A model generated the notes under the pieces. The model ran no database searches. It was not told where the DNA came from and worked only from the letters and a program-made list of their open reading frames with translations. A stretch of 64,000 nucleotides of DNA from Candidatus Wolframiiraptor sinensis (GTDB lineage Archaea > Thermoproteota > Nitrososphaeria_A > Caldarchaeales > Wolframiiraptoraceae): contig JALNKA010000003.1 in the NCBI GenBank assembly GCA_023261815.1, positions 1 to 64,000 on the forward strand, read 5' to 3'. Numbering within the stretch: position 1 is the stretch's first letter; every line of letters starts with the position of its first letter. Shown here one piece after another: positions 1-64,000 of the stretch. Position numbers and translations under genes: made by a program.

Positions 1-651
1 GCAGTGGCCGCCTATAACATCCGGATAGTAGATCGGTCTATCGCGGAGCACTTCATGCACCTCTGAGACGAACTCGGCGACAATTCCGATATCCGCCTTA
101 ACCGCCTTCGCGATCCTATGGGCCTCCTGCCAGCACACTATCATCGCAGCCCTGTAAATGGTCTCCCAGAGCTTCGCGAGCTCGAGGGACTCGGGATCCG
201 GGGCAACCCTCACCTTAAAGCCGGCCTGCTCAAGATGCTTTTTGGCGAGCTCCAAGGCCTCCCCCCTCACCGCTGAAACCCACTTAGGCCAGAACATCAA
301 GTGCTCCCTGAGATTGGGGTGTCTCCCCCTCACCGGAGAGTATGCTACGTGAGACTCGATCTTGGATTGAATAATCCTGGTCGTGCCCGGCGCCACGGTC
401 GAGTGCACGATAACCATGCTAGCCCCGAGCTCATGAGCATAATCAACCACGGAACCCGCGAATTCCCTAAGGCCCTTAAACGGGTAAGCTATGTGAAGCA
501 CATCAACCCCCCTCGGTACATCATTCAGCTCATCTACGCGCGCCGATGGATCGAGATCATAGCCATAAACCTCTGGAAACCTCTCCCTTAATATCTCGTA
601 GATGGGCCTGCCGACCTCGCCCAAGCCTATCACAACAACCCTTAAGCTCAT
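1..651 (-). CDS. UDP-glucose/GDP-mannose dehydrogenase family protein (partial, runs off window edge)
   Basis: Manual translation from ATG at 651: MSLRVVVIGLGEVG (Rossmann GxGxxG), HSTVAPGTT, YSPVRG, ELAKLWET, IGGHC. Absent from the ORF track because it is truncated. Confidence 0.8.
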   Translation of the reverse strand, partial: MSLRVVVIGLGEVGRPIYEILRERFPEVYGYDLDPSARVDELNDVPRGVDVLHIAYPFKGLREFAGSVVDYAHELGASMVIVHSTVAPGTTRIIQSKIESHVAYSPVRGRHPNLREHLMFWPKWVSAVRGEALELAKKHLEQAGFKVRVAPDPESLELAKLWETIYRAAMIVCWQEAHRIAKAVKADIGIVAEFVSEVHEVLRDRPIYYPDVIGGHC

Positions 652-841
652 CCTTCGAGATCACCAGCATCCCGCCGACAATAAAAACAATGAACCGCGC
701 GGCTTGAAGCGTATTTCGGAAAGGCGCTTTATTCGGGCACTAAAGTTTGCCCGCGGGTTTTCGTGCAATATTTATCCTTTTTCTATATGCAAAGTGTTAA
801 ATTATAGACTGAATTTGAATCACATGGATTGAGGTGGTAGA

Positions 842-2008
842 TTGATGAAGCCGGCGCACATAGCGTTCTTCGAGGATCCCAAGCCTCCGATTCCCGGAAA
901 CGTGCTATTCGAGGCCCTAACGCCGCCGAGGGAGATAGTTTTAGCGGTTAATCCGAGGGTCAGCCTCGAGGTTATTGAGGGTATCCTGAAGGCAGCAAAA
1001 GATACGGAGAACGTGGTCATACTCGAGCTAGCCCTATCGGAGATGAACTTGAAGGGAGGATATACCGGCCTGACGCCGAAGGCCTTCGCCGAGCGAGTGA
1101 GAAAGGCCGCTGAGAACGTCGGCTGGTACGGCTACGTGCTCCACGCGGATCACGTGGTGATCAGGAAGGGAACTGATGAAGAGATCGAGAATGTTAAGCG
1201 GGAGCTTGATGCCAGGGTCGAGGCGGGCTTCACGAGCTTCGCGATAGACGCCTCATATCTCTTCGACTTGAGCAAGGATACTGTGCCGGAGCAACTCAAG
1301 CGAATAATCGAGGTTGGAACCGAGATGTTCAGATACTTGGATGAGCGGATAGGGCATAGAAGCTACGGGAGGGAGGGCGAGGTCGGTGAGATCGGCAAAA
1401 CGGAGCTAACAACCGCCGAGGAGGCATTACACTACGTGAAGTCTATGAAGCAGAACGGCATAGACCTCCACTGGCTCGCCATAAATAATGGCTCAAAGCA
1501 CGGAGTCTCCGTCGATGCTGAGGGGAATATAGTCCCGCAGCTCGGGATAAACATTCAGCGGACAGTCGAGATCGTTCGAACATTATGGGATAATGGTTAC
1601 CCGACTAGGGTTGCTCAGCACGGCGTGAGCGGGACGCCGCTCTACCTGATCGCCGAGAAGTTTCCGAAGGGCATGATCGGGAAGGGTAATGTCGCGACAT
1701 ACTACATGCTCATGTTCTACGAGATCCTGAGAATTTATGAGCCCGAGCTATATCAGGGGATCTACAGGTGGGTTATCGAGAACTATAGGAAGGAGGGCGC
1801 GCCGGAGGCAGAGATATTCGTGGAGAACTCTAAGTTCGCCTTAAAGCAGTTCTTCAGCGAGTTCGATAAAATCTCTGATGAGGCTAAGAATGCTGTAAGG
1901 AGCAGAGCTTATGCTGATACTCTACTGCACTTGAAGGCCTTCGGGATGGAGAAGACGGCGAAGAAAGTTTACGAACATATCAAGAAAACGGGAATCAAGT
2001 ACTGGTAG
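842..2008 (+). CDS. Class II (metal-dependent) fructose/tagatose-bisphosphate aldolase
   Basis: LHADH, GFTSFAIDAS, EGEVGEIG, NGSKHG, AQHGVSG and KGNVAT motifs. Confidence 0.85.
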   Translation: MMKPAHIAFFEDPKPPIPGNVLFEALTPPREIVLAVNPRVSLEVIEGILKAAKDTENVVILELALSEMNLKGGYTGLTPKAFAERVRKAAENVGWYGYVLHADHVVIRKGTDEEIENVKRELDARVEAGFTSFAIDASYLFDLSKDTVPEQLKRIIEVGTEMFRYLDERIGHRSYGREGEVGEIGKTELTTAEEALHYVKSMKQNGIDLHWLAINNGSKHGVSVDAEGNIVPQLGINIQRTVEIVRTLWDNGYPTRVAQHGVSGTPLYLIAEKFPKGMIGKGNVATYYMLMFYEILRIYEPELYQGIYRWVIENYRKEGAPEAEIFVENSKFALKQFFSEFDKISDEAKNAVRSRAYADTLLHLKAFGMEKTAKKVYEHIKKTGIKYW

Positions 2009-2086
2009 CCGGGATAGCCGCTCAGCTCCTAACCTTTTTCTCTGAAGGAGGAGTTTGAGGATAGAAAATAATGTTTGGGATGTGAT

Positions 2087-2263
2087 TTAGAAGTCTTCCT
2101 TGATGATTGTTTTCCTCCCGTTTGCCTTACATCTTTGTACGGCCTTGTTTATTAGCTCCCTGACAGCCTGATCAAGCCCGTCGAGAGCATCGGATGCCAG
2201 GCGTATTCCCTCCGGCAGAAGTTCTCGCACCTTCGACTCCACTACAATCCTTTCACGAGGCAT
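2087..2263 (-). CDS. Small histone-fold protein, 58 aa (short-alpha3 type)
   Basis: Manual translation MPRERIVVESKVRELLPEGIRLASDALDGLDQAVRELINKAVQRCKANGRKTIIKEDF; histone-fold pattern RxxxDA...KAxxRxxANGRKTIxxxD. Below the ORF-track length cutoff. Confidence 0.85.
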   Translation of the reverse strand: MPRERIVVESKVRELLPEGIRLASDALDGLDQAVRELINKAVQRCKANGRKTIIKEDF

Positions 2264-2474
2264 GGTCTTTCAATTATTCGTGTTCTCCGTGCCCATAAAT
2301 TTAGCTTTACTCCGCGCTTTTCAGGCTCTCGTTTTCGAGAAAGGTATATTAGGCATGGTGATCTACCCCGCCTCACCCTCCACTCGGAGCACTCTCCGGC
2401 CCGCTTTGGCCATATCATGCCCGCCGAGAAAAGGGTTAAAGTTGTGGCTGAGCAATTTTAACCAGTGGATACTC

Positions 2475-3842
2475 ATGGTTTCCGTGAAGCCGCATATCTT
2501 CAGGGCTTATGATATTAGGGGAGTTTACGGCGTGGACCTCGATGAGGAGGTTGCTGAGCTCGTGGGCTTAGCTTATGGAACGCTTCTCGGCAATCGAGGA
2601 AGAATCGTACTGGGCAGGGATGTTAGGATCGGCGGCGAAGCTCTTGCGAGGGGTTTAGCGAGGGGCTTGACTAGAGCTGGATGCGATGTGCTCGACGTTG
2701 GGATGGTCTCAACACCCATGCTCTACTTCTCGACGGTGCATTTCGAGGTGGATGGCGGAATCCAAGTAACGGCAAGCCATAATCCACCTGAGTGGAATGG
2801 GTTCAAGATAGTTAAGCCCGGAGGCGCGACGCTCTCGGCTGGAGCCGGGATGGAGGAGCTGAGAGACATAATTCTCAACAGGAGGTTCAGAGAGGGAGAG
2901 AGAGTGGGCAGGATCGAGAGGGCTGACGCGCTCACGCCCTACATTCAGTTCATGGCCTCGAGGTTCAGAATCGATGCCGGCCTGCGGATCGCGATCGACT
3001 ACTCTAACGGCGCTACAGCGATATGCTTCCCAAAAATAGCGGAGAGGCTCGGTATCGAGGTGGTGAGTATAAATGATGTGCCGGATGGAAGGTTTCCGGG
3101 CCACCTCCCCGAGCCGACCGAGGAGACGTTGAGAGACTTGCAGGAGCTCGTGGTCAAGTCTGGGGCGGATTTCGGAGCAGGCTTCGACGGCGATGGCGAT
3201 AGAGTGGTCTTCGTGGATGATGCGGGCAGGATAATTCCGGGAGACATCACGCTGGCGATCTACGTCAAGCACCTGGATAAGCGCGGGAAAGTGGTTTACG
3301 ACGTATCCAGCAGCAGCGCGCTCAGGGAGATCATCCTCGAGAAGGGATGCGAGCCGATCGAGATGAGGGTTGGGAGGGCGTTTATACTCAACGCCGTCAG
3401 GGAGCTGAATGCCGTCATCGGCGGCGAGAAGAGCAACCACTTCTATTTCCCGGAGATCTGGGGCTTCGACGACGCGGTCTACGCGACCCTCAGGATGGCG
3501 GAGATAATCGCGAAGTCGGGTAAAAAGCTATCCCAGCTCGTCGATGCGATCCCCAAGTATCCCTCGATCCCAATAAGGGCTTTTGAGTGCCCAGATGAGC
3601 TGAAGGTCAGGGTCGTTGATGAGATCGCGAGATATTATCGCGAGAAAGGCCTTGAGGTGAGCACGATAGATGGCGTTAAGGCGTATTTCGAGGATGGCTG
3701 GGTTCTGGTTAGGCAATCCAATACGATGCCTCAGGTGAAGATGACTGCCGAGGCGAAGACCGAGAAGAGGCTGAGCGAGATAGTGAGCGAGGCGGAGAAC
3801 GTGATTGAGGAGACTATAAGGAGGCTCGGTGGAGGAGCCTAA
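2475..3842 (+). CDS. Phosphomannomutase/phosphoglucomutase
   Basis: FRAYDIRG N-terminus (ATG 2475), TASHNP phosphoserine motif, FDGDGDR metal loop, GGEKSNH. Confidence 0.93.
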   Translation: MVSVKPHIFRAYDIRGVYGVDLDEEVAELVGLAYGTLLGNRGRIVLGRDVRIGGEALARGLARGLTRAGCDVLDVGMVSTPMLYFSTVHFEVDGGIQVTASHNPPEWNGFKIVKPGGATLSAGAGMEELRDIILNRRFREGERVGRIERADALTPYIQFMASRFRIDAGLRIAIDYSNGATAICFPKIAERLGIEVVSINDVPDGRFPGHLPEPTEETLRDLQELVVKSGADFGAGFDGDGDRVVFVDDAGRIIPGDITLAIYVKHLDKRGKVVYDVSSSSALREIILEKGCEPIEMRVGRAFILNAVRELNAVIGGEKSNHFYFPEIWGFDDAVYATLRMAEIIAKSGKKLSQLVDAIPKYPSIPIRAFECPDELKVRVVDEIARYYREKGLEVSTIDGVKAYFEDGWVLVRQSNTMPQVKMTAEAKTEKRLSEIVSEAENVIEETIRRLGGGA

Positions 3843-5637
3843 CGCGGGGATGCAGCTCAGGGTAGCCGTCATCGATAGGGAGAAGTGCGATCCGAAGAAG
3901 TGCGGGCTAGAGTGCATCAGGTTCTGCCCGAAAGTCAGGAGCGGGGCCGAGGTAGTCAAGCTGGGGGAAGACGGCTATCCGATAATCGTCGAGCCCCTAT
4001 GCATAGGCTGCGGCATATGCGCTGTCAAATGCCCCTTCAAGGCTATAACGATAGTCAACCTGCCCCGGGAGCTCGAGTCCGACCTCGTCCACCAGTATGG
4101 GCCAAATACCTTCAGGCTCTATAGGCTCCCCTATCCGGAGCCGGGCGCGGTCATAGGCCTGCTAGGAAAGAATGGAACTGGGAAGAGCACGGCCCTCCAG
4201 ATACTAGCCAATATCCTGAAGCCGAATCTGGGAAGATACGACTCCAGCGACCTCAGCCATGAGGAGCTGGCGAGGCAGTTCAGGGGAACTCTACTCCAAG
4301 ACTATTTCACCAGAATAGCTCGAGGCGAGGTCAGGATAAGCTACAAGCCCCAGTACATAGAGAAGATACCGAAGGTCGTAAAGGGGAAAGTTAGAGAGGT
4401 TCTCGAGCGCATCGCGAGTCTCGATAAGATGGAGAAGGTCATCGAGCTCTTCGAGCTCGGGCACCTGCTGGACCGCGAGGTATCAGCCCTCAGCGGCGGG
4501 GAGCTTCAGAGACTCGCCCTTGCCGCATGCTTATCCAAAGACGCGAATACATTTATCATAGATGAGCCGTCGAGCTTCCTAGACATAAGGCAGAGGCTTA
4601 GGGCCGCGGCCGCGATAAGATCCATGCTGAACGGCGATACTAGGATAATAGTCTGCGACCATGATCTCGCGGTCCTCGACTACCTCTCCGACAAGGTCTT
4701 CATACTCTATGGGCGGGCCGGTGTCTTCGGGATAGTCTCGGGGCCATTCGGCATCAGGGAGGGAATAAACATCTTCCTGAACGGCTATATCCCGACGGAT
4801 AACGTCAGGTTCAGGTCCGAGAGAATAGTCTTTCACGCCAGGCCGCCATCTCATCAGGAGATCGTTGAGAGCGGGATGCCGCTCGAGTGGCCCGAGATGA
4901 CCAAGACCTATGATGGATTCAGGCTGGAGGTTAGGGGCGGGAGAATCTACCCGGGCGAGGTTATCGGGATACTCGGGCCGAATGGAATAGGGAAAACTAC
5001 ATTCATCAAGCTTCTCGCGGGTGTTGAGCCATGCGATGATGGATTCAGGCTGGAGTTCAGGTCCGTGAGCTATAAGCCCCAATACCCCGAGCCCAGGGAC
5101 ATGATCGTGGAGAAGGCTCTGAGGGATGCAGCCGGCTCAAAGTTCGAGACGGAGCTATATTGGAGCGAGGTAATCGAGCCCCTCCAGCTCGAGAGGCTCC
5201 TTGATAGAAACATGAGCGAGTTGAGCGGCGGCGAGCTTCAGAAGGTCTCCGTGGCCGAGACCCTATCCAGAGAGGCGGAGATATATCTCCTAGATGAGCC
5301 GAGCGCCTACCTAGACGTGGAGGAGAGATACTCGATAGCAAGATACCTGAGGAGGATCGCGAGGGATAGGCGAGCCTACATCTTCCTCGTCGATCACGAT
5401 TTAATGGTTCTGGACTTCGCCTCGACGAGGCTTATGGTATTCACCGGAAAGCCCGGAATACATGGAATCGCGAATCCGCCGACGGACCTGAGAACGGGCT
5501 TCAATCAATTCCTGAGAGAGGTTGGCATAACATTCCGGAGAGACCCGGAGACGAGGAGGCCGAGAGCAAATAAGCCGGGCTCGCAGCTCGATAAGCTCCA
5601 GAAAGAGGAGGGGGAATACTACTACCTCTCCGCCTAG
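3829..5637 (+). CDS. ABCE1/RLI ribosome recycling ATPase
   Basis: N-terminal FeS cysteines (CDPKKCGLECIRFCP, CIGCGICAVKCP), two Walker A motifs, two LSGGELQ signatures, C-terminal GEYYY. Confidence 0.96.
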   Translation: MEEPNAGMQLRVAVIDREKCDPKKCGLECIRFCPKVRSGAEVVKLGEDGYPIIVEPLCIGCGICAVKCPFKAITIVNLPRELESDLVHQYGPNTFRLYRLPYPEPGAVIGLLGKNGTGKSTALQILANILKPNLGRYDSSDLSHEELARQFRGTLLQDYFTRIARGEVRISYKPQYIEKIPKVVKGKVREVLERIASLDKMEKVIELFELGHLLDREVSALSGGELQRLALAACLSKDANTFIIDEPSSFLDIRQRLRAAAAIRSMLNGDTRIIVCDHDLAVLDYLSDKVFILYGRAGVFGIVSGPFGIREGINIFLNGYIPTDNVRFRSERIVFHARPPSHQEIVESGMPLEWPEMTKTYDGFRLEVRGGRIYPGEVIGILGPNGIGKTTFIKLLAGVEPCDDGFRLEFRSVSYKPQYPEPRDMIVEKALRDAAGSKFETELYWSEVIEPLQLERLLDRNMSELSGGELQKVSVAETLSREAEIYLLDEPSAYLDVEERYSIARYLRRIARDRRAYIFLVDHDLMVLDFASTRLMVFTGKPGIHGIANPPTDLRTGFNQFLREVGITFRRDPETRRPRANKPGSQLDKLQKEEGEYYYLSA

Positions 5638-5680
5638 CCTCGATGGAGATCTAAAGTTGGAAAATTATGGAATCACGATC

Positions 5681-6262
5681 TCAGCGCGCATCATGCTCTT
5701 TGACGATCATGACCTCGGCCAGAGTTGTGTAGATTCTCTTCCCGAGATGCAGTATTATTTTCGCCCTAGCAGGGTCATACACATCCTTGAAGAACTCTTT
5801 CTTAGCATACGCATCGACAACCCTTCCAACGAAGAGATCATGATCTCCACCGACATCCACTATCTTCTCAAGCTCGCATTCTAAGACTCCTAGAGCGTCG
5901 CGGGCGCGGGGAACCCTCAAGGTCCTCGAGGGCTCCAGCTCCAGCCCCACTTCGGCGAATTTATCCCTCTCCCTCCCCGAGATGCTCCCCAGCGCGTGTA
6001 TCTTATCGAGGAAATCCATTCCGAAGATATTTAACGTGAATTGCCCTGACTCCTTTACCAGCCTGTAGGTATTCCTTTGAGGAGCGATGGCGACGCCAAC
6101 CAGCGGCGGCGAGTGGGATAAGGAGACAGTCCAGGCAGCGACCATGCCGCCCGGCCTACAATCAGAGCCCATCGAGATCACTAGAACCGCCGGCCTGGGA
6201 TGGAGTAGATGATAAATTATTCTCCCGGATACCTGCACATATTCCCCGCTCATGACGCCCAA
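5681..6262 (-). CDS. Flavin reductase-like FMN-binding protein
   Basis: HPRPAVLV, SPPLVGVAI, SGRERDKF, GDHDLFVGRVV. Confidence 0.88.
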   Translation of the reverse strand: MGVMSGEYVQVSGRIIYHLLHPRPAVLVISMGSDCRPGGMVAAWTVSLSHSPPLVGVAIAPQRNTYRLVKESGQFTLNIFGMDFLDKIHALGSISGRERDKFAEVGLELEPSRTLRVPRARDALGVLECELEKIVDVGGDHDLFVGRVVDAYAKKEFFKDVYDPARAKIILHLGKRIYTTLAEVMIVKEHDAR

Positions 6263-6424
6263 GTCATCCGCTACACCTTTTAATTTTTCGCCATAGAGCC
6301 ATTTTCATGAATGAGAAAGAAAACGCTCCGGCCTATGACCTTCTCATAATACATCCTAGTTGAGAGAGCATTATGTGGAGACCTCCGATGAATCCGCGTG
6401 CTAAAAGAACGTTGGGCGAATTGT

Positions 6425-6497
6425 TGGACCGGGCGGGATTTGAACCCGCGACCTCCCGCGTGCGAGGCGGGCGATCTCCCAGCTGATCTACCGGCCC
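6425..6497 (-). tRNA. tRNA-Ala(CGC), intronless, CCA not encoded
   Basis: Reverse complement GGGCCGG...CCGGTCC-A acceptor stem with G3:U70, anticodon arm CCCGC-CTCGCAC-GCGGG, T-loop GGTTCAAATCC. Confidence 0.95.
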
Positions 6498-6569
6498 CTA
6501 AAGATTTTCAGCGCATCCACTTCCTATTAAGAATATTACTGCAATCACTTCAGAACCTGTTCTGGTTTA

Positions 6570-6770
6570 TCATGTGAGGAGGCTTAGTGCTCCGAGAATT
6601 ATGGCGGCTGTGATTAATGCGAGGAATAGGGCTGCGAAGATTGGCGGGGCTGATAGGGCGGCTGAGATTCCCTCATAGGCGTAGTAGGCCAGTATAGCTA
6701 ATGCTGCCGCGGCCGCGAGCTTCAGCACGATCTTGGGGATAATGGTTGCCCTCGAGCTCATCTCCATCAT
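6570..6770 (-). CDS. Small two-TM membrane protein, hypothetical
   Basis: 66-aa hydrophobic ORF filling an intergenic gap. Confidence 0.55.
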   Translation of the reverse strand: MMEMSSRATIIPKIVLKLAAAAALAILAYYAYEGISAALSAPPIFAALFLALITAAIILGALSLLT

Positions 6771-6822
6771 TCTCCATGGATTTTAGGGGATGCTTTATAG
6801 GTTCCGCTGAACCATCGATCCT

Positions 6823-7770
6823 GTGATGTATGATGTTTTGATTGTGGGCGGCGGCGTCGCCGGGCTCACGGCGGCACTCTACTCTGCTAGGCAGGGCATG
6901 AGGACTCTGGTAATCACGATGGATATCGGCGGCCAGCTCTTAGCGGCTCCGAGGATAGAGAATTTCCCGGCCTCACCTCCGATCTCGGGATTCGAGCTCG
7001 CAAATAGCATTCTGGAACAGGCTAGGGAGTTCGGGGCCGAGGTGATTTATGATGAGGCGGTCGGCGTCGAGGAAGCTGAGGGGGGATTCAAGGTCAGGTG
7101 TAGGGGCGGCGAGCATGAGGGGCGGGCATTGATACTCGCTGTAGGGAAAAAGCCGAGGAAGCTCGGAGTCCCGGGCGAGGACCTGTTCGCGGGCAGGGGA
7201 GTAAGCTATTGCGCCATCTGCGATGCGCCGCTATACAGGGACAGGAAGGTGGCGGTGGTCGGCTGGGGCGAGCAGGCTCATGAAGCGGCCTCAATACTCG
7301 GGAACTACCATAACAGGGTCTACGTGATCCACTCCGGGCGGCCGATGGAGGGTGATCGTATCCTGAGGGAGTTGCGGGAGCTGGGCGCCGAGGTGATGAC
7401 CGGCATGAGGGTTGAGGAGATTGCCGGCGACACCGTGGTTAGGAAGCTGATTATGAGGAGGCTCGATGATGGGGAGCGGGTGGAGCTGGAGGTAGATGGG
7501 GTCTTCGTGGAGCTCGGATACGCGGCGGATACCGGCTGGCTCAAGGAATTTGTCCAGCTGAATGAGCGCGGCGAGATCATCGTGGATAGGCTTGGGAGAA
7601 CGAGCAGGAGGGGGGTCTTCGCGGCCGGTGATGTCTGCGATATGCCGTATAAACAGGCGGTGATAGCGGCGGCTCAGGGAGCGATAGCGGCGCTGTCAGC
7701 GCACAACTACCTGAGAGGACTTTCGGGAGAGCCGGAGATCAGAGGCGACTGGCGGAAGCTCAAGCCTTAA
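6823..7770 (+). CDS. trxB: Thioredoxin-disulfide reductase
   Basis: GGGVAG FAD motif, GVSYCAICD CxxC, GVFAAGD. Confidence 0.9.
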   Translation: MMYDVLIVGGGVAGLTAALYSARQGMRTLVITMDIGGQLLAAPRIENFPASPPISGFELANSILEQAREFGAEVIYDEAVGVEEAEGGFKVRCRGGEHEGRALILAVGKKPRKLGVPGEDLFAGRGVSYCAICDAPLYRDRKVAVVGWGEQAHEAASILGNYHNRVYVIHSGRPMEGDRILRELRELGAEVMTGMRVEEIAGDTVVRKLIMRRLDDGERVELEVDGVFVELGYAADTGWLKEFVQLNERGEIIVDRLGRTSRRGVFAAGDVCDMPYKQAVIAAAQGAIAALSAHNYLRGLSGEPEIRGDWRKLKP

Positions 7771-7815
7771 ATGTGGACGCGTAATGCTCGGGGGAAGGCC
7801 TGGAGGAGCTGCGGG

Positions 7816-8532
7816 TTGAAGCCGGTCATGGCCAGCGGCCTCATCAAGAGATTCGGCTCGAGCAATGTATTGAGGGGAGTCTCATTCGAGGTCGAGCGAT
7901 CGGAGATCTTCGGCTTGATAGGCCCGAATGGAGCCGGCAAGACGACGACGCTCAGGATCCTTGCGACGATTCTCAGGCCGGATGCGGGCGACGCAGTCAT
8001 AATGGGCCACAGCGTAAGAGACGAGCCGGACGAGGTTAGGAGGAATATCGCTTATCTTCCGGAGGATGCTGGGGTTTACAGGCACCTGACGGGCCTGGAG
8101 TTCCTGAGCTTCGTAGCTGGAGTTCATGGCGTGGATCGGCGATGCGTCGAAGAGGGAGCTGAGATCGCGGGCCTCGGCGAGGCGCTGAGAAAGCCCATGG
8201 GATCTTATAGCAAGGGAATGAGGCGCAGGATAATGATCGCCGCGATACTCATGCTGAGGCCGAGGGTCGCGATACTCGATGAGCCGACCTCCGGCTTAGA
8301 CGTCATCCACGCCGTGCACGTCAGGGAGAGAATAAGGAGGTTTGCGAGGGAGAGCGGCGGGACTGTGATAGTCTCAAGCCATAACATGCTCGAGATAGAG
8401 TATCTCTGCGATCGAATAGCCTTCATAAACGGTGGGAGGATCATCGCTGAGGGCAGGCCCGAGGAATTGAAGGCCGAGCATCGGGCAGAGAACCTCGAGG
8501 AGGTTTTCGCGAAGCTCATGGGGGCTGCCTAG
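7816..8532 (+). CDS. ABC transporter ATP-binding protein (NatA-like)
   Basis: GPNGAGKTT, YSKGM signature, LDEPTSGLD; likely TTG start at 7816 (ORF track starts at 7771). Confidence 0.9.
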   Translation: MKPVMASGLIKRFGSSNVLRGVSFEVERSEIFGLIGPNGAGKTTTLRILATILRPDAGDAVIMGHSVRDEPDEVRRNIAYLPEDAGVYRHLTGLEFLSFVAGVHGVDRRCVEEGAEIAGLGEALRKPMGSYSKGMRRRIMIAAILMLRPRVAILDEPTSGLDVIHAVHVRERIRRFARESGGTVIVSSHNMLEIEYLCDRIAFINGGRIIAEGRPEELKAEHRAENLEEVFAKLMGAA

Positions 8533-8533
8533 C

Positions 8534-9850
8534 ATGCTCAGGATCTTGTTGAAGAAAGAGGTTAAGGAGCTCCTGATGGAGAGGAGCATACTATTCGGCG
8601 CGATAATAATACCCCTAATAATCTTCCCGCTGATGGGCGCGCTGACAGGGCTGGGAATGAGCGCGGCGATGGAGAGGGCTGAAGCCGGCCTCGTGATCGG
8701 GATAGCGGACCTAGATAGGACAAGCCTAACATCCATCGAGCTCCCAAGGCTCCTCGAGGAAAAAGGTCTTAGGCTCATCAGGGTTGAGTGCTCGCTTGAG
8801 GAGGAGTGCGTCGAGGCGGCGGCGAAGCAGGATCTCGGCGTGATGATGATAATCCCGAGCGGCTTCACGAGGAACTTCACGTCCGGCGTTCACAGCAGGA
8901 TCACGACGGTCTACTCGATACGATCAGCCGCCATATCGGAGATAAGCATGAGCCAGAGATTCTCGCTAATCCTGCTGGAGTCATTCAAATCCCTGGCCGA
9001 GAGGGTTCACGGAGGAGGCGTTGATCCGAGATTCTTCGAGAAGCCCATCTCGGAGAGCTCCGTCGTACTTTATCTCGGAAGGGTGCTGAGGGCCCCGGTC
9101 TCAGCGGTCGCTGCGACGTTCCTGACGACGCTCTTCGGGCTTCCGCTCGTCGCCGTGATGGTCGCGAGTTATGCTTCCACGGTCTCGGCGACAAGCATAG
9201 CTCTCGAGAAGGAGTCTAAGACTCTCGAGCTCCTACTAACGATCCCGGCTAGGAGGATAACGATCCTGCTCAGTAAGCTTCTCGGAACATTCGTGATAGT
9301 TCTTCTGAGCACCATCTCCTTCCTCGTCGGGTTCGGGATCTATGGCCTGATGATCGCGGGGAGCATGATGGCCCAGATCTTGGTTGAGGAGATTGCCGCG
9401 GAGCCGCAGGTGAGCTTAACGCTCCTCGATCTCTGGCCATCCCCCGCCTTCCTCCCGATACTCGTCTCCTCGATATTCATCGCGATGGTCATGATGACGT
9501 GCATAGGCCTGCTCATCGGCGTCCTGGGAAGCGATGTCAGGAGCGCCCAGCAGCTCGTAGGAGCAGTAACCTTCCCGCTCATAATGCCGCCGTTCTTCAT
9601 ACTAATATTCACCCCCATCGAGAGCCTTCCGATAGGCGTTAAGATCGGGCTTCTCCTAGATCCATTCACGCACCTCTTCCTCGCGATTCACAGCGGGTTC
9701 GCCGGGGACATAGCCTCCGCGATCACATCGATAATGGTGATGCTGGGATTCGCCGTGATGCTGCTTTTGCTCAGCTCATGGCTATTCATGGGAGAGAGGC
9801 TAATCACGACGCGGATAACCCTCGCGAGGAGAAGAGCCTCCGAGGCATAG
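8534..9850 (+). CDS. ABC-2 type permease (NatB-like)
   Basis: KKEVKELL N-terminus, EKESKTLELLLTIP motif, multiple TM segments, coupled to the ATPase. Confidence 0.85.
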   Translation: MLRILLKKEVKELLMERSILFGAIIIPLIIFPLMGALTGLGMSAAMERAEAGLVIGIADLDRTSLTSIELPRLLEEKGLRLIRVECSLEEECVEAAAKQDLGVMMIIPSGFTRNFTSGVHSRITTVYSIRSAAISEISMSQRFSLILLESFKSLAERVHGGGVDPRFFEKPISESSVVLYLGRVLRAPVSAVAATFLTTLFGLPLVAVMVASYASTVSATSIALEKESKTLELLLTIPARRITILLSKLLGTFVIVLLSTISFLVGFGIYGLMIAGSMMAQILVEEIAAEPQVSLTLLDLWPSPAFLPILVSSIFIAMVMMTCIGLLIGVLGSDVRSAQQLVGAVTFPLIMPPFFILIFTPIESLPIGVKIGLLLDPFTHLFLAIHSGFAGDIASAITSIMVMLGFAVMLLLLSSWLFMGERLITTRITLARRRASEA

Positions 9851-10444
9851 CCTCCTTTTGAGAAGGCTGTAGGCCGCTAAAAGTACTGCAATCACCGCGC
9901 CGGCCAAGAGCGTTATTGCCTCGAAATGCGAGCTGAGGAATGATAATATCTCCCCTCCAAAGAGCATTATGAGTAGTGCCTCCGCCATGAATCTCCCACC
10001 CCTGCCGAGAAGGGAGGCGGCGATGAAGGCCTTGATATCCCTGAGCATGAAAGCTCCAGAGGCTATCGTGAAGACCTTGTAGGGTATCGGGGTGAAGGCC
10101 GCTATCCCTACAGCCCAGGCGCCATATCTGTTAAAGAACTCCTCAGCTTTCCTCACGGACTTCTCGCCGGCGAGCTTGATGAGTATCGGTCTGCCGCCCT
10201 TAAGCCCGATCCAGTAGCCGAGAAGAGCTCCGGCAGTGGAGCTGATTGTGGCCAGAAAGCCGTAGAGCAGAGCATTTCCCGGATCTAGTAGGGCGAGCGG
10301 GATGAGTATGGCGTCGGGCGGTATCGGGAAAAAGCTTGATTCTGTGAAAGCGGTGAGAATTAGCCCTGGGATGCCGAGAGGGACGAGATGAAGCCTAGCC
10401 CACTCAAGCATAGAGTCGAGAAGACCGGTCAAAGAGCTCTCCAC
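9800..10444 (-). CDS. YqaA/DedA (VTT) family membrane protein
   Basis: AFTESSFFPIPPD and FTPIPYKVFTIASG motifs. Confidence 0.9.
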   Translation of the reverse strand: MESSLTGLLDSMLEWARLHLVPLGIPGLILTAFTESSFFPIPPDAILIPLALLDPGNALLYGFLATISSTAGALLGYWIGLKGGRPILIKLAGEKSVRKAEEFFNRYGAWAVGIAAFTPIPYKVFTIASGAFMLRDIKAFIAASLLGRGGRFMAEALLIMLFGGEILSFLSSHFEAITLLAGAVIAVLLAAYSLLKRRLCLGGSSPREGYPRRD

Positions 10445-10467
10445 GAGATGGGCTCAAGCTTATATTT

Positions 10468-11292
10468 CTAGATTCGGGGTCTGAGAAGCGATGGATGGAA
10501 GAAGCGCTTGCCCCACCTCGCCTTGAGCTCATCCCATTCCTGAAGGATCTTCACGGCCTCAACAGCGACTTTCGCGGCATCCCTCTCCCCGGCAACCCCG
10601 AACTCGTCTCTAACCCTGTTTGCGAAGACGGCGCATATGGATCCGGCCCTAAGCCCATAGATCGAGGCTATGGTGTAGATGGCCGACGTCTCCATGTCGA
10701 AGTTCAGGACCCCCATCGCTCTCAAGTCGTTGAGAAGCTCTTTCACGCCGCTCCGCACATAGCCCCGGAAGCCCCTTCTCCCCTGGCCGAGATAGAAGCT
10801 GTCCGTCGTCGCAGTAACTCCAACATGATATCTCACATTTAGGAATTCGGCGGCCTCGATCAGGGCCAATAGAACCTCGTAGCTCGCGGCAGCCGGATAC
10901 TCTGGGGGAGCATAATCCATGCTCGCGCCCTCGAGCCTGATGGCGGCGGACGATATCACCAGATCTCCGATGTCTATGTGGGGCTGGATCGCGCCCGTGC
11001 TACCAACTCTGATAAAAGTATCTGCGCCCGCTCTCGCGAGTTCCTCGACCGCGATCGAGGCGGAGGCCGAGCCTATGCCTGTTGAGCACGCCGAAATAAG
11101 CTTCCCATTGACTCTGCCATTCCAGAGCCTAAACTCCCTGTGAGAGGAGACTTCCCAAGCCTCATCCCATAACTCCGCGATCAGGGGCACGCGCTCCGGG
11201 TCGCCCGGCAGAAGAACGTATCTCGAGATCTCTCCGGGCTTAACCCTGACATGATAGAAGGCTTCCCCAACTCTAGGTTCCTCAGCCCTCAT
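10468..11292 (-). CDS. udp: Uridine phosphorylase (NP-I family)
   Basis: LPGDPERV, STGIGSAS, IRVGSTG, SFYLGQGR, NFDMETSA. Confidence 0.88.
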   Translation of the reverse strand: MRAEEPRVGEAFYHVRVKPGEISRYVLLPGDPERVPLIAELWDEAWEVSSHREFRLWNGRVNGKLISACSTGIGSASASIAVEELARAGADTFIRVGSTGAIQPHIDIGDLVISSAAIRLEGASMDYAPPEYPAAASYEVLLALIEAAEFLNVRYHVGVTATTDSFYLGQGRRGFRGYVRSGVKELLNDLRAMGVLNFDMETSAIYTIASIYGLRAGSICAVFANRVRDEFGVAGERDAAKVAVEAVKILQEWDELKARWGKRFFHPSLLRPRI

Positions 11293-11334
11293 AACCCAAA
11301 GATAACGGCAATGGTTAAAAGCATTAATTCATGG

Positions 11335-12675
11335 ATGACGCTGCGAGATGAGGGTGAAGCCGCGATGAGGGAGCTAGCCGAGTTATCCAGGCTATGCGCG
11401 GATTTGGCTAGATCCGATTTAAGCCCGGAGATCTTGGAGAGGATGATCTCGGAGTTCGCCGGGCATGGGCTGAGCAGCGATCTCGCGAGAAAGCTGTTCT
11501 CGCTCATCTTGGAGGAGGGAGAGAGGATCAGGGGGCGCGGAGCCTCGGAGAGCGGCCTGAAACTGAGGGAATTCGCCTCAAGAGCGCTCGAGCTGCAGCG
11601 GATGGGGAGGGAGATCTTCAGGCTGGAGCTCGGCGAGCCTGACTTCACGGCTCCTTCCAGCGCGGTCGAAGCGGCCTGTAAGGCGATCCGGGAGGGCTAT
11701 AGCAAGTATGGGCCCGCGAATGGCATAAAGGAGCTTAGGGCGTCAATAGCCTCAAAGCTCTCCGAGAAATTCAAGCTCGACCTGAAGCCCGATAACGTCG
11801 CGATCACCGCGGGTGGAACATTCGGCGTCTACGGCTCGATAGAGGCGGCGACGGAGCTCGGAGATGAGGTCATCGTGATAGAGCCGGCCTGGCCCCTATA
11901 TGCTCACCAAATCAGGTGGCTCGGCAGAAGGCCGAGAATAATCAGGACGAGGTTCGAGGACGACTGGGATCCCGTGAGCATGATCCAGGATGAGATCAGC
12001 AGGATGACGAGGCTGATAATACTGAATTATCCGAATAATCCCACGGGGAAAGTTTTGGACGAGAAGAGCATGAGGGCGATAATCGAGCTCGCCGAGGATC
12101 ATGGCGCATGGATTATGAGCGACGAGGTCTACATGGACTTCTGCTACCGCGACGGCTTCAAGAGCATCTTGGAGCTCGGGGCCGAGCGCGCGATAATGGT
12201 CAATTCGTTCTCAAAGACTTGGGGCATGACGGGCTTCAGGGTGGGCTACGTTGTATCGGATGCGGAGATGGTGGCGCGCGTGGCGAGAGCCCAGAACACA
12301 GCGATAACATGCATACCGGAGTTCGTCCAGAGAGCAGCATTAGCGGCGCTGAACGATGAGGAAGCCGCGAGGAGAAACATCGAGCTGATCGGAGCGAGGC
12401 TGAAGATACTCTACGAGGAGCTCTCGAGATCGAGGCTGATAGAAGTCAAGCCGCCCGAGGGAGCCATGTACATTTTCCCCAGGATAAACGTGGAGAACTT
12501 CGATTCATGGAGGTTCGCGTGGAAGCTCTTGGAGGAGAAGGGCGTGGCTATCGCGCCTGGAGCATGCTTTGGGCAAAGCTATAACAACCACATAAGGATC
12601 TCAGCGGTCCTCGATGAAAAGCCCCTCAGAGAGGCGTGCAGAAGGATTCGCGAAGCGGTGGAGGAATACTCTTAA
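11335..12675 (+). CDS. Class I/II PLP aminotransferase (aspartate/aromatic) with N-terminal helical extension
   Basis: GEPDF, NYPNNPTG, SDEVY, SFSKTWGMTGFRVG; start codon uncertain. Confidence 0.9.
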   Translation: MTLRDEGEAAMRELAELSRLCADLARSDLSPEILERMISEFAGHGLSSDLARKLFSLILEEGERIRGRGASESGLKLREFASRALELQRMGREIFRLELGEPDFTAPSSAVEAACKAIREGYSKYGPANGIKELRASIASKLSEKFKLDLKPDNVAITAGGTFGVYGSIEAATELGDEVIVIEPAWPLYAHQIRWLGRRPRIIRTRFEDDWDPVSMIQDEISRMTRLIILNYPNNPTGKVLDEKSMRAIIELAEDHGAWIMSDEVYMDFCYRDGFKSILELGAERAIMVNSFSKTWGMTGFRVGYVVSDAEMVARVARAQNTAITCIPEFVQRAALAALNDEEAARRNIELIGARLKILYEELSRSRLIEVKPPEGAMYIFPRINVENFDSWRFAWKLLEEKGVAIAPGACFGQSYNNHIRISAVLDEKPLREACRRIREAVEEYS

Positions 12676-12689
12676 GCTCTTGAATAGTT

Positions 12690-13256
12690 GTGGGGGATGG
12701 AAAGATGGATAGAGACGAGGCACTAAGAATAATCAGGAATAACATCTCCAACGATAAGATAGTCCTCCACATGATCGCCGTCTCCGCGATAATGAGGGCG
12801 CTGGCGCGGCATCTCGGCAGAGATGAGAAGCTCTGGGAACTCGCGGGCCTACTCCACGACGTGGACTACGAGCTAACAAAAAATGAGCCCAGCAAGCACG
12901 GCCTAGAAGCCGAGAAGATCCTCGGAGACTCCGCGCCGCCAGAGATCATCAGAGCAATAAAATCTCATAACTTCGAAAACACGGGAGTGAGACCTGAGAA
13001 TGATCTCGAGAAGGCGTTAATCGCGGCCGATGCTGCCTCGGGCCTCATAATCGCCGCGGCTTTAGTGATGCCGAGCAAGAAGCTGGAGGAAGTAAGCGTT
13101 GAGACCCTGAAGAAGAAGTTCAAGCAAAAGGACTTCGCGAGAAACGTTAGCAGGGAGAGGATAATGTTTTGCGAACAAGTGGGCTTATCGCTGGACAAGT
13201 TCCTAGAGTTGTCACTCGAGGCTCTAAAGGAGATAGGTAGGGACCTCAGATTATAG
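12690..13256 (+). CDS. HD-domain (HDIG) metal-dependent hydrolase
   Basis: H...GLLHDVDYE, HG, IKSH, AAD, KFKQKDFARNVSR. Confidence 0.85.
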   Translation: MGDGKMDRDEALRIIRNNISNDKIVLHMIAVSAIMRALARHLGRDEKLWELAGLLHDVDYELTKNEPSKHGLEAEKILGDSAPPEIIRAIKSHNFENTGVRPENDLEKALIAADAASGLIIAAALVMPSKKLEEVSVETLKKKFKQKDFARNVSRERIMFCEQVGLSLDKFLELSLEALKEIGRDLRL

Positions 13257-13348
13257 TGCTATTTAATAATTTTTAAATAATTTGGCAATGCATAATATGT
13301 ATACGTAATGTTCATTATTTTCGCCTAAAACGTGATGCCAGAAGAAGT

Positions 13349-14461
13349 ATGGTTCGAACAACAGTGTCGGTTATTAAAGCGGATGTTGGCTCAATCGCCG
13401 GGCATTATAAGCCACATCAGAAAATGCTTGATCTCGCCAAGACAATTCTCTCAGAAGCTGAAAAGGTGGGACTCATCAATAGCTTCTATGTTTATAGTGT
13501 GGGTGATGATATAGGCCTTGTGCTGACGCATTATAAGGGCGAGAATAACCCGGAAATTCACGCGCTCTCCTGGAAAGTATTCAAGGAGTTAACGGAAAAA
13601 GTTGCTAAACCCCTGAAGCTTTACGCGGCCGGTCAAGACCTGCTTTCAGACGCCTTCAGCGGGAATATTCGTGGGATGGGCCCAGGCGTCGCGGAGTTAG
13701 AGTTCGAGGAGAGGCAATCCGATCCCATAGTCGTATTTGCTGCCGATAAAACGGAGCCCGGAGCATGGAATTTACCGCTCTACAAGATATTTGCAGACCC
13801 ATTCAATACAGCTGGTCTCGTGATAGATCCGAAGCTTCGAGATGGCTTCGTATTCGAGGTACTCGATGTCATCGAGGACAAGAAGGTTCGGCTGAAAACG
13901 CCTGAGGAATCCTATGACTTGCTCGCCCTATTGGGAACCACGGGAAGATATTGCGTGAGCAAGGTTTACAGGGCTGATGGCGAGCCGGCGGCCGCAGCAT
14001 CCACGAACCGCCTCTCACTCATAGCTGGCAAATACGTTGGAAAAGATGACCCAGTCCTCATAGTTAGAGCCCAGTCGGGATTCCCGGCAATAGGCGAGAT
14101 ACTGGCACCGTTCGCTACGCCGCACTTGGTTGCCGGGTGGATGAGGGGAAGCCATAATGGCCCCCTGATGCCCGTGAGCTGCAGAGAGGCTGTCATATCC
14201 TATTTCGACGGGCCTCCGAGAGTCATAGCGATGGGTTGGCAGATATCCGATGGAAAGCTTGTGGGAGTTGATGGAATAGAACCCGCGGACCTTTTCGCCG
14301 ACCCATTCTGGGATTATAGCAGAAGCATCGCAGCTCAGCTGGCGATATACATGAGAACCATGGGAGAATTCATGCCAGCCCGCCTAGACCCTAGCGAGAT
14401 GGAATATACTACTCTACCACAGGTCCTTAAAAAGCTCGAAAGCAGGTTTGAAAGATCATAA
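13349..14461 (+). CDS. fbp: Bifunctional fructose-1,6-bisphosphate aldolase/phosphatase (class V FBPase)
   Basis: IKADVGS, GDD, YAAGQDLL, DKTEPGAWN, YVGKDDP, GWMRGSHNGP, EMEYT. Confidence 0.96.
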   Translation: MVRTTVSVIKADVGSIAGHYKPHQKMLDLAKTILSEAEKVGLINSFYVYSVGDDIGLVLTHYKGENNPEIHALSWKVFKELTEKVAKPLKLYAAGQDLLSDAFSGNIRGMGPGVAELEFEERQSDPIVVFAADKTEPGAWNLPLYKIFADPFNTAGLVIDPKLRDGFVFEVLDVIEDKKVRLKTPEESYDLLALLGTTGRYCVSKVYRADGEPAAAASTNRLSLIAGKYVGKDDPVLIVRAQSGFPAIGEILAPFATPHLVAGWMRGSHNGPLMPVSCREAVISYFDGPPRVIAMGWQISDGKLVGVDGIEPADLFADPFWDYSRSIAAQLAIYMRTMGEFMPARLDPSEMEYTTLPQVLKKLESRFERS

Positions 14462-14498
14462 TTCGCCTGATATCGGGCTACTTCATCCCCTTACAATC

Positions 14499-15079
14499 AT
14501 GAAATTTGAAGACATAATATGCCCTATGATAAGCCCATTTATTGCTGATGGGAGAATATATGCTGAAGGAATAAGGAAACTCATCAACTTTCTCGTGAGA
14601 AACAATGTTAACGGGCTCTTCATATGTGGTACATATGGACTCAGCCCGGCCATGAGCATGGGGCCGCTGGAATAAAGGACACGAGCGGCGACATAATCTT
14701 ATTCTACCAGTTCATGATGTCTGTTAAGAAGAGTGATTTCAAGTTCTTAGTTGGCACGGAGAGGCTCCTTCTACCCGCCATGGTTGCTGGCGGTCATGGA
14801 TGCGTCGCGGACTTAGCGAACGCTTTTCCAGAGATAGTTGTAAAATTCTACAAGCTTCTCAAAGAGAAGAAATATGATGAGGCGGCGAAAGAGCAGTTCA
14901 GCATAATAGAGCTTAGAGACCTGATGTACTCCGTCCCCAACATACCCGCCACATACGCGGTCCTCAGGCTTAGAGGTGTTGATGTAGGATACCCGAAATT
15001 CCCGCATAAGCCGTTATCTGACAATGAGCTGGAAAAACTTAGAGTCGAGCTTGAGAAGAGAGGATTTCTTAAGATCTAA
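14499..15079 (+). pseudogene. DHDPS/NAL-family aldolase pseudogene (internal deletion plus frame change)
   Basis: N-terminus MKFEDIICPMISPF..GLFICGTYG jumps in another frame straight to GIKDTSGD; the central ~100 residues of the barrel are missing. Confidence 0.8.
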
Positions 15080-15133
15080 TACATCATAAATCACTTTCCT
15101 TCACAGGAATTTATTCGCTTATTGATGATTGAG

Positions 15134-15919
15134 CTAGGATGAAAATAAGACATCCAGCCATAGCATGGTGAGCAGGCCCGCTATTATGCTGTAGGTTATT
15201 GTTCTTTCTTTGCCAAGCCTATGCAGCTCCGGTATTATCTCGTCGCTTACGACGAATAGCATTGCTCCCGCCGCGAAGCTCATGGCATATGGGACTATTT
15301 GATGGATTATTGTGACCGCTATGGCGCCTATCACCGCCATAGGTAGCTCGACGAACCCCGATGCCGTGGAGATGAGGTAAGCTCTAACTCTTCCATATTT
15401 TTCCGCGGAGATCAACGATAGGCCTACCGATAGCCCTTCCGGCATATTCTGTATCCCTATGGCTATCGCTAAGGCTAGTCCGGCGGCGATGTCGCCCGAT
15501 CCGATGCCAACGCCGACCGCCAGACCCTCAGGCATATTATGTATCATTATCGCGAGAACGAGGAGCCATACGGCCTTGAGCCTGGAAGATCCTCCCTCTA
15601 TGCCCATGATAGCGTGCATGTGGGGTATCAGTCGATCCATTAACGAGATGGTGACCGCTCCCAGCACCACTCCCAGCAGCGCCGGCAGTATTCCTCCGAG
15701 CTCGATCGCTGGCAGAAGTAGGCTCGTGAAGCTCGCGGCGATCATAACGCCGGACGCGAACCCGAGCCCGAGATCGGAAACTCTCCTAAATGATGTCTTC
15801 AAAAATAGTATCGGTAGAGCGCCAACTAAATTCATTGCCGATGTGAAGAGCCCTGCCAGCGCGGCCAATATCATGAGGTCTCCGCCCGATATGCTCTGGA
15901 AAGCCTGAACGAGGGACAT
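15134..15919 (-). CDS. ZIP family (ZupT/GufA) metal transporter
   Basis: HNMPEGLAVG, QNMPEG, DEIIPE. Confidence 0.92.
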   Translation of the reverse strand: MSLVQAFQSISGGDLMILAALAGLFTSAMNLVGALPILFLKTSFRRVSDLGLGFASGVMIAASFTSLLLPAIELGGILPALLGVVLGAVTISLMDRLIPHMHAIMGIEGGSSRLKAVWLLVLAIMIHNMPEGLAVGVGIGSGDIAAGLALAIAIGIQNMPEGLSVGLSLISAEKYGRVRAYLISTASGFVELPMAVIGAIAVTIIHQIVPYAMSFAAGAMLFVVSDEIIPELHRLGKERTITYSIIAGLLTMLWLDVLFSS

Positions 15920-16026
15920 AACTCCATTTCGGAGCCGGGTGGATGGAGCGATGCTTAATAACCTTGCTCCTTCAGCGTGACTACTATTTTAAGGAAGTAG
16001 AGAGCATTTTTCGCTGGTGCTGTTAG

Positions 16027-16191
16027 ATGGCTTTACCGGAGGATCCGCTCGATAGGCTTAGAAATCTTAGGAGGCTGGGCTATGCTCTACCATCTGATCT
16101 AGCGATGATCGTGGAGGAGCTCATCCGGCTTAGATCCGAGGTTGAGAAGATTAAGAGGGCCCTGGATAAGCATGGGATAAAAGTGGACTAG
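16027..16191 (+). CDS. Small coiled-coil protein, hypothetical (54 aa)
   Basis: MALPEDPLDRLRNLRRLGYALPSDLAMIVEELIRLRSEVEKIKRALDKHGIKVD; host-like codons; stop overlaps the pfkB stop. Confidence 0.5.
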   Translation: MALPEDPLDRLRNLRRLGYALPSDLAMIVEELIRLRSEVEKIKRALDKHGIKVD

Positions 16192-17114
16192 AGGCGTTCC
16201 ATCCTCTCAAGGATTATCCTAGCTCTACGCTCGGCCTCCTCTCCCACGCCGGGCGAAATGAGGGGCTTGAAGCTCGGCCCCTCCACTACTATGGATGCCA
16301 TCGCGGACGCCATGGCCGCCGCCCACCATAGATCCCGAGAATCGAGATATGATGTCGTGAAGGCTCCCCCGAATACGTCTCCAGCCCCAGTCGAGTCGAA
16401 TATGGTAGTCTCATAGCATGGGACTTTGAGGATCTCGTGGCCGCGTGCAACGAGGCTTCCAAGCCTTCCCATGGTTAATATCGTGATCTCCGCGCCGACG
16501 CCCATCAGCCGGTCGAGCATCTCGAGTGGATCGGCTGATCTCGTAAGCACCTCAGCCTCCTCCCTCGATAATTTCAGAATCCAGGGCCTCAGCATCTCAA
16601 GGTCTATCTTCTTGAGCTCGATTAAGCCCATCTCATCGGCCACCCTCATTAAGCCCTGCGGGTCTAAAACCGGCCTGGAGACTCGGCTGAATAGCTCAAT
16701 TATGGAGTCCATATTCATCTCCCATGCGACGGGCCCAAGATAAACCGCATCAAATGATTGGAGCTCGCACGCGATCTCCTCGAGCGACAGGCTTCCGGCC
16801 CTCGATAGGAGCCTCAGGCGGCGCTGATCACCCGTATATGTCAGCTTAAACCGAGTGCTATTCTCATCCTTTCCGGAAATGACTCCTGATAGATCTATCC
16901 CAGCTTCCTCTAGCACCCTGAGATACTCTCTCGGGAAATCTCTCCCGATTCTCGTGAATATCTTCACGCCGGCGCCCAGAGCTCTCGCGGCCAAGGAGAC
17001 GTAGCAGGCCACCCCGCCCATGCTAGTATAGCTTCTCCCCTCGATCTCTATCTCGTCTATCGTCAGGTGGCCAACCACGGCTATCCTGGGCATGCCGGCT
17101 CCCCGAAAAGCCAT
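16188..17114 (-). CDS. PfkB/ribokinase family kinase
   Basis: VVGHLTID, GG, DSTGAGDVFGGAF. Confidence 0.9.
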   Translation of the reverse strand: MAFRGAGMPRIAVVGHLTIDEIEIEGRSYTSMGGVACYVSLAARALGAGVKIFTRIGRDFPREYLRVLEEAGIDLSGVISGKDENSTRFKLTYTGDQRRLRLLSRAGSLSLEEIACELQSFDAVYLGPVAWEMNMDSIIELFSRVSRPVLDPQGLMRVADEMGLIELKKIDLEMLRPWILKLSREEAEVLTRSADPLEMLDRLMGVGAEITILTMGRLGSLVARGHEILKVPCYETTIFDSTGAGDVFGGAFTTSYLDSRDLWWAAAMASAMASIVVEGPSFKPLISPGVGEEAERRARIILERMERL

Positions 17115-17129
17115 TAGCGGAAAAGTCGC

Positions 17130-18122
17130 TTAAGTCCTGCTCGACCGCGCTCTAGCCTTCACGACTTCGTAGATGTCATTCAAGAGCGCTGAGATCGTTG
17201 ATTCACCCGCCCCCTCGCCGATTATCGTCAGCCTTCTGAGGATCTTGAAGTTGAAGCTCACGGCATTCAGAGTTCCATGAACGCATATCGGGTCATTAAG
17301 CCTCACGAGCTTGGGTGCTACCCGTAGCCCATTCTCATCAGCAGTTCCAATAAGCTTTATCGTCATTCCCGATTCCTTCGCCGCCGCTATGGCCTCACTA
17401 GTTATCCCCGTTATCCCCTTGATCTTCACGTCGCTCAGCTTCTTCCCGGCATTCATCAGGCTGTTCGCGAGTATGACGAGCTTCAGAGCCGTGTCTATGC
17501 CCTCCAAGTCCAGCGTGGGATCCCTCTCGGCTATCCCGAGCATCTGAGCCTCCCTCAGCGCGAGCTCCAGCGTCATCTCCTCGAAATGCATCCTGCTGAG
17601 AATGTAATTCGTCGTCCCATTCAGGATCCCCTTAATCGATAGAAGCTCGTCGGCGGCCAAGCACCGATTCTTCAGCGAGATGAGCGGTATTCCTCCACCA
17701 ACCGTGGCCTCGTGTAATAGCATCGAGCCCGTCTCCTCGGCAAGCTCCATAAGCTCATCATATGCTAGGGCTATCGGCCCCTTATTCGCGGTGACCACGT
17801 CGATTCCATGCTCGAGCGCCAGCTTAATGTGGCTCAGCCCTGGCTCGCCATCCCGTATATTCGTCGGAGTCAACTCGACGAGTAGGTCTGTAAGGCCCCT
17901 ATCTATGAGCTCGATCGCCGGCGAGGGCTTTAGTGCTCTGGAGGACTGTAGCTCATCCGGCAAATCTACGAGCGTCAAGCCACTCTCTTCATAGATGTAT
18001 CCCTTCGAGGATGCTACTCCGACGAGCTTAACGCCCTCGACTGCGCCGGCTGCGAGGAGCTTGGCAAGCCTCTTGCCGAGGAAACCATACCCGATTATGA
18101 CGCATCTCAGCATGCTCGCCAT
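17130..18122 (-). CDS. hom: Homoserine dehydrogenase
   Basis: GYGFLG, VVTANKGP, EATVGGGIP, GILNGTTNYIL, AERDPTLD. Confidence 0.93.
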   Translation of the reverse strand: MASMLRCVIIGYGFLGKRLAKLLAAGAVEGVKLVGVASSKGYIYEESGLTLVDLPDELQSSRALKPSPAIELIDRGLTDLLVELTPTNIRDGEPGLSHIKLALEHGIDVVTANKGPIALAYDELMELAEETGSMLLHEATVGGGIPLISLKNRCLAADELLSIKGILNGTTNYILSRMHFEEMTLELALREAQMLGIAERDPTLDLEGIDTALKLVILANSLMNAGKKLSDVKIKGITGITSEAIAAAKESGMTIKLIGTADENGLRVAPKLVRLNDPICVHGTLNAVSFNFKILRRLTIIGEGAGESTISALLNDIYEVVKARARSSRT

Positions 18123-18123
18123 T

Positions 18124-18591
18124 TCACCCCTCGGTTATCAGGAGGGCTCCCTGCTTCTCGGCGAAATCCTCCAGAGACTTGAGGAGCGCGCTGAGCTTAT
18201 CAGAGGGAGCTTCGATGACTGCTTTAATGCAGGGCGATGTAAGGCCGCCTGTCATGGAGATCTCCGCGATCCTCGACTCCATCTCGTGAACCCTCCCGAG
18301 AAGATCCTCGATCTTCACCCCGCCTATCAGGATGATCGTGCATATGGCTTTCTCGAGCGTCTCAGCTTCGATCACTGGTATGCCCGAGGACTCTATCCCT
18401 TTTTTGGCCCTCTCAAGGCTCGCGGAATCCGGGAACTCGACATTTATGCTCACGGGAACATAGCCGGACGTAATGCTATCTCTGCGGTGAATTATCGAGA
18501 TGATGTTCCCGCCGTTGATTGCGATCTGCTCGAGGGCCTTCAAGAGGACGCCGGGCCTATCGCTGAGAGCTAGGGTAAACTTAACCCTCAT
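18124..18591 (-). CDS. ACT-domain protein (putative Hom regulatory subunit)
   Basis: DRPGVLL..L..I...GGNIISIIH ACT signature; immediately upstream of hom. Confidence 0.82.
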   Translation of the reverse strand: MRVKFTLALSDRPGVLLKALEQIAINGGNIISIIHRRDSITSGYVPVSINVEFPDSASLERAKKGIESSGIPVIEAETLEKAICTIILIGGVKIEDLLGRVHEMESRIAEISMTGGLTSPCIKAVIEAPSDKLSALLKSLEDFAEKQGALLITEG

Positions 18592-18729
18592 CCATATATC
18601 CTCCGCGCCTCCTATGCCCGGCCTGCTAATTAGGCTACCGCCGCGCAGAAACTACGGATTAAGGCTATAAGCAGGAGAAATTCCGTTTGGGAGAAGGATC
18701 TTGTGGTGAAGGGTGTGGAGGCGGGGTAG

Positions 18730-20127
18730 ATGGCTGAGAGCAGATATGTGATGAAGTTCGGCGGAAGCTGCGTGAAGGATGGTTCAACGGTTAGGAGGTC
18801 AGCGGAGATAGTCAGGGATTATGTTGAGCGCGGATGCCGCGTGGTCGCAGTGGTGTCGGCTTTGAGCGGCGTAACTGACGGGATACTCGAGGCGCTGGCG
18901 AGCGCGGAGAGGGGGCGCGAGGACGAGATACGTAGCTTCATCGAGAGGCTCGGGGCGAGGCATGAGAACGCTTGCGCTGAGGCTATAAGAAACGGGGATC
19001 TGAGAAGCAGCGTTTTGGGGGAGATTAGGCGGGAGGTCGAGGAGCTCGGAAAACTCCTCTCGATAACAGCGTATCTGAAGGAGGTTACGCCTAGGATCAG
19101 GGACTACGCGCTATCATTCGGCGAAAGGCTCTCCACGAGGATCTTCTGGGGCTCGCTCCTAGATCAGGGGGTGAGGGCCGAGTATTTCACGGGCTGGGAT
19201 GCGGGCATAGTCACGGACGACGAGTTCGGATCCGCCAAGCCCCTGGGGATAACGTATCAGGAAGTTAGGAGGAGGCTCGGCCCGTTGTTGGAGGAGGGCA
19301 TAGTACCGGTCGTCACGGGCTTCATCGCCGCAACCCCAGAGGGGGTGATCACGACGCTCGGGAGAGGTGGCTCCGACTACACCGCGACGATAATCGGCGC
19401 CGCGCTGAAAGTTGATGAAATAATTCTCTGGAAGGATGTTGATGGCATCATGACTGCTGACCCGAAGCTCGTCCCGGAGGCGAGGCCGATACCGAGAATG
19501 TCCTATGATGAAGTCTTAGAGCTAGCATACTTCGGCGCAAAGGTGATTCACCCTGGTGCGCTCGAGCCCGCATCCAGGGAGAATATACCGATAAGAGTGA
19601 AGAACTTCTATAATCCATCCGCCGAGGGCACGCTGATAATCGGCGCCGCGGAGTCCGATACGGTCAAGGCGCTGACGATGATACGCGATGCGGCGATAAT
19701 TCTCGCGAGCGGAGTCGGCTCATCCGAGGCCCTAAACACGAATGTCAAGCTACTAGATCTTCTCGCCAGAGTCGGCGCCCAGGTCATAATGATCTCCCAG
19801 GCATCATCGCAGGCAAATATCTCGATAGCCCTACCGAGAGAAGACTTGAAGAAAGCCTTGAAGGCGGTAAAGAGCGAGTTCGCCGAGGATGAGATGAAGG
19901 TGAACTGCGAGGAAGGAATATGCGTGATAGCGGTCATAGGGTCCGGGATGAGGGGGAGGCCTGGAGTAGCCGCGAAGATCTTCAACGCCGTCGCCGCGGA
20001 GGGCATAAACATAAAGATGATAGCACAGGGATCATCAGAGCTCAACATATCCTTCGCAGTAAAGGAGGAGGATGGAGTCAGAGCGCTGAGAGCAGTGCAT
20101 CGCGCATTTGGGCTAAACGCCGCCTAA
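18730..20127 (+). CDS. lysC: Aspartate kinase
   Basis: KFGGS, SFGERLS, TLGRGGSDYTA, DVDGIMTADP, two ACT domains. Confidence 0.95.
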   Translation: MAESRYVMKFGGSCVKDGSTVRRSAEIVRDYVERGCRVVAVVSALSGVTDGILEALASAERGREDEIRSFIERLGARHENACAEAIRNGDLRSSVLGEIRREVEELGKLLSITAYLKEVTPRIRDYALSFGERLSTRIFWGSLLDQGVRAEYFTGWDAGIVTDDEFGSAKPLGITYQEVRRRLGPLLEEGIVPVVTGFIAATPEGVITTLGRGGSDYTATIIGAALKVDEIILWKDVDGIMTADPKLVPEARPIPRMSYDEVLELAYFGAKVIHPGALEPASRENIPIRVKNFYNPSAEGTLIIGAAESDTVKALTMIRDAAIILASGVGSSEALNTNVKLLDLLARVGAQVIMISQASSQANISIALPREDLKKALKAVKSEFAEDEMKVNCEEGICVIAVIGSGMRGRPGVAAKIFNAVAAEGINIKMIAQGSSELNISFAVKEEDGVRALRAVHRAFGLNAA

Positions 20128-20287
20128 CAGAAAACTAGCATCCGCTGATAAAAAGGCTCATCTAGGGATCCAAAGCTCCTATTATATGCCTTCGCGTAAA
20201 GTCGCGCTTCAGTTCATCCACCGGCGGGTTAAAACTTTTTTAACTCTATGAGGGCTTTCATCGCCTGAAATCCGGGGTGAAGCATGT

Positions 20288-21352
20288 ATGGATAAGCTGA
20301 AGGCCGCCGTTCTCGGCGCCACGGGTATGGTCGGTCAGAGGCTTGTCAAGCTGCTCGCGGATCATCCGAGATTCGAGCTCGAGGTTCTCGCGGCTTCGTC
20401 GAGATCCGCGGGGAAAAAGTATTCCGAGGCCGTTCACTGGTGCATCGAAGGCGAGGTTCCGGAGAATGCTGCGGAGATGACTGTTGTCGAGGCTCGGCTG
20501 GAGGACGTCAAGCGTGGGGGAAGCGTGGACCTCGTCTTCTCAGCCCTACCATCCGAGATCGCGAGGGAGGTTGAGGCGGAGTTCGCGAGGGATGGAATAC
20601 CGGTGATAAGCGATGCAAGCGCCTATAGGATGGAGGAGGATGTCCCGATTCTCATAGGGGAGGTTAACCCGGATCACCTGAAGCTCGTGAAGGAGCAGAG
20701 AAGGAGGGGCTGGAGGTCATTCATAGTCACGAGCCCAAACTGCACGTCGAATGCCATGATACTCGCTCTGAAGCCACTCCTAGATGTGTATGGCATCAGG
20801 AGCGTCATCGTCTCAACTATGCAAGCTTTATCCGGCGCTGGCTGGACCGGAGTGCCATCCATGGCGATAACGGACAACATAATCCCATACATAAGGAATG
20901 AGGAGGAGAAGGTGGAACGCGAAGCATTAAAGATTCTTGGAAAGCTCGAGGGCTCGAGAATAGCTCCCGCGGACATCAGGATCTCGGCGAGCTGCCATAG
21001 GGTTAATGTTCTCGAGGGCCACTTGGAGGCGGTCTTCGTGGAGCTCGCTAGGGAGGCTGAGCCGGAGGAGGTCGCTGAGACCATGAGAAGGTTCAGGGGG
21101 AGGCCGCAGGAGCTTAAGCTACCAACAGCTCCCGAGAATCCGATAATCGTTAGAAGCGAGCCAGATAGGCCTCAGCCCAGACTGGATAGATGCGCCGGCA
21201 ACGGCATGTCGGTGGTGGTCGGCAGAATTAGGAGGGACCCGGTGCTGAGAAATGGGATAAAATTCCTAGTTCTAGGCCATAACACGATTAGGGGTGCCGC
21301 TGGGAACGCGGTCCTGAACGCCGAACTCGCCGAGGCGGAGGGATACCTCTAA
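20288..21352 (+). CDS. asd: Aspartate-semialdehyde dehydrogenase (archaeal type)
   Basis: GATGMVG, SPNCTS, QALSGAG, GHNTIRGAAG. Confidence 0.95.
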   Translation: MDKLKAAVLGATGMVGQRLVKLLADHPRFELEVLAASSRSAGKKYSEAVHWCIEGEVPENAAEMTVVEARLEDVKRGGSVDLVFSALPSEIAREVEAEFARDGIPVISDASAYRMEEDVPILIGEVNPDHLKLVKEQRRRGWRSFIVTSPNCTSNAMILALKPLLDVYGIRSVIVSTMQALSGAGWTGVPSMAITDNIIPYIRNEEEKVEREALKILGKLEGSRIAPADIRISASCHRVNVLEGHLEAVFVELAREAEPEEVAETMRRFRGRPQELKLPTAPENPIIVRSEPDRPQPRLDRCAGNGMSVVVGRIRRDPVLRNGIKFLVLGHNTIRGAAGNAVLNAELAEAEGYL

Positions 21353-21407
21353 GACCCACCGGAGCATGGGGACAGCTTATTTCATAGCTCCGACTTGGAG
21401 ATAGGAG

Positions 21408-22850
21408 ATGGCCAGGACTAAGATAGCCGTAACGGTGGGCGCGGCTAATAGGCAACCCGAGATTATTCGGAAAATGGCTTTAGCGGGCGCGAGAGCATTT
21501 AGAATAAACTTCAGCCACGGCTCCATCGAGGAGTGGCGGGAGACCGTTAAGATCGTTAGGGAGATTGAGGATGAGCTTGGAACGCATTTAGCCCTGATAG
21601 GCGATCTGCCCGGTCCATCGGTCAGAGTAGGTGTACTAGAGGAGCCGGTGGATGTGAAGGCGGGCGAGATCGTGAAGCTCGTCCTCTCAGATAGCTCTCG
21701 GGGAGGAGCCGAGAAAGTGATTCCGCTCCCAAATGAGGCCGTTCTCGCGGCTCTTAGGCGGGGGCACGTGATACTCATGGATGATGGTCTCGCGGCATTC
21801 GAGGTGGAATCCGCATCGAGCTCCGAGGCCGTCTTGAGAGCATTAACCGACGCGAGGATAAGCAGCAGGAAGAGCATGGTCGTGAGGGGCAAGGACCTAG
21901 ACCTCCCGACGATAAGCGGCAGGGAGGTTGAGATCGTGAAGTTCGCAGCGAGCGAGGAGCTCGACTATATCGGGCTAAGCTATGTCAGGGGAGAGCATGA
22001 CGTGGCGATGCTGAGGGGAATGCTATTATCCCTCGGAGCCGAGCAGACCTCGATAATAGCGAAGATAGAGGTGCCGGCCGCCGTGAGAAACCTCAGGGAG
22101 ATAGTGGATGCGGCCGACGCGATCTTGGTCGCGAGAGGCGATCTAGGAATGCACTTCCCGCTCGAGGAGGTTCCGAGGCTCCAGAGCATGGTCGTGAGGG
22201 AGTCCATAGGAAGGGGCAAGCCCGTGATAGTCGCAACGCAGCTCCTCGGGTCGATGATATGGAACCCGATCCCGACGAGGAGCGAGATAGTGGACGTCGT
22301 CGCCGCGATATCCGAGGGGGTGGATGTCCTGATGCTGACAAATGAGACGGCGGTCGGCAGATACCCGGTCGAGGCTGTTAAGTGGCTACACAAGATAATC
22401 GAGAGATATGAGCCGGGGATAACTCCGCCGAAGAGAATCATTGATCCGAGCGAGGATATTAGGACGAGGTTCGCCTATGGCGTCGCCTCGCTGGCGGAAT
22501 CCCTTAACGCCGCGATTCTCATCTACACGATCTCCGGCAGGACTGCTCAGAGGATAGCGAGCTTCAGGCCGTCCACGAGCGTGATAGCGGCCTCGCCCAG
22601 CAAAAGAACACTGCGCAGGCTAATGCTCCTGAGAGGCGTGGAGACTGTGGAGGTCTCATCCAAGACCTATGAGGAAGGGTTGAGCGAGCTGGGGAGAATG
22701 CTCATGAGCGGCGGGATAAGTGTGAGGGAGCACACGGTCGTCCTAACCTATGGCATGAGGGAGGAGCCCGTGCACCTAGTCAAGATAATACACTTGGGCT
22801 TAGGGGCTGAAGAGCGGCGGATGGATGGAGAATCTGCGCAAACAGCTTAA
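21408..22850 (+). CDS. pyk: Pyruvate kinase
   Basis: RTKI, RINFSHG, AKIE, VARGDLG, ATQ, PTRSE, ETAVG. Confidence 0.94.
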   Translation: MARTKIAVTVGAANRQPEIIRKMALAGARAFRINFSHGSIEEWRETVKIVREIEDELGTHLALIGDLPGPSVRVGVLEEPVDVKAGEIVKLVLSDSSRGGAEKVIPLPNEAVLAALRRGHVILMDDGLAAFEVESASSSEAVLRALTDARISSRKSMVVRGKDLDLPTISGREVEIVKFAASEELDYIGLSYVRGEHDVAMLRGMLLSLGAEQTSIIAKIEVPAAVRNLREIVDAADAILVARGDLGMHFPLEEVPRLQSMVVRESIGRGKPVIVATQLLGSMIWNPIPTRSEIVDVVAAISEGVDVLMLTNETAVGRYPVEAVKWLHKIIERYEPGITPPKRIIDPSEDIRTRFAYGVASLAESLNAAILIYTISGRTAQRIASFRPSTSVIAASPSKRTLRRLMLLRGVETVEVSSKTYEEGLSELGRMLMSGGISVREHTVVLTYGMREEPVHLVKIIHLGLGAEERRMDGESAQTA

Positions 22851-22880
22851 TAATCGCATAATCAGGTAGCCCGCGGGAAG

Positions 22881-23783
22881 ATGAACATCGCTGACTTGGT
22901 GAGGGAGATAAGGGAGGACTCTGTTAGCGGGGCATCGCAGCTCACGATCAAGGCCGCTGCAGCTTTCCTGAAGCTGCTCGAGAAGTCCGCGAGCATCAAG
23001 GATGTGAGAAGGCTAGTGAAGGCCCTCGCTGACGCTAGGCCGAGCATGCCGTCAATAGCGAACATGGCGCACATGATCGGCTCCATAATCGAGAAGGAAG
23101 TCTCGGCGGGAAAGCCGATAGAAGAGGCGATAGAGAACGCCGTTAGAAAATGCATAGGCGAGTATCAGGGCTCCTTGAGGAAAGCTGTGCAGAACGCGTC
23201 GGAGATCATGAGGAAGTGTAGCAGCATCCTCACGCACAGCTATAGCTCGACGATCGCCGGCGCCCTAGAGAGCTGCAGGGAAGTTAAGGTTTACGTGACC
23301 GAGTCGCGGCCCGGCTACGAGGGTAGGAGGCTGGCGGAGAGGCTCGCGGCCAGGGGACATGATGTGACGCTCATAGTGGATGCGGCCGCATCATACGTTA
23401 TCGATCAGGGGCTTGTTGATGCCGTAATGCTCGGATGCGACGCGATACTCGATGACGGCTCGATCGCGAACAAGATAGGCTCCAAGATGATCGCCCTCTC
23501 AGCGATGGATGCCGGCATACCGGTGAACATCGTGACGGACTTGTGGAAGGCGGCGGTCTACGGCTTCGGCCTGGAAAAGCATCCCGGCGAGGAAGTGTAT
23601 GCCGGGGAGGTCAAGCTCCGATGCCTAAACCCGTACTTCGAGGTTCTACCGCCGAGGCTGATAAGTGCATATGTCACCGAGAAGGGCGCGCTCAGGGTTG
23701 AGGAACTGATAGGGGAAATTGAGCTCATGTGGGGAGAGGTGGTTGCGAGGAAGCGGGAGAAGGCTCGGCCGCGGTCGAGGTAG
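22881..23783 (+). CDS. eIF-2B alpha/beta/delta-like protein (ribose-1,5-bisphosphate isomerase-like)
   Basis: ARPSM, LTHSYSST, ESRPGYEG, NKIGS, NPYFE. Confidence 0.82.
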   Translation: MNIADLVREIREDSVSGASQLTIKAAAAFLKLLEKSASIKDVRRLVKALADARPSMPSIANMAHMIGSIIEKEVSAGKPIEEAIENAVRKCIGEYQGSLRKAVQNASEIMRKCSSILTHSYSSTIAGALESCREVKVYVTESRPGYEGRRLAERLAARGHDVTLIVDAAASYVIDQGLVDAVMLGCDAILDDGSIANKIGSKMIALSAMDAGIPVNIVTDLWKAAVYGFGLEKHPGEEVYAGEVKLRCLNPYFEVLPPRLISAYVTEKGALRVEELIGEIELMWGEVVARKREKARPRSR

Positions 23784-23843
23784 CCCGGCCTCAAGATACT
23801 TTTATCAATACTTTTATCAACAAGCCTTATATTACGGAAGAGC

Positions 23844-24548
23844 ATGGCCGCTGAGTTGAGGTATCCTCTAATCGCCCTTAACTTTAAGGTCTATCTCGAG
23901 TCCATAGGCGAGAACGCCATAAGGCTCGCTAAGATCGCGGAGGAGGTTTCAAGGGAATACGATGTATCGATAATCGTCGCGCCGCCATTACTGGATCTCA
24001 GGGCGGTCGTGGAGCAGGTCAGCATACCGGTCTTCGCCCAGCACGTTGACCCACATCGCCCCGGAAGCCACACGGGCTCAATAATCGCGGAGGATGTTAA
24101 GGCATCAGGAGCCGTGGGCTCGATAGTCAATCATTCTGAGAAAAGGCTTCTATTAGCCGATATCGGAGCTGTTCTAGCGAGGTTGAGGGAGGTCGGGCTC
24201 ATCTCCCTTCTCTGCACGGACACCGTTGAGACCACGAGAGCTGGAGCGGTGCTCGGCCCCGATATCCTCGCGATAGAGCCCCCGGAGCTCATAGGAACCG
24301 GGGTACCAGTCTCCAAGGCGAAGCCCGATGTCGTCACGGGTGCTGTTGAGGCGATCAGGAGGATAAACCCATCAGTTCACATTCTGTGCGGAGCCGGGAT
24401 CTCGGCGGGTGATGACGTGGCCAAGGCGATAGAGCTCGGAACAGAAGGCGTCCTCCTAGCCAGCGCATATGTTAAAGCGAAGGATCCGAAGAAGCTTCTG
24501 GCCGAGATGGCCGAGGCGGCGATCAGGAGCTGGGAGAAGAGGGGCTAA
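23844..24548 (+). CDS. tpiA: Triosephosphate isomerase (archaeal type)
   Basis: NFKVY, AQHVD, NHSEKR, IEPPELIG, CGAGI. Confidence 0.95.
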   Translation: MAAELRYPLIALNFKVYLESIGENAIRLAKIAEEVSREYDVSIIVAPPLLDLRAVVEQVSIPVFAQHVDPHRPGSHTGSIIAEDVKASGAVGSIVNHSEKRLLLADIGAVLARLREVGLISLLCTDTVETTRAGAVLGPDILAIEPPELIGTGVPVSKAKPDVVTGAVEAIRRINPSVHILCGAGISAGDDVAKAIELGTEGVLLASAYVKAKDPKKLLAEMAEAAIRSWEKRG

Positions 24549-24661
24549 GCCGCCCTCCCCGTGCCCAAAACCTCAACTAAGCCGGATACCTGCATACGAG
24601 CCCTACGGAGTAGGCTTTGGGAGGATAGGCTATATATTGGAAGGGGGCGCGGCTTAATGGG

Positions 24662-26086
24662 ATGAGCGTCTCGGCGTCGAAGAAATTCGAGAACTTCTCC
24701 GACTGGTTTGACGACGTCATCTTTAGAGCTAGGATAGTGGATAACAGGTTTCCGGTTAAGGGCTTCTCGGTGTACGTGGAGAATGGGGCCTTCATGCTTG
24801 ACATGATCAGGAGGCTCCTCGAGGAGGAGCTCGAGAAGACCGGGCACAAGAAGATGTACTTCCCGCTAGTAACGAGCGAGGAGCTCTTCAAGAAGGAGGC
24901 GGAGCACATCAAGGGGTTCTCGAAGGAGGTTTTCGTAATAGATCAGGGCGCCGGGGAGCAGAAGCTCATAATCAGGCCCACTTCCGAGACGATAATGTAC
25001 CCGATGTTCAAGCTCTGGATAAGGAGCCACGCGGATCTACCTTTGAAAGTTCATCAGAGCGTGAACGTCTATAGGAAAGAGACAAAGGCAACGAGAGCGC
25101 TCTACAGGGTTAGGGAGATACCGTGGAATGAGGCTCACACGGTGCATGAGACGGCCGCTGAGGCCGAGAAGCAAGTTAGAGAGGCCATGGAGATATATGA
25201 GAGAGTCCTGAGAAAGCTCTGCATAGGCTACATCATACTTAAGAGACCCGACTTCGACAAGTTCGCCGGAGCAGTCTACTCCATAGCATTTGACGCGTGG
25301 AATCCTGATGGGAAAGTGAATCAGGTAGCGACGATCCACAACCTCGGGAGAAACTTCGCCAAGGCCTATGAGATAGAGTTCGAAAAGAGGGATGGAAGTC
25401 GGGGGATACCGTATCAGACATGCTATGGCTTCGGCTTCAGCAGAGTTCTCGCGGCCATCATAGCCCAGCACGGGGATGATAGGGGCCTAGTTCTCCCGCC
25501 GGCGATCGCTCCAACGCAGGTCGTCATAATCCCGATACCATTCAAGGGTCAGGAGAAGCAGATAAACGACTACGCGCTCAAGGTAAGGGATATGCTGGTG
25601 GGCAAATGGAGGGTCGTCCTCGACGACCGCGATGATGTTACCCCGGGCGAGAAGTTCTATCACTGGGAGTTGATGGGAGTCCCGGTCAGGGCTGAGATCG
25701 GGCCGAAGGAGGTTATCGAGTCCTCGGTAACCCTCGCAAGAAGGGATACGCTGGAGAGGATTAAGGTGCCGCTGGACGAGCTCGTCGGCAAGGTAGATGA
25801 GCTGATGAAGGCCATAGAGTCGAGCCTGCTTGAAAGGAGCAGGCGCATGATGCTCAGCGCGATATCCGACGCCGGGAACATCGAGGAGATAAGGAGGGTC
25901 TTGAAGGAGAGGCGGATCGCGAGAATAAACTGGTGTGGTAGCATCGAGTGCGCCGAGAAGCTGAAGGAGGAGGTCGGCGGAGAGATCAGGGGGGAGAGGT
26001 ACGACGTGGCTGAGAAGCCGCTCGGCCCATGCGCGGTATGCGGAGGCGAAGCTAAGTCAGTCGTCTATGTCGCGAGATCATACTAG
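24662..26086 (+). CDS. proS: Prolyl-tRNA synthetase (archaeal/eukaryotic type)
   Basis: RPTSET, SHADLP, KFAGA, HGDDRGL, C-terminal ARSY. Confidence 0.96.
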   Translation: MSVSASKKFENFSDWFDDVIFRARIVDNRFPVKGFSVYVENGAFMLDMIRRLLEEELEKTGHKKMYFPLVTSEELFKKEAEHIKGFSKEVFVIDQGAGEQKLIIRPTSETIMYPMFKLWIRSHADLPLKVHQSVNVYRKETKATRALYRVREIPWNEAHTVHETAAEAEKQVREAMEIYERVLRKLCIGYIILKRPDFDKFAGAVYSIAFDAWNPDGKVNQVATIHNLGRNFAKAYEIEFEKRDGSRGIPYQTCYGFGFSRVLAAIIAQHGDDRGLVLPPAIAPTQVVIIPIPFKGQEKQINDYALKVRDMLVGKWRVVLDDRDDVTPGEKFYHWELMGVPVRAEIGPKEVIESSVTLARRDTLERIKVPLDELVGKVDELMKAIESSLLERSRRMMLSAISDAGNIEEIRRVLKERRIARINWCGSIECAEKLKEEVGGEIRGERYDVAEKPLGPCAVCGGEAKSVVYVARSY

Positions 26087-27399
26087 AGCTTGGAGATCTC
26101 CTCGAGTCTCTTCCCCTTGGTCTCCTCGCCGAAAGCGCCCGTCGTGGCCGCGGCCACCAAGTGCACCAGCGCGAATACTAGGAAGGCGTAGAAGAGCTCT
26201 CCTCCGCTGACCTCCATGAGGTATCCCGTGGCATATGGGGCCAGTATTCCAGCCAGCCTTCCAATGCTCGCAGCCGCTCCCGAGCCCGTCCCCCTGAGCT
26301 CCGTCGGATAGAGCTCTGGCGTATATGTGTAGAGCCCGGCCCACGCTCCAAGATTGAAGAAGCTTATCACGCAGCTGTATAGGAGGATCATGCTGATATC
26401 TTGGGTCGTTGAGAGGAGGAGGGATGCGATCCCGGCGACGGCCAGGTAGAAGGCGAGTATGGGCTTCCTCCCCGCCCTGTCAAGGAGAAGGGCTGCGCTA
26501 TAGTATCCTGGAACCTGCACTAGAGTGACGATCAGGACCCACTCGAGCGATTTCACGATCGAGAAACCCAGCCTATCCACGTAGATCGATGGCAGCCAGA
26601 TGAATATCCCGTGATAGGTGTATACGAGGGCGGCCCAGAGCATCCATAATATGATGGTCCTCCTCAGATACTCTCCCGTGATCAGCTTCTTGACGCTGAT
26701 CTTTTGAGGCGGCTGAGGCTTGAGATCGAGCCTCTCAGCATCCTCGACCAGCCCATACCTCCTAAATATGCTCCTGATCTCATTGATCCTGCCTTTCTTC
26801 TCTAGGAACCTTATCGACTCTGGGACCTGAAGTGCTATGAATGGCACGAGTATCAGCGGTACGTAGGCGGCGTTGAACGCAGCTCTCCAGCCATATTCCG
26901 GTATCAGTATATAGCCGAAAACGACCGATAGTATTGCGCCATAAACCCACGCGGTCTCGACTATGCCGACGAATCTACCCCTATACTTGGCCGGAGGATA
27001 CTCGCTCATGTAGACGCCCGGTAGCGGTAATGTGCCTCCGAGCCCGAAGCCGGCTATCAGCCTAAAGGCACCCATGATCTCGTAGTTGGGAGAGAGCCCG
27101 CATAGCCCCGTGAATATAGAGCCTATTAGGATCATGGCTATCATGGTGGGCTTTCTCCCAATTTTATCGGCTATGAAGCCACTTGAGAGAGCGCCCAGAA
27201 ACATCCCGACGTAGCCGAAGCTCGCCAGCAACCCCGCAGCAGCCCTATCGAGACCCCATTCAGCGGATATGCGCGGAAGGGTGACGGAGATCAGCATGAC
27301 GTTCATCGCCGTCAGCCCGTAGATCAGGCTCGTGATCGCCAGTAGGATGTAGTGAAATCTCCGGAGAGGCTGCCTCTCAAGAACCTCTACAGCGCTCAT
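26083..27399 (-). CDS. MFS transporter (sugar/aromatic acid type)
   Basis: ADKIGRK, SEYPPAKYRG, LDRAGRK, PELYPTELRG, ETKGK. Confidence 0.9.
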   Translation of the reverse strand: MSAVEVLERQPLRRFHYILLAITSLIYGLTAMNVMLISVTLPRISAEWGLDRAAAGLLASFGYVGMFLGALSSGFIADKIGRKPTMIAMILIGSIFTGLCGLSPNYEIMGAFRLIAGFGLGGTLPLPGVYMSEYPPAKYRGRFVGIVETAWVYGAILSVVFGYILIPEYGWRAAFNAAYVPLILVPFIALQVPESIRFLEKKGRINEIRSIFRRYGLVEDAERLDLKPQPPQKISVKKLITGEYLRRTIILWMLWAALVYTYHGIFIWLPSIYVDRLGFSIVKSLEWVLIVTLVQVPGYYSAALLLDRAGRKPILAFYLAVAGIASLLLSTTQDISMILLYSCVISFFNLGAWAGLYTYTPELYPTELRGTGSGAAASIGRLAGILAPYATGYLMEVSGGELFYAFLVFALVHLVAAATTGAFGEETKGKRLEEISKL

Positions 27400-27476
27400 A
27401 TTATCCCCACCCTTATCTCGATCGTTCTCAATGGTTCGCAAAATGGAGAGTGTTGGGAATTAAGCTTTTTGCTCAC

Positions 27477-28463
27477 CTACACGGTTATGAACTGGTCTAG
27501 GAATCTCAGCCTCTTCGCCGGATGCGGGTGGGTGCTGAATAGCTCCAGTGCTAGGCTGGGCTTCTGCCTCTTAATCTCCTCTATCAGCGAGTCAACATCG
27601 CCGTAGGCTTTTACAGCCACATCCGGGTCCGAGATGAAGAACATCTTGAGCTGGTCGTGACGGCTTCTAACAGACTTCGGGAGCCTTCCGGTGGCAACCA
27701 TTATCTTAGCGAGCCCCCTCTGGAGATTTCTGGCGCCGTTCTCGACGTTGATCGCCGCGTGCGAGTCCGCGTAATACTCCCTAAGCCTGCTCATGTAATA
27801 GACGAAGAGGTTGAAGATGAAGCTGACGGCTATTAGCAGCATCCCTATCAGGATCGCGAGCCCGCCTCCACCGCCCTCCCTACTCTTGCCTCCGCCGAGC
27901 CAGCCGGAGAGATAGAGGCTATATCCTATGTAATAGATGAGGGCCGGGATGAGGCTTATCATCATCATGACTATCATATCCCGGTGCTTCAAGTGGCCCA
28001 GCTCATGGCCTATCACGGCCTCAACCTCTTCAGGGTCAAGGGTTCTCAGCAAGCCCCTAGTAACGGCGACCATGTTCCCCGTTAAGGGGCTCCCATAAGC
28101 GAACGCGTTCGGGAGATCTATCTCAGCGATCATGAGCTTCGGAGGCTGCTTTAAGCCGCTTCTCGCGGAGATCCTCTCAACGGCTTCGCGCAGCCACGGG
28201 TACTCGCCGGGCTTAAGTTCCCTCACATGGTAGATCGCGTTGACTATGTAGGGGCCTATGAGCCACTGGAGGAAATGGAATGCTACGACGAAGCCCAGGA
28301 TGCCGTAGACCCCGATCACCGGGAACCCGAGATATAGCAGGATCGCTGTCAGGATGAGCGTTGCGAGACCCGTTATGAGAGCCCACACGCCTATCATCGA
28401 GAGCCTAAGCTTCAGTAGGGAGATTCTAGCCCTCTGGGAGGAAGCTCTGGAGAGCCCGGCCAT
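27477..28463 (-). CDS. htpX: Zinc metalloprotease HtpX (M48)
   Basis: PNAFAYG, HELGH, SRLREYYAD, FSTHP. Confidence 0.93.
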   Translation of the reverse strand: MAGLSRASSQRARISLLKLRLSMIGVWALITGLATLILTAILLYLGFPVIGVYGILGFVVAFHFLQWLIGPYIVNAIYHVRELKPGEYPWLREAVERISARSGLKQPPKLMIAEIDLPNAFAYGSPLTGNMVAVTRGLLRTLDPEEVEAVIGHELGHLKHRDMIVMMMISLIPALIYYIGYSLYLSGWLGGGKSREGGGGGLAILIGMLLIAVSFIFNLFVYYMSRLREYYADSHAAINVENGARNLQRGLAKIMVATGRLPKSVRSRHDQLKMFFISDPDVAVKAYGDVDSLIEEIKRQKPSLALELFSTHPHPAKRLRFLDQFITV

Positions 28464-28562
28464 ACCATCTCGAAAGCATGCTAAGCTTCCTATTAACCTT
28501 GACCCTAATTATGACGCTATTATTTTTGGCGAGCTCGCCTGGCGCCAGATCCGCAATATAAT

Positions 28563-29069
28563 TCAAAGCTTTTTCCAGCTGATCCCCATCCTTTTAAGTC
28601 TCTCCAGCAACTCCATGTACCAGCTCGGCAGCATATAGTCATCTATGGAGTATGAGGGTGTATAGGCTCTTAAATCCAGTATTGGCGTCCCATTATAGAG
28701 GTCGAGGCCTGAGACGTGAAGCATACTCCCATCAACTCTCTTAAGCCCGAGGATTGTTAATGCTATCGGATTGGGCCTATGCGGCGAGTCCGAGCAGAAG
28801 ACTCCGACCTCCGGAATCTCCTCCGGGCTCAGCCCCATCATAATCAATCTCTTAAACCTGACTCTAAGAGTCGTTCTCGCGCTCTCCGGAACCTTATGGA
28901 GCCAGGCGATAGCGATTATGTGGGAGAAGCCTTCTAACCCGATGAGGCCGCTGGAATACTGGGGATAGATCACGATTCTGCCCTCGACGCCCCGAGGCCA
29001 AGACATTGCCACCTCCTCATCGCTATACTCTGTCTCCACGTAGCCTATCGGGTGAAAGCATATCTCCAT
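28563..29069 (-). CDS. tsaA: TrmO/TsaA-like tRNA methyltransferase
   Basis: PIGYV, GLEGFSH, GVF..SPHRPNPI, GLDLYNGTPILD. Confidence 0.88.
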   Translation of the reverse strand: MEICFHPIGYVETEYSDEEVAMSWPRGVEGRIVIYPQYSSGLIGLEGFSHIIAIAWLHKVPESARTTLRVRFKRLIMMGLSPEEIPEVGVFCSDSPHRPNPIALTILGLKRVDGSMLHVSGLDLYNGTPILDLRAYTPSYSIDDYMLPSWYMELLERLKRMGISWKKL

Positions 29070-29163
29070 GCTATTTTCTGATGAAGGGCCATGAAAATTT
29101 AAACAATCTTCCAGACGATAGCCTCAAATCCCCCTAATAGCCAAGTTTTCATTAGGTGGCTCA

Positions 29164-29994
29164 ATGGCGTTTGAGATCCCATTGGAAGTAGAAGAGAAGG
29201 TGATGAGCGGGAGGGCTGCGGAGAAGAGATACGCGCTGCTCGGTTTTGGCGGATGGCCCGATGCTGGCAGGGTCGCATCACTCACGGTCGAGTATTTCGC
29301 GAGAGCCCTTAAAGCGGAGAAGCTCATGGAGCTCGATTGCTCGGAGATCCATGATCTAACAATGAATAGGCCTTTCGTGGAGATAAGGGAGGCGCTGATC
29401 GAGAGCTTCCGCATGCCCGGAGCAGTAATTTATTTCTGGAAGGATCCGGGCCAGAGCTCATCCCTCATAATCTTCAGCGGCGTCGAGCCGAGCCTTCGAT
29501 GGAGGGAGTTTTCAGACTTTATCATAGGCTTATGCAAAACGATATCAGCCAGAAGAATATATCTCGTGGGAGGAGTATTGGATCAGGTTCCGCACACTAG
29601 GAGACCGAGGATCTCCGCCGTCGTGAACATGGAGCACTTGAAATCTGAGATGCTGCTATCAGGTCTCGATCTAACGGAGTATAGCGGGCCGGCTAGCATC
29701 CACAGTTACTTGATGATAAAGGCGAAGCAGATGGGCTTGGAGGCTGTGGGGCTCTGGGCTCATACGCCAGCCTACGTACAGCATCCGAACGCGATCGCCG
29801 CCTATCACCTGGCCGTGAAGCTCGCTGAGCTGATGAAGATAACGATAGACCTCAGCGAGCTCAAGATGATGGCCGACTCGCTCCGGCAGGCGATAAGCAG
29901 GGCTATGGAAGAGAATGCGGACCTGAGAAGGATGGTCGAGGAAATCGAGAGAATGTATGATGAGCGGTATGGGAAACCATCCTATATCGCGTGA
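29164..29994 (+). CDS. PAC2 family proteasome assembly chaperone
   Basis: GFGGWPDAG, GVEP, VPHTR, YSGPASI, LWAHTPAY, C-terminal YIA. Confidence 0.85.
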   Translation: MAFEIPLEVEEKVMSGRAAEKRYALLGFGGWPDAGRVASLTVEYFARALKAEKLMELDCSEIHDLTMNRPFVEIREALIESFRMPGAVIYFWKDPGQSSSLIIFSGVEPSLRWREFSDFIIGLCKTISARRIYLVGGVLDQVPHTRRPRISAVVNMEHLKSEMLLSGLDLTEYSGPASIHSYLMIKAKQMGLEAVGLWAHTPAYVQHPNAIAAYHLAVKLAELMKITIDLSELKMMADSLRQAISRAMEENADLRRMVEEIERMYDERYGKPSYIA

Positions 29995-30027
29995 AATAGA
30001 GGGGTAACGTGGAGCACATTCCTCCTA

Positions 30028-30564
30028 TTATTGGCCGAGCTCCCTCTTTATGCTCTCGAGCTCCTTCTTGAATATCCCGTAGGTCTCATCATCGTAGAGG
30101 CAGAAGATGACGCGCTCGATTCCGCTTCCCCTCTGGAGGTACTCCACGGCTGCTCTCAGCATGATCTTAGCGCACCTCTCCTTAGGAAAGCCGAATACTC
30201 CAGTCGAGATCGCTGGAAAGGCTATGCTCTTGACCCGATGCTGCTCCGCGAGCTTGAGCGAGTTCAGGGTCGCGCTGCGGAGCTTATCATCCTCATCTCC
30301 CTCGCCCATCCTCGGGCCGACCGCATGTATCACGTATCTCGCCTTGAGCTTCCCCGCGCCGGTGATCACGGCCCCGCCGACCGGGCAGTAACCAATCCTA
30401 TCGCACTCCTCTTGGATGCTCCAGCCACCCTTCCTCAGAATAGCTCCAGCAACGCCTCCGCCCATCTTGAGCCTAGAATTGGCCGCGTTGACGATGGCAT
30501 CAACCTCGAGCTCCGTGATATCGCCCTTGACAAGCTCAATAACGGAATTACCCACCCTAAGCAT
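30028..30564 (-). CDS. Macro domain (ADP-ribose binding/hydrolase) protein
   Basis: GDIT, AIVNAAN, GGGVAGAI, VIHAVGP, PAISTGVFGFP. Confidence 0.95.
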   Translation of the reverse strand: MLRVGNSVIELVKGDITELEVDAIVNAANSRLKMGGGVAGAILRKGGWSIQEECDRIGYCPVGGAVITGAGKLKARYVIHAVGPRMGEGDEDDKLRSATLNSLKLAEQHRVKSIAFPAISTGVFGFPKERCAKIMLRAAVEYLQRGSGIERVIFCLYDDETYGIFKKELESIKRELGQ

Positions 30565-30695
30565 CAGGTGACCATTATGCGGTGGAGGAATATAGGTTTG
30601 AAGAAGCGTTGTGCTCTATCATTCCGTGCTCTTTTCTTCTCGAGTGGTGTTGCGCGAAATGCTTTTAGCCTGCCTTCCTGCTGGAGGACCGGCTC

Positions 30696-31355
30696 ATGGT
30701 GTCCGTTAAGCTCTTGGAGGAGGATGAGAAGAGCGTTAAGCTCTTGTTGTCGGGTGTTCCGCTCGCGGTGGCTAACGCGATCCGGCGCATGGCGATAAAT
30801 GAGGTTCCGACGATGGCGATCGAGGAAGTGCTCATAATCGAGAATAGCTCCAGCATGCCAAACGACGTCCTGGCGCACAGGATCTCCCTCATACCATTCA
30901 TCTCGGATATAGACCACTATGTGCCCCCAGAGGAGTGCGGATGCGGAAAGAGGCTTGGATGTGAGCGCTGCGCGGTCAGGTTCGTCCTGAGAGCTGAGGC
31001 CAAGGATGAGCCGATAACTGTTTACAGCGGAGACATCGTGCCAGAGGAGGAGACATCTGTGAAGCCCGTGAGCCCTAGGATTCCGATAGTCAAGCTCGGG
31101 CCTGGCCAGAAGATTGAGCTCGAGCTCTATGTCAGAGTCGGAAGGGGGAGTAAGCATGCGAAGTGGCAGGCTGCGATAGCAACGCTTTACGAGCCCGAGG
31201 ACGGCGGAAAAGATGAAAGAATACTTTATGTCGAGTCTATAGGCTTCCTGCCGCCCAAGAGGATCCTTGTGGAGGCTGCTAAAGCGCTGGAGAAGAAGGT
31301 GCTTGGGCTCGAGAGCCTCTTCCAAGAGGCCATCCAGCAGGGGCCCGGGAAATGA
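30696..31355 (+). CDS. rpoD: DNA-directed RNA polymerase subunit D (Rpo3)
   Basis: ANAIRR, EVPTMAIE, LAHRISLIP, CxC..C..C cluster, HAKWQ. Confidence 0.95.
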   Translation: MVSVKLLEEDEKSVKLLLSGVPLAVANAIRRMAINEVPTMAIEEVLIIENSSSMPNDVLAHRISLIPFISDIDHYVPPEECGCGKRLGCERCAVRFVLRAEAKDEPITVYSGDIVPEEETSVKPVSPRIPIVKLGPGQKIELELYVRVGRGSKHAKWQAAIATLYEPEDGGKDERILYVESIGFLPPKRILVEAAKALEKKVLGLESLFQEAIQQGPGK

Positions 31356-31389
31356 TTTTTTAGAGACCTTTAAGGTGAGTTGATCCACG

Positions 31390-31752
31390 ATGGTTAGCCG
31401 GAGAAAGGTTGTCAAGCCGGGGCTCAAGCTGAGCATTGTCAAGGCAATACCGGGGAAGGCGAGGAAGACGAGATTCTGGAAGAGAATACTGGAAGAGGCG
31501 GAGAAATCTAGGAGGCGGAGGAGGGTCGTAAACCTTTACAAGCTCAATAGATTAACACGCAACGGCGACGTTGTTTATGTTCCGGGAAAGGTTTTGGGCT
31601 CCGGGAGCATTGACCACGCGATAACGATCTCGGCTTTCAGCTTCTCGCAAAAAGCCTATGAAAAGCTCTTGAAATCCGGGTGCACAATCCTGACGACGAG
31701 GGAGTTTGCCGAGAAATACCCGACCGGGAGCGGCGTGAAGATAATAGGCTGA
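31390..31752 (+). CDS. rpl18e: 50S ribosomal protein L18e
   Basis: VNLYKLNR, VPGKVLGSG, FSFS; located after rpoD. Confidence 0.93.
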   Translation: MVSRRKVVKPGLKLSIVKAIPGKARKTRFWKRILEEAEKSRRRRRVVNLYKLNRLTRNGDVVYVPGKVLGSGSIDHAITISAFSFSQKAYEKLLKSGCTILTTREFAEKYPTGSGVKIIG

Positions 31753-31803
31753 ACTCTCCTGATTAGCATCGGAGGAGAGTCAAAATAGAAGCTTAAATAG
31801 GTC

Positions 31804-33018
31804 TTGCCGGGTGATCTCGTGAATCGCTGGATATACCCGCCCATAGGCCTCGTGATAAACCTGATGCTTGGGACGATCTATAGCTGGAGCGTCTTCAGAA
31901 AGCCCTTGGAGAGTTTTTTCGGCTGGAGTGCTGTGGAATCGGGCTTACCATTCACGGTATTCTTGCTGGCCTTCGCCCTCCTCATGCCTCTCGGAGGAAA
32001 GCTGATGGAGGTTTTGGGACCTAGGAAGACATCGCTGATGGGGGGCGCGCTGGTGGGCCTTGGATGGTTTTTGACGAGCCTCGTTGCCGACCTACCCGAG
32101 CCCCTGATATTCACGCTAATCTTCTATGGCGTGATCGCGGGAGCTGGTGTAGGAATAGCTTACGGCGTCCCAATCTCGGTCTCGAGCAAGTGGATACCGG
32201 AGAGAAGGGGCTTAGCCGTGGGAGTAACGATACTGGGATTCGGTTTATCGCCGCTGATAACAGCCCCCATCGCGAATCACCTGATATACGAGGTCGGCGT
32301 CATGAGAACATTCGCATACCTCGGGATAATATTCGGAGCATTATTGATCGTGCTCTCGATCCCGCTCAGCTTCCCACCGGAGAGCTGGGCGCCGCCAAGC
32401 ACAAGTGCTCAGGCCGCGAAAACAAGGGTTCTGGCGGAGCTGGCGCCGAGGCAGATGATAAGGACTCTAACATTCTACGGCCTATGGCTCTCATACGCGC
32501 TTGGAACGCTCGGCGGCTTCACAGCAATATCGCTCGCGGCGAAATACGGGCAGGAGGTGGTTAAGCTTACTCCTGAGCTCGCCGCCGCCGCAACGGCAGC
32601 ATTCGCGGCCTTCAATGGCGCTGGAAGACCTGCCTTTGGCTATCTCTGCGATCGGCTTGGCGTGAGAAAGACCGCGCTAATATCGTTCCTCATAATCTTC
32701 GCCGCCGCGCTTGCGGCCACCCAGGCCCATATCCTGCCCCTATACTTGATCTCCTTCGCTCTCTTATGGCTGGTCTTCGGCGGGTGGCTCGCGATCGCTC
32801 CCGCTGGCACATCCACGTTCTTCGGTCTCAAGCACCTCGGCACAAATTATGGGATAGTCTTCACGGGATATGGGGCCGGCGCGCTCATAGGCCCAACCCT
32901 AGCGAGCTACCTTCAGACAATCACCGGGTCATATTCTCCAGCATTCCTAACAACAGCGGTTCTAGCGGTTATCGGGCTAATGATCTCCGCGGCCACGCTG
33001 AGGCCCCCGAAAGCATGA
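31804..33018 (+). CDS. MFS transporter, OFA/OxlT (oxalate:formate antiporter) family
   Basis: GTIYSWSVF, KWIPERRGLAVG, FNGAGR, FFGLKHLGTNYG. Confidence 0.88.
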   Translation: MPGDLVNRWIYPPIGLVINLMLGTIYSWSVFRKPLESFFGWSAVESGLPFTVFLLAFALLMPLGGKLMEVLGPRKTSLMGGALVGLGWFLTSLVADLPEPLIFTLIFYGVIAGAGVGIAYGVPISVSSKWIPERRGLAVGVTILGFGLSPLITAPIANHLIYEVGVMRTFAYLGIIFGALLIVLSIPLSFPPESWAPPSTSAQAAKTRVLAELAPRQMIRTLTFYGLWLSYALGTLGGFTAISLAAKYGQEVVKLTPELAAAATAAFAAFNGAGRPAFGYLCDRLGVRKTALISFLIIFAAALAATQAHILPLYLISFALLWLVFGGWLAIAPAGTSTFFGLKHLGTNYGIVFTGYGAGALIGPTLASYLQTITGSYSPAFLTTAVLAVIGLMISAATLRPPKA

Positions 33019-33090
33019 AGAATCCTCCAGGAGGCATACACCAAGATCTATATATTTAGGCCCCTTCATGCTGATCCGGGAGCCGAGGTC

Positions 33091-33591
33091 ATGGCTACTC
33101 AGGAATTGAGGGTGCTGGAAAAAAGAGCGAAGAGCGTAGTCGTCGATTTAACGATGCATAAGGTTGGGAGAGCCGCCTCTAGGATAGCCAAGATGTTGCT
33201 GAGCGGCGTTAGCGTGACGGTGGTCAACGCGGAGAAGGCCATAATCACGGGCAAGAAAAAGGCGATACTCGAGAGATATAAGTTCCTGACTTCTAGGAGG
33301 GCTCTCGTCTCCCTGAGGCGGCGCACGGTCTGGTACCCGAAGAGGCCCGAAAGGATATTCTGGTACACGGTTTATAGAATGCTTCCAAGGCATAATAGGC
33401 GCTGGAAGGAGGCTTTGAAAAGGCTGAAAGTTTATGCCGGGGTTCCCAGGGAGCTTGAGAATGTTGAGAAGATCGTGATCGAAGACGCGGTTCTCCGGGA
33501 GCCCATAAGCAGATCCGGCAGGATAATCAGGTACATGACCCTCGGCGAGCTGAGCAAAGAGCTTACGGGAGGGAGGATGAGCTATGGCTGA
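33091..33591 (+). CDS. rpl13: 50S ribosomal protein L13
   Basis: GRAASRIAK, VNAEKAIITG, PKRPERIF, RLKVYAGVP. Confidence 0.93.
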   Translation: MATQELRVLEKRAKSVVVDLTMHKVGRAASRIAKMLLSGVSVTVVNAEKAIITGKKKAILERYKFLTSRRALVSLRRRTVWYPKRPERIFWYTVYRMLPRHNRRWKEALKRLKVYAGVPRELENVEKIVIEDAVLREPISRSGRIIRYMTLGELSKELTGGRMSYG

Positions 33592-33982
33592 GGCTCTCAG
33601 GATATTCGTTGGAAAAAGGAAGACGGCGGTCGCGCGTGTTCTCATCAGGCCGGGCGCGGGCAGAATACTGATAAACAATCAGCCCCTCGAGCACTTTGGA
33701 AACGAGATTGTCAGGATGAAGATATTGACTCCCCTCTACTTCGATGAGAAGTTTTGGAAGAGCCATGACTTCGACGTGAAGGTTGAGGGCGGTGGGGTCA
33801 TGGCCATCGCCGACGCGGTCGCATTCGCCCTGGCGAGAGCGGTGGCAGAGCATAATGAGAGGGCCGGCGAGGAGATAAAAAGCTACAATAGGGTGCTGCT
33901 GGCAGGAGATCCGAGGCAGGCGGAGCCGAAGAAGCCCAACAGGAGATCCGCTAGAAGATTCAAGCAGAAGTCCTATAGGTAG
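33584..33982 (+). CDS. rps9: 30S ribosomal protein S9
   Basis: GKRKTAVAR, VEGGG, DPRQAEPKK, QKSYR. Confidence 0.95.
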   Translation: MAEALRIFVGKRKTAVARVLIRPGAGRILINNQPLEHFGNEIVRMKILTPLYFDEKFWKSHDFDVKVEGGGVMAIADAVAFALARAVAEHNERAGEEIKSYNRVLLAGDPRQAEPKKPNRRSARRFKQKSYR

Positions 33983-34705
33983 CTATTCCTCGACCCTGAC
34001 TCCCTTAATGACGCCGTTCGAGAGAATTGGGACGATGTTCGATACATCCTCCATCAGGCAGAGTTCGAGATCCATCCCCCACCCGATCTCTCGGAGATAT
34101 CGCGCGGTGCGGCTCTGCAGCACGAGGCTTCTCCAGTCCTCATTCTCGTAGGCCAGCTTGGCCAGGAGCGCGGTGTCAGAGAGCTCCTCTTCACCGAGCC
34201 TAGAGACTATCGCTCCAGCCCCTATAACGTCTTCCAGGGACACGAGCTTATCCGGGATGTGTCCGCATGCGATTATCGAGACGCTGTCGAGGCCGAGCCT
34301 CTTAAGGTACTTAGCGACGGCGCTGGCATTCACGAGCCCCCCGATGATGAGATGCTTGGCGTGGTTCATGTGCCTAGAGACGACTCTTATGAGGTTGGTT
34401 GAGCAGTAGATTATCCTTCTTCCCTCCACGCGCGCTCGGATGAGCAGGCTGGGCGAGATATTGAGGTCGAATTCCCTTGGAGTTATCCCCATCCTCTCGC
34501 CGACGAGCAACACCTGCTCGCCAAGCCTCCTCCTGAGTATCCTAGCCTTATCGAGCGAGTTGCAGGGAATGATCTCCACCGCCCCATTCTCCAAAGCTTT
34601 GACGAGGGATGTGCTTGACCTGAAGATGTCCACGACTACCAGGTTCTCGGCGGGCTCTTTGGGAGGACCTAACACCACGTCTACCCGCATCATTTTTTGC
34701 CGCAA
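33983..34705 (-). CDS. comB: 2-phosphosulfolactate phosphatase (ComB) family
   Basis: VVVDIFRSSTS, GERMG, FDLNISP, STN, SLEDVIGAG. Confidence 0.85.
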   Translation of the reverse strand: MRQKMMRVDVVLGPPKEPAENLVVVDIFRSSTSLVKALENGAVEIIPCNSLDKARILRRRLGEQVLLVGERMGITPREFDLNISPSLLIRARVEGRRIIYCSTNLIRVVSRHMNHAKHLIIGGLVNASAVAKYLKRLGLDSVSIIACGHIPDKLVSLEDVIGAGAIVSRLGEEELSDTALLAKLAYENEDWRSLVLQSRTARYLREIGWGMDLELCLMEDVSNIVPILSNGVIKGVRVEE

Positions 34706-34785
34706 AGGTGCTCAATTTTAAAGATTTACAACTCGCACTACGTTAAAATAATGATGAAAAGGTCCTAATTCGGGGTTGTCTGGAC

Positions 34786-35046
34786 ATGATGTTTCCGATT
34801 AGGTGCTTTAGTTGCGGCGCGTTGATCGCGGATAAGTGGGAGGAGTATTCTAGGAGGATTGAGGAAGGCGAGCATCCCGGAAAAGTCCTGGATGATTTGG
34901 GCATAAAGAGATACTGCTGCAGGAGGATGTTCCTGAGCCACTGCGAGTATTTCGACGAGATAGTTAAGCTTCACGCGCTTTATGGATCCAAGCCTTATCT
35001 CAAGACCGAGAAGGAGGAGGTGGAGGAGAATGAGCCTGAGGCTTGA
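34786..35046 (+). CDS. rpoN: DNA-directed RNA polymerase subunit N (Rpo10)
   Basis: [15 protein letters not shown]. Confidence 0.96.
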
Positions 35047-36280
35047 GAAGCTGAGGGCCAGAAAAGTTTACAACAGCCGGGGAGAGGAGACGATCGAGGT
35101 TGATGCCTGGGTTGATGGCGCCTTAGGGAGGGCGGCTGCGCCGGCTGGAAAGAGCAAGGGCGGGAAGGAGGTGATGTACTACCCCGAGGGCGGTGTAGAT
35201 GAGTCTCTGAGAATCATTAATGGCGAGCTGGCCGCTAGGCTCAAGGGCCTCGACGTCTCGGATCATGAGGCCCTCGATGAGGCCTTGAAAAAATATGATG
35301 GGACAGTGGATTTCCGGAGGCTGGGGGGTAACGCGGCCTTTGCTATCTCGCTCGCGGTGGCCATAGCGGCGTCGAACGCGGCTGGGAAGCAACTTTACGA
35401 GCATCTCCGGATCGTCGATTCATTTAGGCTGCCGTATCCGCTCGGGAATGTGATTGGCGGCGGCGCTCATGCTGGTAGGGGCGCTCCGGATTGGCAGGAG
35501 ATGCTAGTGAGCCCGATCGGGGCGAGGAATGTGGAGGACGCTGTTAAGGCGAACTTCATGGTCCACGCGAGGGTCGGGAAGCTCCTTGACAAGCATCTGG
35601 GAGGATTCACGCTCGGTAAGGGCGATGAGGGCGCATATGCGCCGCCGATAAAGACCGAGGATGGTCTTCGGCTCTTGAAGCAGGCGGCGGATGAGATCTC
35701 GGATGAGCTCGGCTTCAAGATAAGGGTGGGCGCTGATGTCGCGGCATCAAGCCTCTGGAACCCTAAGAAGAGGAGATACGTTTACCCGACGGAGGGGGTT
35801 GAGCTCGATCGGGAGGCGCAGATGAGCAGGGTCGCTGAGTGGATTGACAAGTATGAGCTCTTCTACGTCGAGGACCCGCTCGAGGAGGATGACATGGAGG
35901 GCTTCGCCGACCTCTGCAGGCAGGTGGGCGAGAAAGCACTCATCTGTGGCGATGATCTGATCGTGACGAATCCGGAAATCCTAAGCCGGGCGGCTGAGCT
36001 AAAAGCCGTGAGGGCGGTGATAATTAAGCCGAATCAGGTGGGCTTGCTCACCACGGCCATGAAATCCGTCAAGATCGCTCATGAGAATGGGATCATATCC
36101 GTGGTCTCTCACAGGTCTGGAGAGCCCCCGGAGGGGCATTTAGCTCAGCTCGCGGTAGCTTGGGGTGGAAAGCTCCTGAAGGCCGGGGTGGTCGGCGGAG
36201 AGCGGGTCGCAAAAGCCAACGAGCTCCTGAGAATAAGCGAGATTGTTGGCTTGGATAAGATGGCCGAGCTCAAGATTTAG
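35030..36280 (+). CDS. eno: Enolase
   Basis: NSRG, GGNA, GGGAHA, GDEG, EDP, GDDL, IKPNQ, SHRSGE; ATG 35030 overlaps the rpoN end. Confidence 0.93.
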
Positions 36281-36410
36281 AAATCCCTCCACCGCTCCTT
36301 TTCCCCTCCTTGGAGCATCTCAACCGCGCCCGAGAAGACTTGGTTCCCGGGCTTCCAGAGCCCGGAGGTAATATTTTTTAGAGGATTTGATTATCGGCGT
36401 GGAAGCGGAC

Positions 36411-37040
36411 ATGAGCGAGGAAGCAGTCGACTCGATGGAGAATATACAAGAGCTCTTCATCAAGAATGGCCTCTACATAGGCTCGAGGATAAGGGTCAAG
36501 CACATGGAGAGGTTCATCTTCAGGCTTAGGCCGGATGGCGTCTATCTAATAGACCTGAACAAGATAATTGAGAGGCTGAACATTGCTGCCAGATTCATCT
36601 CGTATTACAGGCCCGAGGAAGTCGTTGTGGTCTCAACGCACGTCTACGGCGTGGTCCCCGTCCGAAAGTTCTGCGAATACACCGGCTGCATACCGATTGT
36701 GGAGAAGTTCGAGCCGGGGACGTTCACGAACCCGAGCCTTAAAACCTACTTGGAGCCCGAGCTGGTCCTAGTCTCCGACCCGAGATATGATAACCAGGCA
36801 GTGGTAGAGGCGAAGATAGCCAGGATCCCCACGATAGCGATGTGCAGCACGGATAACATGATCTCGAACGTGGACCTCGTGATCCCCGTGAATAATAGGG
36901 GGCGCCTCGCCCTACCCTACGCCTTCTGGTATCTAGCCAGGAGAGTTTTGATCGAGAGGGGTGAGATGACTCCCGAGCTCTCGGAGAGGCTTAAACCGGA
37001 TGAGTTCCTCCAGATAAGGGTGCAGCAGGCTAAGGCTTGA
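36411..37040 (+). CDS. rps2: 30S ribosomal protein S2
   Basis: RPDGVYLID, PGTFTNP, DPRYD, VDLVIPVNNRG. Confidence 0.94.
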   Translation: MSEEAVDSMENIQELFIKNGLYIGSRIRVKHMERFIFRLRPDGVYLIDLNKIIERLNIAARFISYYRPEEVVVVSTHVYGVVPVRKFCEYTGCIPIVEKFEPGTFTNPSLKTYLEPELVLVSDPRYDNQAVVEAKIARIPTIAMCSTDNMISNVDLVIPVNNRGRLALPYAFWYLARRVLIERGEMTPELSERLKPDEFLQIRVQQAKA

Positions 37041-37818
37041 GCCTCGTCCCGGGAACCGGGAGCCCCAGAACCGCGTTCCTCAGCCTATCCTCCGCCAAGC
37101 CATTGATGAAAAGCACCTCGACGCCCGTCTCGGCAGCCGCGAACCCCTCCTCTATCTTCCGGGATATCCCGCCGGTCACGTCCTCAACGCTGCCCCCAAT
37201 TGGGGCTATGCTCATTCCCCGGGAAAACTCCTCCGCGACCTTGACCCCGCCCGTCGCCCAATCCCTAACGTAGATTCCATCAACGTTCATGGCGAAGATC
37301 AGTCTCTTGGCCCGGAGCCTGACTGCGAGGTATGAGCTTATCTCGTCGCCGGAGAGCACGGTGAATCCCAGATCGCGGTCGAAGACCACGTCTCCGGATG
37401 TTATGGGGACGAGGCCGAGCCTTAGGGCTGAGAGCACGGGCTCGAGATTGCACGTGCTTATTCTCCCAGATCTCGTCGTAAATATTGATGAAGCTGGTAT
37501 TGAGATGGCCATCAAGCCCCCTTCGATGAGACTCGATAGAACATCGAGGCAAAGCACTCTGACGACTCTGGACGTCTCGATGAAGCCTCTAAGGCCGCCC
37601 CTGCTCCTCAGCCCCTCCGAGACGGAATACTCCTTCGCGACCGGATGAGCATATGAGCCGCCGCCGTGGACGACTATGAGGTCCGCCCCCGACCTCCCAA
37701 CCGCCTCGGCGAGCTCCCTTCCAAGCCTCCTAACAACCTCAGCATTCAAGGAGAATCTCCTGCTCTTATCGGTTATTAGGGATCCACCGAGCTTAACGAT
37801 GATCAGCGGCGGCCCCAA
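37030..37818 (-). CDS. ipk: Isopentenyl phosphate kinase (amino acid kinase family)
   Basis: VKLGGSLITDK, VHGGGSYAH, SGD, DVTGGI..K; probable TTG start at 37818. Confidence 0.88.
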   Translation of the reverse strand: MGPPLIIVKLGGSLITDKSRRFSLNAEVVRRLGRELAEAVGRSGADLIVVHGGGSYAHPVAKEYSVSEGLRSRGGLRGFIETSRVVRVLCLDVLSSLIEGGLMAISIPASSIFTTRSGRISTCNLEPVLSALRLGLVPITSGDVVFDRDLGFTVLSGDEISSYLAVRLRAKRLIFAMNVDGIYVRDWATGGVKVAEEFSRGMSIAPIGGSVEDVTGGISRKIEEGFAAAETGVEVLFINGLAEDRLRNAVLGLPVPGTRLKP

Positions 37819-37861
37819 ACACCGGCACCAAAAATATTTCCGCCCGGACTCAATATAAGGT

Positions 37862-38344
37862 ATGCTCATGGATTACGCGAGCCCGCCGAGGAGCATTAGG
37901 ATCGAGCAGGCGAGCCTAGATGATCTCGAGGAGCTTTATGAGCTCGAGAGAAAATGCTTCGGCGGGGACGCTTATACGAGATCCATCCTTAGGCTGCTGC
38001 TGATAGATCCGAGCTCGATCCCGCTGAAGGCCGTTAATGCAGAGGGCGAGCTCGTGGGCTCGGCGATAGGTAGGATCGAGAAGATCGGCGGCAGGATCTT
38101 GGGTCGAGTCTACACGCTGGATGTTAGGCCGGATTTCCGCAGAAGAGGGATCGGGGCAGCGCTCCTGAAGAGGCTCGAGGAGGAGTTCAGGAGGCTTGGA
38201 TGTGAGAAAGTGGTGCTGGAGGTGGCGGTCGATAATGAGCCGGCGATAAGCCTCTACAAGTCGCTCGGATACGAATTCATATCTAGGTTGAAGGACTATT
38301 ATGGCCGCGGCAGGGACGCATATCGGGCTGAGAAGGATCTATAG
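37862..38344 (+). CDS. GNAT N-acetyltransferase (RimI/Ard1-like)
   Basis: RRRGIG, LEVAVDN..AISLY..LGY, YY..G.DAY. Confidence 0.9.
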   Translation: MLMDYASPPRSIRIEQASLDDLEELYELERKCFGGDAYTRSILRLLLIDPSSIPLKAVNAEGELVGSAIGRIEKIGGRILGRVYTLDVRPDFRRRGIGAALLKRLEEEFRRLGCEKVVLEVAVDNEPAISLYKSLGYEFISRLKDYYGRGRDAYRAEKDL

Positions 38345-38386
38345 CGGAAACATTTTCTAGATCCCCTAGTCGAGATCCCGTCGAGG

Positions 38387-39307
38387 TTGAAGATGCTGAG
38401 CGATGCGTGGAGATCGCTTGTGGCAATATTCTTGGCGCTGTCACTAGCGCTAGCGTTAAGCTGCCTCGGTGCGGAGGCTCAGCTCGATGGCGCTGATATG
38501 GGGGAGAACCTCCTCTGGCTCACTATAGTGATCGCCGGCATGGATAGCATTAATCCCTGCGCATTCTACATACTAACCTTCCTGCTCAGCATCCTGATCT
38601 GCGCGAGGGATCGCGTCCGCATCCTCCTCATCGGCGGGATATTCGTCCTCATCTCAGGTCTCGCCTACTTCCTCTTCATGACCGCCTGCCTGAACGTCTT
38701 CAGGATCCTGAGCGCGCTCGGCCCATTCTTCCTAATAATCATGATAATCGTGGCGGCCGCCGGCGCCATAAACGTGAAGGACTACTTCGCTCACGGCCGC
38801 GGCCCATCCCTAGGCGTATCAGAGAGAAGTCTCGCCAAGATAGGCAAATCAGCTAGAAGACTTGCGCGCGTGAGCTCACTGGGAGCTCTCGCGGCGAGCT
38901 CGGCGGCGCTCGCCTTCACGGTCAATATCTATGAGTTGGCCTGCACCCCTGGATTCCCGCTCTACTACACGAGCATCCTAGCATCGCTCGGCATAAGCTA
39001 CATCGAGTACTACCTCTATCTCGCGCTCTATAACCTAATATACGTCATGCCGATGCTCGGGATAGTCCTCGCATTCGCCTATACTCTGGGGAAAATGAGG
39101 TTGTCCGAGGCCTGGTCGAGGAGGATAAAATTGTTCTCGGGATATCTCATGATCGCGCTCGCCCTCTCGATGATCGCGAGGCCATGGGCTCTCGCCTTCC
39201 TAGACACGACCCTACAGCTGATCGCCGCATCAGCCGTCGCGGCGATCCTAACTATAATAGTCTATGAGCGGGTTATGCGCAGAGGATTCCGTAAGCTATC
39301 TTTATGA
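38387..39307 (+). CDS. DsbD/CcdA-like thiol-redox membrane protein
   Basis: DSINPCA and ELACT.GFP paired cysteines in a multi-TM protein. Confidence 0.7.
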   Translation: MKMLSDAWRSLVAIFLALSLALALSCLGAEAQLDGADMGENLLWLTIVIAGMDSINPCAFYILTFLLSILICARDRVRILLIGGIFVLISGLAYFLFMTACLNVFRILSALGPFFLIIMIIVAAAGAINVKDYFAHGRGPSLGVSERSLAKIGKSARRLARVSSLGALAASSAALAFTVNIYELACTPGFPLYYTSILASLGISYIEYYLYLALYNLIYVMPMLGIVLAFAYTLGKMRLSEAWSRRIKLFSGYLMIALALSMIARPWALAFLDTTLQLIAASAVAAILTIIVYERVMRRGFRKLSL

Positions 39308-39331
39308 GCTCGGGGGCATCCTCACCACTAG

Positions 39332-40036
39332 ATGCCGCTAGCCGCAAAGATCTTCGAGATAAGGGCTGAGACGGCGCTCGAGGAGATAGCTGACAAGCTT
39401 ATGGGCTACAGGGTCGTCGAGGAGAGGGAGGAGGACGGCCAATCCTTCGAGCTCATAACGGAGGTTAGGGATCTGGATCTCAAGAGCGATAGGCTCGAGG
39501 GCGTGTTCAGCAGGGATAAGCTGATAGTCGTTAATCAGCGCGGGAGGCTCGTGCCGGTGCTCAAGACGGTCGAGGCGAGGATAATCTTCAGGAGAGCCGA
39601 AGATCTCATGCTCCTCACCGTCGTTCAGAAGAAGCACTTCGCGAACGCCGTGGCCTCGCTCCTCTCCCACCACCTCTTCCTATCCTATAAGGCAATAACA
39701 GAGGCCAGAGTCTCGCCATCAGTGATGAGGGAGTTTCATGAGAGAAACCCGGAGGGAACAAAGGTGATATACTTCGACGACCTCGACTTCGTGGACGTCG
39801 ATAAGCTCGCCCTCTACGGCGACTCCCTGAAGAACACTGCTCTCTACGAGGAATACCTCAGGCATGGCAAGATCCACTATTTAGTTTATCAAGTCCCGGA
39901 AAAAGGTTATGTAATGGGATTAACGCGAAACTGTGTAGTAACCTCGTTCACAAAAATACCGATTGATGAGTTCATAAATTATATTGAACAAGTAATTATC
40001 CCTTTGATAATCAAAAGTAAAAAAAGTGAATGTTAG
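39332..40036 (+). CDS. Hypothetical protein, chimeric: the last ~52 codons come from an inserted element
   Basis: GC-rich host codons up to ~39879, abruptly AT-rich afterwards; a second copy of the C-terminus lies at 41648-41811. Confidence 0.85.
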   Translation: MPLAAKIFEIRAETALEEIADKLMGYRVVEEREEDGQSFELITEVRDLDLKSDRLEGVFSRDKLIVVNQRGRLVPVLKTVEARIIFRRAEDLMLLTVVQKKHFANAVASLLSHHLFLSYKAITEARVSPSVMREFHERNPEGTKVIYFDDLDFVDVDKLALYGDSLKNTALYEEYLRHGKIHYLVYQVPEKGYVMGLTRNCVVTSFTKIPIDEFINYIEQVIIPLIIKSKKSEC

Positions 40037-40039
40037 TCT

Positions 40040-40100
40040 AAAGGTAAAAAGGAGGGAAGGGGAAAGAAAGGTGGAGGGGTTGTGTTCCTCCTTTCTTTTT
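40040..40100. terminator. Putative bidirectional terminator between the replacement tail and the endonuclease
   Basis: Purine tract AAAGAAAGGTGGAGG followed by complementary TTCCTCCTTTCTTTTTT, between convergent stop codons. Confidence 0.4.
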
Positions 40101-40816
40101 TATCTATCTTTTTTGTTTGATGATATCTTTTCTCTGAGAGTCTCCATTTTTCTTCGTATAGTGAATCCGACAGCATCATAGAATTTAATTAAATTCTCCT
40201 TTCGTCTGATCTCTAAAATGTAAATGTGGTCTTGTTTATACTTGTACCATTTTCCTGTTTGTTTGTTAAAGAATGTTGACTTTAGACGTCTTTGGGTTGT
40301 GATTGTGGCCTCGATTCCTAAATCGTTTAATAGCTCTTTAACAAGCTCTAAGAGCGCCTTATTATAGTTGGCTGCAACTATCTCGTATCGCCAACGTTCT
40401 TTGACAATACAGCCTTCCGCATCGAAGAAGGCTCTACATGCTTCTATAGGGTATTTCTTGAGTATATGTCGGACCGAGGTCACGTCCTTACATGCTTCGG
40501 CAAGTATCCTGCATAATATAACGCTCCTTCCAACCACTGTCCAGCATTGATGATTTTTGTCCCAAAACGGTTTATAGGCCCTCCTTTTGCCAAGACTTAT
40601 TGCAAGGCATTTCCCCCACTCGGCGGCAAATTCGTAATCCACCGACCTTAGCATTATCCCATAGTGATGGTGCCTAAAATCTATAGTGAAAGCCCCATCA
40701 CCGAGCCATCCGGCGATGGTGTAGGAGAGTTCTGGACACTCCACCACCCTATTGTATCGACGTAGTATGGGTTTAACTTCAAAAAGTTTTTGGATAATCC
40801 GTTCAGAAGGCATCAT
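40100..40816 (-). CDS. Free-standing double-motif LAGLIDADG homing endonuclease
   Basis: Motif 1 LSYTIAGWLGDGAF, motif 2 ACRAFFDAEGCI, N.N..LLE.VKELL..LGI, FYDAVGFTIRRK; AT-rich. Confidence 0.9.
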   Translation of the reverse strand: MMPSERIIQKLFEVKPILRRYNRVVECPELSYTIAGWLGDGAFTIDFRHHHYGIMLRSVDYEFAAEWGKCLAISLGKRRAYKPFWDKNHQCWTVVGRSVILCRILAEACKDVTSVRHILKKYPIEACRAFFDAEGCIVKERWRYEIVAANYNKALLELVKELLNDLGIEATITTQRRLKSTFFNKQTGKWYKYKQDHIYILEIRRKENLIKFYDAVGFTIRRKMETLREKISSNKKDR

Positions 40817-41147
40817 TACGTCACCTCGAAGAACACGTCCTCGACGGGGTCATAGCATACGTGCGGCTTAGAATTCCAACAGTGCCCATATAAATTCTCC
40901 TAGTCATCCTCCATCTCTCTCCGTCCATTAGCTCGGCTCCCATTCTACCGGCCCCCCTAGCCAGAATCCTCAAAGCCCTCCTCCTCGACCTCGCCGTAAG
41001 ATACCTCTAAGCGATCGCGTTCATCCTCCGATAAAGCCGGCTCCAATCCTCGTCGAAGGCTTCTCCAGGAATTCTCCGATCTGAAGCTGGAGAGTAGATC
41101 ACCATATCACCCGATAAAGCCGCTCTATCTCGTTAGGAAGGCCATGG

Positions 41148-41500
41148 ATGCCGAATTGGGAGAGAGGTCAGCGTAGCCAGTATAGGAGGCGTCAAGGGCA
41201 GGGAAGCATTGTTGTATTATGTTCATCCACCGTGATGCCCGGAATATACGCCATAATAGTCAAGCCGAGAAGCGATCTCGAGATAAAGTATCCATGCAAG
41301 GTCAGGATGGAGGATGGAGCGATAATAGTGATAGACAGGGAGAGGGCTGAGAAAGTGGCTGAGGAGAAATGATGCTAAGCGATCCAATACTATTGCTGGT
41401 TGAGGCTAATGGGGGCAAAGTGGAGGGCAGGAGCATTCAGGGGATGATATATCTTCTGGCGCGCGTCCTCAGGTTACCATTATCGCGGGAGTCCTTTTAA
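41148..41500 (+). pseudogene. Two short overlapping ORFs or remnants inside the element
   Basis: 41148-41372 (..MPGIYAIIVKPRSDLEIKYPCKVRMEDG..) coupled by ATGA to 41369-41500 MMLSDPILLLVEANGGKVEGRSIQGMIYLLAR..; both look truncated. Confidence 0.4.
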
Positions 41501-41532
41501 GGGTAGTCTCGGAGGCTGTGAGCATGCCGAGA

Positions 41533-41557
41533 CTAGTTAAGCTAGTTAACTAGTTAA
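41533..41557. repeat. CTAGTTAA x3 short tandem repeat
   Basis: ctagttaa g ctagttaa ctagttaa. Confidence 0.7.
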
Positions 41558-41647
41558 GATAGAATCATGAAAATAAAAATATTATTCGAGGCGAGCAGGA
41601 GCTCGGATAAATTGGCGAAGGATATATATCCAACTTTACTTTTTAGC

Positions 41648-41811
41648 ACATAGTATTCACGGTTACTGGGACGAATAGGGTCATGGGGCTGACGAGAAAC
41701 TGCGTGGTAACGTCCTTCACCAAGATGCCGGAGTCGGAGTTCATCGAGTACATAGATGGAATCGTTATCCCGCTGATACTCAAGAGCAGAAGGGAGCATG
41801 GGGGGGAATGA
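41648..41811 (+). pseudogene. Displaced original 3' end of the 39332 gene
   Basis: Reads IVFTVTGTNRVMGLTRNCVVTSFTKMPESEFIEYIDGIVIPLILKSRREHGGE*, 29/51 aa identical to the tail at 39881-40036; no start codon; its TGA overlaps the mvk ATG. Confidence 0.9.
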
Positions 41812-42713
41812 GAGCAGCGGCCTCAGCCCCAGGCAAGGTGATACTATTCGGCGAGCACTTTGTCGTCCACGGCGCCCCGGCGCTCGTGGCCTCAATAGAC
41901 CTCAGGGCAGCGGCGATCGTCGAGCGCGCGGAATCTGGGGGCGTTAGGCTAAGTGATGGATCCAAGGATAATCCGGCGGTGAAGGCTGTTGAACATGTCC
42001 TGCGCAGGCTTGGCGCGAGCGCGAGCCTGATCATCGAGATTGAGTCAAGAATACCTCAGAGCGTCGGCCTGGGCTCCTCAGCTGCCCTTGCGGCATCCTC
42101 TTCAGCCGCGGCGCTTCATCTTCTAGCCGGAAGGCTTGACCTCAACCTGATACTTGAGTCATCGCATGAGGGCGAGAAGATTATTCACTACATGCCGTCC
42201 GGCATAGATACCTCGATCGCGACATTCGGCGGGATCGGGGTTTACGCGAGATCGAGCGGGTACAAGAAGCTCGACATCGCGCTCGAGGAAATACTCGTGG
42301 TGAATACTGGTATGCGGAGGAGGACCGGGGATATGGTATTGAGGGTGAGGGGGTTCGCCGAGAGGGAGCCTGAGCAGTTTAAGCAGCTCCTAGATGAGGC
42401 TGGACGGATAATCGAGGAAGGGCTTGATGCGTTGAGGAGCCGTGACTTGGAGAGGCTTGGAATGCTCATGAGCAGGAACCAGGAGCTTCTGAGGGTTGTG
42501 GGGGTTTCATCGCCCGAGCTTGAGGAGGCGATCGCGATGTGCCTGGATGCCGGAGCCTATGGAGCCAAGCTAACGGGAGCTGGAGGTGGAGGTTGCGTGA
42601 TAGCCGCTGCGGACCCCGATAAGATGGACGAAATAATCTCGAGGATCTCAGGAAGATTCGAAGTATTCAGGGTTAGGCTCGGCGTCGAGGGAGTTAGGGT
42701 CGAGCGGCCGTGA
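41808..42713 (+). CDS. mvk: Mevalonate kinase
   Basis: APGKVILFGEHFVVHG, GLGSSAA, PSGID, KLTGAGGGG. Confidence 0.94.
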   Translation: MRAAASAPGKVILFGEHFVVHGAPALVASIDLRAAAIVERAESGGVRLSDGSKDNPAVKAVEHVLRRLGASASLIIEIESRIPQSVGLGSSAALAASSSAAALHLLAGRLDLNLILESSHEGEKIIHYMPSGIDTSIATFGGIGVYARSSGYKKLDIALEEILVVNTGMRRRTGDMVLRVRGFAEREPEQFKQLLDEAGRIIEEGLDALRSRDLERLGMLMSRNQELLRVVGVSSPELEEAIAMCLDAGAYGAKLTGAGGGGCVIAAADPDKMDEIISRISGRFEVFRVRLGVEGVRVERP

Positions 42714-44088
42714 GCTTCTTGTAGATTCTATCAACCTCGTCGAGAAGCTGTATTGTTAGCCTCTCCGCTTCACCCGTGTAGCTTGAGGGCCTTAGATCCG
42801 CCAGCTTGCTGTACTCGCTCTCCGGCAGATGACTTCTCAAAACCTCAGCCACCTTGCTCCAGCCATCCTTAACCGCCTGTTGGATGAGCTCGTATGCGTC
42901 CTCGACGCCGAGCTTCCTCAAGAAGACCTGATAGGCCTCCGTCAGGATCTCTGGATGACCCTCAACCTCGAGGAGCATCTCCTCCTTCCTCACGATAATC
43001 CTATCTAATGCTCCCTCCAGATTCCTGATACCCAGAACTGTCAGCGAGAGCGGCAGGCCGTAGAATCTCTTGATTATTGAGTCGGAGAGGTCTCTCTGGA
43101 GCCTGCTCGAGATGAGCCTCCTCGCCATGTATGCGAGGCTCTCCGAGGCGAGGTCGAAGGCGCCCTCAGCGTTCTCGAGGAGAATCGGATTGGATTTATG
43201 GGGCATCGTGGAGGAGTGTATCTCCTTTTCCTTAATCCCGAAGATTAGGAGACCGAGCGATGAGAGCATCCACAGGTCCCTGCAGAGATTCGAGAGCACC
43301 GAATCGAGTATAGCGACCTTCATCAGGTACTCGGAGACCCGGTCATGCGGCAGAATCTGGGTGGCAGCGGGAAAATACTCCAAGCCCATGGACTCTACAA
43401 ATGATCTGGCGAACTCGAGCCAGTCCACGTTCGGATAAGCGACCTTCAGAGCGGATAGGTCGCCGACGGCTCCACCGAGCTTCCCGGGGAACCTGAAGGA
43501 GTGGAGCTCCTCAGTTATTCTCGCCACCCTGTAGGCATAATTCGCCAAGAACTTTCCGAATGTCGTCGGCACGGCTGGGACGCCGTGAGTTCTGCCGAGC
43601 ATAATAGTGTCCACGTGCTCTAATGCGAGCGATGAAAGCTTCTCTATAAGAGAGATGAGCGCCGGGATTAAGGCCTCTTGATTAAACCTGTGGAGCAGCC
43701 TGGAGAGCGCGAGATTATTCACGTCCTCCGATGTTAATCCTAGGTGTATGTGCGATGCGATGATCCCGAGCCCATATTCGTGGAGCTTCTCCCTGAGGAG
43801 GCGGATGAGCGCCGCGACATCGTGCCCAAGAGCTCTCTCCAGCTCCTTAACCCTCCTAGCGTCCTCGATGGAGACCTCCTCTCCTATGACCCTGAGAACC
43901 TCCCTCCACTTCAGCGGCAGGGCGCTTATCTTACCGGGCTCAACCTCCTCGATTAGCTTTGCGAGATACTCAACCTCGACCCTGGCCCTCTCCTTTATCA
44001 GCGCGTGCTCGGAGAAGTATTCTGATAGCTGCTCGAGCTTCTCGCGATACCTTCCATCTATCGGGGTTATCGCCTCGAGCGGATCCAT
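42694..44088 (-). CDS. purB: Adenylosuccinate lyase
   Basis: PIDGRY, HLGLTSED, RTHG, SSTMPHKSNP, LQRDLSDS. Confidence 0.94.
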   Translation of the reverse strand: MDPLEAITPIDGRYREKLEQLSEYFSEHALIKERARVEVEYLAKLIEEVEPGKISALPLKWREVLRVIGEEVSIEDARRVKELERALGHDVAALIRLLREKLHEYGLGIIASHIHLGLTSEDVNNLALSRLLHRFNQEALIPALISLIEKLSSLALEHVDTIMLGRTHGVPAVPTTFGKFLANYAYRVARITEELHSFRFPGKLGGAVGDLSALKVAYPNVDWLEFARSFVESMGLEYFPAATQILPHDRVSEYLMKVAILDSVLSNLCRDLWMLSSLGLLIFGIKEKEIHSSTMPHKSNPILLENAEGAFDLASESLAYMARRLISSRLQRDLSDSIIKRFYGLPLSLTVLGIRNLEGALDRIIVRKEEMLLEVEGHPEILTEAYQVFLRKLGVEDAYELIQQAVKDGWSKVAEVLRSHLPESEYSKLADLRPSSYTGEAERLTIQLLDEVDRIYKKLTAARP

Positions 44089-44089
44089 T

Positions 44090-45337
44090 TCATCTCTCGA
44101 CCTCCATTCCAGCCTCAGCTCCAATTGATATTAGCTTAATCGGCTTTTCTAGGAGGTCCTCGAGAAGCTCTATGTAGGCTTTGGCTTCATCCGGCAGAGC
44201 TTCCCATCCTCTTTCAGCAATCCTCCTCCATTCATCTTCAGAGATCTTCCTCCATCCATCGACCTCCTCATAGACCGGCTTAACCCTACTGAGAAGCTTT
44301 ACGCTCGGCGGAGCAATTCCCAGGGTCTTGCCATCGACCTCATACTCGACGCATATTCGGATTTTCTCCAACCCGCTCAGAACATCGAGCTTGGTCAATG
44401 CTATCCAGTCCACATTACTTATCTTCATCGCGTATCTCATGAGCGGGATATCGAGCCATCCAACCCTCCTCGGCCTGCCGGTCGTGGTCCCATATTCCTG
44501 GCCCAGCTCCCGAAGCCTCTCGCCCAGCTCGCCCTTGATCTCCGTCGGGAAGACGCCAGCTCCAACCCTCGTCGTGTAAGCTTTAGCGACGCCGATCACC
44601 TGGCTTATCCTGGTGGGGCCGACCCCGCAGCCCGTGCACGCGGCGCCAGCAATCGTATTCGAAGACGTGACGTAGGGATAGGTCCCGTGATCTATGTCGA
44701 GTAGCGTTCCCTGAGCTCCCTCGAAGACGACCTTTCCGCCATAATCCAGGACGTCGTTCACGTATAGCTCGACATCTCCCACGTAGGGCGCTATTCTCTC
44801 GCCAAGCCTCCTGAGGTTCTCGAAGTTGTCCGGCTCCTCACCATGAAGCCTTCTCAGAATCTCGAGCTTCTCCTTCAGATCATCAGGATTCAATAGATCC
44901 TCGATTCTCAGGCCCGTTCTAAGAGCCTTATCCGAGTAAGTCGGCCCTATGCCCCTCCTAGTGGTTCCGACGGCGCTTCCTCCCCTCGCCTCCTCTATCT
45001 TCGAATCCAGCTTCTTGTGCATCGAGAGGACGATGCTTGCGGACCTGCTTATCATCAGCTTAGGATCAAGGCCGATGGACCTGAGCATTTCAAGCTCTTC
45101 GAAGACCTCATCGAGATCAACGACGGTGCCGGATGCTATGCACGGTCTCGCGCCGGCCGCAGACCCAGCTGGGATAATATTGAACTTCAGCTTTCTTCCT
45201 TGGGTGATGACGGTGTGGCCCGCGTTCGCGCCTCCCTGGAACCTGACGACGCAGTCGGCATCCCTGCACAGCAGATAAGATATCTTGCCCTTGCCCTCAT
45301 CTCCCCACTGGAGCCCTACTATGACTATGCCCGGCAT
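44090..45337 (-). CDS. purA: Adenylosuccinate synthetase
   Basis: QWGDEGKGK, GGANAGHT, EGAQG, GTYPYVTSS, TTGRPRR. Confidence 0.96.
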   Translation of the reverse strand: MPGIVIVGLQWGDEGKGKISYLLCRDADCVVRFQGGANAGHTVITQGRKLKFNIIPAGSAAGARPCIASGTVVDLDEVFEELEMLRSIGLDPKLMISRSASIVLSMHKKLDSKIEEARGGSAVGTTRRGIGPTYSDKALRTGLRIEDLLNPDDLKEKLEILRRLHGEEPDNFENLRRLGERIAPYVGDVELYVNDVLDYGGKVVFEGAQGTLLDIDHGTYPYVTSSNTIAGAACTGCGVGPTRISQVIGVAKAYTTRVGAGVFPTEIKGELGERLRELGQEYGTTTGRPRRVGWLDIPLMRYAMKISNVDWIALTKLDVLSGLEKIRICVEYEVDGKTLGIAPPSVKLLSRVKPVYEEVDGWRKISEDEWRRIAERGWEALPDEAKAYIELLEDLLEKPIKLISIGAEAGMEVER

Positions 45338-45339
45338 CT

Positions 45340-46794
45340 CTAGATCACTTCCACGTCATGCGGGTAGCTCTCCCTTATGCCGGCCGGGCTAACCCTGATG
45401 AAGATGGCGTTCCTCCTCAGCTCCTCGAGGTTCCTGGCGCCGAGGTAGCTCATGCCGGATCTTAAGCCCGCTACGAGCCTCTTCACGACATCGGATGCTG
45501 AGCCGACGTAGGGCACATAAGCCTCCACGCCCTCCGCGTAGTAGGAGTATTCCGAGGCATCTAGGAGGGTCTCCGCGTCATCCCTCACCATGAACTCCCT
45601 CCCTAGCATGGCATACATCGAGGCCATTCCCCTGTATATCTTATACCTCCTCCCATTCTTCATCACTATGGCTCCCGGGCTCTCATCCGTGCCCGCAAGA
45701 AGTTTTCCTATCATCACCGTTGAAGCTCCGGCTGCAAGGGCCTTCACGACGTCGCCGCTCTCCCTTATGCCGCCATCCGCGATTATCGGCACGTCCATAC
45801 GCTCGGCCGCCTCGGCGCACTCCATTATAGCCGTGAGCTGCGGCACTCCAACCCCAGCAACTATCCTTGTCGTGCAGACGGATCCCGGCCCTATCCCGAC
45901 CTTGACAGCGCTGGCCCCGGCCGATGCCAGGTCCTCCACACCCTCCCGAGTCGCAACATTTCCCGCCACGATCTCAACATCATCGCCGTAGATCACTCTG
46001 AGCCTTCTTACCATCTCTATGCACATCTCGCTGTGCCCATGGGCCACGTCCACGACAATGGCGTCCGCGCCAGCCTCAACGAGGAGCTGAGCCCTCTCGA
46101 GCTCCTTCTCCTTTACCCCAACGGCCGCGGCGACTAGAAGCCTTCCCTTGGAGTCTCTAGAGGCATTCGGGTAAGCCTCCCGTTTAACGAGGTCAACGCT
46201 GGTTATCAAGCCCTTCAGCCTGCCATCATCATCGACTATGGGAAGCTTCTCTATCTTATGGCTCCTGAATATCTCTCTAGCCTCCTCCAGCGAGATGCCC
46301 TCCTTGGCGACGATCATGTCGTTTCTCGGCGTCATACAGCTCCTCACAAGCTTCCTATAATCCTCGAAGAGGACATCTCTTCTAGTTATGATTCCGAGGA
46401 GTTTGCCGTGATCGTCGACCACGAGGAGGCCGCTTATGCCGAGGAACTCCATGAGCTCCTTCGCCTCCTTGACCGTGGCGTCGGGCCTTATCGTGGCGGG
46501 CTTCTCTATCACGATGTTCTCCGCGCGCTTTACCTTCGAGACCTCCTCGGCCTGCTTCTGGGGCGGCATGAACCTGTGTATGACGCCGATGCCGCCCTCC
46601 CTGGCCATCGTTATGGCCATCCTCGACTCGGTCACAGTATCCATCGCGGCCGAGACTATGGGTATATTCAGCCAGATACCTCTCGTGAACCTGCTCCTCG
46701 TATCAACCTCCTTTCTAGATCTTATGGAGGATCTTCTCGGAATAAGGAGAACATCGTCAAAGGAGAGGCCGATATGTCCTAGGATCTCCCCCAC
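45340..46794 (-). CDS. guaB: IMP dehydrogenase with CBS pair
   Basis: [35 protein letters not shown]. Confidence 0.95.
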
Positions 46795-46847
46795 AGATTT
46801 CCCTCCGCGAAAACGACGCGCCAGAATTTATTATTTGATCCGGGAGG

Positions 46848-47840
46848 TCAGCTGCGCTCCATGAATAGCCTCCAGAGCTCGTCGAGGACCGGCCCCCTAA
46901 CCCTCTCCTCCAGCCCGTCCCTCCTAACCACGACATTCCCCTCCCTTCTCGCCCTCAGCTCCCCGATCACCTTAAAGCCTGGCATCCTCCCTAGCCCCCC
47001 GGCCAGGCTCCTGGGAATAGCAGCGAGCAGGACGCCGGAGGAGATGAGCTTCAGGGGATCGCATCCGAGGGCATCGCATATGAGCCTAGTCTCCCTGGCT
47101 ATGGGGACTGCCTCCTCGTAGATTATGAAGGAGCAGCTACTCGCTTCCGCGAGCTCATAGGCTCCGCCGATCAAGCCGCCCTCCGTGGGGTCATGCATGG
47201 CCCTGGCCAGCCCACTTCTAGCAAGCCTCAAAGCCTCATTGACGACGCTTATCCTCCTGTAGAACCCCTCGGCGCGGGCTAGAACCTCATCCGGCACCCT
47301 CCCCGAGAGCAAGCCCTTGAAATCCGATGCCAGGATGGCGGTTCCCTCGATCCCAGCGGTCTTCGACATGACGAGGAGGTCTCCAGGCCTCGCGCCCGAG
47401 GAGGTGATGGGCTTCCCCGATACTAGCTCGCCGACCATATGGCCAATTATTATCGGCCTCGAGATCCCCGGAGAAATCTCGGTATGCCCAGTCACGAGCG
47501 CCACGCGCAGCTTCCTACAAGCCCTATGAATATCCCGGGTTATCCTATCGAGGTCATCCAGCCGATCTTCTGGGAGCAGTATCGTCGATGAGAACCATTT
47601 CGGCTCAGCGCCCATAACCGCGACATCGTTTGCGTTCACGTGGACCGAGAGCCAACCCGCCAGCTCGCTGGCGCCCGTTATGGGATCCATGGCCACTACA
47701 AGTAGCCTACCTCCGCTCCTTACAACAGCGGCATCCTCGCCGAACCTCGGCGGAACCACGACATCCCTCCTCTTATAGCCGAGCCTGCGGAAAACAATCT
47801 TCTCGAGAAGATTTCTATCGATTTTCCCAAGCCTCTTCAT
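46848..47840 (-). CDS. AIR synthase-related (PurM/HypE-like) protein
   Basis: GEDAA, DPITG, NANDVA, GHTE, MHDPTEGG. Confidence 0.85.
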   Translation of the reverse strand: MKRLGKIDRNLLEKIVFRRLGYKRRDVVVPPRFGEDAAVVRSGGRLLVVAMDPITGASELAGWLSVHVNANDVAVMGAEPKWFSSTILLPEDRLDDLDRITRDIHRACRKLRVALVTGHTEISPGISRPIIIGHMVGELVSGKPITSSGARPGDLLVMSKTAGIEGTAILASDFKGLLSGRVPDEVLARAEGFYRRISVVNEALRLARSGLARAMHDPTEGGLIGGAYELAEASSCSFIIYEEAVPIARETRLICDALGCDPLKLISSGVLLAAIPRSLAGGLGRMPGFKVIGELRARREGNVVVRRDGLEERVRGPVLDELWRLFMERS

Positions 47841-48484
47841 AGCTCGGTCAATCGCTGAAGCTTCCTCATCCTCAATATCTTTTCCGCCTTCTTCAAGTCC
47901 TGGGGGGTTGAAACCCTGAAAAACATCCCAAGCTTATCATCGAATATCCTAAGGCTCATGCTCGAGAGGTAAATCGCGCCCCCGATCCTCCTAATCGCTT
48001 CATCCATCGCCACGCCGGGATTAGAGCTGAAGAACTCCCTGATGGGCTTCGTCTGATAAGATGCCATCGAGTATATCGTGTTCCTCGAGGGGGATTTAGG
48101 GAGAACGGCCTTGAACTTCTTAGAGCACTCGAGGAGAAATGTTGCAAAATCCTTCGTGATCAGGGGAGCATTTCCCGGAAGTATGAGCATCCTGTCGCCT
48201 TGAACATTCTCAACGACGAACTCTATCAGTACTCTATCATTAACAACCCGCTCTTTAAACCCGATGATCTCGGCGAGATACTTCTCAGCAATCTCACTGT
48301 ACTCCTTCGGGTCATCGCATTCGCCCACGAGTATAGCTAACTCCTCGACATCATCCGGAACAGCGTCTAGGACATGCTCAATCATGGGCTTACCAGCGAT
48401 CCTCGCCAAGCCAAGCTCACGCCTACCCGACCTATCAATTCCAACATAAACCACGGCGGAAGCCCTATCCATGAAGCCTCCCAT
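47837..48484 (-). CDS. MobA-like NTP transferase family protein (divergent)
   Basis: GKPMIEHVL, P..APLI, V.TPQDLKKAE; the LAGG motif is degenerate. Confidence 0.6.
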   Translation of the reverse strand: MGGFMDRASAVVYVGIDRSGRRELGLARIAGKPMIEHVLDAVPDDVEELAILVGECDDPKEYSEIAEKYLAEIIGFKERVVNDRVLIEFVVENVQGDRMLILPGNAPLITKDFATFLLECSKKFKAVLPKSPSRNTIYSMASYQTKPIREFFSSNPGVAMDEAIRRIGGAIYLSSMSLRIFDDKLGMFFRVSTPQDLKKAEKILRMRKLQRLTEL

Positions 48485-48612
48485 TTACAGCCTATCATCC
48501 AATGGTGGAATGTATTAATTGTTACGCGCTCTAAGGGTCTCGGATCAGGCTGATCTTTCCATTGAACTGCTTATATTTAAGCCACGCGATAATTTTTATT
48601 TCTTGATGGTTC

Positions 48613-50167
48613 ATGGGGCGAGCCTCTCTTTCTCGGAACAGATGTTGGGACTTTCGGGACTAAGAGCTGCATCGTGGATGCTTCTGGGAGAATTTTGGCG
48701 ACATCTTTCGTCGAGTCGGATATCCTGATTCCCAACCCGGGATGGGCGGAGCAGTGGCCCGACGTATGGTGGGATGCCTATGTAAAGAGCATCCACGGTG
48801 TTCTTCAAGCGGCCAAAGTCGATCCAGCAGATATCATCGGGATCTCGATAAGTGGCCTCTTCTCGGGAGCCGGGGTGCCCGTTGATAAGGAGTTCAAGCC
48901 GATACGCCCCGCGATCATCTGGATGGATAGAAGAGCTGTCGAGGAGTGCGAGTGGATTAAGAGGGAGATAGGGGAGGACGTCATCTTCAAGAAAACTGGG
49001 AATGTCATCGACCCGTATTATGGTTTTCCGAAGATCCTGTGGATAAAGAGGCATGAGCCGAAGAACTGGGAGAGGATACATAAGCTCATGACGATATATG
49101 GGTACATAATCTACAAGCTCACGGGCGTTAACTGCATAGACCACTCGAGCGCCGGCAACATAGGCGGGATCTACGACATTCACAAAAGAGACTGGGCCGA
49201 GGACTTAATGGAGGAGATGGGGATTCCGAGGGACTTCTTCCCGGAAGAGATAAACTGCTCGAAGGATGTGGTCGGCGAGATCACGGAGGAGGGAGCTAAG
49301 GCGACGGGTCTCAAGAAGGGGACGCAGGTCGTAGCGGGCGGAATAGACGCCCCGATGTCGGCGCTCAGCGTAACCGCCCTAAACGATGGAGACCTGACGT
49401 CTATGATCGGGACATCAATGTGCAACGGCGTCATCCAAGATGAGCTCAGGCTCTCGAAGAAGATCGTAACCCTGCCGCACGTGGCATATGATCTGCAGAA
49501 GGTTTACTCGCACTCGGGAATAGCTACCGCCGGCGCGATAGTCCGGTAGTTTAAGGACATGCTATCGCAGCACGAGAAGATCGTCGCGGAGAGCTCCGGC
49601 GTATCGGCCTACATGCTGCTGGATAAGATGGCGGAGAAGATTCCCCCGGGAGCGGATGGCCTCATCTTCACGCCCCACATGATGGTCGGCGAGCGAGCGC
49701 CCTTCTGGAGCCCGAACATGAGAAGCTGCCTCTTCGGCCTAAGGATCTCCCATACCAAGGCCCACATCTACAGAGCCTTCCTAGAGGCGGTCGCATACGC
49801 TCTCAGAGATAGCATAGAGGTCGCTCGCGAAGCCGGTATACCGATAAAGAGGATAATCTTGGTGGATGGGGGCGCGAAGTCTCCGATCTGGAGGCAGATA
49901 ATGGCCGATGTAACCGGGCAGGAGCTGAGATACGTTGAGCCGGCTCCAGGAGCGCCGCTAGGCGACGCGCTTATAGCTGGCGTGGGAACAGGATACTTGA
50001 AATACGAGACGATATACGAGTGGGTCTCCGTGGAGAATGTGGTGAAGCCGAGCCTGGAGAATACCAGGATATACGACAAATACTATCAGCTCTACAAGAA
50101 GGTGCGCGAAAGCCTGATGGAGTGCTACGATCTCGCCTCTAGAATAATGTCATCAACGCGGCCCTAA
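48613..50167 (+). pseudogene. FGGY carbohydrate kinase (xylulokinase-like), disrupted
   Basis: ATG 48613 is out of frame by one extra G with GEPLFLGTDVGTFGTK; in-frame TAG at 49547-49549 where Trp (VRWF) is expected; AEQ.P, GERAP and DGGAKS are retained. Confidence 0.85.
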
Positions 50168-50323
50168 GGGTATCTTTTCCCAAATTTATCTTTCTCAGCC
50201 CTCTTTGAAGCCCCGCATAGTATCCTCGAAATTCTTCTGGAATTCTCCTCGTCTTATCCATGAAGGAGATTCTGCAAAGCTCTAAATAGGTAGCGATGCG
50301 TGAGGGGCGGTTGAGTGGTCATA

Positions 50324-50959
50324 ATGAGGTTTTGGGAGCTGTTTCGGCGCGAGAGCCCTCAGCCTCAGCAGCAGAGAAGCCTAACGCTGAGCCCTAGAAT
50401 AAACGACGTCATAATTCAGCTTAGAGTACAGTCGGAGAAGCTTAAGAGGGCTTATCAGAGGCTCGTAGCCAGGGATAGAGAGCTCTTCGAGGCATGCGTG
50501 ACGGCGGAGCAGGAGCTGGATAGGGATCGAGCAACGATATACGCTAACGAGATAGCTCAGCTTCGCAGAATGAGCAGAACTATCTTGAGAAGCCAGATCT
50601 CACTCGAGAAGGTGATCCTCAGGCTGGAGACGATAAAGGACTTCGGGGACGTCATGAATGTCCTAGCGCCCGCCACGAGAATAATCAAGCAGATACAGAC
50701 GGATCTCTCGGGAATAGTCCCGGAGGTCGCCCACAACTTGGAGGTGATCGATGAGATGCTCGAGGGCTTGATGGTTGAGGCCGGGAACTTCACTGGAGCC
50801 ATAACCTCTGTGACGGTCGCTGATAGAGAGGCTAGAAGGATCTTAGAGGAAGCCGCGGAGATCGCCGCTCAGCGGATGAGTAAGCAGTTCCCAGAGTTGC
50901 CAGAGCTGGGCTCCGAGGCGGCGGAGAACTATAAGTCCCAGACGTCAAATACGCCGTAA
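50324..50959 (+). CDS. ESCRT-III/Snf7 (CdvB-like) protein
   Basis: RD..LF..CV.A, A.IYANEIA.LR, LE.V.LRLET, GDV, PEV, EA..IL.EA, FPELP. Confidence 0.88.
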   Translation: MRFWELFRRESPQPQQQRSLTLSPRINDVIIQLRVQSEKLKRAYQRLVARDRELFEACVTAEQELDRDRATIYANEIAQLRRMSRTILRSQISLEKVILRLETIKDFGDVMNVLAPATRIIKQIQTDLSGIVPEVAHNLEVIDEMLEGLMVEAGNFTGAITSVTVADREARRILEEAAEIAAQRMSKQFPELPELGSEAAENYKSQTSNTP

Positions 50960-50992
50960 AAGGCTCGCTAAAGGCAGAATAAGGAGGACATG

Positions 50993-51689
50993 TTAAGGCT
51001 GCTTGGCTGGCCGCTGACCATACCTTTTTTTCTTGAATTCTCTCATATACTCTATGTCGGCTTCCGTGAGCTCCTCGGGTTTTCCGAGGAGAAGCGCGAA
51101 GATCGCTGATTTCGCGAGCTCCTCGACAACAACGGCGTTATCTAGGGCCTCCTCGTAGCTCACCCCATAGGTGATGACGCCATGCTTTCTCAGTAAGGCG
51201 ACCTTGCTCCTTCTAAGAGCCTCGACAATGCTCTCCAGCTCATCCATCTTCGTCGTCCCAGGATACGAGTAGTTTCTAACAACTGGCACCCTTCCCTCGA
51301 ATGCGTGCGCCTGCTCGGTTGTCAGGCACGGTATATCTATCTCCAGTATGGCGAAGACTGTGGCCATGGGCGAGTGCGTATGAACAACGCATTTAGCCTC
51401 GGGAATTCTTTTATGGACGTAAACGTGCATGGGGGTCTCGCTCGATGGCCTAAGCTTTCCCTGAACAACCTCCCCCATCCAAGTTCACCACGACGAGGTT
51501 CTCCTTGGCAACCCTCTCCTTGCTGAAGCCGCTCGGAGTAATGACGACGTAATCGGTATCAGGAATCCTCGCGCTCACTACCCCGAAAGTGCTCTTCACA
51601 AGACCCTCTTCAAACAGCTTTCGCGAAACCATTAAGACGCCCTCCATAACATCATCCAGCACCCTGGAATCCACACTTATCCCACTCAT
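50993..51689 (-). pseudogene. Class II aldolase/adducin (FucA/AraD-like), frameshifted
   Basis: N-part GVVSARIP..ITPSG..NLDG and C-part PSSETPMH, HTHSP, LRKHG are in different frames; one extra G in the run at 51472-51476 (real or sequencing error). Confidence 0.8.
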
Positions 51690-51750
51690 TCCAGCATCAC
51701 TCAATACTACGCTAGTCAGCCGATTATAGGGGTTACGCGATCGCGGGCCC

Positions 51751-51767
51751 CGAAAATACTTATATGT
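51751..51767 (+). promoter_or_regulatory. Putative BRE/TATA promoter of the 23S rRNA gene
   Basis: CGAAAA-TAC-TTATATG about 90 nt upstream of the processing stem. Confidence 0.55.
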
Positions 51768-51855
51768 AGCTGCGTTAGAAACATGATTGGCACGATGAAG
51801 GTTTCCAGCGCGACCGCGCTGGAAATCGGATGCGGGAGGACGCTCAGCTCGATGA

Positions 51856-51903
51856 CCGCGCTCATAGGCCTCGAGACACCGCCTACTGGATGGTAAGTGC
51901 CCC
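51856..51903 (+). other. 5' arm of the 23S pre-rRNA BHB processing stem
   Basis: CCGCGCTCATAG-GCCTCGAGACAC-CGCC-TAC-TGGATGGTAAGTGCCCC pairs with 55762-55810. Confidence 0.9.
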
Positions 51904-52801
51904 TGGACCCGAGTACGCCGGCCGGTGGATGCCTCGGCTCGGGCGCCGAGGAAGGACGTGGCAAGCTGCGAAAAGCCCCGGGTAGCCGCAGGCGGGCGTT
52001 GATCCGGGGATCTCCGAATGGGATCTCCTAGAGACCGAGGTTTACGCCTCGGTCTCTGATCCCGGGTCCCCAAAGGGCCTGGGATCGGGAACCCCCCGAA
52101 CGGAAACATCCAAGTAGGGGGAGGAGAAGAAACCAAAATGGGATTCCCCGAGTACCGGCGAGGGAAAGGGGAGGAGCCCAAACCGAACCCGCGGGGGATA
52201 ACTCCGCGGGGATGTGGGGTGATGGGCCCGGGGCCCACCCCAGCCCACCGACCCGAAGTGCCCTGGAATGGGCCGCCGTAGAGGGTGATAGCCCCGTAGG
52301 GGAAGGTGGGAGGGGTGATGCCCGGGTCCCCGAGTACCGCACCCCGGATAGGGTGCGGGAAGTTGGGGGTCATCGGCCTCCAAGGCTAAATACGTCCCGA
52401 GACCGATAGCGCACCAGTAGCGTGAGCGAAAGGTGAAAAGTACCCCGGGAGGGGGGTGAAAAGCGCCTGAAACCGGCCGGTAACAGACGTGGGCGGCCCC
52501 CAAGGGCAATCCCTCCGAAGACTCCTCACCATGGGGGTCGAGGGGGGATACCGGGGTCGCCCGCTCCGTCTTGAAACACGGGCCGGGGAGTGCACGGCCG
52601 TGGCGAGCCTAAGGGCTCACCAAGGCCCGTAGGCGTAGGGAAACCGACTAGCCCGCAGGAGGGCATTATGCCCTCCGAGGGGCGGGGTCCCATAAGGGCC
52701 TGAAGTCACGGCCGTGCGGCTAGAAACCGGGCGATCTACCCCTGGGCAGGGCGAAGCCGGGGGAAACCCCGGTGGAGGCCCGTAAGGGGTCCTGACGTGC
52801 A

Positions 52802-53013
52802 AGGGCGGCCGCCCAAATTTGCTCCTCAGTAAAAAGAGGGATTATAGGGATTATTATGGGACTGTGAATAAAGCAATGCTTAGTTGCTTCTCGTTAATGA
52901 TCTTTATCCCCGGATGCCTTGTTACCTCGAAAAGCTTCAGGTGGAGGGGTCATATGAAGAATGAAGTCCTGAATCTCATGCTGACAATTATGCTGGGTTG
53001 GCCGCCCCACGAG
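52802..53013 (+). other. Archaeal BHB intron 1 in 23S rRNA (212 nt, helix-35 region)
   Basis: CGTG-CA^A-GGGCGGCC ... GGCCGCCC-CACG-AG^A: 3-nt bulges flanking a 4-bp helix; removal restores CTGACGTGCAATTCG; AT-rich interior. Confidence 0.9.
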
Positions 53014-54188
53014 ATTCGGTCCCCTGACCTGGGGGTAGGGGCTAAAGACCAATCAAGCCCGGTGATAGCTAGTTCCCCCCGAAGTGTCTCGCAGGACAGC
53101 CCCGGGCGAGGCCGCCCAGGGGGTAGAGCACCGATAGGGGGGTAAGGGCTCGAAAGGGCCCGCCTCCCTTTCGAACTCCGAATCCCTGGGCGCCGTAGAC
53201 CCCGGGAGTGGGGGGCGGGGGGTAAGCTCCTGCCCCGAGAGGGGAACAACCCGGACCTGGGGTTAAGGCCCCTAAGTGCCCGCTAAGTGAACAAACCGAA
53301 GGGCGTCTCCCGCCTAAGACAGCGGGGAGGTAAGCTTAGAAGCAGCTATCCTCTAAGGAACGCGTAACAGCGCACCCGCCGAGGCGGGGGGCCCCGAAAA
53401 TTGACGGGTCTAAGCGGGCCGCCGAAACCCCGGGTCACCCGGTAGATGCCGGGTGGCGGTAGGGGGGCGTAGGGGCTGGGTAGAAGCCGGGCCGTGAGGT
53501 CCGGTGGACCGGCCCCTAATGCAGATCCCGGTGGTAGTAACAGCGATAGAGGGGTGAGAATCCCCTCCGCCGTAGGGGCAAGGGTTCCCCGGCAATGGTC
53601 GTCAGCCGGGGGTAAGCCGGTCCTAAGGCCGACCTTAACCGGGTAGGCCGAAAGGGAAACCGGTTAAGATTCCGGTGCCACGGGGGTAGGTGCGGCAACG
53701 CAAGCCCGCCTCCTGACGCCTCGGGGTAGGCCGAGCCGGGCCGTAGCCCGGTCCAACCGCATAAGCCCGGGGAGTGCCGTAATGGCGAGAACCGGGTGAA
53801 GGCGGGATGGGGCCCCCGTATGGGGGCTTCGGCTGAGCCCTGGGGCCGGTGAAAAGGGAGGCGGGAACGAGCCCCCGTGACCGTACCAAGAACCGACACT
53901 GGTGCCCCTAGGTGAGGAGCCTAAGGCGTCTGGGGGTACTCCGGGCGAGGGAACTCGGCAAATTAGCCCCGTACCCTCGGTAGAAGGGGTGCCTGCGGTC
54001 TTGGGCCGCGAGCCTGGGACCGCAGGTCGCAGTGACAAGGGGGTCCCGACTGTTTAATAAAAACATAGGGAGCCGCGAGACCGAAAGGTTGTGAACGGCT
54101 CCTCAATCCTGGCCAGTGGGGGTCCCTGAACCCCGGGTCCAACCGGGATAAGGGCCCCTAAACGCCGGGAGTAACTCTGACTCTCTTA

Positions 54189-54751
54189 ACGGGGACCTGC
54201 CCACGGTTAAGGTATAAATTCCTGGCCATCAATTGATGGCCAGATTATGAGTAACGTGTTCGAGAAAGGCTACATAAGCGGCTTAATAGATGCGGAAGCT
54301 AGCTTTTCAGGTAAGCATAAAACTCCAGCCTGATTTGCATTGCAAAGTCCGCGTTGACCCCGTCTTCAGCATAACGCAAAGAAACAAAAACGTGCTAAAG
54401 ATGGTTCAGAGAGTTCTTGGCTGTGGTAGAATAACGCGAAAACCAGGCCAAAGACATCTCTGGATGCTAATTGTGGATAACCTCGATGAGCTTTCCCAAA
54501 GATTGATTCCAGCATTAGATGAGCTCAAGCTGGTAGCAAAAAAGCCCGCATACAACTGCTTTCGCGAGATCGTTCTCAAGCTTGCTAGAGGCAAATATTC
54601 GCTCACCTGTAAGGAGGTTAAAGAGCTGGTGATCATGGCTTACAGGTTATCAAAGCTGAATCTAAAATCCACTCGTAAGAGATCTCTTGATGAAATTCTA
54701 TCTCTAATCCCGAATTCGGATGATTATGAAGTGGGTAAGGCCCCGGGAGAA
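54189..54751 (+). other. Archaeal BHB intron 2 in 23S rRNA (563 nt, ~E. coli 1927)
   Basis: CTCT-TA^A-CGGGG ... CCCCG-GGAG-AA^A; removal restores CTCTCTTAAGGTAGCC. Confidence 0.93.
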
Positions 54752-54757
54752 AGGTAG
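54247..54757 (+). pseudogene. Intron-encoded single-motif LAGLIDADG endonuclease with a 1-nt insertion
   Basis: MSNVFEKGYISGLIDAEASFS, then an extra G at 54310/54311, continuing VSIKLQPD..RVDPVFSITQ..LGCGRI. Confidence 0.85.
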
Positions 54758-55339
54758 CCAAATGCCTTGTCGGGTAAGTTCCGACGTGCATGAATGGATC
54801 AACGAGGGCCCCGCTGTCCCCGCCCGGAACCCCGTGAACCCACGTAACCTGGATGCATAGTCCAGGGGCCCCCGGCGGGGAGAGAAGTCCCTGTGGAGCT
54901 TTACTGCAGCCTGTCGCTGCGGTGCGGCTGGGGGTGCAGAGCGTAGCCGGGAGCCGTCGATCCCAGCCTCTCCGGGGGCTGGGGGAGGCGTCGATGTAAC
55001 ACCGGCCACCTCCGGCTGCGCCGCTAACCAGGGCCTGAGCCCTGGGACAACGGCAGGTGGGCAGTTTGGCTGGGGCGGCACCCCCTCGAAAAGGTATCGA
55101 GGGGGCCCAAAGGTCGGCTCAGGCGGGACAGAAACCCGCCGTAGAGTGCAAGGGCAAAAGCCGGCCTGACTGCGCCCTTGAACGTAAGGGGCGCAGGGGG
55201 GAAACCCGGGCCTAGCGATCCATCGCCTCCCACCGGTGGGGGGCGGTGGTGACAGAAAAGTTACCCCAGGGATAACAGGCTCGTCGCGGGCGAGAGTCCC
55301 CATCGACCCCGCGGCTTGGTACATCGATGTCGGCTCTTC

Positions 55340-55371
<32 letters not shown>

Positions 55372-55384
55372 CGCCTGTTCGGCG

Positions 55385-55416
<32 letters not shown>

Positions 55417-55761
55417 CCGTGAGGCAGGTCGGATTCTACCTGCCGGGGGCGGTGGCCGCCTGAGGGGAAGGCGCTCCTAGTACGAGAGGAACGGAGCGCC
55501 GGGGCCAACGGGGTACCGGTCCTCCTACAGGGGGGCGCCGGGCACCCGCGCCCCAGCGGATAAGGGCTGAAAGCATCTAAGCCCGAAGCCGCTCCCGAGA
55601 CTAGGCGGCCAATCGGGGGCCATGGGGCCCGGCGACGGGCCTCGGCCCTCGACGAGGGCTCCCCTAGAAGAGGGGGTTGATGGGGTGGGGGTGTAAGAGC
55701 GGAGGCCTTTGTGCCGGACGCTCTCAGCCCGCCACTCCCAATCGCCCGAGGGGTCCTTCAC

Positions 55762-55810
55762 GGGGCGCTTACCATCCAGGCGAAAGTGTCTCGAGGCGCT
55801 ATGAGCGCGG
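55762..55810 (+). other. 3' arm of the 23S pre-rRNA BHB processing stem
   Basis: GGGGCGCTTACCATCCA-GGCG-AAA-GTGTCTCGAGGC-G-CTATGAGCGCGG. Confidence 0.9.
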
Positions 55811-55878
55811 CTTCAAGCAGATTCTCCGGGTTTTCGAAAGTTTTTTAAGAGCCTAGCTCCAAGGTGTGCCGATGGATT

Positions 55879-56910
55879 ATGCTTGCTCTAAGGCTTCATG
55901 ATAAGGAGGATCTTAGGCTCGAAGATGTAGATCTGCCGAGACTCGAGGGGCTTGGCGCGATTCTCAGGGTTAGGGCCACCGGGATCTGCGCTACCGATGT
56001 AAAGGCGTACACTACTGGTGCTAGGACTAGGCTCCCCATAACCCTGGGCCACGAGTTCGCTGGAGAGATCGTCGAGGCGAGCGACGAGTACCGGGAATAT
56101 ATTGGCAGGCGAGTTGTGGTCAACCCCAACATTTTCTGCGGCAGATGCGAGTATTGCCTCAGGGGCGAGCACGTCCTATGCCCGAATAGATACGCGATAG
56201 GAATTGACGTTGATGGATCCTTCGCGGAGTATGTCAGGATACCAGATCAAGCATTCAGGGTTGGCGGTGTCTTGGAGATACCCGGTAATCTGAGCTATGA
56301 GGAGGCATCATTGATAGAACCTCTATCAGCCTGCTTCCGGGGCCAGAGAAAGCTGGGGATAGGCCCCGGCGACATCGTGGCGATAATAGGCGCGGGGCCC
56401 ATAGGGTTGATGCATCTAAAGCTCGCTAAGGCTTTCGGCGCTGCGAAGGTGATAATGAATGAGATAGATGATAGGAGGCTTGAGATCGCCGGAAAGCTCG
56501 GAGCAGATTACCTGATTAACCCGGCGAAGGAGGATCTAGAGAAGAGAGTGCACGAGATAACTGGCGGCAGGGGTGCGGACGCGGTCATAGTAGCTGTGGG
56601 CGTGGGAGCGGCGCAGAGAGACGCCCTGAGAATAGTCGCGAGAGGTGGCAGGGTGAACTTTTTCGCAGGCTTACCAGCGGGAAAGGAGGAAATTCCGATA
56701 AACACGAACATCATACATTACAAGCAGATAACTGTGCTGGGCACATCAATGCAGACGCCCTTCGAGTTCAGGAGAGCGCTGGACTTGGTTGCCGCCGGCG
56801 TCGTGGATCTCAAGCCGCTGATAACCCACGTATTCGGGCTGAATGAAGGCCTAGAAGCATTCTCGACAGCTCTCAGGGGAGAGGGTCTCAAGATTGTAAT
56901 CAAGCCATAA
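55879..56910 (+). CDS. Zn-dependent alcohol/polyol dehydrogenase (MDR family)
   Basis: GICATD, GHEFAG, CGRCEYC..C, GAGPIG. Confidence 0.92.
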   Translation: MLALRLHDKEDLRLEDVDLPRLEGLGAILRVRATGICATDVKAYTTGARTRLPITLGHEFAGEIVEASDEYREYIGRRVVVNPNIFCGRCEYCLRGEHVLCPNRYAIGIDVDGSFAEYVRIPDQAFRVGGVLEIPGNLSYEEASLIEPLSACFRGQRKLGIGPGDIVAIIGAGPIGLMHLKLAKAFGAAKVIMNEIDDRRLEIAGKLGADYLINPAKEDLEKRVHEITGGRGADAVIVAVGVGAAQRDALRIVARGGRVNFFAGLPAGKEEIPINTNIIHYKQITVLGTSMQTPFEFRRALDLVAAGVVDLKPLITHVFGLNEGLEAFSTALRGEGLKIVIKP

Positions 56911-56940
56911 AAATCGTGAAAGATTTTTGAATGACGTTTT

Positions 56941-57534
56941 TCAGGTTGAGCCGGCGTACTTTGGATTATCGACGATTATTGGTTTGCCCTTCTCCTCCAC
57001 GACTATCTTTGCAAACCCCTTCTCCTTCACTATACCATAGTCGTGTCCTGCATCTGATGGATAAGCGAAGAAGAAGATAAACTTGCCCCTCCCGGTGTTT
57101 ATTGTTCTATGGCCCCAGCCTGGAGGGACGTAGCCGATGATGCCTGGTCTAAGCTCTACGTAATCCGTCCTGCCATCCTCGCTTTGAATCAGCAGGATTC
57201 CCCTACCGCGGATTCCAAGATAGAATTCTGCGGCTGGTTTCTGGTGGAAGTGCCCCCTAGTCATGAAGTACTCTTTGCCAACCTTCCCGGGGTAAATTAT
57301 CGTCAGCCCTAAGGTCATGTGTCCCACAGCCTCTTCAACGGAGTATTCGTAGTACTCGTATACCACGGGGTCCCGCCCTGATGAGAGAATCCTATCAGCC
57401 GCCTCCGGGTTGCTAAAATATTCCTTTAACTCGCTGAGCCTAACCTCTCTCTTACGCGTGGCAGGATTCATAGTGTATTTCTTTAAATCGAGCTTGACCG
57501 CCTTCAGAATCGACTCGGAGTTCACCGCACTCAC
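56941..57534 (-). CDS. Cupin-type glucose-6-phosphate isomerase family protein
   Basis: PGKVGKEYFMTRGHFH, EFY, GHRTINTG, AGHDYG. Confidence 0.9.
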   Translation of the reverse strand: MSAVNSESILKAVKLDLKKYTMNPATRKREVRLSELKEYFSNPEAADRILSSGRDPVVYEYYEYSVEEAVGHMTLGLTIIYPGKVGKEYFMTRGHFHQKPAAEFYLGIRGRGILLIQSEDGRTDYVELRPGIIGYVPPGWGHRTINTGRGKFIFFFAYPSDAGHDYGIVKEKGFAKIVVEEKGKPIIVDNPKYAGST

Positions 57535-57540
57535 CTCGTG

Positions 57541-59403
57541 CTAGATCATTTCAAGCCTTTTCTTAGTCTCTTCTGTCACTATTCCATCTCGGCTCCAGCC
57601 TCTCGCCTCATAATACTCATCGAGCATGAAATCGAGCATCGCAGGCGATATCCTGTGCCCCTTGGCGGGGCCATCCGGAACAGGCTCATACATTATTCTA
57701 GGGGGCAATAGATCATCTTTTCTCGTTATTCCCTCGCGATTCAAGATCATCCTCTCGAGCGTGTATATCCTCTCGCCGGCTATCAATAGATCCGCCCCAG
57801 TAAGCCCAGCGCCCGTGATGTAGTTAACGACCTCGGGGCTCGGATCATCGGTGAGGTTCAGAGATCTTCTCGGGATCGTGCATAAGGCGATCGAGTCTAT
57901 GTAGGCCCTGACATCCTGTATGCTTTTGACGAGCCTGCCCTTGCCTCTTATGGCGAATCTATCGATTCTGGGCTTGAGGAGCTCATCTCTAATCGTCCAG
58001 CCGCCGACATTGTGGCAGGCACCCCTCGATGATGTCGCATAAGCCAGTCCGATGCCGTAGAATGCTCTGGGCTCGTAGGCGGCGAACTCCTGCCTCTTAA
58101 CGTGCATGACGTATCTTATTGAGTCTTTTCCAATTCTCTCCGCGGCCGCGACAGCGCCATCGGCGAAGATATCTCCAACTCCCTTCCTCTCGCCCATGAG
58201 TTTGAGCATCTCTATTTCAGCCTCACCATTACCGAATCTCAGGTCGAGCCCCCCGGTGAACTCCCTATCTATGATCCCGCGCTCATAAAGCTCCATGGCG
58301 AATCCAACAGCATAGCCCGCCGAGATACCATCAAAGCCATACTCATCTACGATTTGATGAGCTGCTATCACGACGTTGTAGTCGAATACTCCACAGTGCG
58401 GCCCAAGGGACCAAAGGGTCTCATATTCAACCTTACACCTGTATCCGCTCCAAGAGCCCTCTTTCGCCTCCAGGAATTTCCCACAAGCGACTGGGCAGTT
58501 TGCGCACGCTACATCCCTAACGAGGTATCGGCTTCTCATAGCCTCTGTCGAGAGGTTCCTGATGAGAGACTCATCATCGATCCTCGTCCTCGTGAAATTC
58601 ATGAGCGGATATGCTCCTAACTCATACAGCGGCTCGACATACTGGAGCGTGCCGTATCTTGTATGGTTCCCGGTCGTCTCCCTGAGCTGCTTTATATGAT
58701 CTTTCAAGTACTCTCTCAGACCGTCTGGATCGGCGAGATCCACCCCCTTCGTCCCAAGAACCGCTATTCCCTTGAGATTCTTAGATCCCATGATGGCGCC
58801 GAATCCCCCTCTTCCAAAAGCTCCACCCCTCCTACTCGAGTGATCAGCCATAACCGACGCGATCTTCGAAAGTCTTTCTCCGGCAGGCCCTATGCAAGCG
58901 ACGGATGCTCGCTTATCGCCAACCTCCTCCCTAATGGCATCTTGCGCCTCCTGCGTCATCATTCCCCAGAACCCGCTAGCATCCCTTATCTCAACCTCAT
59001 CATCGATTATCGAGATGTAGACTGGGCTATCAGCCCTACTCTCAATAATAATCCCGTCATATCCAGCCCATTTCAAGTTAACCCCAAAATATCCACCCGC
59101 ATTGGTTACCGAATAATGCCCAGTAAGAGGGGACTTCGCAACGATATACGCTTTCGTCGACCCGAATGCCGGAGCGCCCGTCATTATCCCGTTCATGAAG
59201 ATCAGCTTATTCTCCGGAGAGAGCGGGTCAACATCCGGCCCAACCTCCTCATAATAGTATCTCGCCGCAAGCCCCCTCCCCCCCAGATACCTTTGAACCC
59301 ATGAGAAGGGTATCTCCTCGATCATTATCTTCCTCGTTGAGAGGTTTATTCTCAGAAGCTTTCCAGTGAGCCCCTTCCATTTACGCAGGTCGGAGGCCTC
59401 CAT
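57541..59403 (-). CDS. aor: Aldehyde:ferredoxin oxidoreductase (W/Mo AOR family)
   Basis: YLGGRG, KSPLTG, IGPAGE, GRGG.GA.MGSKNLK, CANCPVAC, EYET, RGACH, YYEARGW. Confidence 0.93.
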   Translation of the reverse strand: MEASDLRKWKGLTGKLLRINLSTRKIMIEEIPFSWVQRYLGGRGLAARYYYEEVGPDVDPLSPENKLIFMNGIMTGAPAFGSTKAYIVAKSPLTGHYSVTNAGGYFGVNLKWAGYDGIIIESRADSPVYISIIDDEVEIRDASGFWGMMTQEAQDAIREEVGDKRASVACIGPAGERLSKIASVMADHSSRRGGAFGRGGFGAIMGSKNLKGIAVLGTKGVDLADPDGLREYLKDHIKQLRETTGNHTRYGTLQYVEPLYELGAYPLMNFTRTRIDDESLIRNLSTEAMRSRYLVRDVACANCPVACGKFLEAKEGSWSGYRCKVEYETLWSLGPHCGVFDYNVVIAAHQIVDEYGFDGISAGYAVGFAMELYERGIIDREFTGGLDLRFGNGEAEIEMLKLMGERKGVGDIFADGAVAAAERIGKDSIRYVMHVKRQEFAAYEPRAFYGIGLAYATSSRGACHNVGGWTIRDELLKPRIDRFAIRGKGRLVKSIQDVRAYIDSIALCTIPRRSLNLTDDPSPEVVNYITGAGLTGADLLIAGERIYTLERMILNREGITRKDDLLPPRIMYEPVPDGPAKGHRISPAMLDFMLDEYYEARGWSRDGIVTEETKKRLEMI

Positions 59404-59603
59404 AATTCCTCACAAACATCAGCCTTTCGGCCGCTACATCATAAACCTTTCTTTCATTATTAACGTTACATCGTTAAGCATAATGCTAAATGAAGGATGC
59501 ATCGAGAATGGCAAATTCACGTGATTAATAACCTTAGGCAAAAGTTCCTAAAGTAGGGATTATGTGATATGATGCATCAATTTGTTCGATTACTGCTCGG
59601 GCG

Positions 59604-61151
59604 CTATTCGATTAATTTTTCATGGCCCTCGAAAAGCTCATCCGATTTCTCTATCAGCCTTTCGTAAAACTCTGCGTATTGCAGGTATTTCTCGTGGATC
59701 TCCTCTCTCGGCTCGATTCTCTTGATAGGCTTAACCCATTCATTTATTGTCGTCTTGTAATCTTTGAAGGCTTTGACAGCATATCCTCCGATGACCGCGA
59801 GAGCTAAGGCGGCGAGCTCCTCCTGATTCAATAGTATATATGGTACTCCGAGTATATCGGCTTTAATCTGATTCCATATAGGACTTTTGCTTCCACCGCC
59901 TATTCCTCTAACCTCTGTGATCTTCACGCTTTTCAGGAGCTCCTTCAAGATCTTCAAGTAGTGAAAGTACTCGTAGGCTATTCCCTCCAAGATTGACCTG
60001 TAGAAGTGCGCCATGGTATGCTTCCAGGTGTATCCAACCCATATGCCGCGCAGCTTTGGATTATATGGATAAGCCCTGCCGCCGAGATGCGGTATGAAGA
60101 AGAGGCCCTCAGAGCCCTCTGGAATCTTTGAGGCCATTTCATCTAGGAGTTTATATGGATCCACGCCCCTCCTCTCCGCCTCCATCTTGACATCTCTCGC
60201 GATCTCATCCCTAAACCACCTCAAGCAAAGTCCTCCACCATTGATGTAGGCCCCGATATTCCATAGCTCCGGAACAACGGACTTCAGGTGGAGCAGAGTC
60301 CTATGCTTGGTGTCCGGGACTATCGCGTCCACCGAAACGTAGAATGCTGATGCGGTTCCAGCTATGTCGAGGCATATTCCCGGCTCCGTGAGACCGGCTC
60401 CAAGAGAGCATGCCATGCCATCGCCCGCTCCAGCAACAACGGGTATCCCCTTGACAAGGCCGAGTTTCTCAGCTTCATCGGAAGTCAGCTCGCCCACGAT
60501 ATCCCACGGTCTCACGACCTTAGGAAGCTTATCAAGCGGGATGCCGAAAGTTCTGCTAAGCTCTTCAGACCACTCCATCCTCCTGATATCGAATAACCCG
60601 GTGAAGGTAACATAGGTGTAGTCATAGAAGGCGTCATCACCGCTGAGCCCTGCTAGCCTGCCGGCAACATAAACCGCCGGGACGGTAAACTTGTAAATCC
60701 TCTCAAATATCTCCGGTCTCTCATTCTTCCACCACATCATCTTGGGAAGATGATCAACTGTCGGAGGCACGCCCGTGATCTCTATCAAAAGATCGGCATA
60801 CCCCTCCATCAACATGTCGATATACTTCTTGCATCTTATATCCAGCCACGAGTCATACGGTATCACGTGGTTCCAGTTCCTATCTATCGCGAGTATGCCG
60901 GCCATCTGGCCGCTGAAGGCTATGGAGGCGACATCCCTCGGATCAACGCGAGACTTCCTCAAGACTTCATTCACGGTATTCCTCGTAGAGGAATAGAAAT
61001 CCTCGGGCTTCTGCTCAACCCATCCAACCCTCGGGTAATAGAGCTTTGACTCCTCATAAGCTATGGCAAGCTGCCTCCCCTCCTCATCGACTATAGTCGC
61101 TTTAGTCCCAGTAGTCCCTATATCGACGCCGATAAAGTATTGAGGCGACAT
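59604..61151 (-). CDS. FGGY carbohydrate kinase (xylulokinase-like), intact
   Basis: GVDIGTTGTK, WVEQKP, SGQM, AGAGDG, LRWFRD, GGGSKS. Confidence 0.92.
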   Translation of the reverse strand: MSPQYFIGVDIGTTGTKATIVDEEGRQLAIAYEESKLYYPRVGWVEQKPEDFYSSTRNTVNEVLRKSRVDPRDVASIAFSGQMAGILAIDRNWNHVIPYDSWLDIRCKKYIDMLMEGYADLLIEITGVPPTVDHLPKMMWWKNERPEIFERIYKFTVPAVYVAGRLAGLSGDDAFYDYTYVTFTGLFDIRRMEWSEELSRTFGIPLDKLPKVVRPWDIVGELTSDEAEKLGLVKGIPVVAGAGDGMACSLGAGLTEPGICLDIAGTASAFYVSVDAIVPDTKHRTLLHLKSVVPELWNIGAYINGGGLCLRWFRDEIARDVKMEAERRGVDPYKLLDEMASKIPEGSEGLFFIPHLGGRAYPYNPKLRGIWVGYTWKHTMAHFYRSILEGIAYEYFHYLKILKELLKSVKITEVRGIGGGSKSPIWNQIKADILGVPYILLNQEELAALALAVIGGYAVKAFKDYKTTINEWVKPIKRIEPREEIHEKYLQYAEFYERLIEKSDELFEGHEKLIE

Positions 61152-61241
61152 AACATCTCACGTTAAAAAAGGTTTAGATGCGAGAGGAGATAAGCATTGC
61201 GTATGCGCATGGCACAATTCAAGTAGGAATATCTGGCTGAT

Positions 61242-62873
61242 TTACGGCATTTCTCCACGATGCTTCTTGGCATACCTTCTATCTACCACGTAGTCTATTC
61301 TGATGATGCTTGAAGCGACTTCTGTGCATGTTTTAAGAATCTGTTCTTTAACGGCGAGCGGCTCTATCAGCCCCACCTCGATAACGTTAGCGATGCACTT
61401 GGAGAATGCGTCTATACCATACTCCCACATGCCACTGACATGCTTGGCCCTTAAATCCGTCAGGATTGTTGTCGGATCAAGCCCAGAGTTTCTAGCCAGG
61501 AGAATGGGTATGACTTCGAGGGAATTCGCGAACGCTTGGATCGCTATCTGCTCTCTCCCCGGATACTTGAGCGACTCATTCCTAAGGACTATCGAGAGCG
61601 CCTCCTCAATAGCTCCGCCGCCAGGGACGTATGCAGGCTTCGCGGCGAGAGCGGAGATCATCACCACGGAATCCTTTATCGCGCGCTCCACCTCATCGGC
61701 CTGATACGGATCACCCCTCAAAAGTATCGTAGCTATCTTCGATGATCTACCCCCTTCAATAACCAGCATCCTGTCCCCTCCGATCTTACGCTCCTCCACG
61801 AGATCGGCATGCCCCAAATCATCCTCTCTAAGATCTTGAAGGTTTGCGATTCTCATAGCGCCCGTGGCCCTTACAATCAGTTCTATGCGCTCATCCTTTA
61901 ACAGTCTCTCAACGGCCATAACTCCAGCCCTTGCGAGTTCGTACTTTGCAACATTACCAATGCGCCTTCTACAGATAACAACATTAGCCCCAACGGAGAT
62001 TATCCGGTTAACAAACTCTTTCTCAATTTTATCTTCTTCCCCAATGAATTTCTTTACAAGTTCATCATTGGCAATGTGTATCTCACGTTTGTATGGTTGA
62101 AGATGCTTAAATGGATCGACCTTCAGCGCCATATCCAGTAGAGCCACCTTCGCATTTAGCATCCTTTTAGGCATCATCGGGTGCGCGAGCCCCCTATCTA
62201 AGACAACACCCATTATGAGCTCGCTTTCTAGAATACCTCTACCAGGCTTCTTAACGACCTGTATCACGTCCCTATCTATAATCACCTTGCCATCCCTGAA
62301 TTCAATCGCGGTGTTAACAGCTTTGATGATGAGATCGGCTAGATGATCGACGGCGACATCAATTCCCCTCGTTCTCAGCATGTTCCTGATAATATTTTTC
62401 ATCAATTCATCGTTATTCAGATCGAACGGTCTGGAGAAGCTTATCAGGCTGCTCAGAGCGATCTCGCATGCTCTCTTATAACCGCTGATTATGGTTCCAG
62501 GCCGAATCCCGCTTTCCATTAGCCTTTCAGCCCTCTTCACGAGTTCTCCGATCAATATTATCGCGGTCTTAGTGCCATCTCCGACGGCGCTCTCAACGCT
62601 CTTAGCGGTCTCCTTCAGAAATTTAGCAACTGGATGATATACATCCATCATGTCGAGAATTACAGCGCCATCTTTCGTGACGGCTGTATCCCCAAATTTA
62701 TTGATCATGAGCTTGCTCATCCCCATTGGTCCCAGAGAGCTCTTTAAGAACTCAGCCATGGACTTCGCAATCTCAATATTTCCCTCCCTCACCTTCTCCC
62801 TATGAGATTCGCGGACTCCCTCTCGGTACAATAGAAATGGATCACGAATTATGTAGCTTCGCTCAGATGACAT
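61242..62873 (-). CDS. Group II chaperonin (thermosome)-like subunit, divergent
   Basis: LGPMGMSK, TKDGAVIL, GDGTKTA, PGGGAIE, EPLAVK, IRID. Confidence 0.88.
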   Translation of the reverse strand: MSSERSYIIRDPFLLYREGVRESHREKVREGNIEIAKSMAEFLKSSLGPMGMSKLMINKFGDTAVTKDGAVILDMMDVYHPVAKFLKETAKSVESAVGDGTKTAIILIGELVKRAERLMESGIRPGTIISGYKRACEIALSSLISFSRPFDLNNDELMKNIIRNMLRTRGIDVAVDHLADLIIKAVNTAIEFRDGKVIIDRDVIQVVKKPGRGILESELIMGVVLDRGLAHPMMPKRMLNAKVALLDMALKVDPFKHLQPYKREIHIANDELVKKFIGEEDKIEKEFVNRIISVGANVVICRRRIGNVAKYELARAGVMAVERLLKDERIELIVRATGAMRIANLQDLREDDLGHADLVEERKIGGDRMLVIEGGRSSKIATILLRGDPYQADEVERAIKDSVVMISALAAKPAYVPGGGAIEEALSIVLRNESLKYPGREQIAIQAFANSLEVIPILLARNSGLDPTTILTDLRAKHVSGMWEYGIDAFSKCIANVIEVGLIEPLAVKEQILKTCTEVASSIIRIDYVVDRRYAKKHRGEMP

Positions 62874-63050
62874 GGTGCTTCTGGACGTAATTCCCGGCCT
62901 CGTTCCTTAATATACTCTTAATGCCTCGAGTCATAAGTCTGAAGATATGGCAAATGCTCGGGAGGGGGGGTGGCTAGTAGCGCGGCCTCCGGACATTATG
63001 CGGTGGAGATGTTTATATTATACTCTTTCCGTAAGAGTAGTCGAGTAAGT

Positions 63051-64000
63051 ATGTCTGGAGAAGGGCTGAAAAAAGAGAAGGAAGTGGGGGTTTTGGATGC
63101 GAGGATAACTAGGAGGAAGGCAATTGGAACCGCTGCAAAAATAGCTGGAGTCGCCGTTGCGGGTCTCGTCGTGGGAGGTGTTGCGGGATATCTTGCCAAG
63201 CCAGCCGCCCCCGCTGAGACAGTAACGAGAATTGTAACAGAAACTATTACTACTACCGTAGGCGAAGTGACTGTTACGGTTCCAACAACTGTGAGAGAAA
63301 CGGTCACTGTCACCGCAACAGCCCCTCCAACATTACTAGGATTGGCAGAGATGAGGAGAGAGCTGGCGCAAAGATATGCTACCGGAAAGCCCGGCGAGAA
63401 GTTCCTCGTAGGATATGTTACTTGGACTCTAGCCCAGGAGGCGCCCAAGTACGATTATCAGGGCGCAGACCAGGCATGCAAGCAGCTCGAATTGGAATTT
63501 AAGGGCATTGAAATCGGTGCCGAGGCTCTAAAGGCCATAGAGGCCACCGATGCGTTGATCGCTGCCGGCGCTAAGGGCATAGTTTACTGGGCGCCGGCGC
63601 TTGCTGCCATGGAGGAAATAGTCAAGCTGTGTGAGGCGAATAAAGTATTCGCAGCAACCGCCTGGTGCAGAGATCCGGCATTATTGCCCGGAGACAGAGG
63701 TCCATACTGGTTCCTAGAGTTCAGCACGATGTCAGATGAAATGAGCTTCCACTGCATGACCCTGCTCTTCGAGAAGATGAGGAAATATGGTAGAAGCAAG
63801 GTTTTACATGTACAGTCATCAAAGACCATCGCGCCGGACTCCACCGCGTTGATCAATCAAGGAATATCCATAGCTTGGAGGAGGTATCCATTCATAACGC
63901 TGCTGGGACACTATTGGGGTGAATGGGCATATCCAGGAGGCAGAAAAGCCGGAGAAGACGCATTGGCTGTTAGAACGGATTACGAGGCCGTTTGGGGCCA
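63051..64000 (+). CDS. Sugar ABC transporter substrate-binding protein (RbsB-like), partial
   Basis: ITRRKAIG twin-arginine-like signal plus TM, Thr/Val-rich linker, LIAAGAKGIV periplasmic-binding-protein pattern; open to the window end. Confidence 0.78.
   Translation, partial: MSGEGLKKEKEVGVLDARITRRKAIGTAAKIAGVAVAGLVVGGVAGYLAKPAAPAETVTRIVTETITTTVGEVTVTVPTTVRETVTVTATAPPTLLGLAEMRRELAQRYATGKPGEKFLVGYVTWTLAQEAPKYDYQGADQACKQLELEFKGIEIGAEALKAIEATDALIAAGAKGIVYWAPALAAMEEIVKLCEANKVFAATAWCRDPALLPGDRGPYWFLEFSTMSDEMSFHCMTLLFEKMRKYGRSKVLHVQSSKTIAPDSTALINQGISIAWRRYPFITLLGHYWGEWAYPGGRKAGEDALAVRTDYEAVWG

What the first reader, a model, noticed from the sequence alone, without database searches (positions are those of the whole stretch)
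39332..41811. Intron-less homing element that replaces the 3' end of its target gene
Seen: the 39332 gene switches to AT-rich codons after ...GKIH and ends YLVYQVPEKGYVMGLTRNCVVTSFTKIPIDEFINYIEQVIIPLIIKSKKSEC. About 1.77 kb downstream lies a startless GC-rich copy, IVFTVTGTNRVMGLTRNCVVTSFTKMPESEFIEYIDGIVIPLILKSRREHGGE* (29/51 identical). In the identical 15-aa block VMGLTRNCVVTSFTK, 10 of 15 codons differ synonymously, so this is an ortholog tail from another lineage rather than a recent duplication. The downstream copy overlaps the mvk start (ATGA), which marks it as the native tail. Between the two copies sits a convergent double-motif LAGLIDADG ORF, with no visible intron, intein, transposase or integrase. 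Known: endonuclease elements carrying a foreign 3' end of the invaded gene occur in fungal mitochondria (e.g. atp6, rps3). Inference: an archaeal chromosomal equivalent that homes into a protein gene, repairs it without splicing and is immune through recoding. I do not know of a described archaeal case.
Basis: partly seen in the sequence, partly recalled or inferred. Interest (0 to 1): 0.92.

Follow-up and report, generated by a model that had tools for sequence, protein, structure and literature searches.

The report
Endonuclease cassette that rewrites a gene's end
A selfish DNA-cutting-enzyme gene in a hot-spring archaeon has inserted into a chromosomal protein gene and brought its own replacement gene end, so the gene stays whole without any splicing; this strategy was previously described mainly in fungal mitochondria.

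Summary

A 1773-bp insert (39875-41647) sits in a single-copy, RdgC-like-fold gene of a Caldarchaeales genome. The insert carries three things:
- an AT-rich, in-frame foreign 3' end;
- a convergent I-DmoI-like double-motif LAGLIDADG endonuclease gene;
- about 0.8 kb of genome-specific repeats.

The native tail survives as a startless relic that overlaps the mvk start.

The empty allele (AAGATC-TGGT-ACATAGTA, reading KIWYIVF) occurs in sister species. It also occurs in public hot-spring runs alongside the occupied allele. An independent metagenome contig carries the same element at 97% identity. A sister species carries a second, strongly diverged tail+endonuclease variant at the same site, while its reference genome has the empty site.

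The mobile tails ('GKIYYLVYQVP') form one clade that cuts across host species and genera. The relics cluster with the native tails.

The same genome holds a second case in its ATP-dependent DNA ligase gene, and a third endonuclease insertion splits a KaiC/RadA-like gene.

No integrase, intron ribozyme or BHB motif was found. Cleavage activity and expression of the hybrid gene were not tested.

This is an archaeal chromosomal counterpart of the fungal mitochondrial 'mORF' hybrid genes.

The parts
39332..39874 (+). Native 5' part (codons 1-181, ending ...HGKI) of the host gene, a single-copy gene with an RdgC-like predicted fold.
   Evidence: GC3 is 0.77. It falls in a 99/96* clade with the sister species G009, G002, G005 and G007. 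75 of 76 genomes of the order have the gene. AF2 model pLDDT 90; best PDB fold match is E. coli RdgC, E 4.3e-6. No Pfam or NCBIfam hit.
39875..40036 (+). Foreign, in-frame replacement 3' end (HYLVYQVPEKGY...KSKKSEC*); this is the left end of the insert.
   Evidence: GC3 is 0.28. It clusters with the other 'YY' mobile tails and not with native genus tails. It keeps the invariant residues G196, R199, N200, C201, V202 and F206. The joint found in public runs starts the skipped part at 39875.
40037..40099 (.). 63-bp spacer between the two convergent stop codons. It holds a GGAGG...CCTCC inverted repeat followed by a T-run.
   Evidence: Read directly from the sequence. Its function as a terminator is inferred only.
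40100..40816 (-). Double-motif (monomeric-type) LAGLIDADG homing endonuclease gene, 238 aa.
   Evidence: Pfam PF14528, E 4.7e-13. Motifs AGWLGDG (D40) and FFDAEG (E134) are conserved in the 17-sequence alignment. AF2 pLDDT 89.9. Best fold matches are I-DmoI (E 1.2e-8, TMt 0.69), PI-PfuI and I-Tsp061I. It is 98.7% identical to the copy in the independent contig L110.
40817..41647 (.). Right part of the insert, with no convincing gene. It contains the interspersed repeats repA (40823-40998, directly upstream of the endonuclease start) and repB (41126-41466), and an AT-rich end (about 41530-41647).
   Evidence: blastn finds repA and repB copies on many contigs of the same genome, often at contig ends. 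Depth in these bins exceeds 1000 in runs X3 and X6 against about 100-250 beside them. No Rfam family or tRNA was found. The stretch is colinear at 97% in L110.
41648..41811 (+). Relic of the native 3' end ((Y)IVFTVTGTNR...EHGGE*), startless and preceded by an in-frame TAG. Its stop overlaps the mvk start.
   Evidence: It clusters with native genus tails. dN/dS against the orthologues is 0.03-0.08, so it looks recently orphaned. Between the window and L110, 5 of the 7 changes in the relic are non-synonymous. The joint in public runs resumes at 41648.
41808..42713 (+). Mevalonate kinase-like GHMP kinase gene (mvk). It is the downstream neighbour that anchors the native gene order.
   Evidence: Pfam GHMP_kinases_N and GHMP_kinases_C. 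In 18 of 39 relatives read, mvk lies within 1.2 kb downstream of the host gene; in the closest species the two genes overlap.

Best explanation
This is an intron-less, intein-less homing element, made of a free-standing LAGLIDADG endonuclease gene travelling with a foreign copy of the 3' end of its target gene.

Inferred mechanism. The enzyme cuts the empty allele near AAGATC|TGGT|ACATAGTA, at codons 182-183 of the RdgC-like gene. The break is repaired from an occupied allele. The left homology arm is the gene's 5' part. The right arm is the relic tail plus mvk. Repair copies the 1773-bp cassette into the gene.

The cassette supplies an in-frame, functional tail and a stop codon, so the host gene stays intact without RNA or protein splicing. 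The native tail is orphaned as a relic. The recoded tail (W182 becomes Y or H, and 10 of the next 14 bases differ) and the disrupted site are inferred to make occupied alleles uncuttable.

After fixation the endonuclease decays. Frameshifted copies are seen. It can also be lost altogether, leaving a permanently chimeric gene.

Shown here: the anatomy, empty/occupied polymorphism, foreign origin of the tail, recurrence at the same site and at a second gene, and the endonuclease fold and motifs.

Inferred only: cleavage at this site, homing as the means of spread, immunity, and expression of the hybrid gene.
For: 1. Precise anatomy. The insert 39875-41647 replaces exactly TGGT of the empty site. 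The foreign tail begins, and the relic resumes, at the same codon.

2. Empty alleles.
- Sister species G009, G007, G002 and others read GKIWYIVFTV... with mvk overlapping.
- 18 of 28 metagenome loci have native 'WY' tails.
- A 1101-nt contig in run X19 (545 + 552 nt on the two sides) carries the joint 39874>41648 with TGGT between. Short unitigs in DNA runs X3 and X6 carry the same joint.
- Branch depths add up to the flank depth: X3 108 occupied + 113 empty against 232 flank; X6 54 + 355 against about 432.

3. Not an assembly artefact.
- L110, from another metagenome, is colinear over 2548 nt at 97.3%.
- Contigs of X1 and X3 cross both junctions, and a contig of X6 crosses the 5' junction.
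- 11 of the 23 listed runs hold at least half of the sampled words; the 20 runs that hold any part come from 9 studies.

4. Recurrence at the same site.
- L087, L111 and L089 carry a different tail (YYLVYQVPGSNWILGLARNG...) plus an antisense LAGLIDADG gene that is only 46% identical. L087 and L111 also carry the relic (MMWYIVFTV...) and mvk.
- The endonuclease is intact in L087 and frameshifted in L089 and L111.
- The L087 N-part and relic are identical to those of G007, whose genome has the empty site.

5. Foreign origin of the tail.
- The mobile tails form one clade (87/83) across G000, the G007-like species, G003, G008 and G018, which belongs to another genus. The relics sit with the native tails.
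- AU tests give p 0.00165 and 8.9e-9.
- GC3 falls from 0.77 to 0.28 in G000 and from 0.76 to 0.28 in G018.
- dN/dS among mobile tails is about 0.06-0.10 where it can be computed, with dS saturated, so these are old, selected coding sequences.

6. The cassette is younger than its flank. Between the window and L110 the endonuclease gene differs by 0.4% and the new tail by 1.2%, against 4.4% for the relic and 5.2% for mvk.

7. Same architecture in the DNA ligase gene of this genome.
- The N-part is 94% identical to G007. The in-frame tail is 62-65% identical to every relative. The downstream relic is 91% identical to G007's tail.
- An antisense 415-aa ORF lies between them and matches the endonuclease alignment by hhalign with probability 94.3%.
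- The junctions coincide at ATAAA.

8. Endonuclease features: Pfam hit, two motifs with the acidic residues, I-DmoI-like fold.

9. No integrase or transposase lies inside either insert variant.
Against: - No biochemical or genetic test of cleavage or homing exists.
- The target site is inferred only from the insertion point.
- The DNA-run evidence for the empty joint rests on unitigs with 29 nt on the shorter side, laid at 90% likeness. The tool warns that such joints can come from other organisms.
- The robust bridging contig is from an RNA library, which may contain DNA, and it differs from the window at 24 positions, so it is a related strain.
- Contig depths are not cell fractions.
- Only 1 of the 21 endonuclease-homologue loci whose flanks could be tested (22 examined) shows a tail duplication. 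Tail replacement is therefore not a general property of this endonuclease family.
- About 0.8 kb of the insert consists of unrelated interspersed repeats of unknown nature.
- In L087 an integrase-bearing element lies directly upstream of the host gene. It is outside the insert and absent in G000.
- The AU-test groups were defined after the tree had been seen.
- No RNA evidence shows that the hybrid gene is the expressed form.
Confidence: 0.85

Rival explanations
1. One-off illegitimate recombination or horizontal transfer brought a foreign gene end together with a neighbouring free-standing endonuclease gene. The endonuclease is a passive passenger. The polymorphism reflects ordinary recombination and loss, not endonuclease-driven homing.
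For: No cleavage data exist. Homologues of the endonuclease are mostly intergenic and lack tail duplications: 20 of the 21 loci whose flanks could be tested, and also L029. The insert also contains unrelated repeats.
Against: Two cassettes whose endonucleases are only 46% identical occupy the same codon in species whose 5' parts are nearly identical to empty alleles. The same architecture occurs at the ligase gene. The start of the foreign tail and the start of the relic coincide to within a few bases in all three cases. The cassette is less diverged than its downstream flank.
Confidence: 0.07
2. The insert is a mobile intron (BHB, group I or group II) that is spliced out of the mRNA, so the 'relic' is the real 3' exon. 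The in-frame tail would then be incidental or an alternative end.
For: In the same genome, a KaiC/RadA-like gene on contig C12 is split cleanly between codons 181 and 182 by an endonuclease-bearing insert with no replacement tail. Both halves are 88-93% identical to intact orthologues, which is intron-like anatomy. A splice from after 39879 to 41649 would restore the frame. Archaeal group I and BHB introns with LAGLIDADG genes are known in rRNA genes (PMC6125680, passages read).
Against: Rfam found no family, including group I and II introns, at E up to 0.1 on this locus or on the C12 locus. Folding the joined junctions gave no bulge-helix-bulge. The in-frame tail is full length, ends at the orthologous position, keeps the invariant residues and shows dN/dS of about 0.1 against other mobile tails. 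Removing exactly the inserted DNA gives AAG ATC ACA TAG, a premature stop, because TGGT is missing. The joined form seen in runs contains TGGT and also occurs in DNA runs, so it is an allele and not a spliced RNA. The relic changes mostly non-synonymously between strains, 5 of 7 changes.
Confidence: 0.03
3. The insert is a remnant of an integrase-mediated integrative element whose attachment site carries a replacement 3' end of the target gene. Phage 21 and e14 in E. coli icd are examples, recalled from memory rather than from any call. The endonuclease would be cargo.
For: The layout of gene end, element and relic is the same as in that class. In L087 a frameshifted tyrosine-recombinase-like gene and provirus-like ORFs lie directly upstream of the host gene.
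Against: No integrase or transposase lies within the 1773-bp insert or the insert of about 1.5 kb in L087. The L087 integrase lies on the other side of the native 5' part, and no such element is upstream in G000, where the conserved membrane-protein gene sits as in empty alleles. The only shared components of the two variants are the tail and the antisense endonuclease gene.
Confidence: 0.03
4. The structure is an assembly chimera that joins DNA of two organisms.
For: The MAG is assembled from metagenome data. Composition changes sharply at the junction. Contig L100 ends exactly at the junction.
Against: An independent metagenome contig is colinear across the whole element. Contigs of two further public runs from different studies cross both junctions, and a contig of a third crosses the 5' junction. 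The break in L100 is what an empty/occupied bubble would produce.
Confidence: 0.01

Closest known systems
Fungal mitochondrial 'mORF' hybrid genes: atp6 of Allomyces macrogynus (Paquin, Laforest & Lang 1994, known to me only through its citation) and atp6/atp9/cox2/nad3 of Glomus sp. (Beaudet et al. 2013, PMC3630166, passages read)
   Same: An endonuclease ORF is inserted in the 3' part of a protein gene. A foreign, in-frame C-terminal copy lies upstream of it and the native C-terminus survives as a relic downstream. The relic is close to that of sister species and the inserted copy is diverged. No intron or intein is involved. In most cases the endonuclease is of the LAGLIDADG type.
   Different: This case is in an archaeal chromosome, not an organelle. 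The targets are an RdgC-like gene and a DNA ligase gene, not respiratory genes. The endonuclease gene lies on the opposite strand and converges on the host gene, whereas in the fungal atp6 and nad3 cases it is fused in phase. Empty and occupied alleles are seen side by side in natural populations, and two deeply diverged cassettes use the same site.
Free-standing homing endonucleases of T-even phages, 'intronless homing' (Belle, Landthaler & Shub 2002, seen only in a reference list; mobE, PMC2790892, abstract seen in a search listing)
   Same: The endonuclease gene is not inside an intron or intein. Spread would be by double-strand-break repair with co-conversion of flanking markers.
   Different: The phage genes sit between genes and cut a neighbouring gene. 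They do not carry a duplicated replacement gene end. They belong to other nuclease families (GIY-YIG, HNH).
I-DmoI and other archaeal intron- or intein-encoded LAGLIDADG enzymes (I-Tsp061I, PI-PfuI)
   Same: The fold is a monomeric double-motif LAGLIDADG, and these are the best structural matches. The hosts are archaeal thermophiles.
   Different: Those enzymes reside in rRNA introns or inteins and depend on RNA or protein splicing. No sequence-level PDB hit was found for the window enzyme.
Free-standing LAGLIDADG genes in Haloferax glycosylation islands (Shalev et al. 2018, PMC5867893, passages read)
   Same: A chromosomal, free-standing LAGLIDADG gene in an archaeon, for which the authors proposed gene conversion of neighbouring DNA.
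   Different: Those genes are described as intergenic, with flanks that resemble no protein-coding gene. No insertion into a gene and no replacement gene end is reported.

Membership tests
LAGLIDADG homing endonuclease (double-motif, I-DmoI-like) | Significant match to a LAGLIDADG family profile | tested here: met
   PF14528 LAGLIDADG_3, E 4.7e-13, 49.6 bits against a cut-off of 22.5.
LAGLIDADG homing endonuclease (double-motif, I-DmoI-like) | Two LAGLIDADG motifs, each ending in a conserved acidic residue | tested here: met
   AGWLGDG (D40, invariant) and FFDAEG (E134, conserved in at least 90%) in the 17-sequence alignment.
LAGLIDADG homing endonuclease (double-motif, I-DmoI-like) | Pseudo-dimeric alpha/beta fold of monomeric LAGLIDADG enzymes | tested here: met
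   AF2 pLDDT 89.9. Foldseek best match is I-DmoI, E 1.2e-8, TMt 0.69; PI-PfuI and I-Tsp061I also match.
LAGLIDADG homing endonuclease (double-motif, I-DmoI-like) | Site-specific cleavage of the element-free allele | not testable with these tools
   Needs the enzyme and a substrate.
Tail-replacing homing element (fungal mORF / hybrid-gene type) | Endonuclease ORF lies between an in-frame inserted C-terminal copy and a downstream native relic | tested here: met
Tail-replacing homing element (fungal mORF / hybrid-gene type) | The relic is closer to sister-species tails than the inserted copy is | tested here: met
   Tail tree and AU tests. The L087 relic is identical to the G007 tail.
Tail-replacing homing element (fungal mORF / hybrid-gene type) | Element-free alleles exist in close relatives or in the same population | tested here: met
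Tail-replacing homing element (fungal mORF / hybrid-gene type) | The hybrid gene is the expressed form | tested here: inconclusive
   The one RNA-library run that was laid held only the empty allele of a related strain.
Tail-replacing homing element (fungal mORF / hybrid-gene type) | Mobility depends on the encoded endonuclease | not testable with these tools
   It is inferred from recurrence at one site and from the low divergence of the cassette.
Self-splicing or BHB intron | Ribozyme core, or a bulge-helix-bulge motif at the exon-intron junctions | tested here: not met
   No Rfam match at E up to 0.1. No BHB in the folded junction constructs.
Intein | In-frame fusion with the host protein on the same strand, flanked by splicing domains | tested here: not met
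   The endonuclease gene is on the opposite strand, and stop codons separate all the parts.
Integrase-mediated integrative element with a gene end in its attachment site | A recombinase gene inside the inserted DNA | tested here: not met
   The ORF lists of both insert variants show no integrase-like ORF. Pfam searches of the window's endonuclease ORF and 74-aa ORF, and of the L087 endonuclease ORF, gave no recombinase family.
RdgC family (host gene) | RdgC fold or RdgC profile match | tested here: inconclusive
   Fold match to E. coli RdgC: E 4.3e-6, probability 1.00, TMq 0.54. No Pfam or NCBIfam family matched at E up to 0.1.

The most novel reading that the evidence does not exclude
Caldarchaeales may carry a whole class of 'exon-carrying' homing cassettes that act as natural gene drives on conserved DNA-metabolism genes (RdgC-like, ATP-dependent DNA ligase, KaiC/RadA-like ATPase). 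On this reading they move C-terminal modules between species and genera and decay after fixation. What remains are permanently chimeric genes, as in G003 and G008 where the endonuclease gene is gone, and rearrangement breakpoints. Endonuclease-driven sub-genic transfer would then be a regular force shaping core genes in these archaea. The orphaned relics, one of which has acquired ATG-ATG in L087, might be reused as small ORFs or as the expression signal for the downstream gene.
Probability: 0.45. Interest if true: 0.88.

Novelty: new variant of a known kind. Interest (0 to 1): 0.8.

Why it matters
Homing endonucleases in archaea are known from rRNA introns and inteins, where splicing hides the insertion. 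Here the element avoids splicing altogether by bringing its own gene end.

- This extends a strategy described for fungal mitochondria to archaeal chromosomes and to core genes, one of them the ATP-dependent DNA ligase.
- Occupied and empty alleles coexist in public hot-spring data. The invasion, decay and loss cycle of such an element can therefore be followed in nature.
- The two diverged cassettes at one site are a natural experiment in co-evolution of an endonuclease with its target.
- The elements create mosaic genes and orphan gene fragments, which can mislead annotation and single-gene phylogenies.
- The enzymes are candidate thermostable, long-site nucleases with a target site that can be inferred.

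Tried and rejected
BHB intron. I folded 25- and 35-nt junction constructs for the window insert and for the C12 insert and found no bulge-helix-bulge.

RNA families and tRNAs. There were no Rfam hits at E up to 0.1 on 7 loci and no tRNA or tmRNA on 9 loci. The repA and repB repeats remain unexplained.

Tail duplication around other endonuclease homologues.
- I examined 22 loci with 1.5-kb flanks. The flank of one (L036) was too short.
- Only the window locus shows a same-strand tail duplication.
- L030 shows an inverted duplicate at the edge of the locus.
- L042 shows a tRNA-like duplicate.

Other searches that added little.
- PDB sequence search with the endonuclease: 0 hits.
- Scan of genome contigs with the endonuclease: 1 distant hit, 34% identity over residues 128-233.
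- Pfam on the G018 ORF and on its G027 homologue: no family. The protein atlas gave only a lead to restriction-endonuclease/PDDEXK_5 clusters.

AU tests. The first AU test is void, because my name filter '_g1' also caught genera g11, g12 and g13. Only the second and third tests are used.

Genome-wide duplicate scan. It listed 26 same-strand pairs. I inspected only the window pair and the C33 ligase pair. The other 24 were not examined one by one; many look like tandem paralogues.

Public runs. Run X19, an RNA library, has no cover over the insert. This says nothing about expression. Depth figures are per contig and are not cell fractions.

Supplementary files of the papers were not opened; the supplements of PMC3630166 and PMC6125680 could list further cases.

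Basis for 'not described in archaea'. The claim rests on searches only.

Full report
**1. What is in the window**

The ORF list and the sequence show the following.
- A 234-aa gene at 39332-40036 (+).
- A convergent 238-aa ORF at 40100-40816 (-).
- A startless reading frame further downstream, preceded by TAG, that reads HIVFTVTGTNRVMGLTRNCVVTSFTKMPESEFIEYIDGIVIPLILKSRREHGGE*. Its stop (41809-41811) overlaps the ATG of the next gene (41808).

The next gene is a GHMP kinase of the mevalonate kinase type.

GC content drops from about 0.55 to 0.31-0.41 at about 39880 and recovers only near 41700. In the host gene, GC3 is 0.77 before ...HGKI and 0.28 after it.

- 29 of 51 residues are identical between the two tails.
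- 10 of 15 codons differ synonymously in the identical block VMGLTRNCVVTSFTK.
- 59% of the nucleotides are identical.

The similarity of the two flanks has tblastn E 3.6e-17.

**2. The genes involved**

The antisense ORF is a LAGLIDADG enzyme.
- It hits Pfam LAGLIDADG_3 at E 4.7e-13.
- Both motifs carry their acidic residues, AGWLGDG with D40 and FFDAEG with E134, in an alignment of 17 homologues.
- The AlphaFold model is confident, pLDDT 89.9.
- Its best structural matches are the archaeal intron enzyme I-DmoI (E 1.2e-8), PI-PfuI and I-Tsp061I.
- There is no sequence-level PDB hit.

The host gene has no Pfam or NCBIfam family. It is present in 75 of 76 genomes of the order, essentially as a single copy. 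Source names on close homologues place the organism in Caldarchaeales/'Aigarchaeota'. Its model (pLDDT 90) resembles E. coli RdgC, a recombination-associated DNA-binding ring (E 4.3e-6, TMq 0.54). The next fold hits are all above E 7e-3. The replaced tail forms three strands and the C-terminal helix of the fold, so it is structurally needed.

**3. The empty allele exists**

In the closest species (G009, G007, G002 and others) the gene reads ...HGKIWYIVFTVAGTNRVMGLTRNC...EHGGE, with mvk overlapping its stop. At nucleotide level the empty site is AAGAT(A/C) TGG TAC ATA GTA TTC.

I laid Logan contigs of four public runs on 39300-42300. They showed a joint from 39874 to 41648 that skips 1773 bases, with TGGT between the two sides. 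That is exactly the empty allele.
- In the RNA-library run X19 it is a 1101-nt contig, with 545 and 552 nt on the two sides.
- In the DNA runs X3 and X6 it is a short unitig, with 29 nt on the shorter side.

In X3 and X6 the flank unitig ends at 39874 and the depths of the two branches add up to the flank depth.
- X3: 108 occupied + 113 empty against 232.
- X6: 54 + 355 against about 432.

This is what an allelic bubble in one population looks like. Two cautions apply: contig depths are only a rough guide, and short joints laid at 90% likeness are weaker evidence.

TGGT is not present in the occupied allele, and the joint also stands in DNA runs. The joined form is therefore an allele, not a spliced RNA.

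**4. The occupied allele is real and recurs**

- L110, a contig from another metagenome, is colinear with the window over 2548 nt at 97.3%. This stretch includes the tail, the endonuclease gene, the repeats, the relic and the start of mvk.
- Contigs of runs X1 and X3 cross both junctions, and a contig of X6 crosses the 5' junction.
- 11 of the 23 listed runs hold at least half of the sampled words. The 20 runs that hold any part come from 9 studies, nearly all of hot springs.

Among the 28 metagenome loci fetched with the host protein:
- 18 have native 'WY' tails;
- 8 have 'YY' tails;
- 2 end before the tail, and one of these (L100) ends exactly at the junction.

Three of the 'YY' loci (L087, L111, L089) carry a second cassette type.
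- The tail is YYLVYQVPGSNWILGLARNGVIVSFTKIGEADF....
- An antisense LAGLIDADG gene follows, only 46% identical to the window's. It is intact in L087 (285 aa) and frameshifted in L089 and L111.
- In L087 and L111 a relic (MMWYIVFTVAGTNR...EHEEE) and mvk follow.
- This cassette shares no detectable DNA similarity with the window's insert, yet it sits at the same place: AAGATA|TAT TAT... on the left and ...GAT(A/G)|TGG TAC ATA GTA on the right.

The 5' part and the relic of L087 are identical to those of genome G007, which has the empty site. Presence/absence polymorphism therefore exists in a second species too.

**5. The tail is foreign and belongs to a mobile lineage**

All native tails read so far begin W-Y. 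The tails of G000/L110, L087/L111/L089, G018, G003 and G008 begin Y-Y (H-Y in the window) followed by LVYQVP.

In the tail tree these form one clade (87/83). Both relics sit among the native genus tails.

In the tree of the 5' parts, G000 groups with G009, G002, G005 and G007 (99/96*). G018 groups with its own genus (98/94*).

Two constraints were rejected.
- Holding the G000/L110 tail with the close-species native tails: p-AU 0.00165.
- Holding the three tails of genus g2 together: p-AU 8.9e-9.
The groups were named after the tree had been seen, and a third test is void because of a naming slip.

Other points on the tails:
- The AT-rich tail resembles the native tails of the AT-rich genus g5 (...WYIVYQVP...) in style, but no donor can be named.
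- Among mobile tails dS is saturated and dN is 0.08-0.37. dN/dS is about 0.06-0.10 where it can be computed, so these are old, selected coding sequences.
- Variant 2 departs from otherwise invariant residues (T198A, C201G).

**6. Life-cycle signs**

- Between the window and L110, the endonuclease gene differs by 0.4% and the new tail by 1.2%, against 4.4% for the relic and 5.2% for mvk. Of the 7 changes in the relic, 5 are non-synonymous. The cassette is therefore younger than the flank it sits in, and the relic looks unconstrained.
- Frameshifted endonuclease genes occur in L089 and L111.
- G003 and G008 have GC-ameliorated 'YY' tails with no endonuclease gene and no relic. The gene order changes right behind the gene: a convergent HAM1-like gene follows, and in G003 mvk lies behind pheS. 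I read this as the end state after loss of the endonuclease. That is an inference.
- G018, from another genus, has an AT-rich 'YY' tail (GC3 0.76 then 0.28) followed by an AT-rich sense ORF with no Pfam family. The contig then ends. This ORF has one homologue among the 76 genomes, and the protein atlas gives a weak lead to restriction-endonuclease/PDDEXK_5 clusters.

**7. The same trick elsewhere in this genome**

I scanned the genome for same-strand protein-level duplicates no more than 5 kb apart, using 17,428 fragments. The scan gave 26 pairs, and I inspected only two of them.

Besides the window locus it found the ATP-dependent DNA ligase on contig C33.
- The 584-aa gene (1169-2923) has all three ligase domains.
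- Residues 1-425 are 94% identical to G007.
- The in-frame tail is only 62-65% identical to each of the 13 relatives compared.
- A downstream copy (4485-4997) is 91% identical to G007's tail.
- Between them lies an antisense 415-aa ORF. It has no Pfam hit, but hhalign aligns it to the endonuclease alignment with probability 94.3% (E 1e-7, 253 columns, both motif positions).
- The foreign tail starts, and the relic resumes, at the same ATAAA.

A third endonuclease homologue (39% identical) splits a KaiC/RadA-like ATPase gene on C12 cleanly between codons 181 and 182. There is no replacement tail, and both halves are 88-93% identical to intact 266-aa orthologues. G009 has an endonuclease fragment behind the same gene. 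Whether that gene is dead, expressed in two pieces or spliced is open.

**8. What the rest of the insert is**

The stretch 40817-41647 has no convincing gene. It contains repA, which lies directly upstream of the endonuclease start both here and on C12. It also contains repB, which has about ten copies in this genome, mostly intergenic or at contig ends and associated with two further repeat modules.

These repeats are very deep in the public runs. Apart from one weak 55-nt match in G018, they were not found in the 40 relatives searched. No Rfam family or tRNA matches them. Their nature is unexplained.

The AT-rich last 120 bases of the insert could provide expression signals for mvk, which has lost its translational coupling to the host gene. 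That is an inference from the sequence.

**9. Rivals**

- Intron. No ribozyme family and no BHB motif were found. The in-frame tail is complete and under selection. Exact removal of the insert creates a stop codon. No spliced form was seen, although RNA evidence on an occupied strain is lacking.
- Integrase-type element. There is no recombinase in either insert variant. The integrase-like genes in L087 lie upstream of the native 5' part and are absent in G000.
- Chimera. This is excluded by independent assemblies.
- Passive co-transfer without homing. This cannot be excluded without biochemistry. It fits poorly with two diverged cassettes at one codon and with a second gene showing the same architecture.

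**10. Comparison with what is known**

The anatomy matches the 'mORF' hybrid genes of fungal mitochondria. These are Allomyces atp6 (Paquin et al. 1994, known to me only through citation) and Glomus atp6, atp9, cox2 and nad3, where RT-PCR showed the hybrid to be the transcript (PMC3630166, passages read).

Other published cases differ.
- Free-standing endonuclease genes with 'intronless homing' are known from T-even phages (reference list and abstracts only).
- Free-standing LAGLIDADG genes in Haloferax are described as intergenic (PMC5867893, passages).
- Archaeal group I introns with LAGLIDADG genes are reported in rRNA genes, and the phrase 'protein-coding' does not occur in that paper (PMC6125680, passages).

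My four literature searches found no archaeal or bacterial chromosomal case of a tail-replacing endonuclease cassette. Supplements were not available, and subscription literature is not covered.

**11. Verdict**

It is a new variant of a known kind: the fungal-mitochondrial strategy turning up in archaeal chromosomes and in core DNA-metabolism genes. The evidence includes natural polymorphism, a second diverged cassette at the same site and a second target gene in the same genome.

Confidence in the mobile, tail-replacing endonuclease-cassette reading is 0.85. Interest is 0.8.

Noticed in passing
G000 contig C33:1169-4997 (locus L117), outside the window: The ATP-dependent DNA ligase gene has the same architecture as the window locus. 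Its native 5' part is 94% identical to G007. Its foreign in-frame tail is 62-65% identical to the relatives. An antisense LAGLIDADG-like 415-aa ORF lies at 2862-4109. The native relic tail at 4485-4997 is 91% identical to G007's tail..
   Followed up: partly
G000 contig C12:28690-30845 (loci L056, L058), outside the window: A KaiC/RadA-like ATPase gene is split cleanly between codons 181 and 182 by a 1358-bp insert. The insert holds repB, repA and a sense-strand LAGLIDADG gene (29631-30464). There is no replacement tail. Whether the gene is dead, in pieces or spliced is unknown. G009 has an endonuclease fragment behind its orthologue..
   Followed up: partly
window 40823-40998 (repA) and 41126-41466 (repB); also C5:18880-19930, C33:50290-50720, C9:60420-60870 and many contig ends: Families of interspersed repeat modules of about 100-300 bp are specific to this genome. 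Apart from one weak 55-nt match in G018, they were not found in the 40 relatives searched. They are very deep in the public runs and have no Rfam or tRNA match. They break the assembly. Their nature is unknown; they may be MITE-like..
   Followed up: partly
L011 / L115 (G018:C99:1-490): In another genus, an AT-rich 'YY' mobile-type tail is followed by an AT-rich sense ORF of at least 124 aa with no Pfam family. The contig then ends. The ORF has one homologue among the 76 genomes (in G027, next to IS-like ORFs). The protein atlas gives a lead to restriction-endonuclease/PDDEXK_5 clusters. It may be a different nuclease using the same site..
   Followed up: partly
L087:1-3993: Directly upstream of the host gene in this metagenome contig lie provirus- or plasmid-like ORFs and a tyrosine-recombinase-like gene in two overlapping frames. 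G000 and its sister genomes have a conserved membrane-protein gene at this position instead..
   Followed up: no
L021 (G008:C20) and L022 (G003:C26); L086 (G003:C17): Genomes with a GC-ameliorated 'YY' tail have a synteny break exactly at the 3' end of the host gene. A convergent HAM1-like gene, a bud32-like gene and a kae1-like gene follow. In G003, mvk lies behind pheS with no relic..
   Followed up: partly
window 39332-40036: The host protein has no family assignment, but its confident model resembles the recombination-associated ring protein RdgC. All three endonuclease-invaded genes in this genome (RdgC-like, DNA ligase, KaiC/RadA-like) are DNA-metabolism or RecA-superfamily genes..
   Followed up: partly
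G010:C34:8621-9073, G011:C99:1091-1576, G003:C65 and C41: Extra or separated ligase C-terminal pieces occur in three sister genomes. They may mark further occupied ligase alleles or may simply be contig breaks..
   Followed up: no
L042 (G025:C1:885767-889390) and L030 (G005:C3): One endonuclease homologue is flanked by tRNA-like duplicated sequence. Another has an inverted protein-level duplicate at the edge of the locus..
   Followed up: no
L087:6061-6234: The relic tail of cassette variant 2 begins with in-frame ATG ATG, so it could be translated as a 57-aa peptide. Variant 2's in-frame tail departs from otherwise invariant residues (T198A, C201G)..
   Followed up: no
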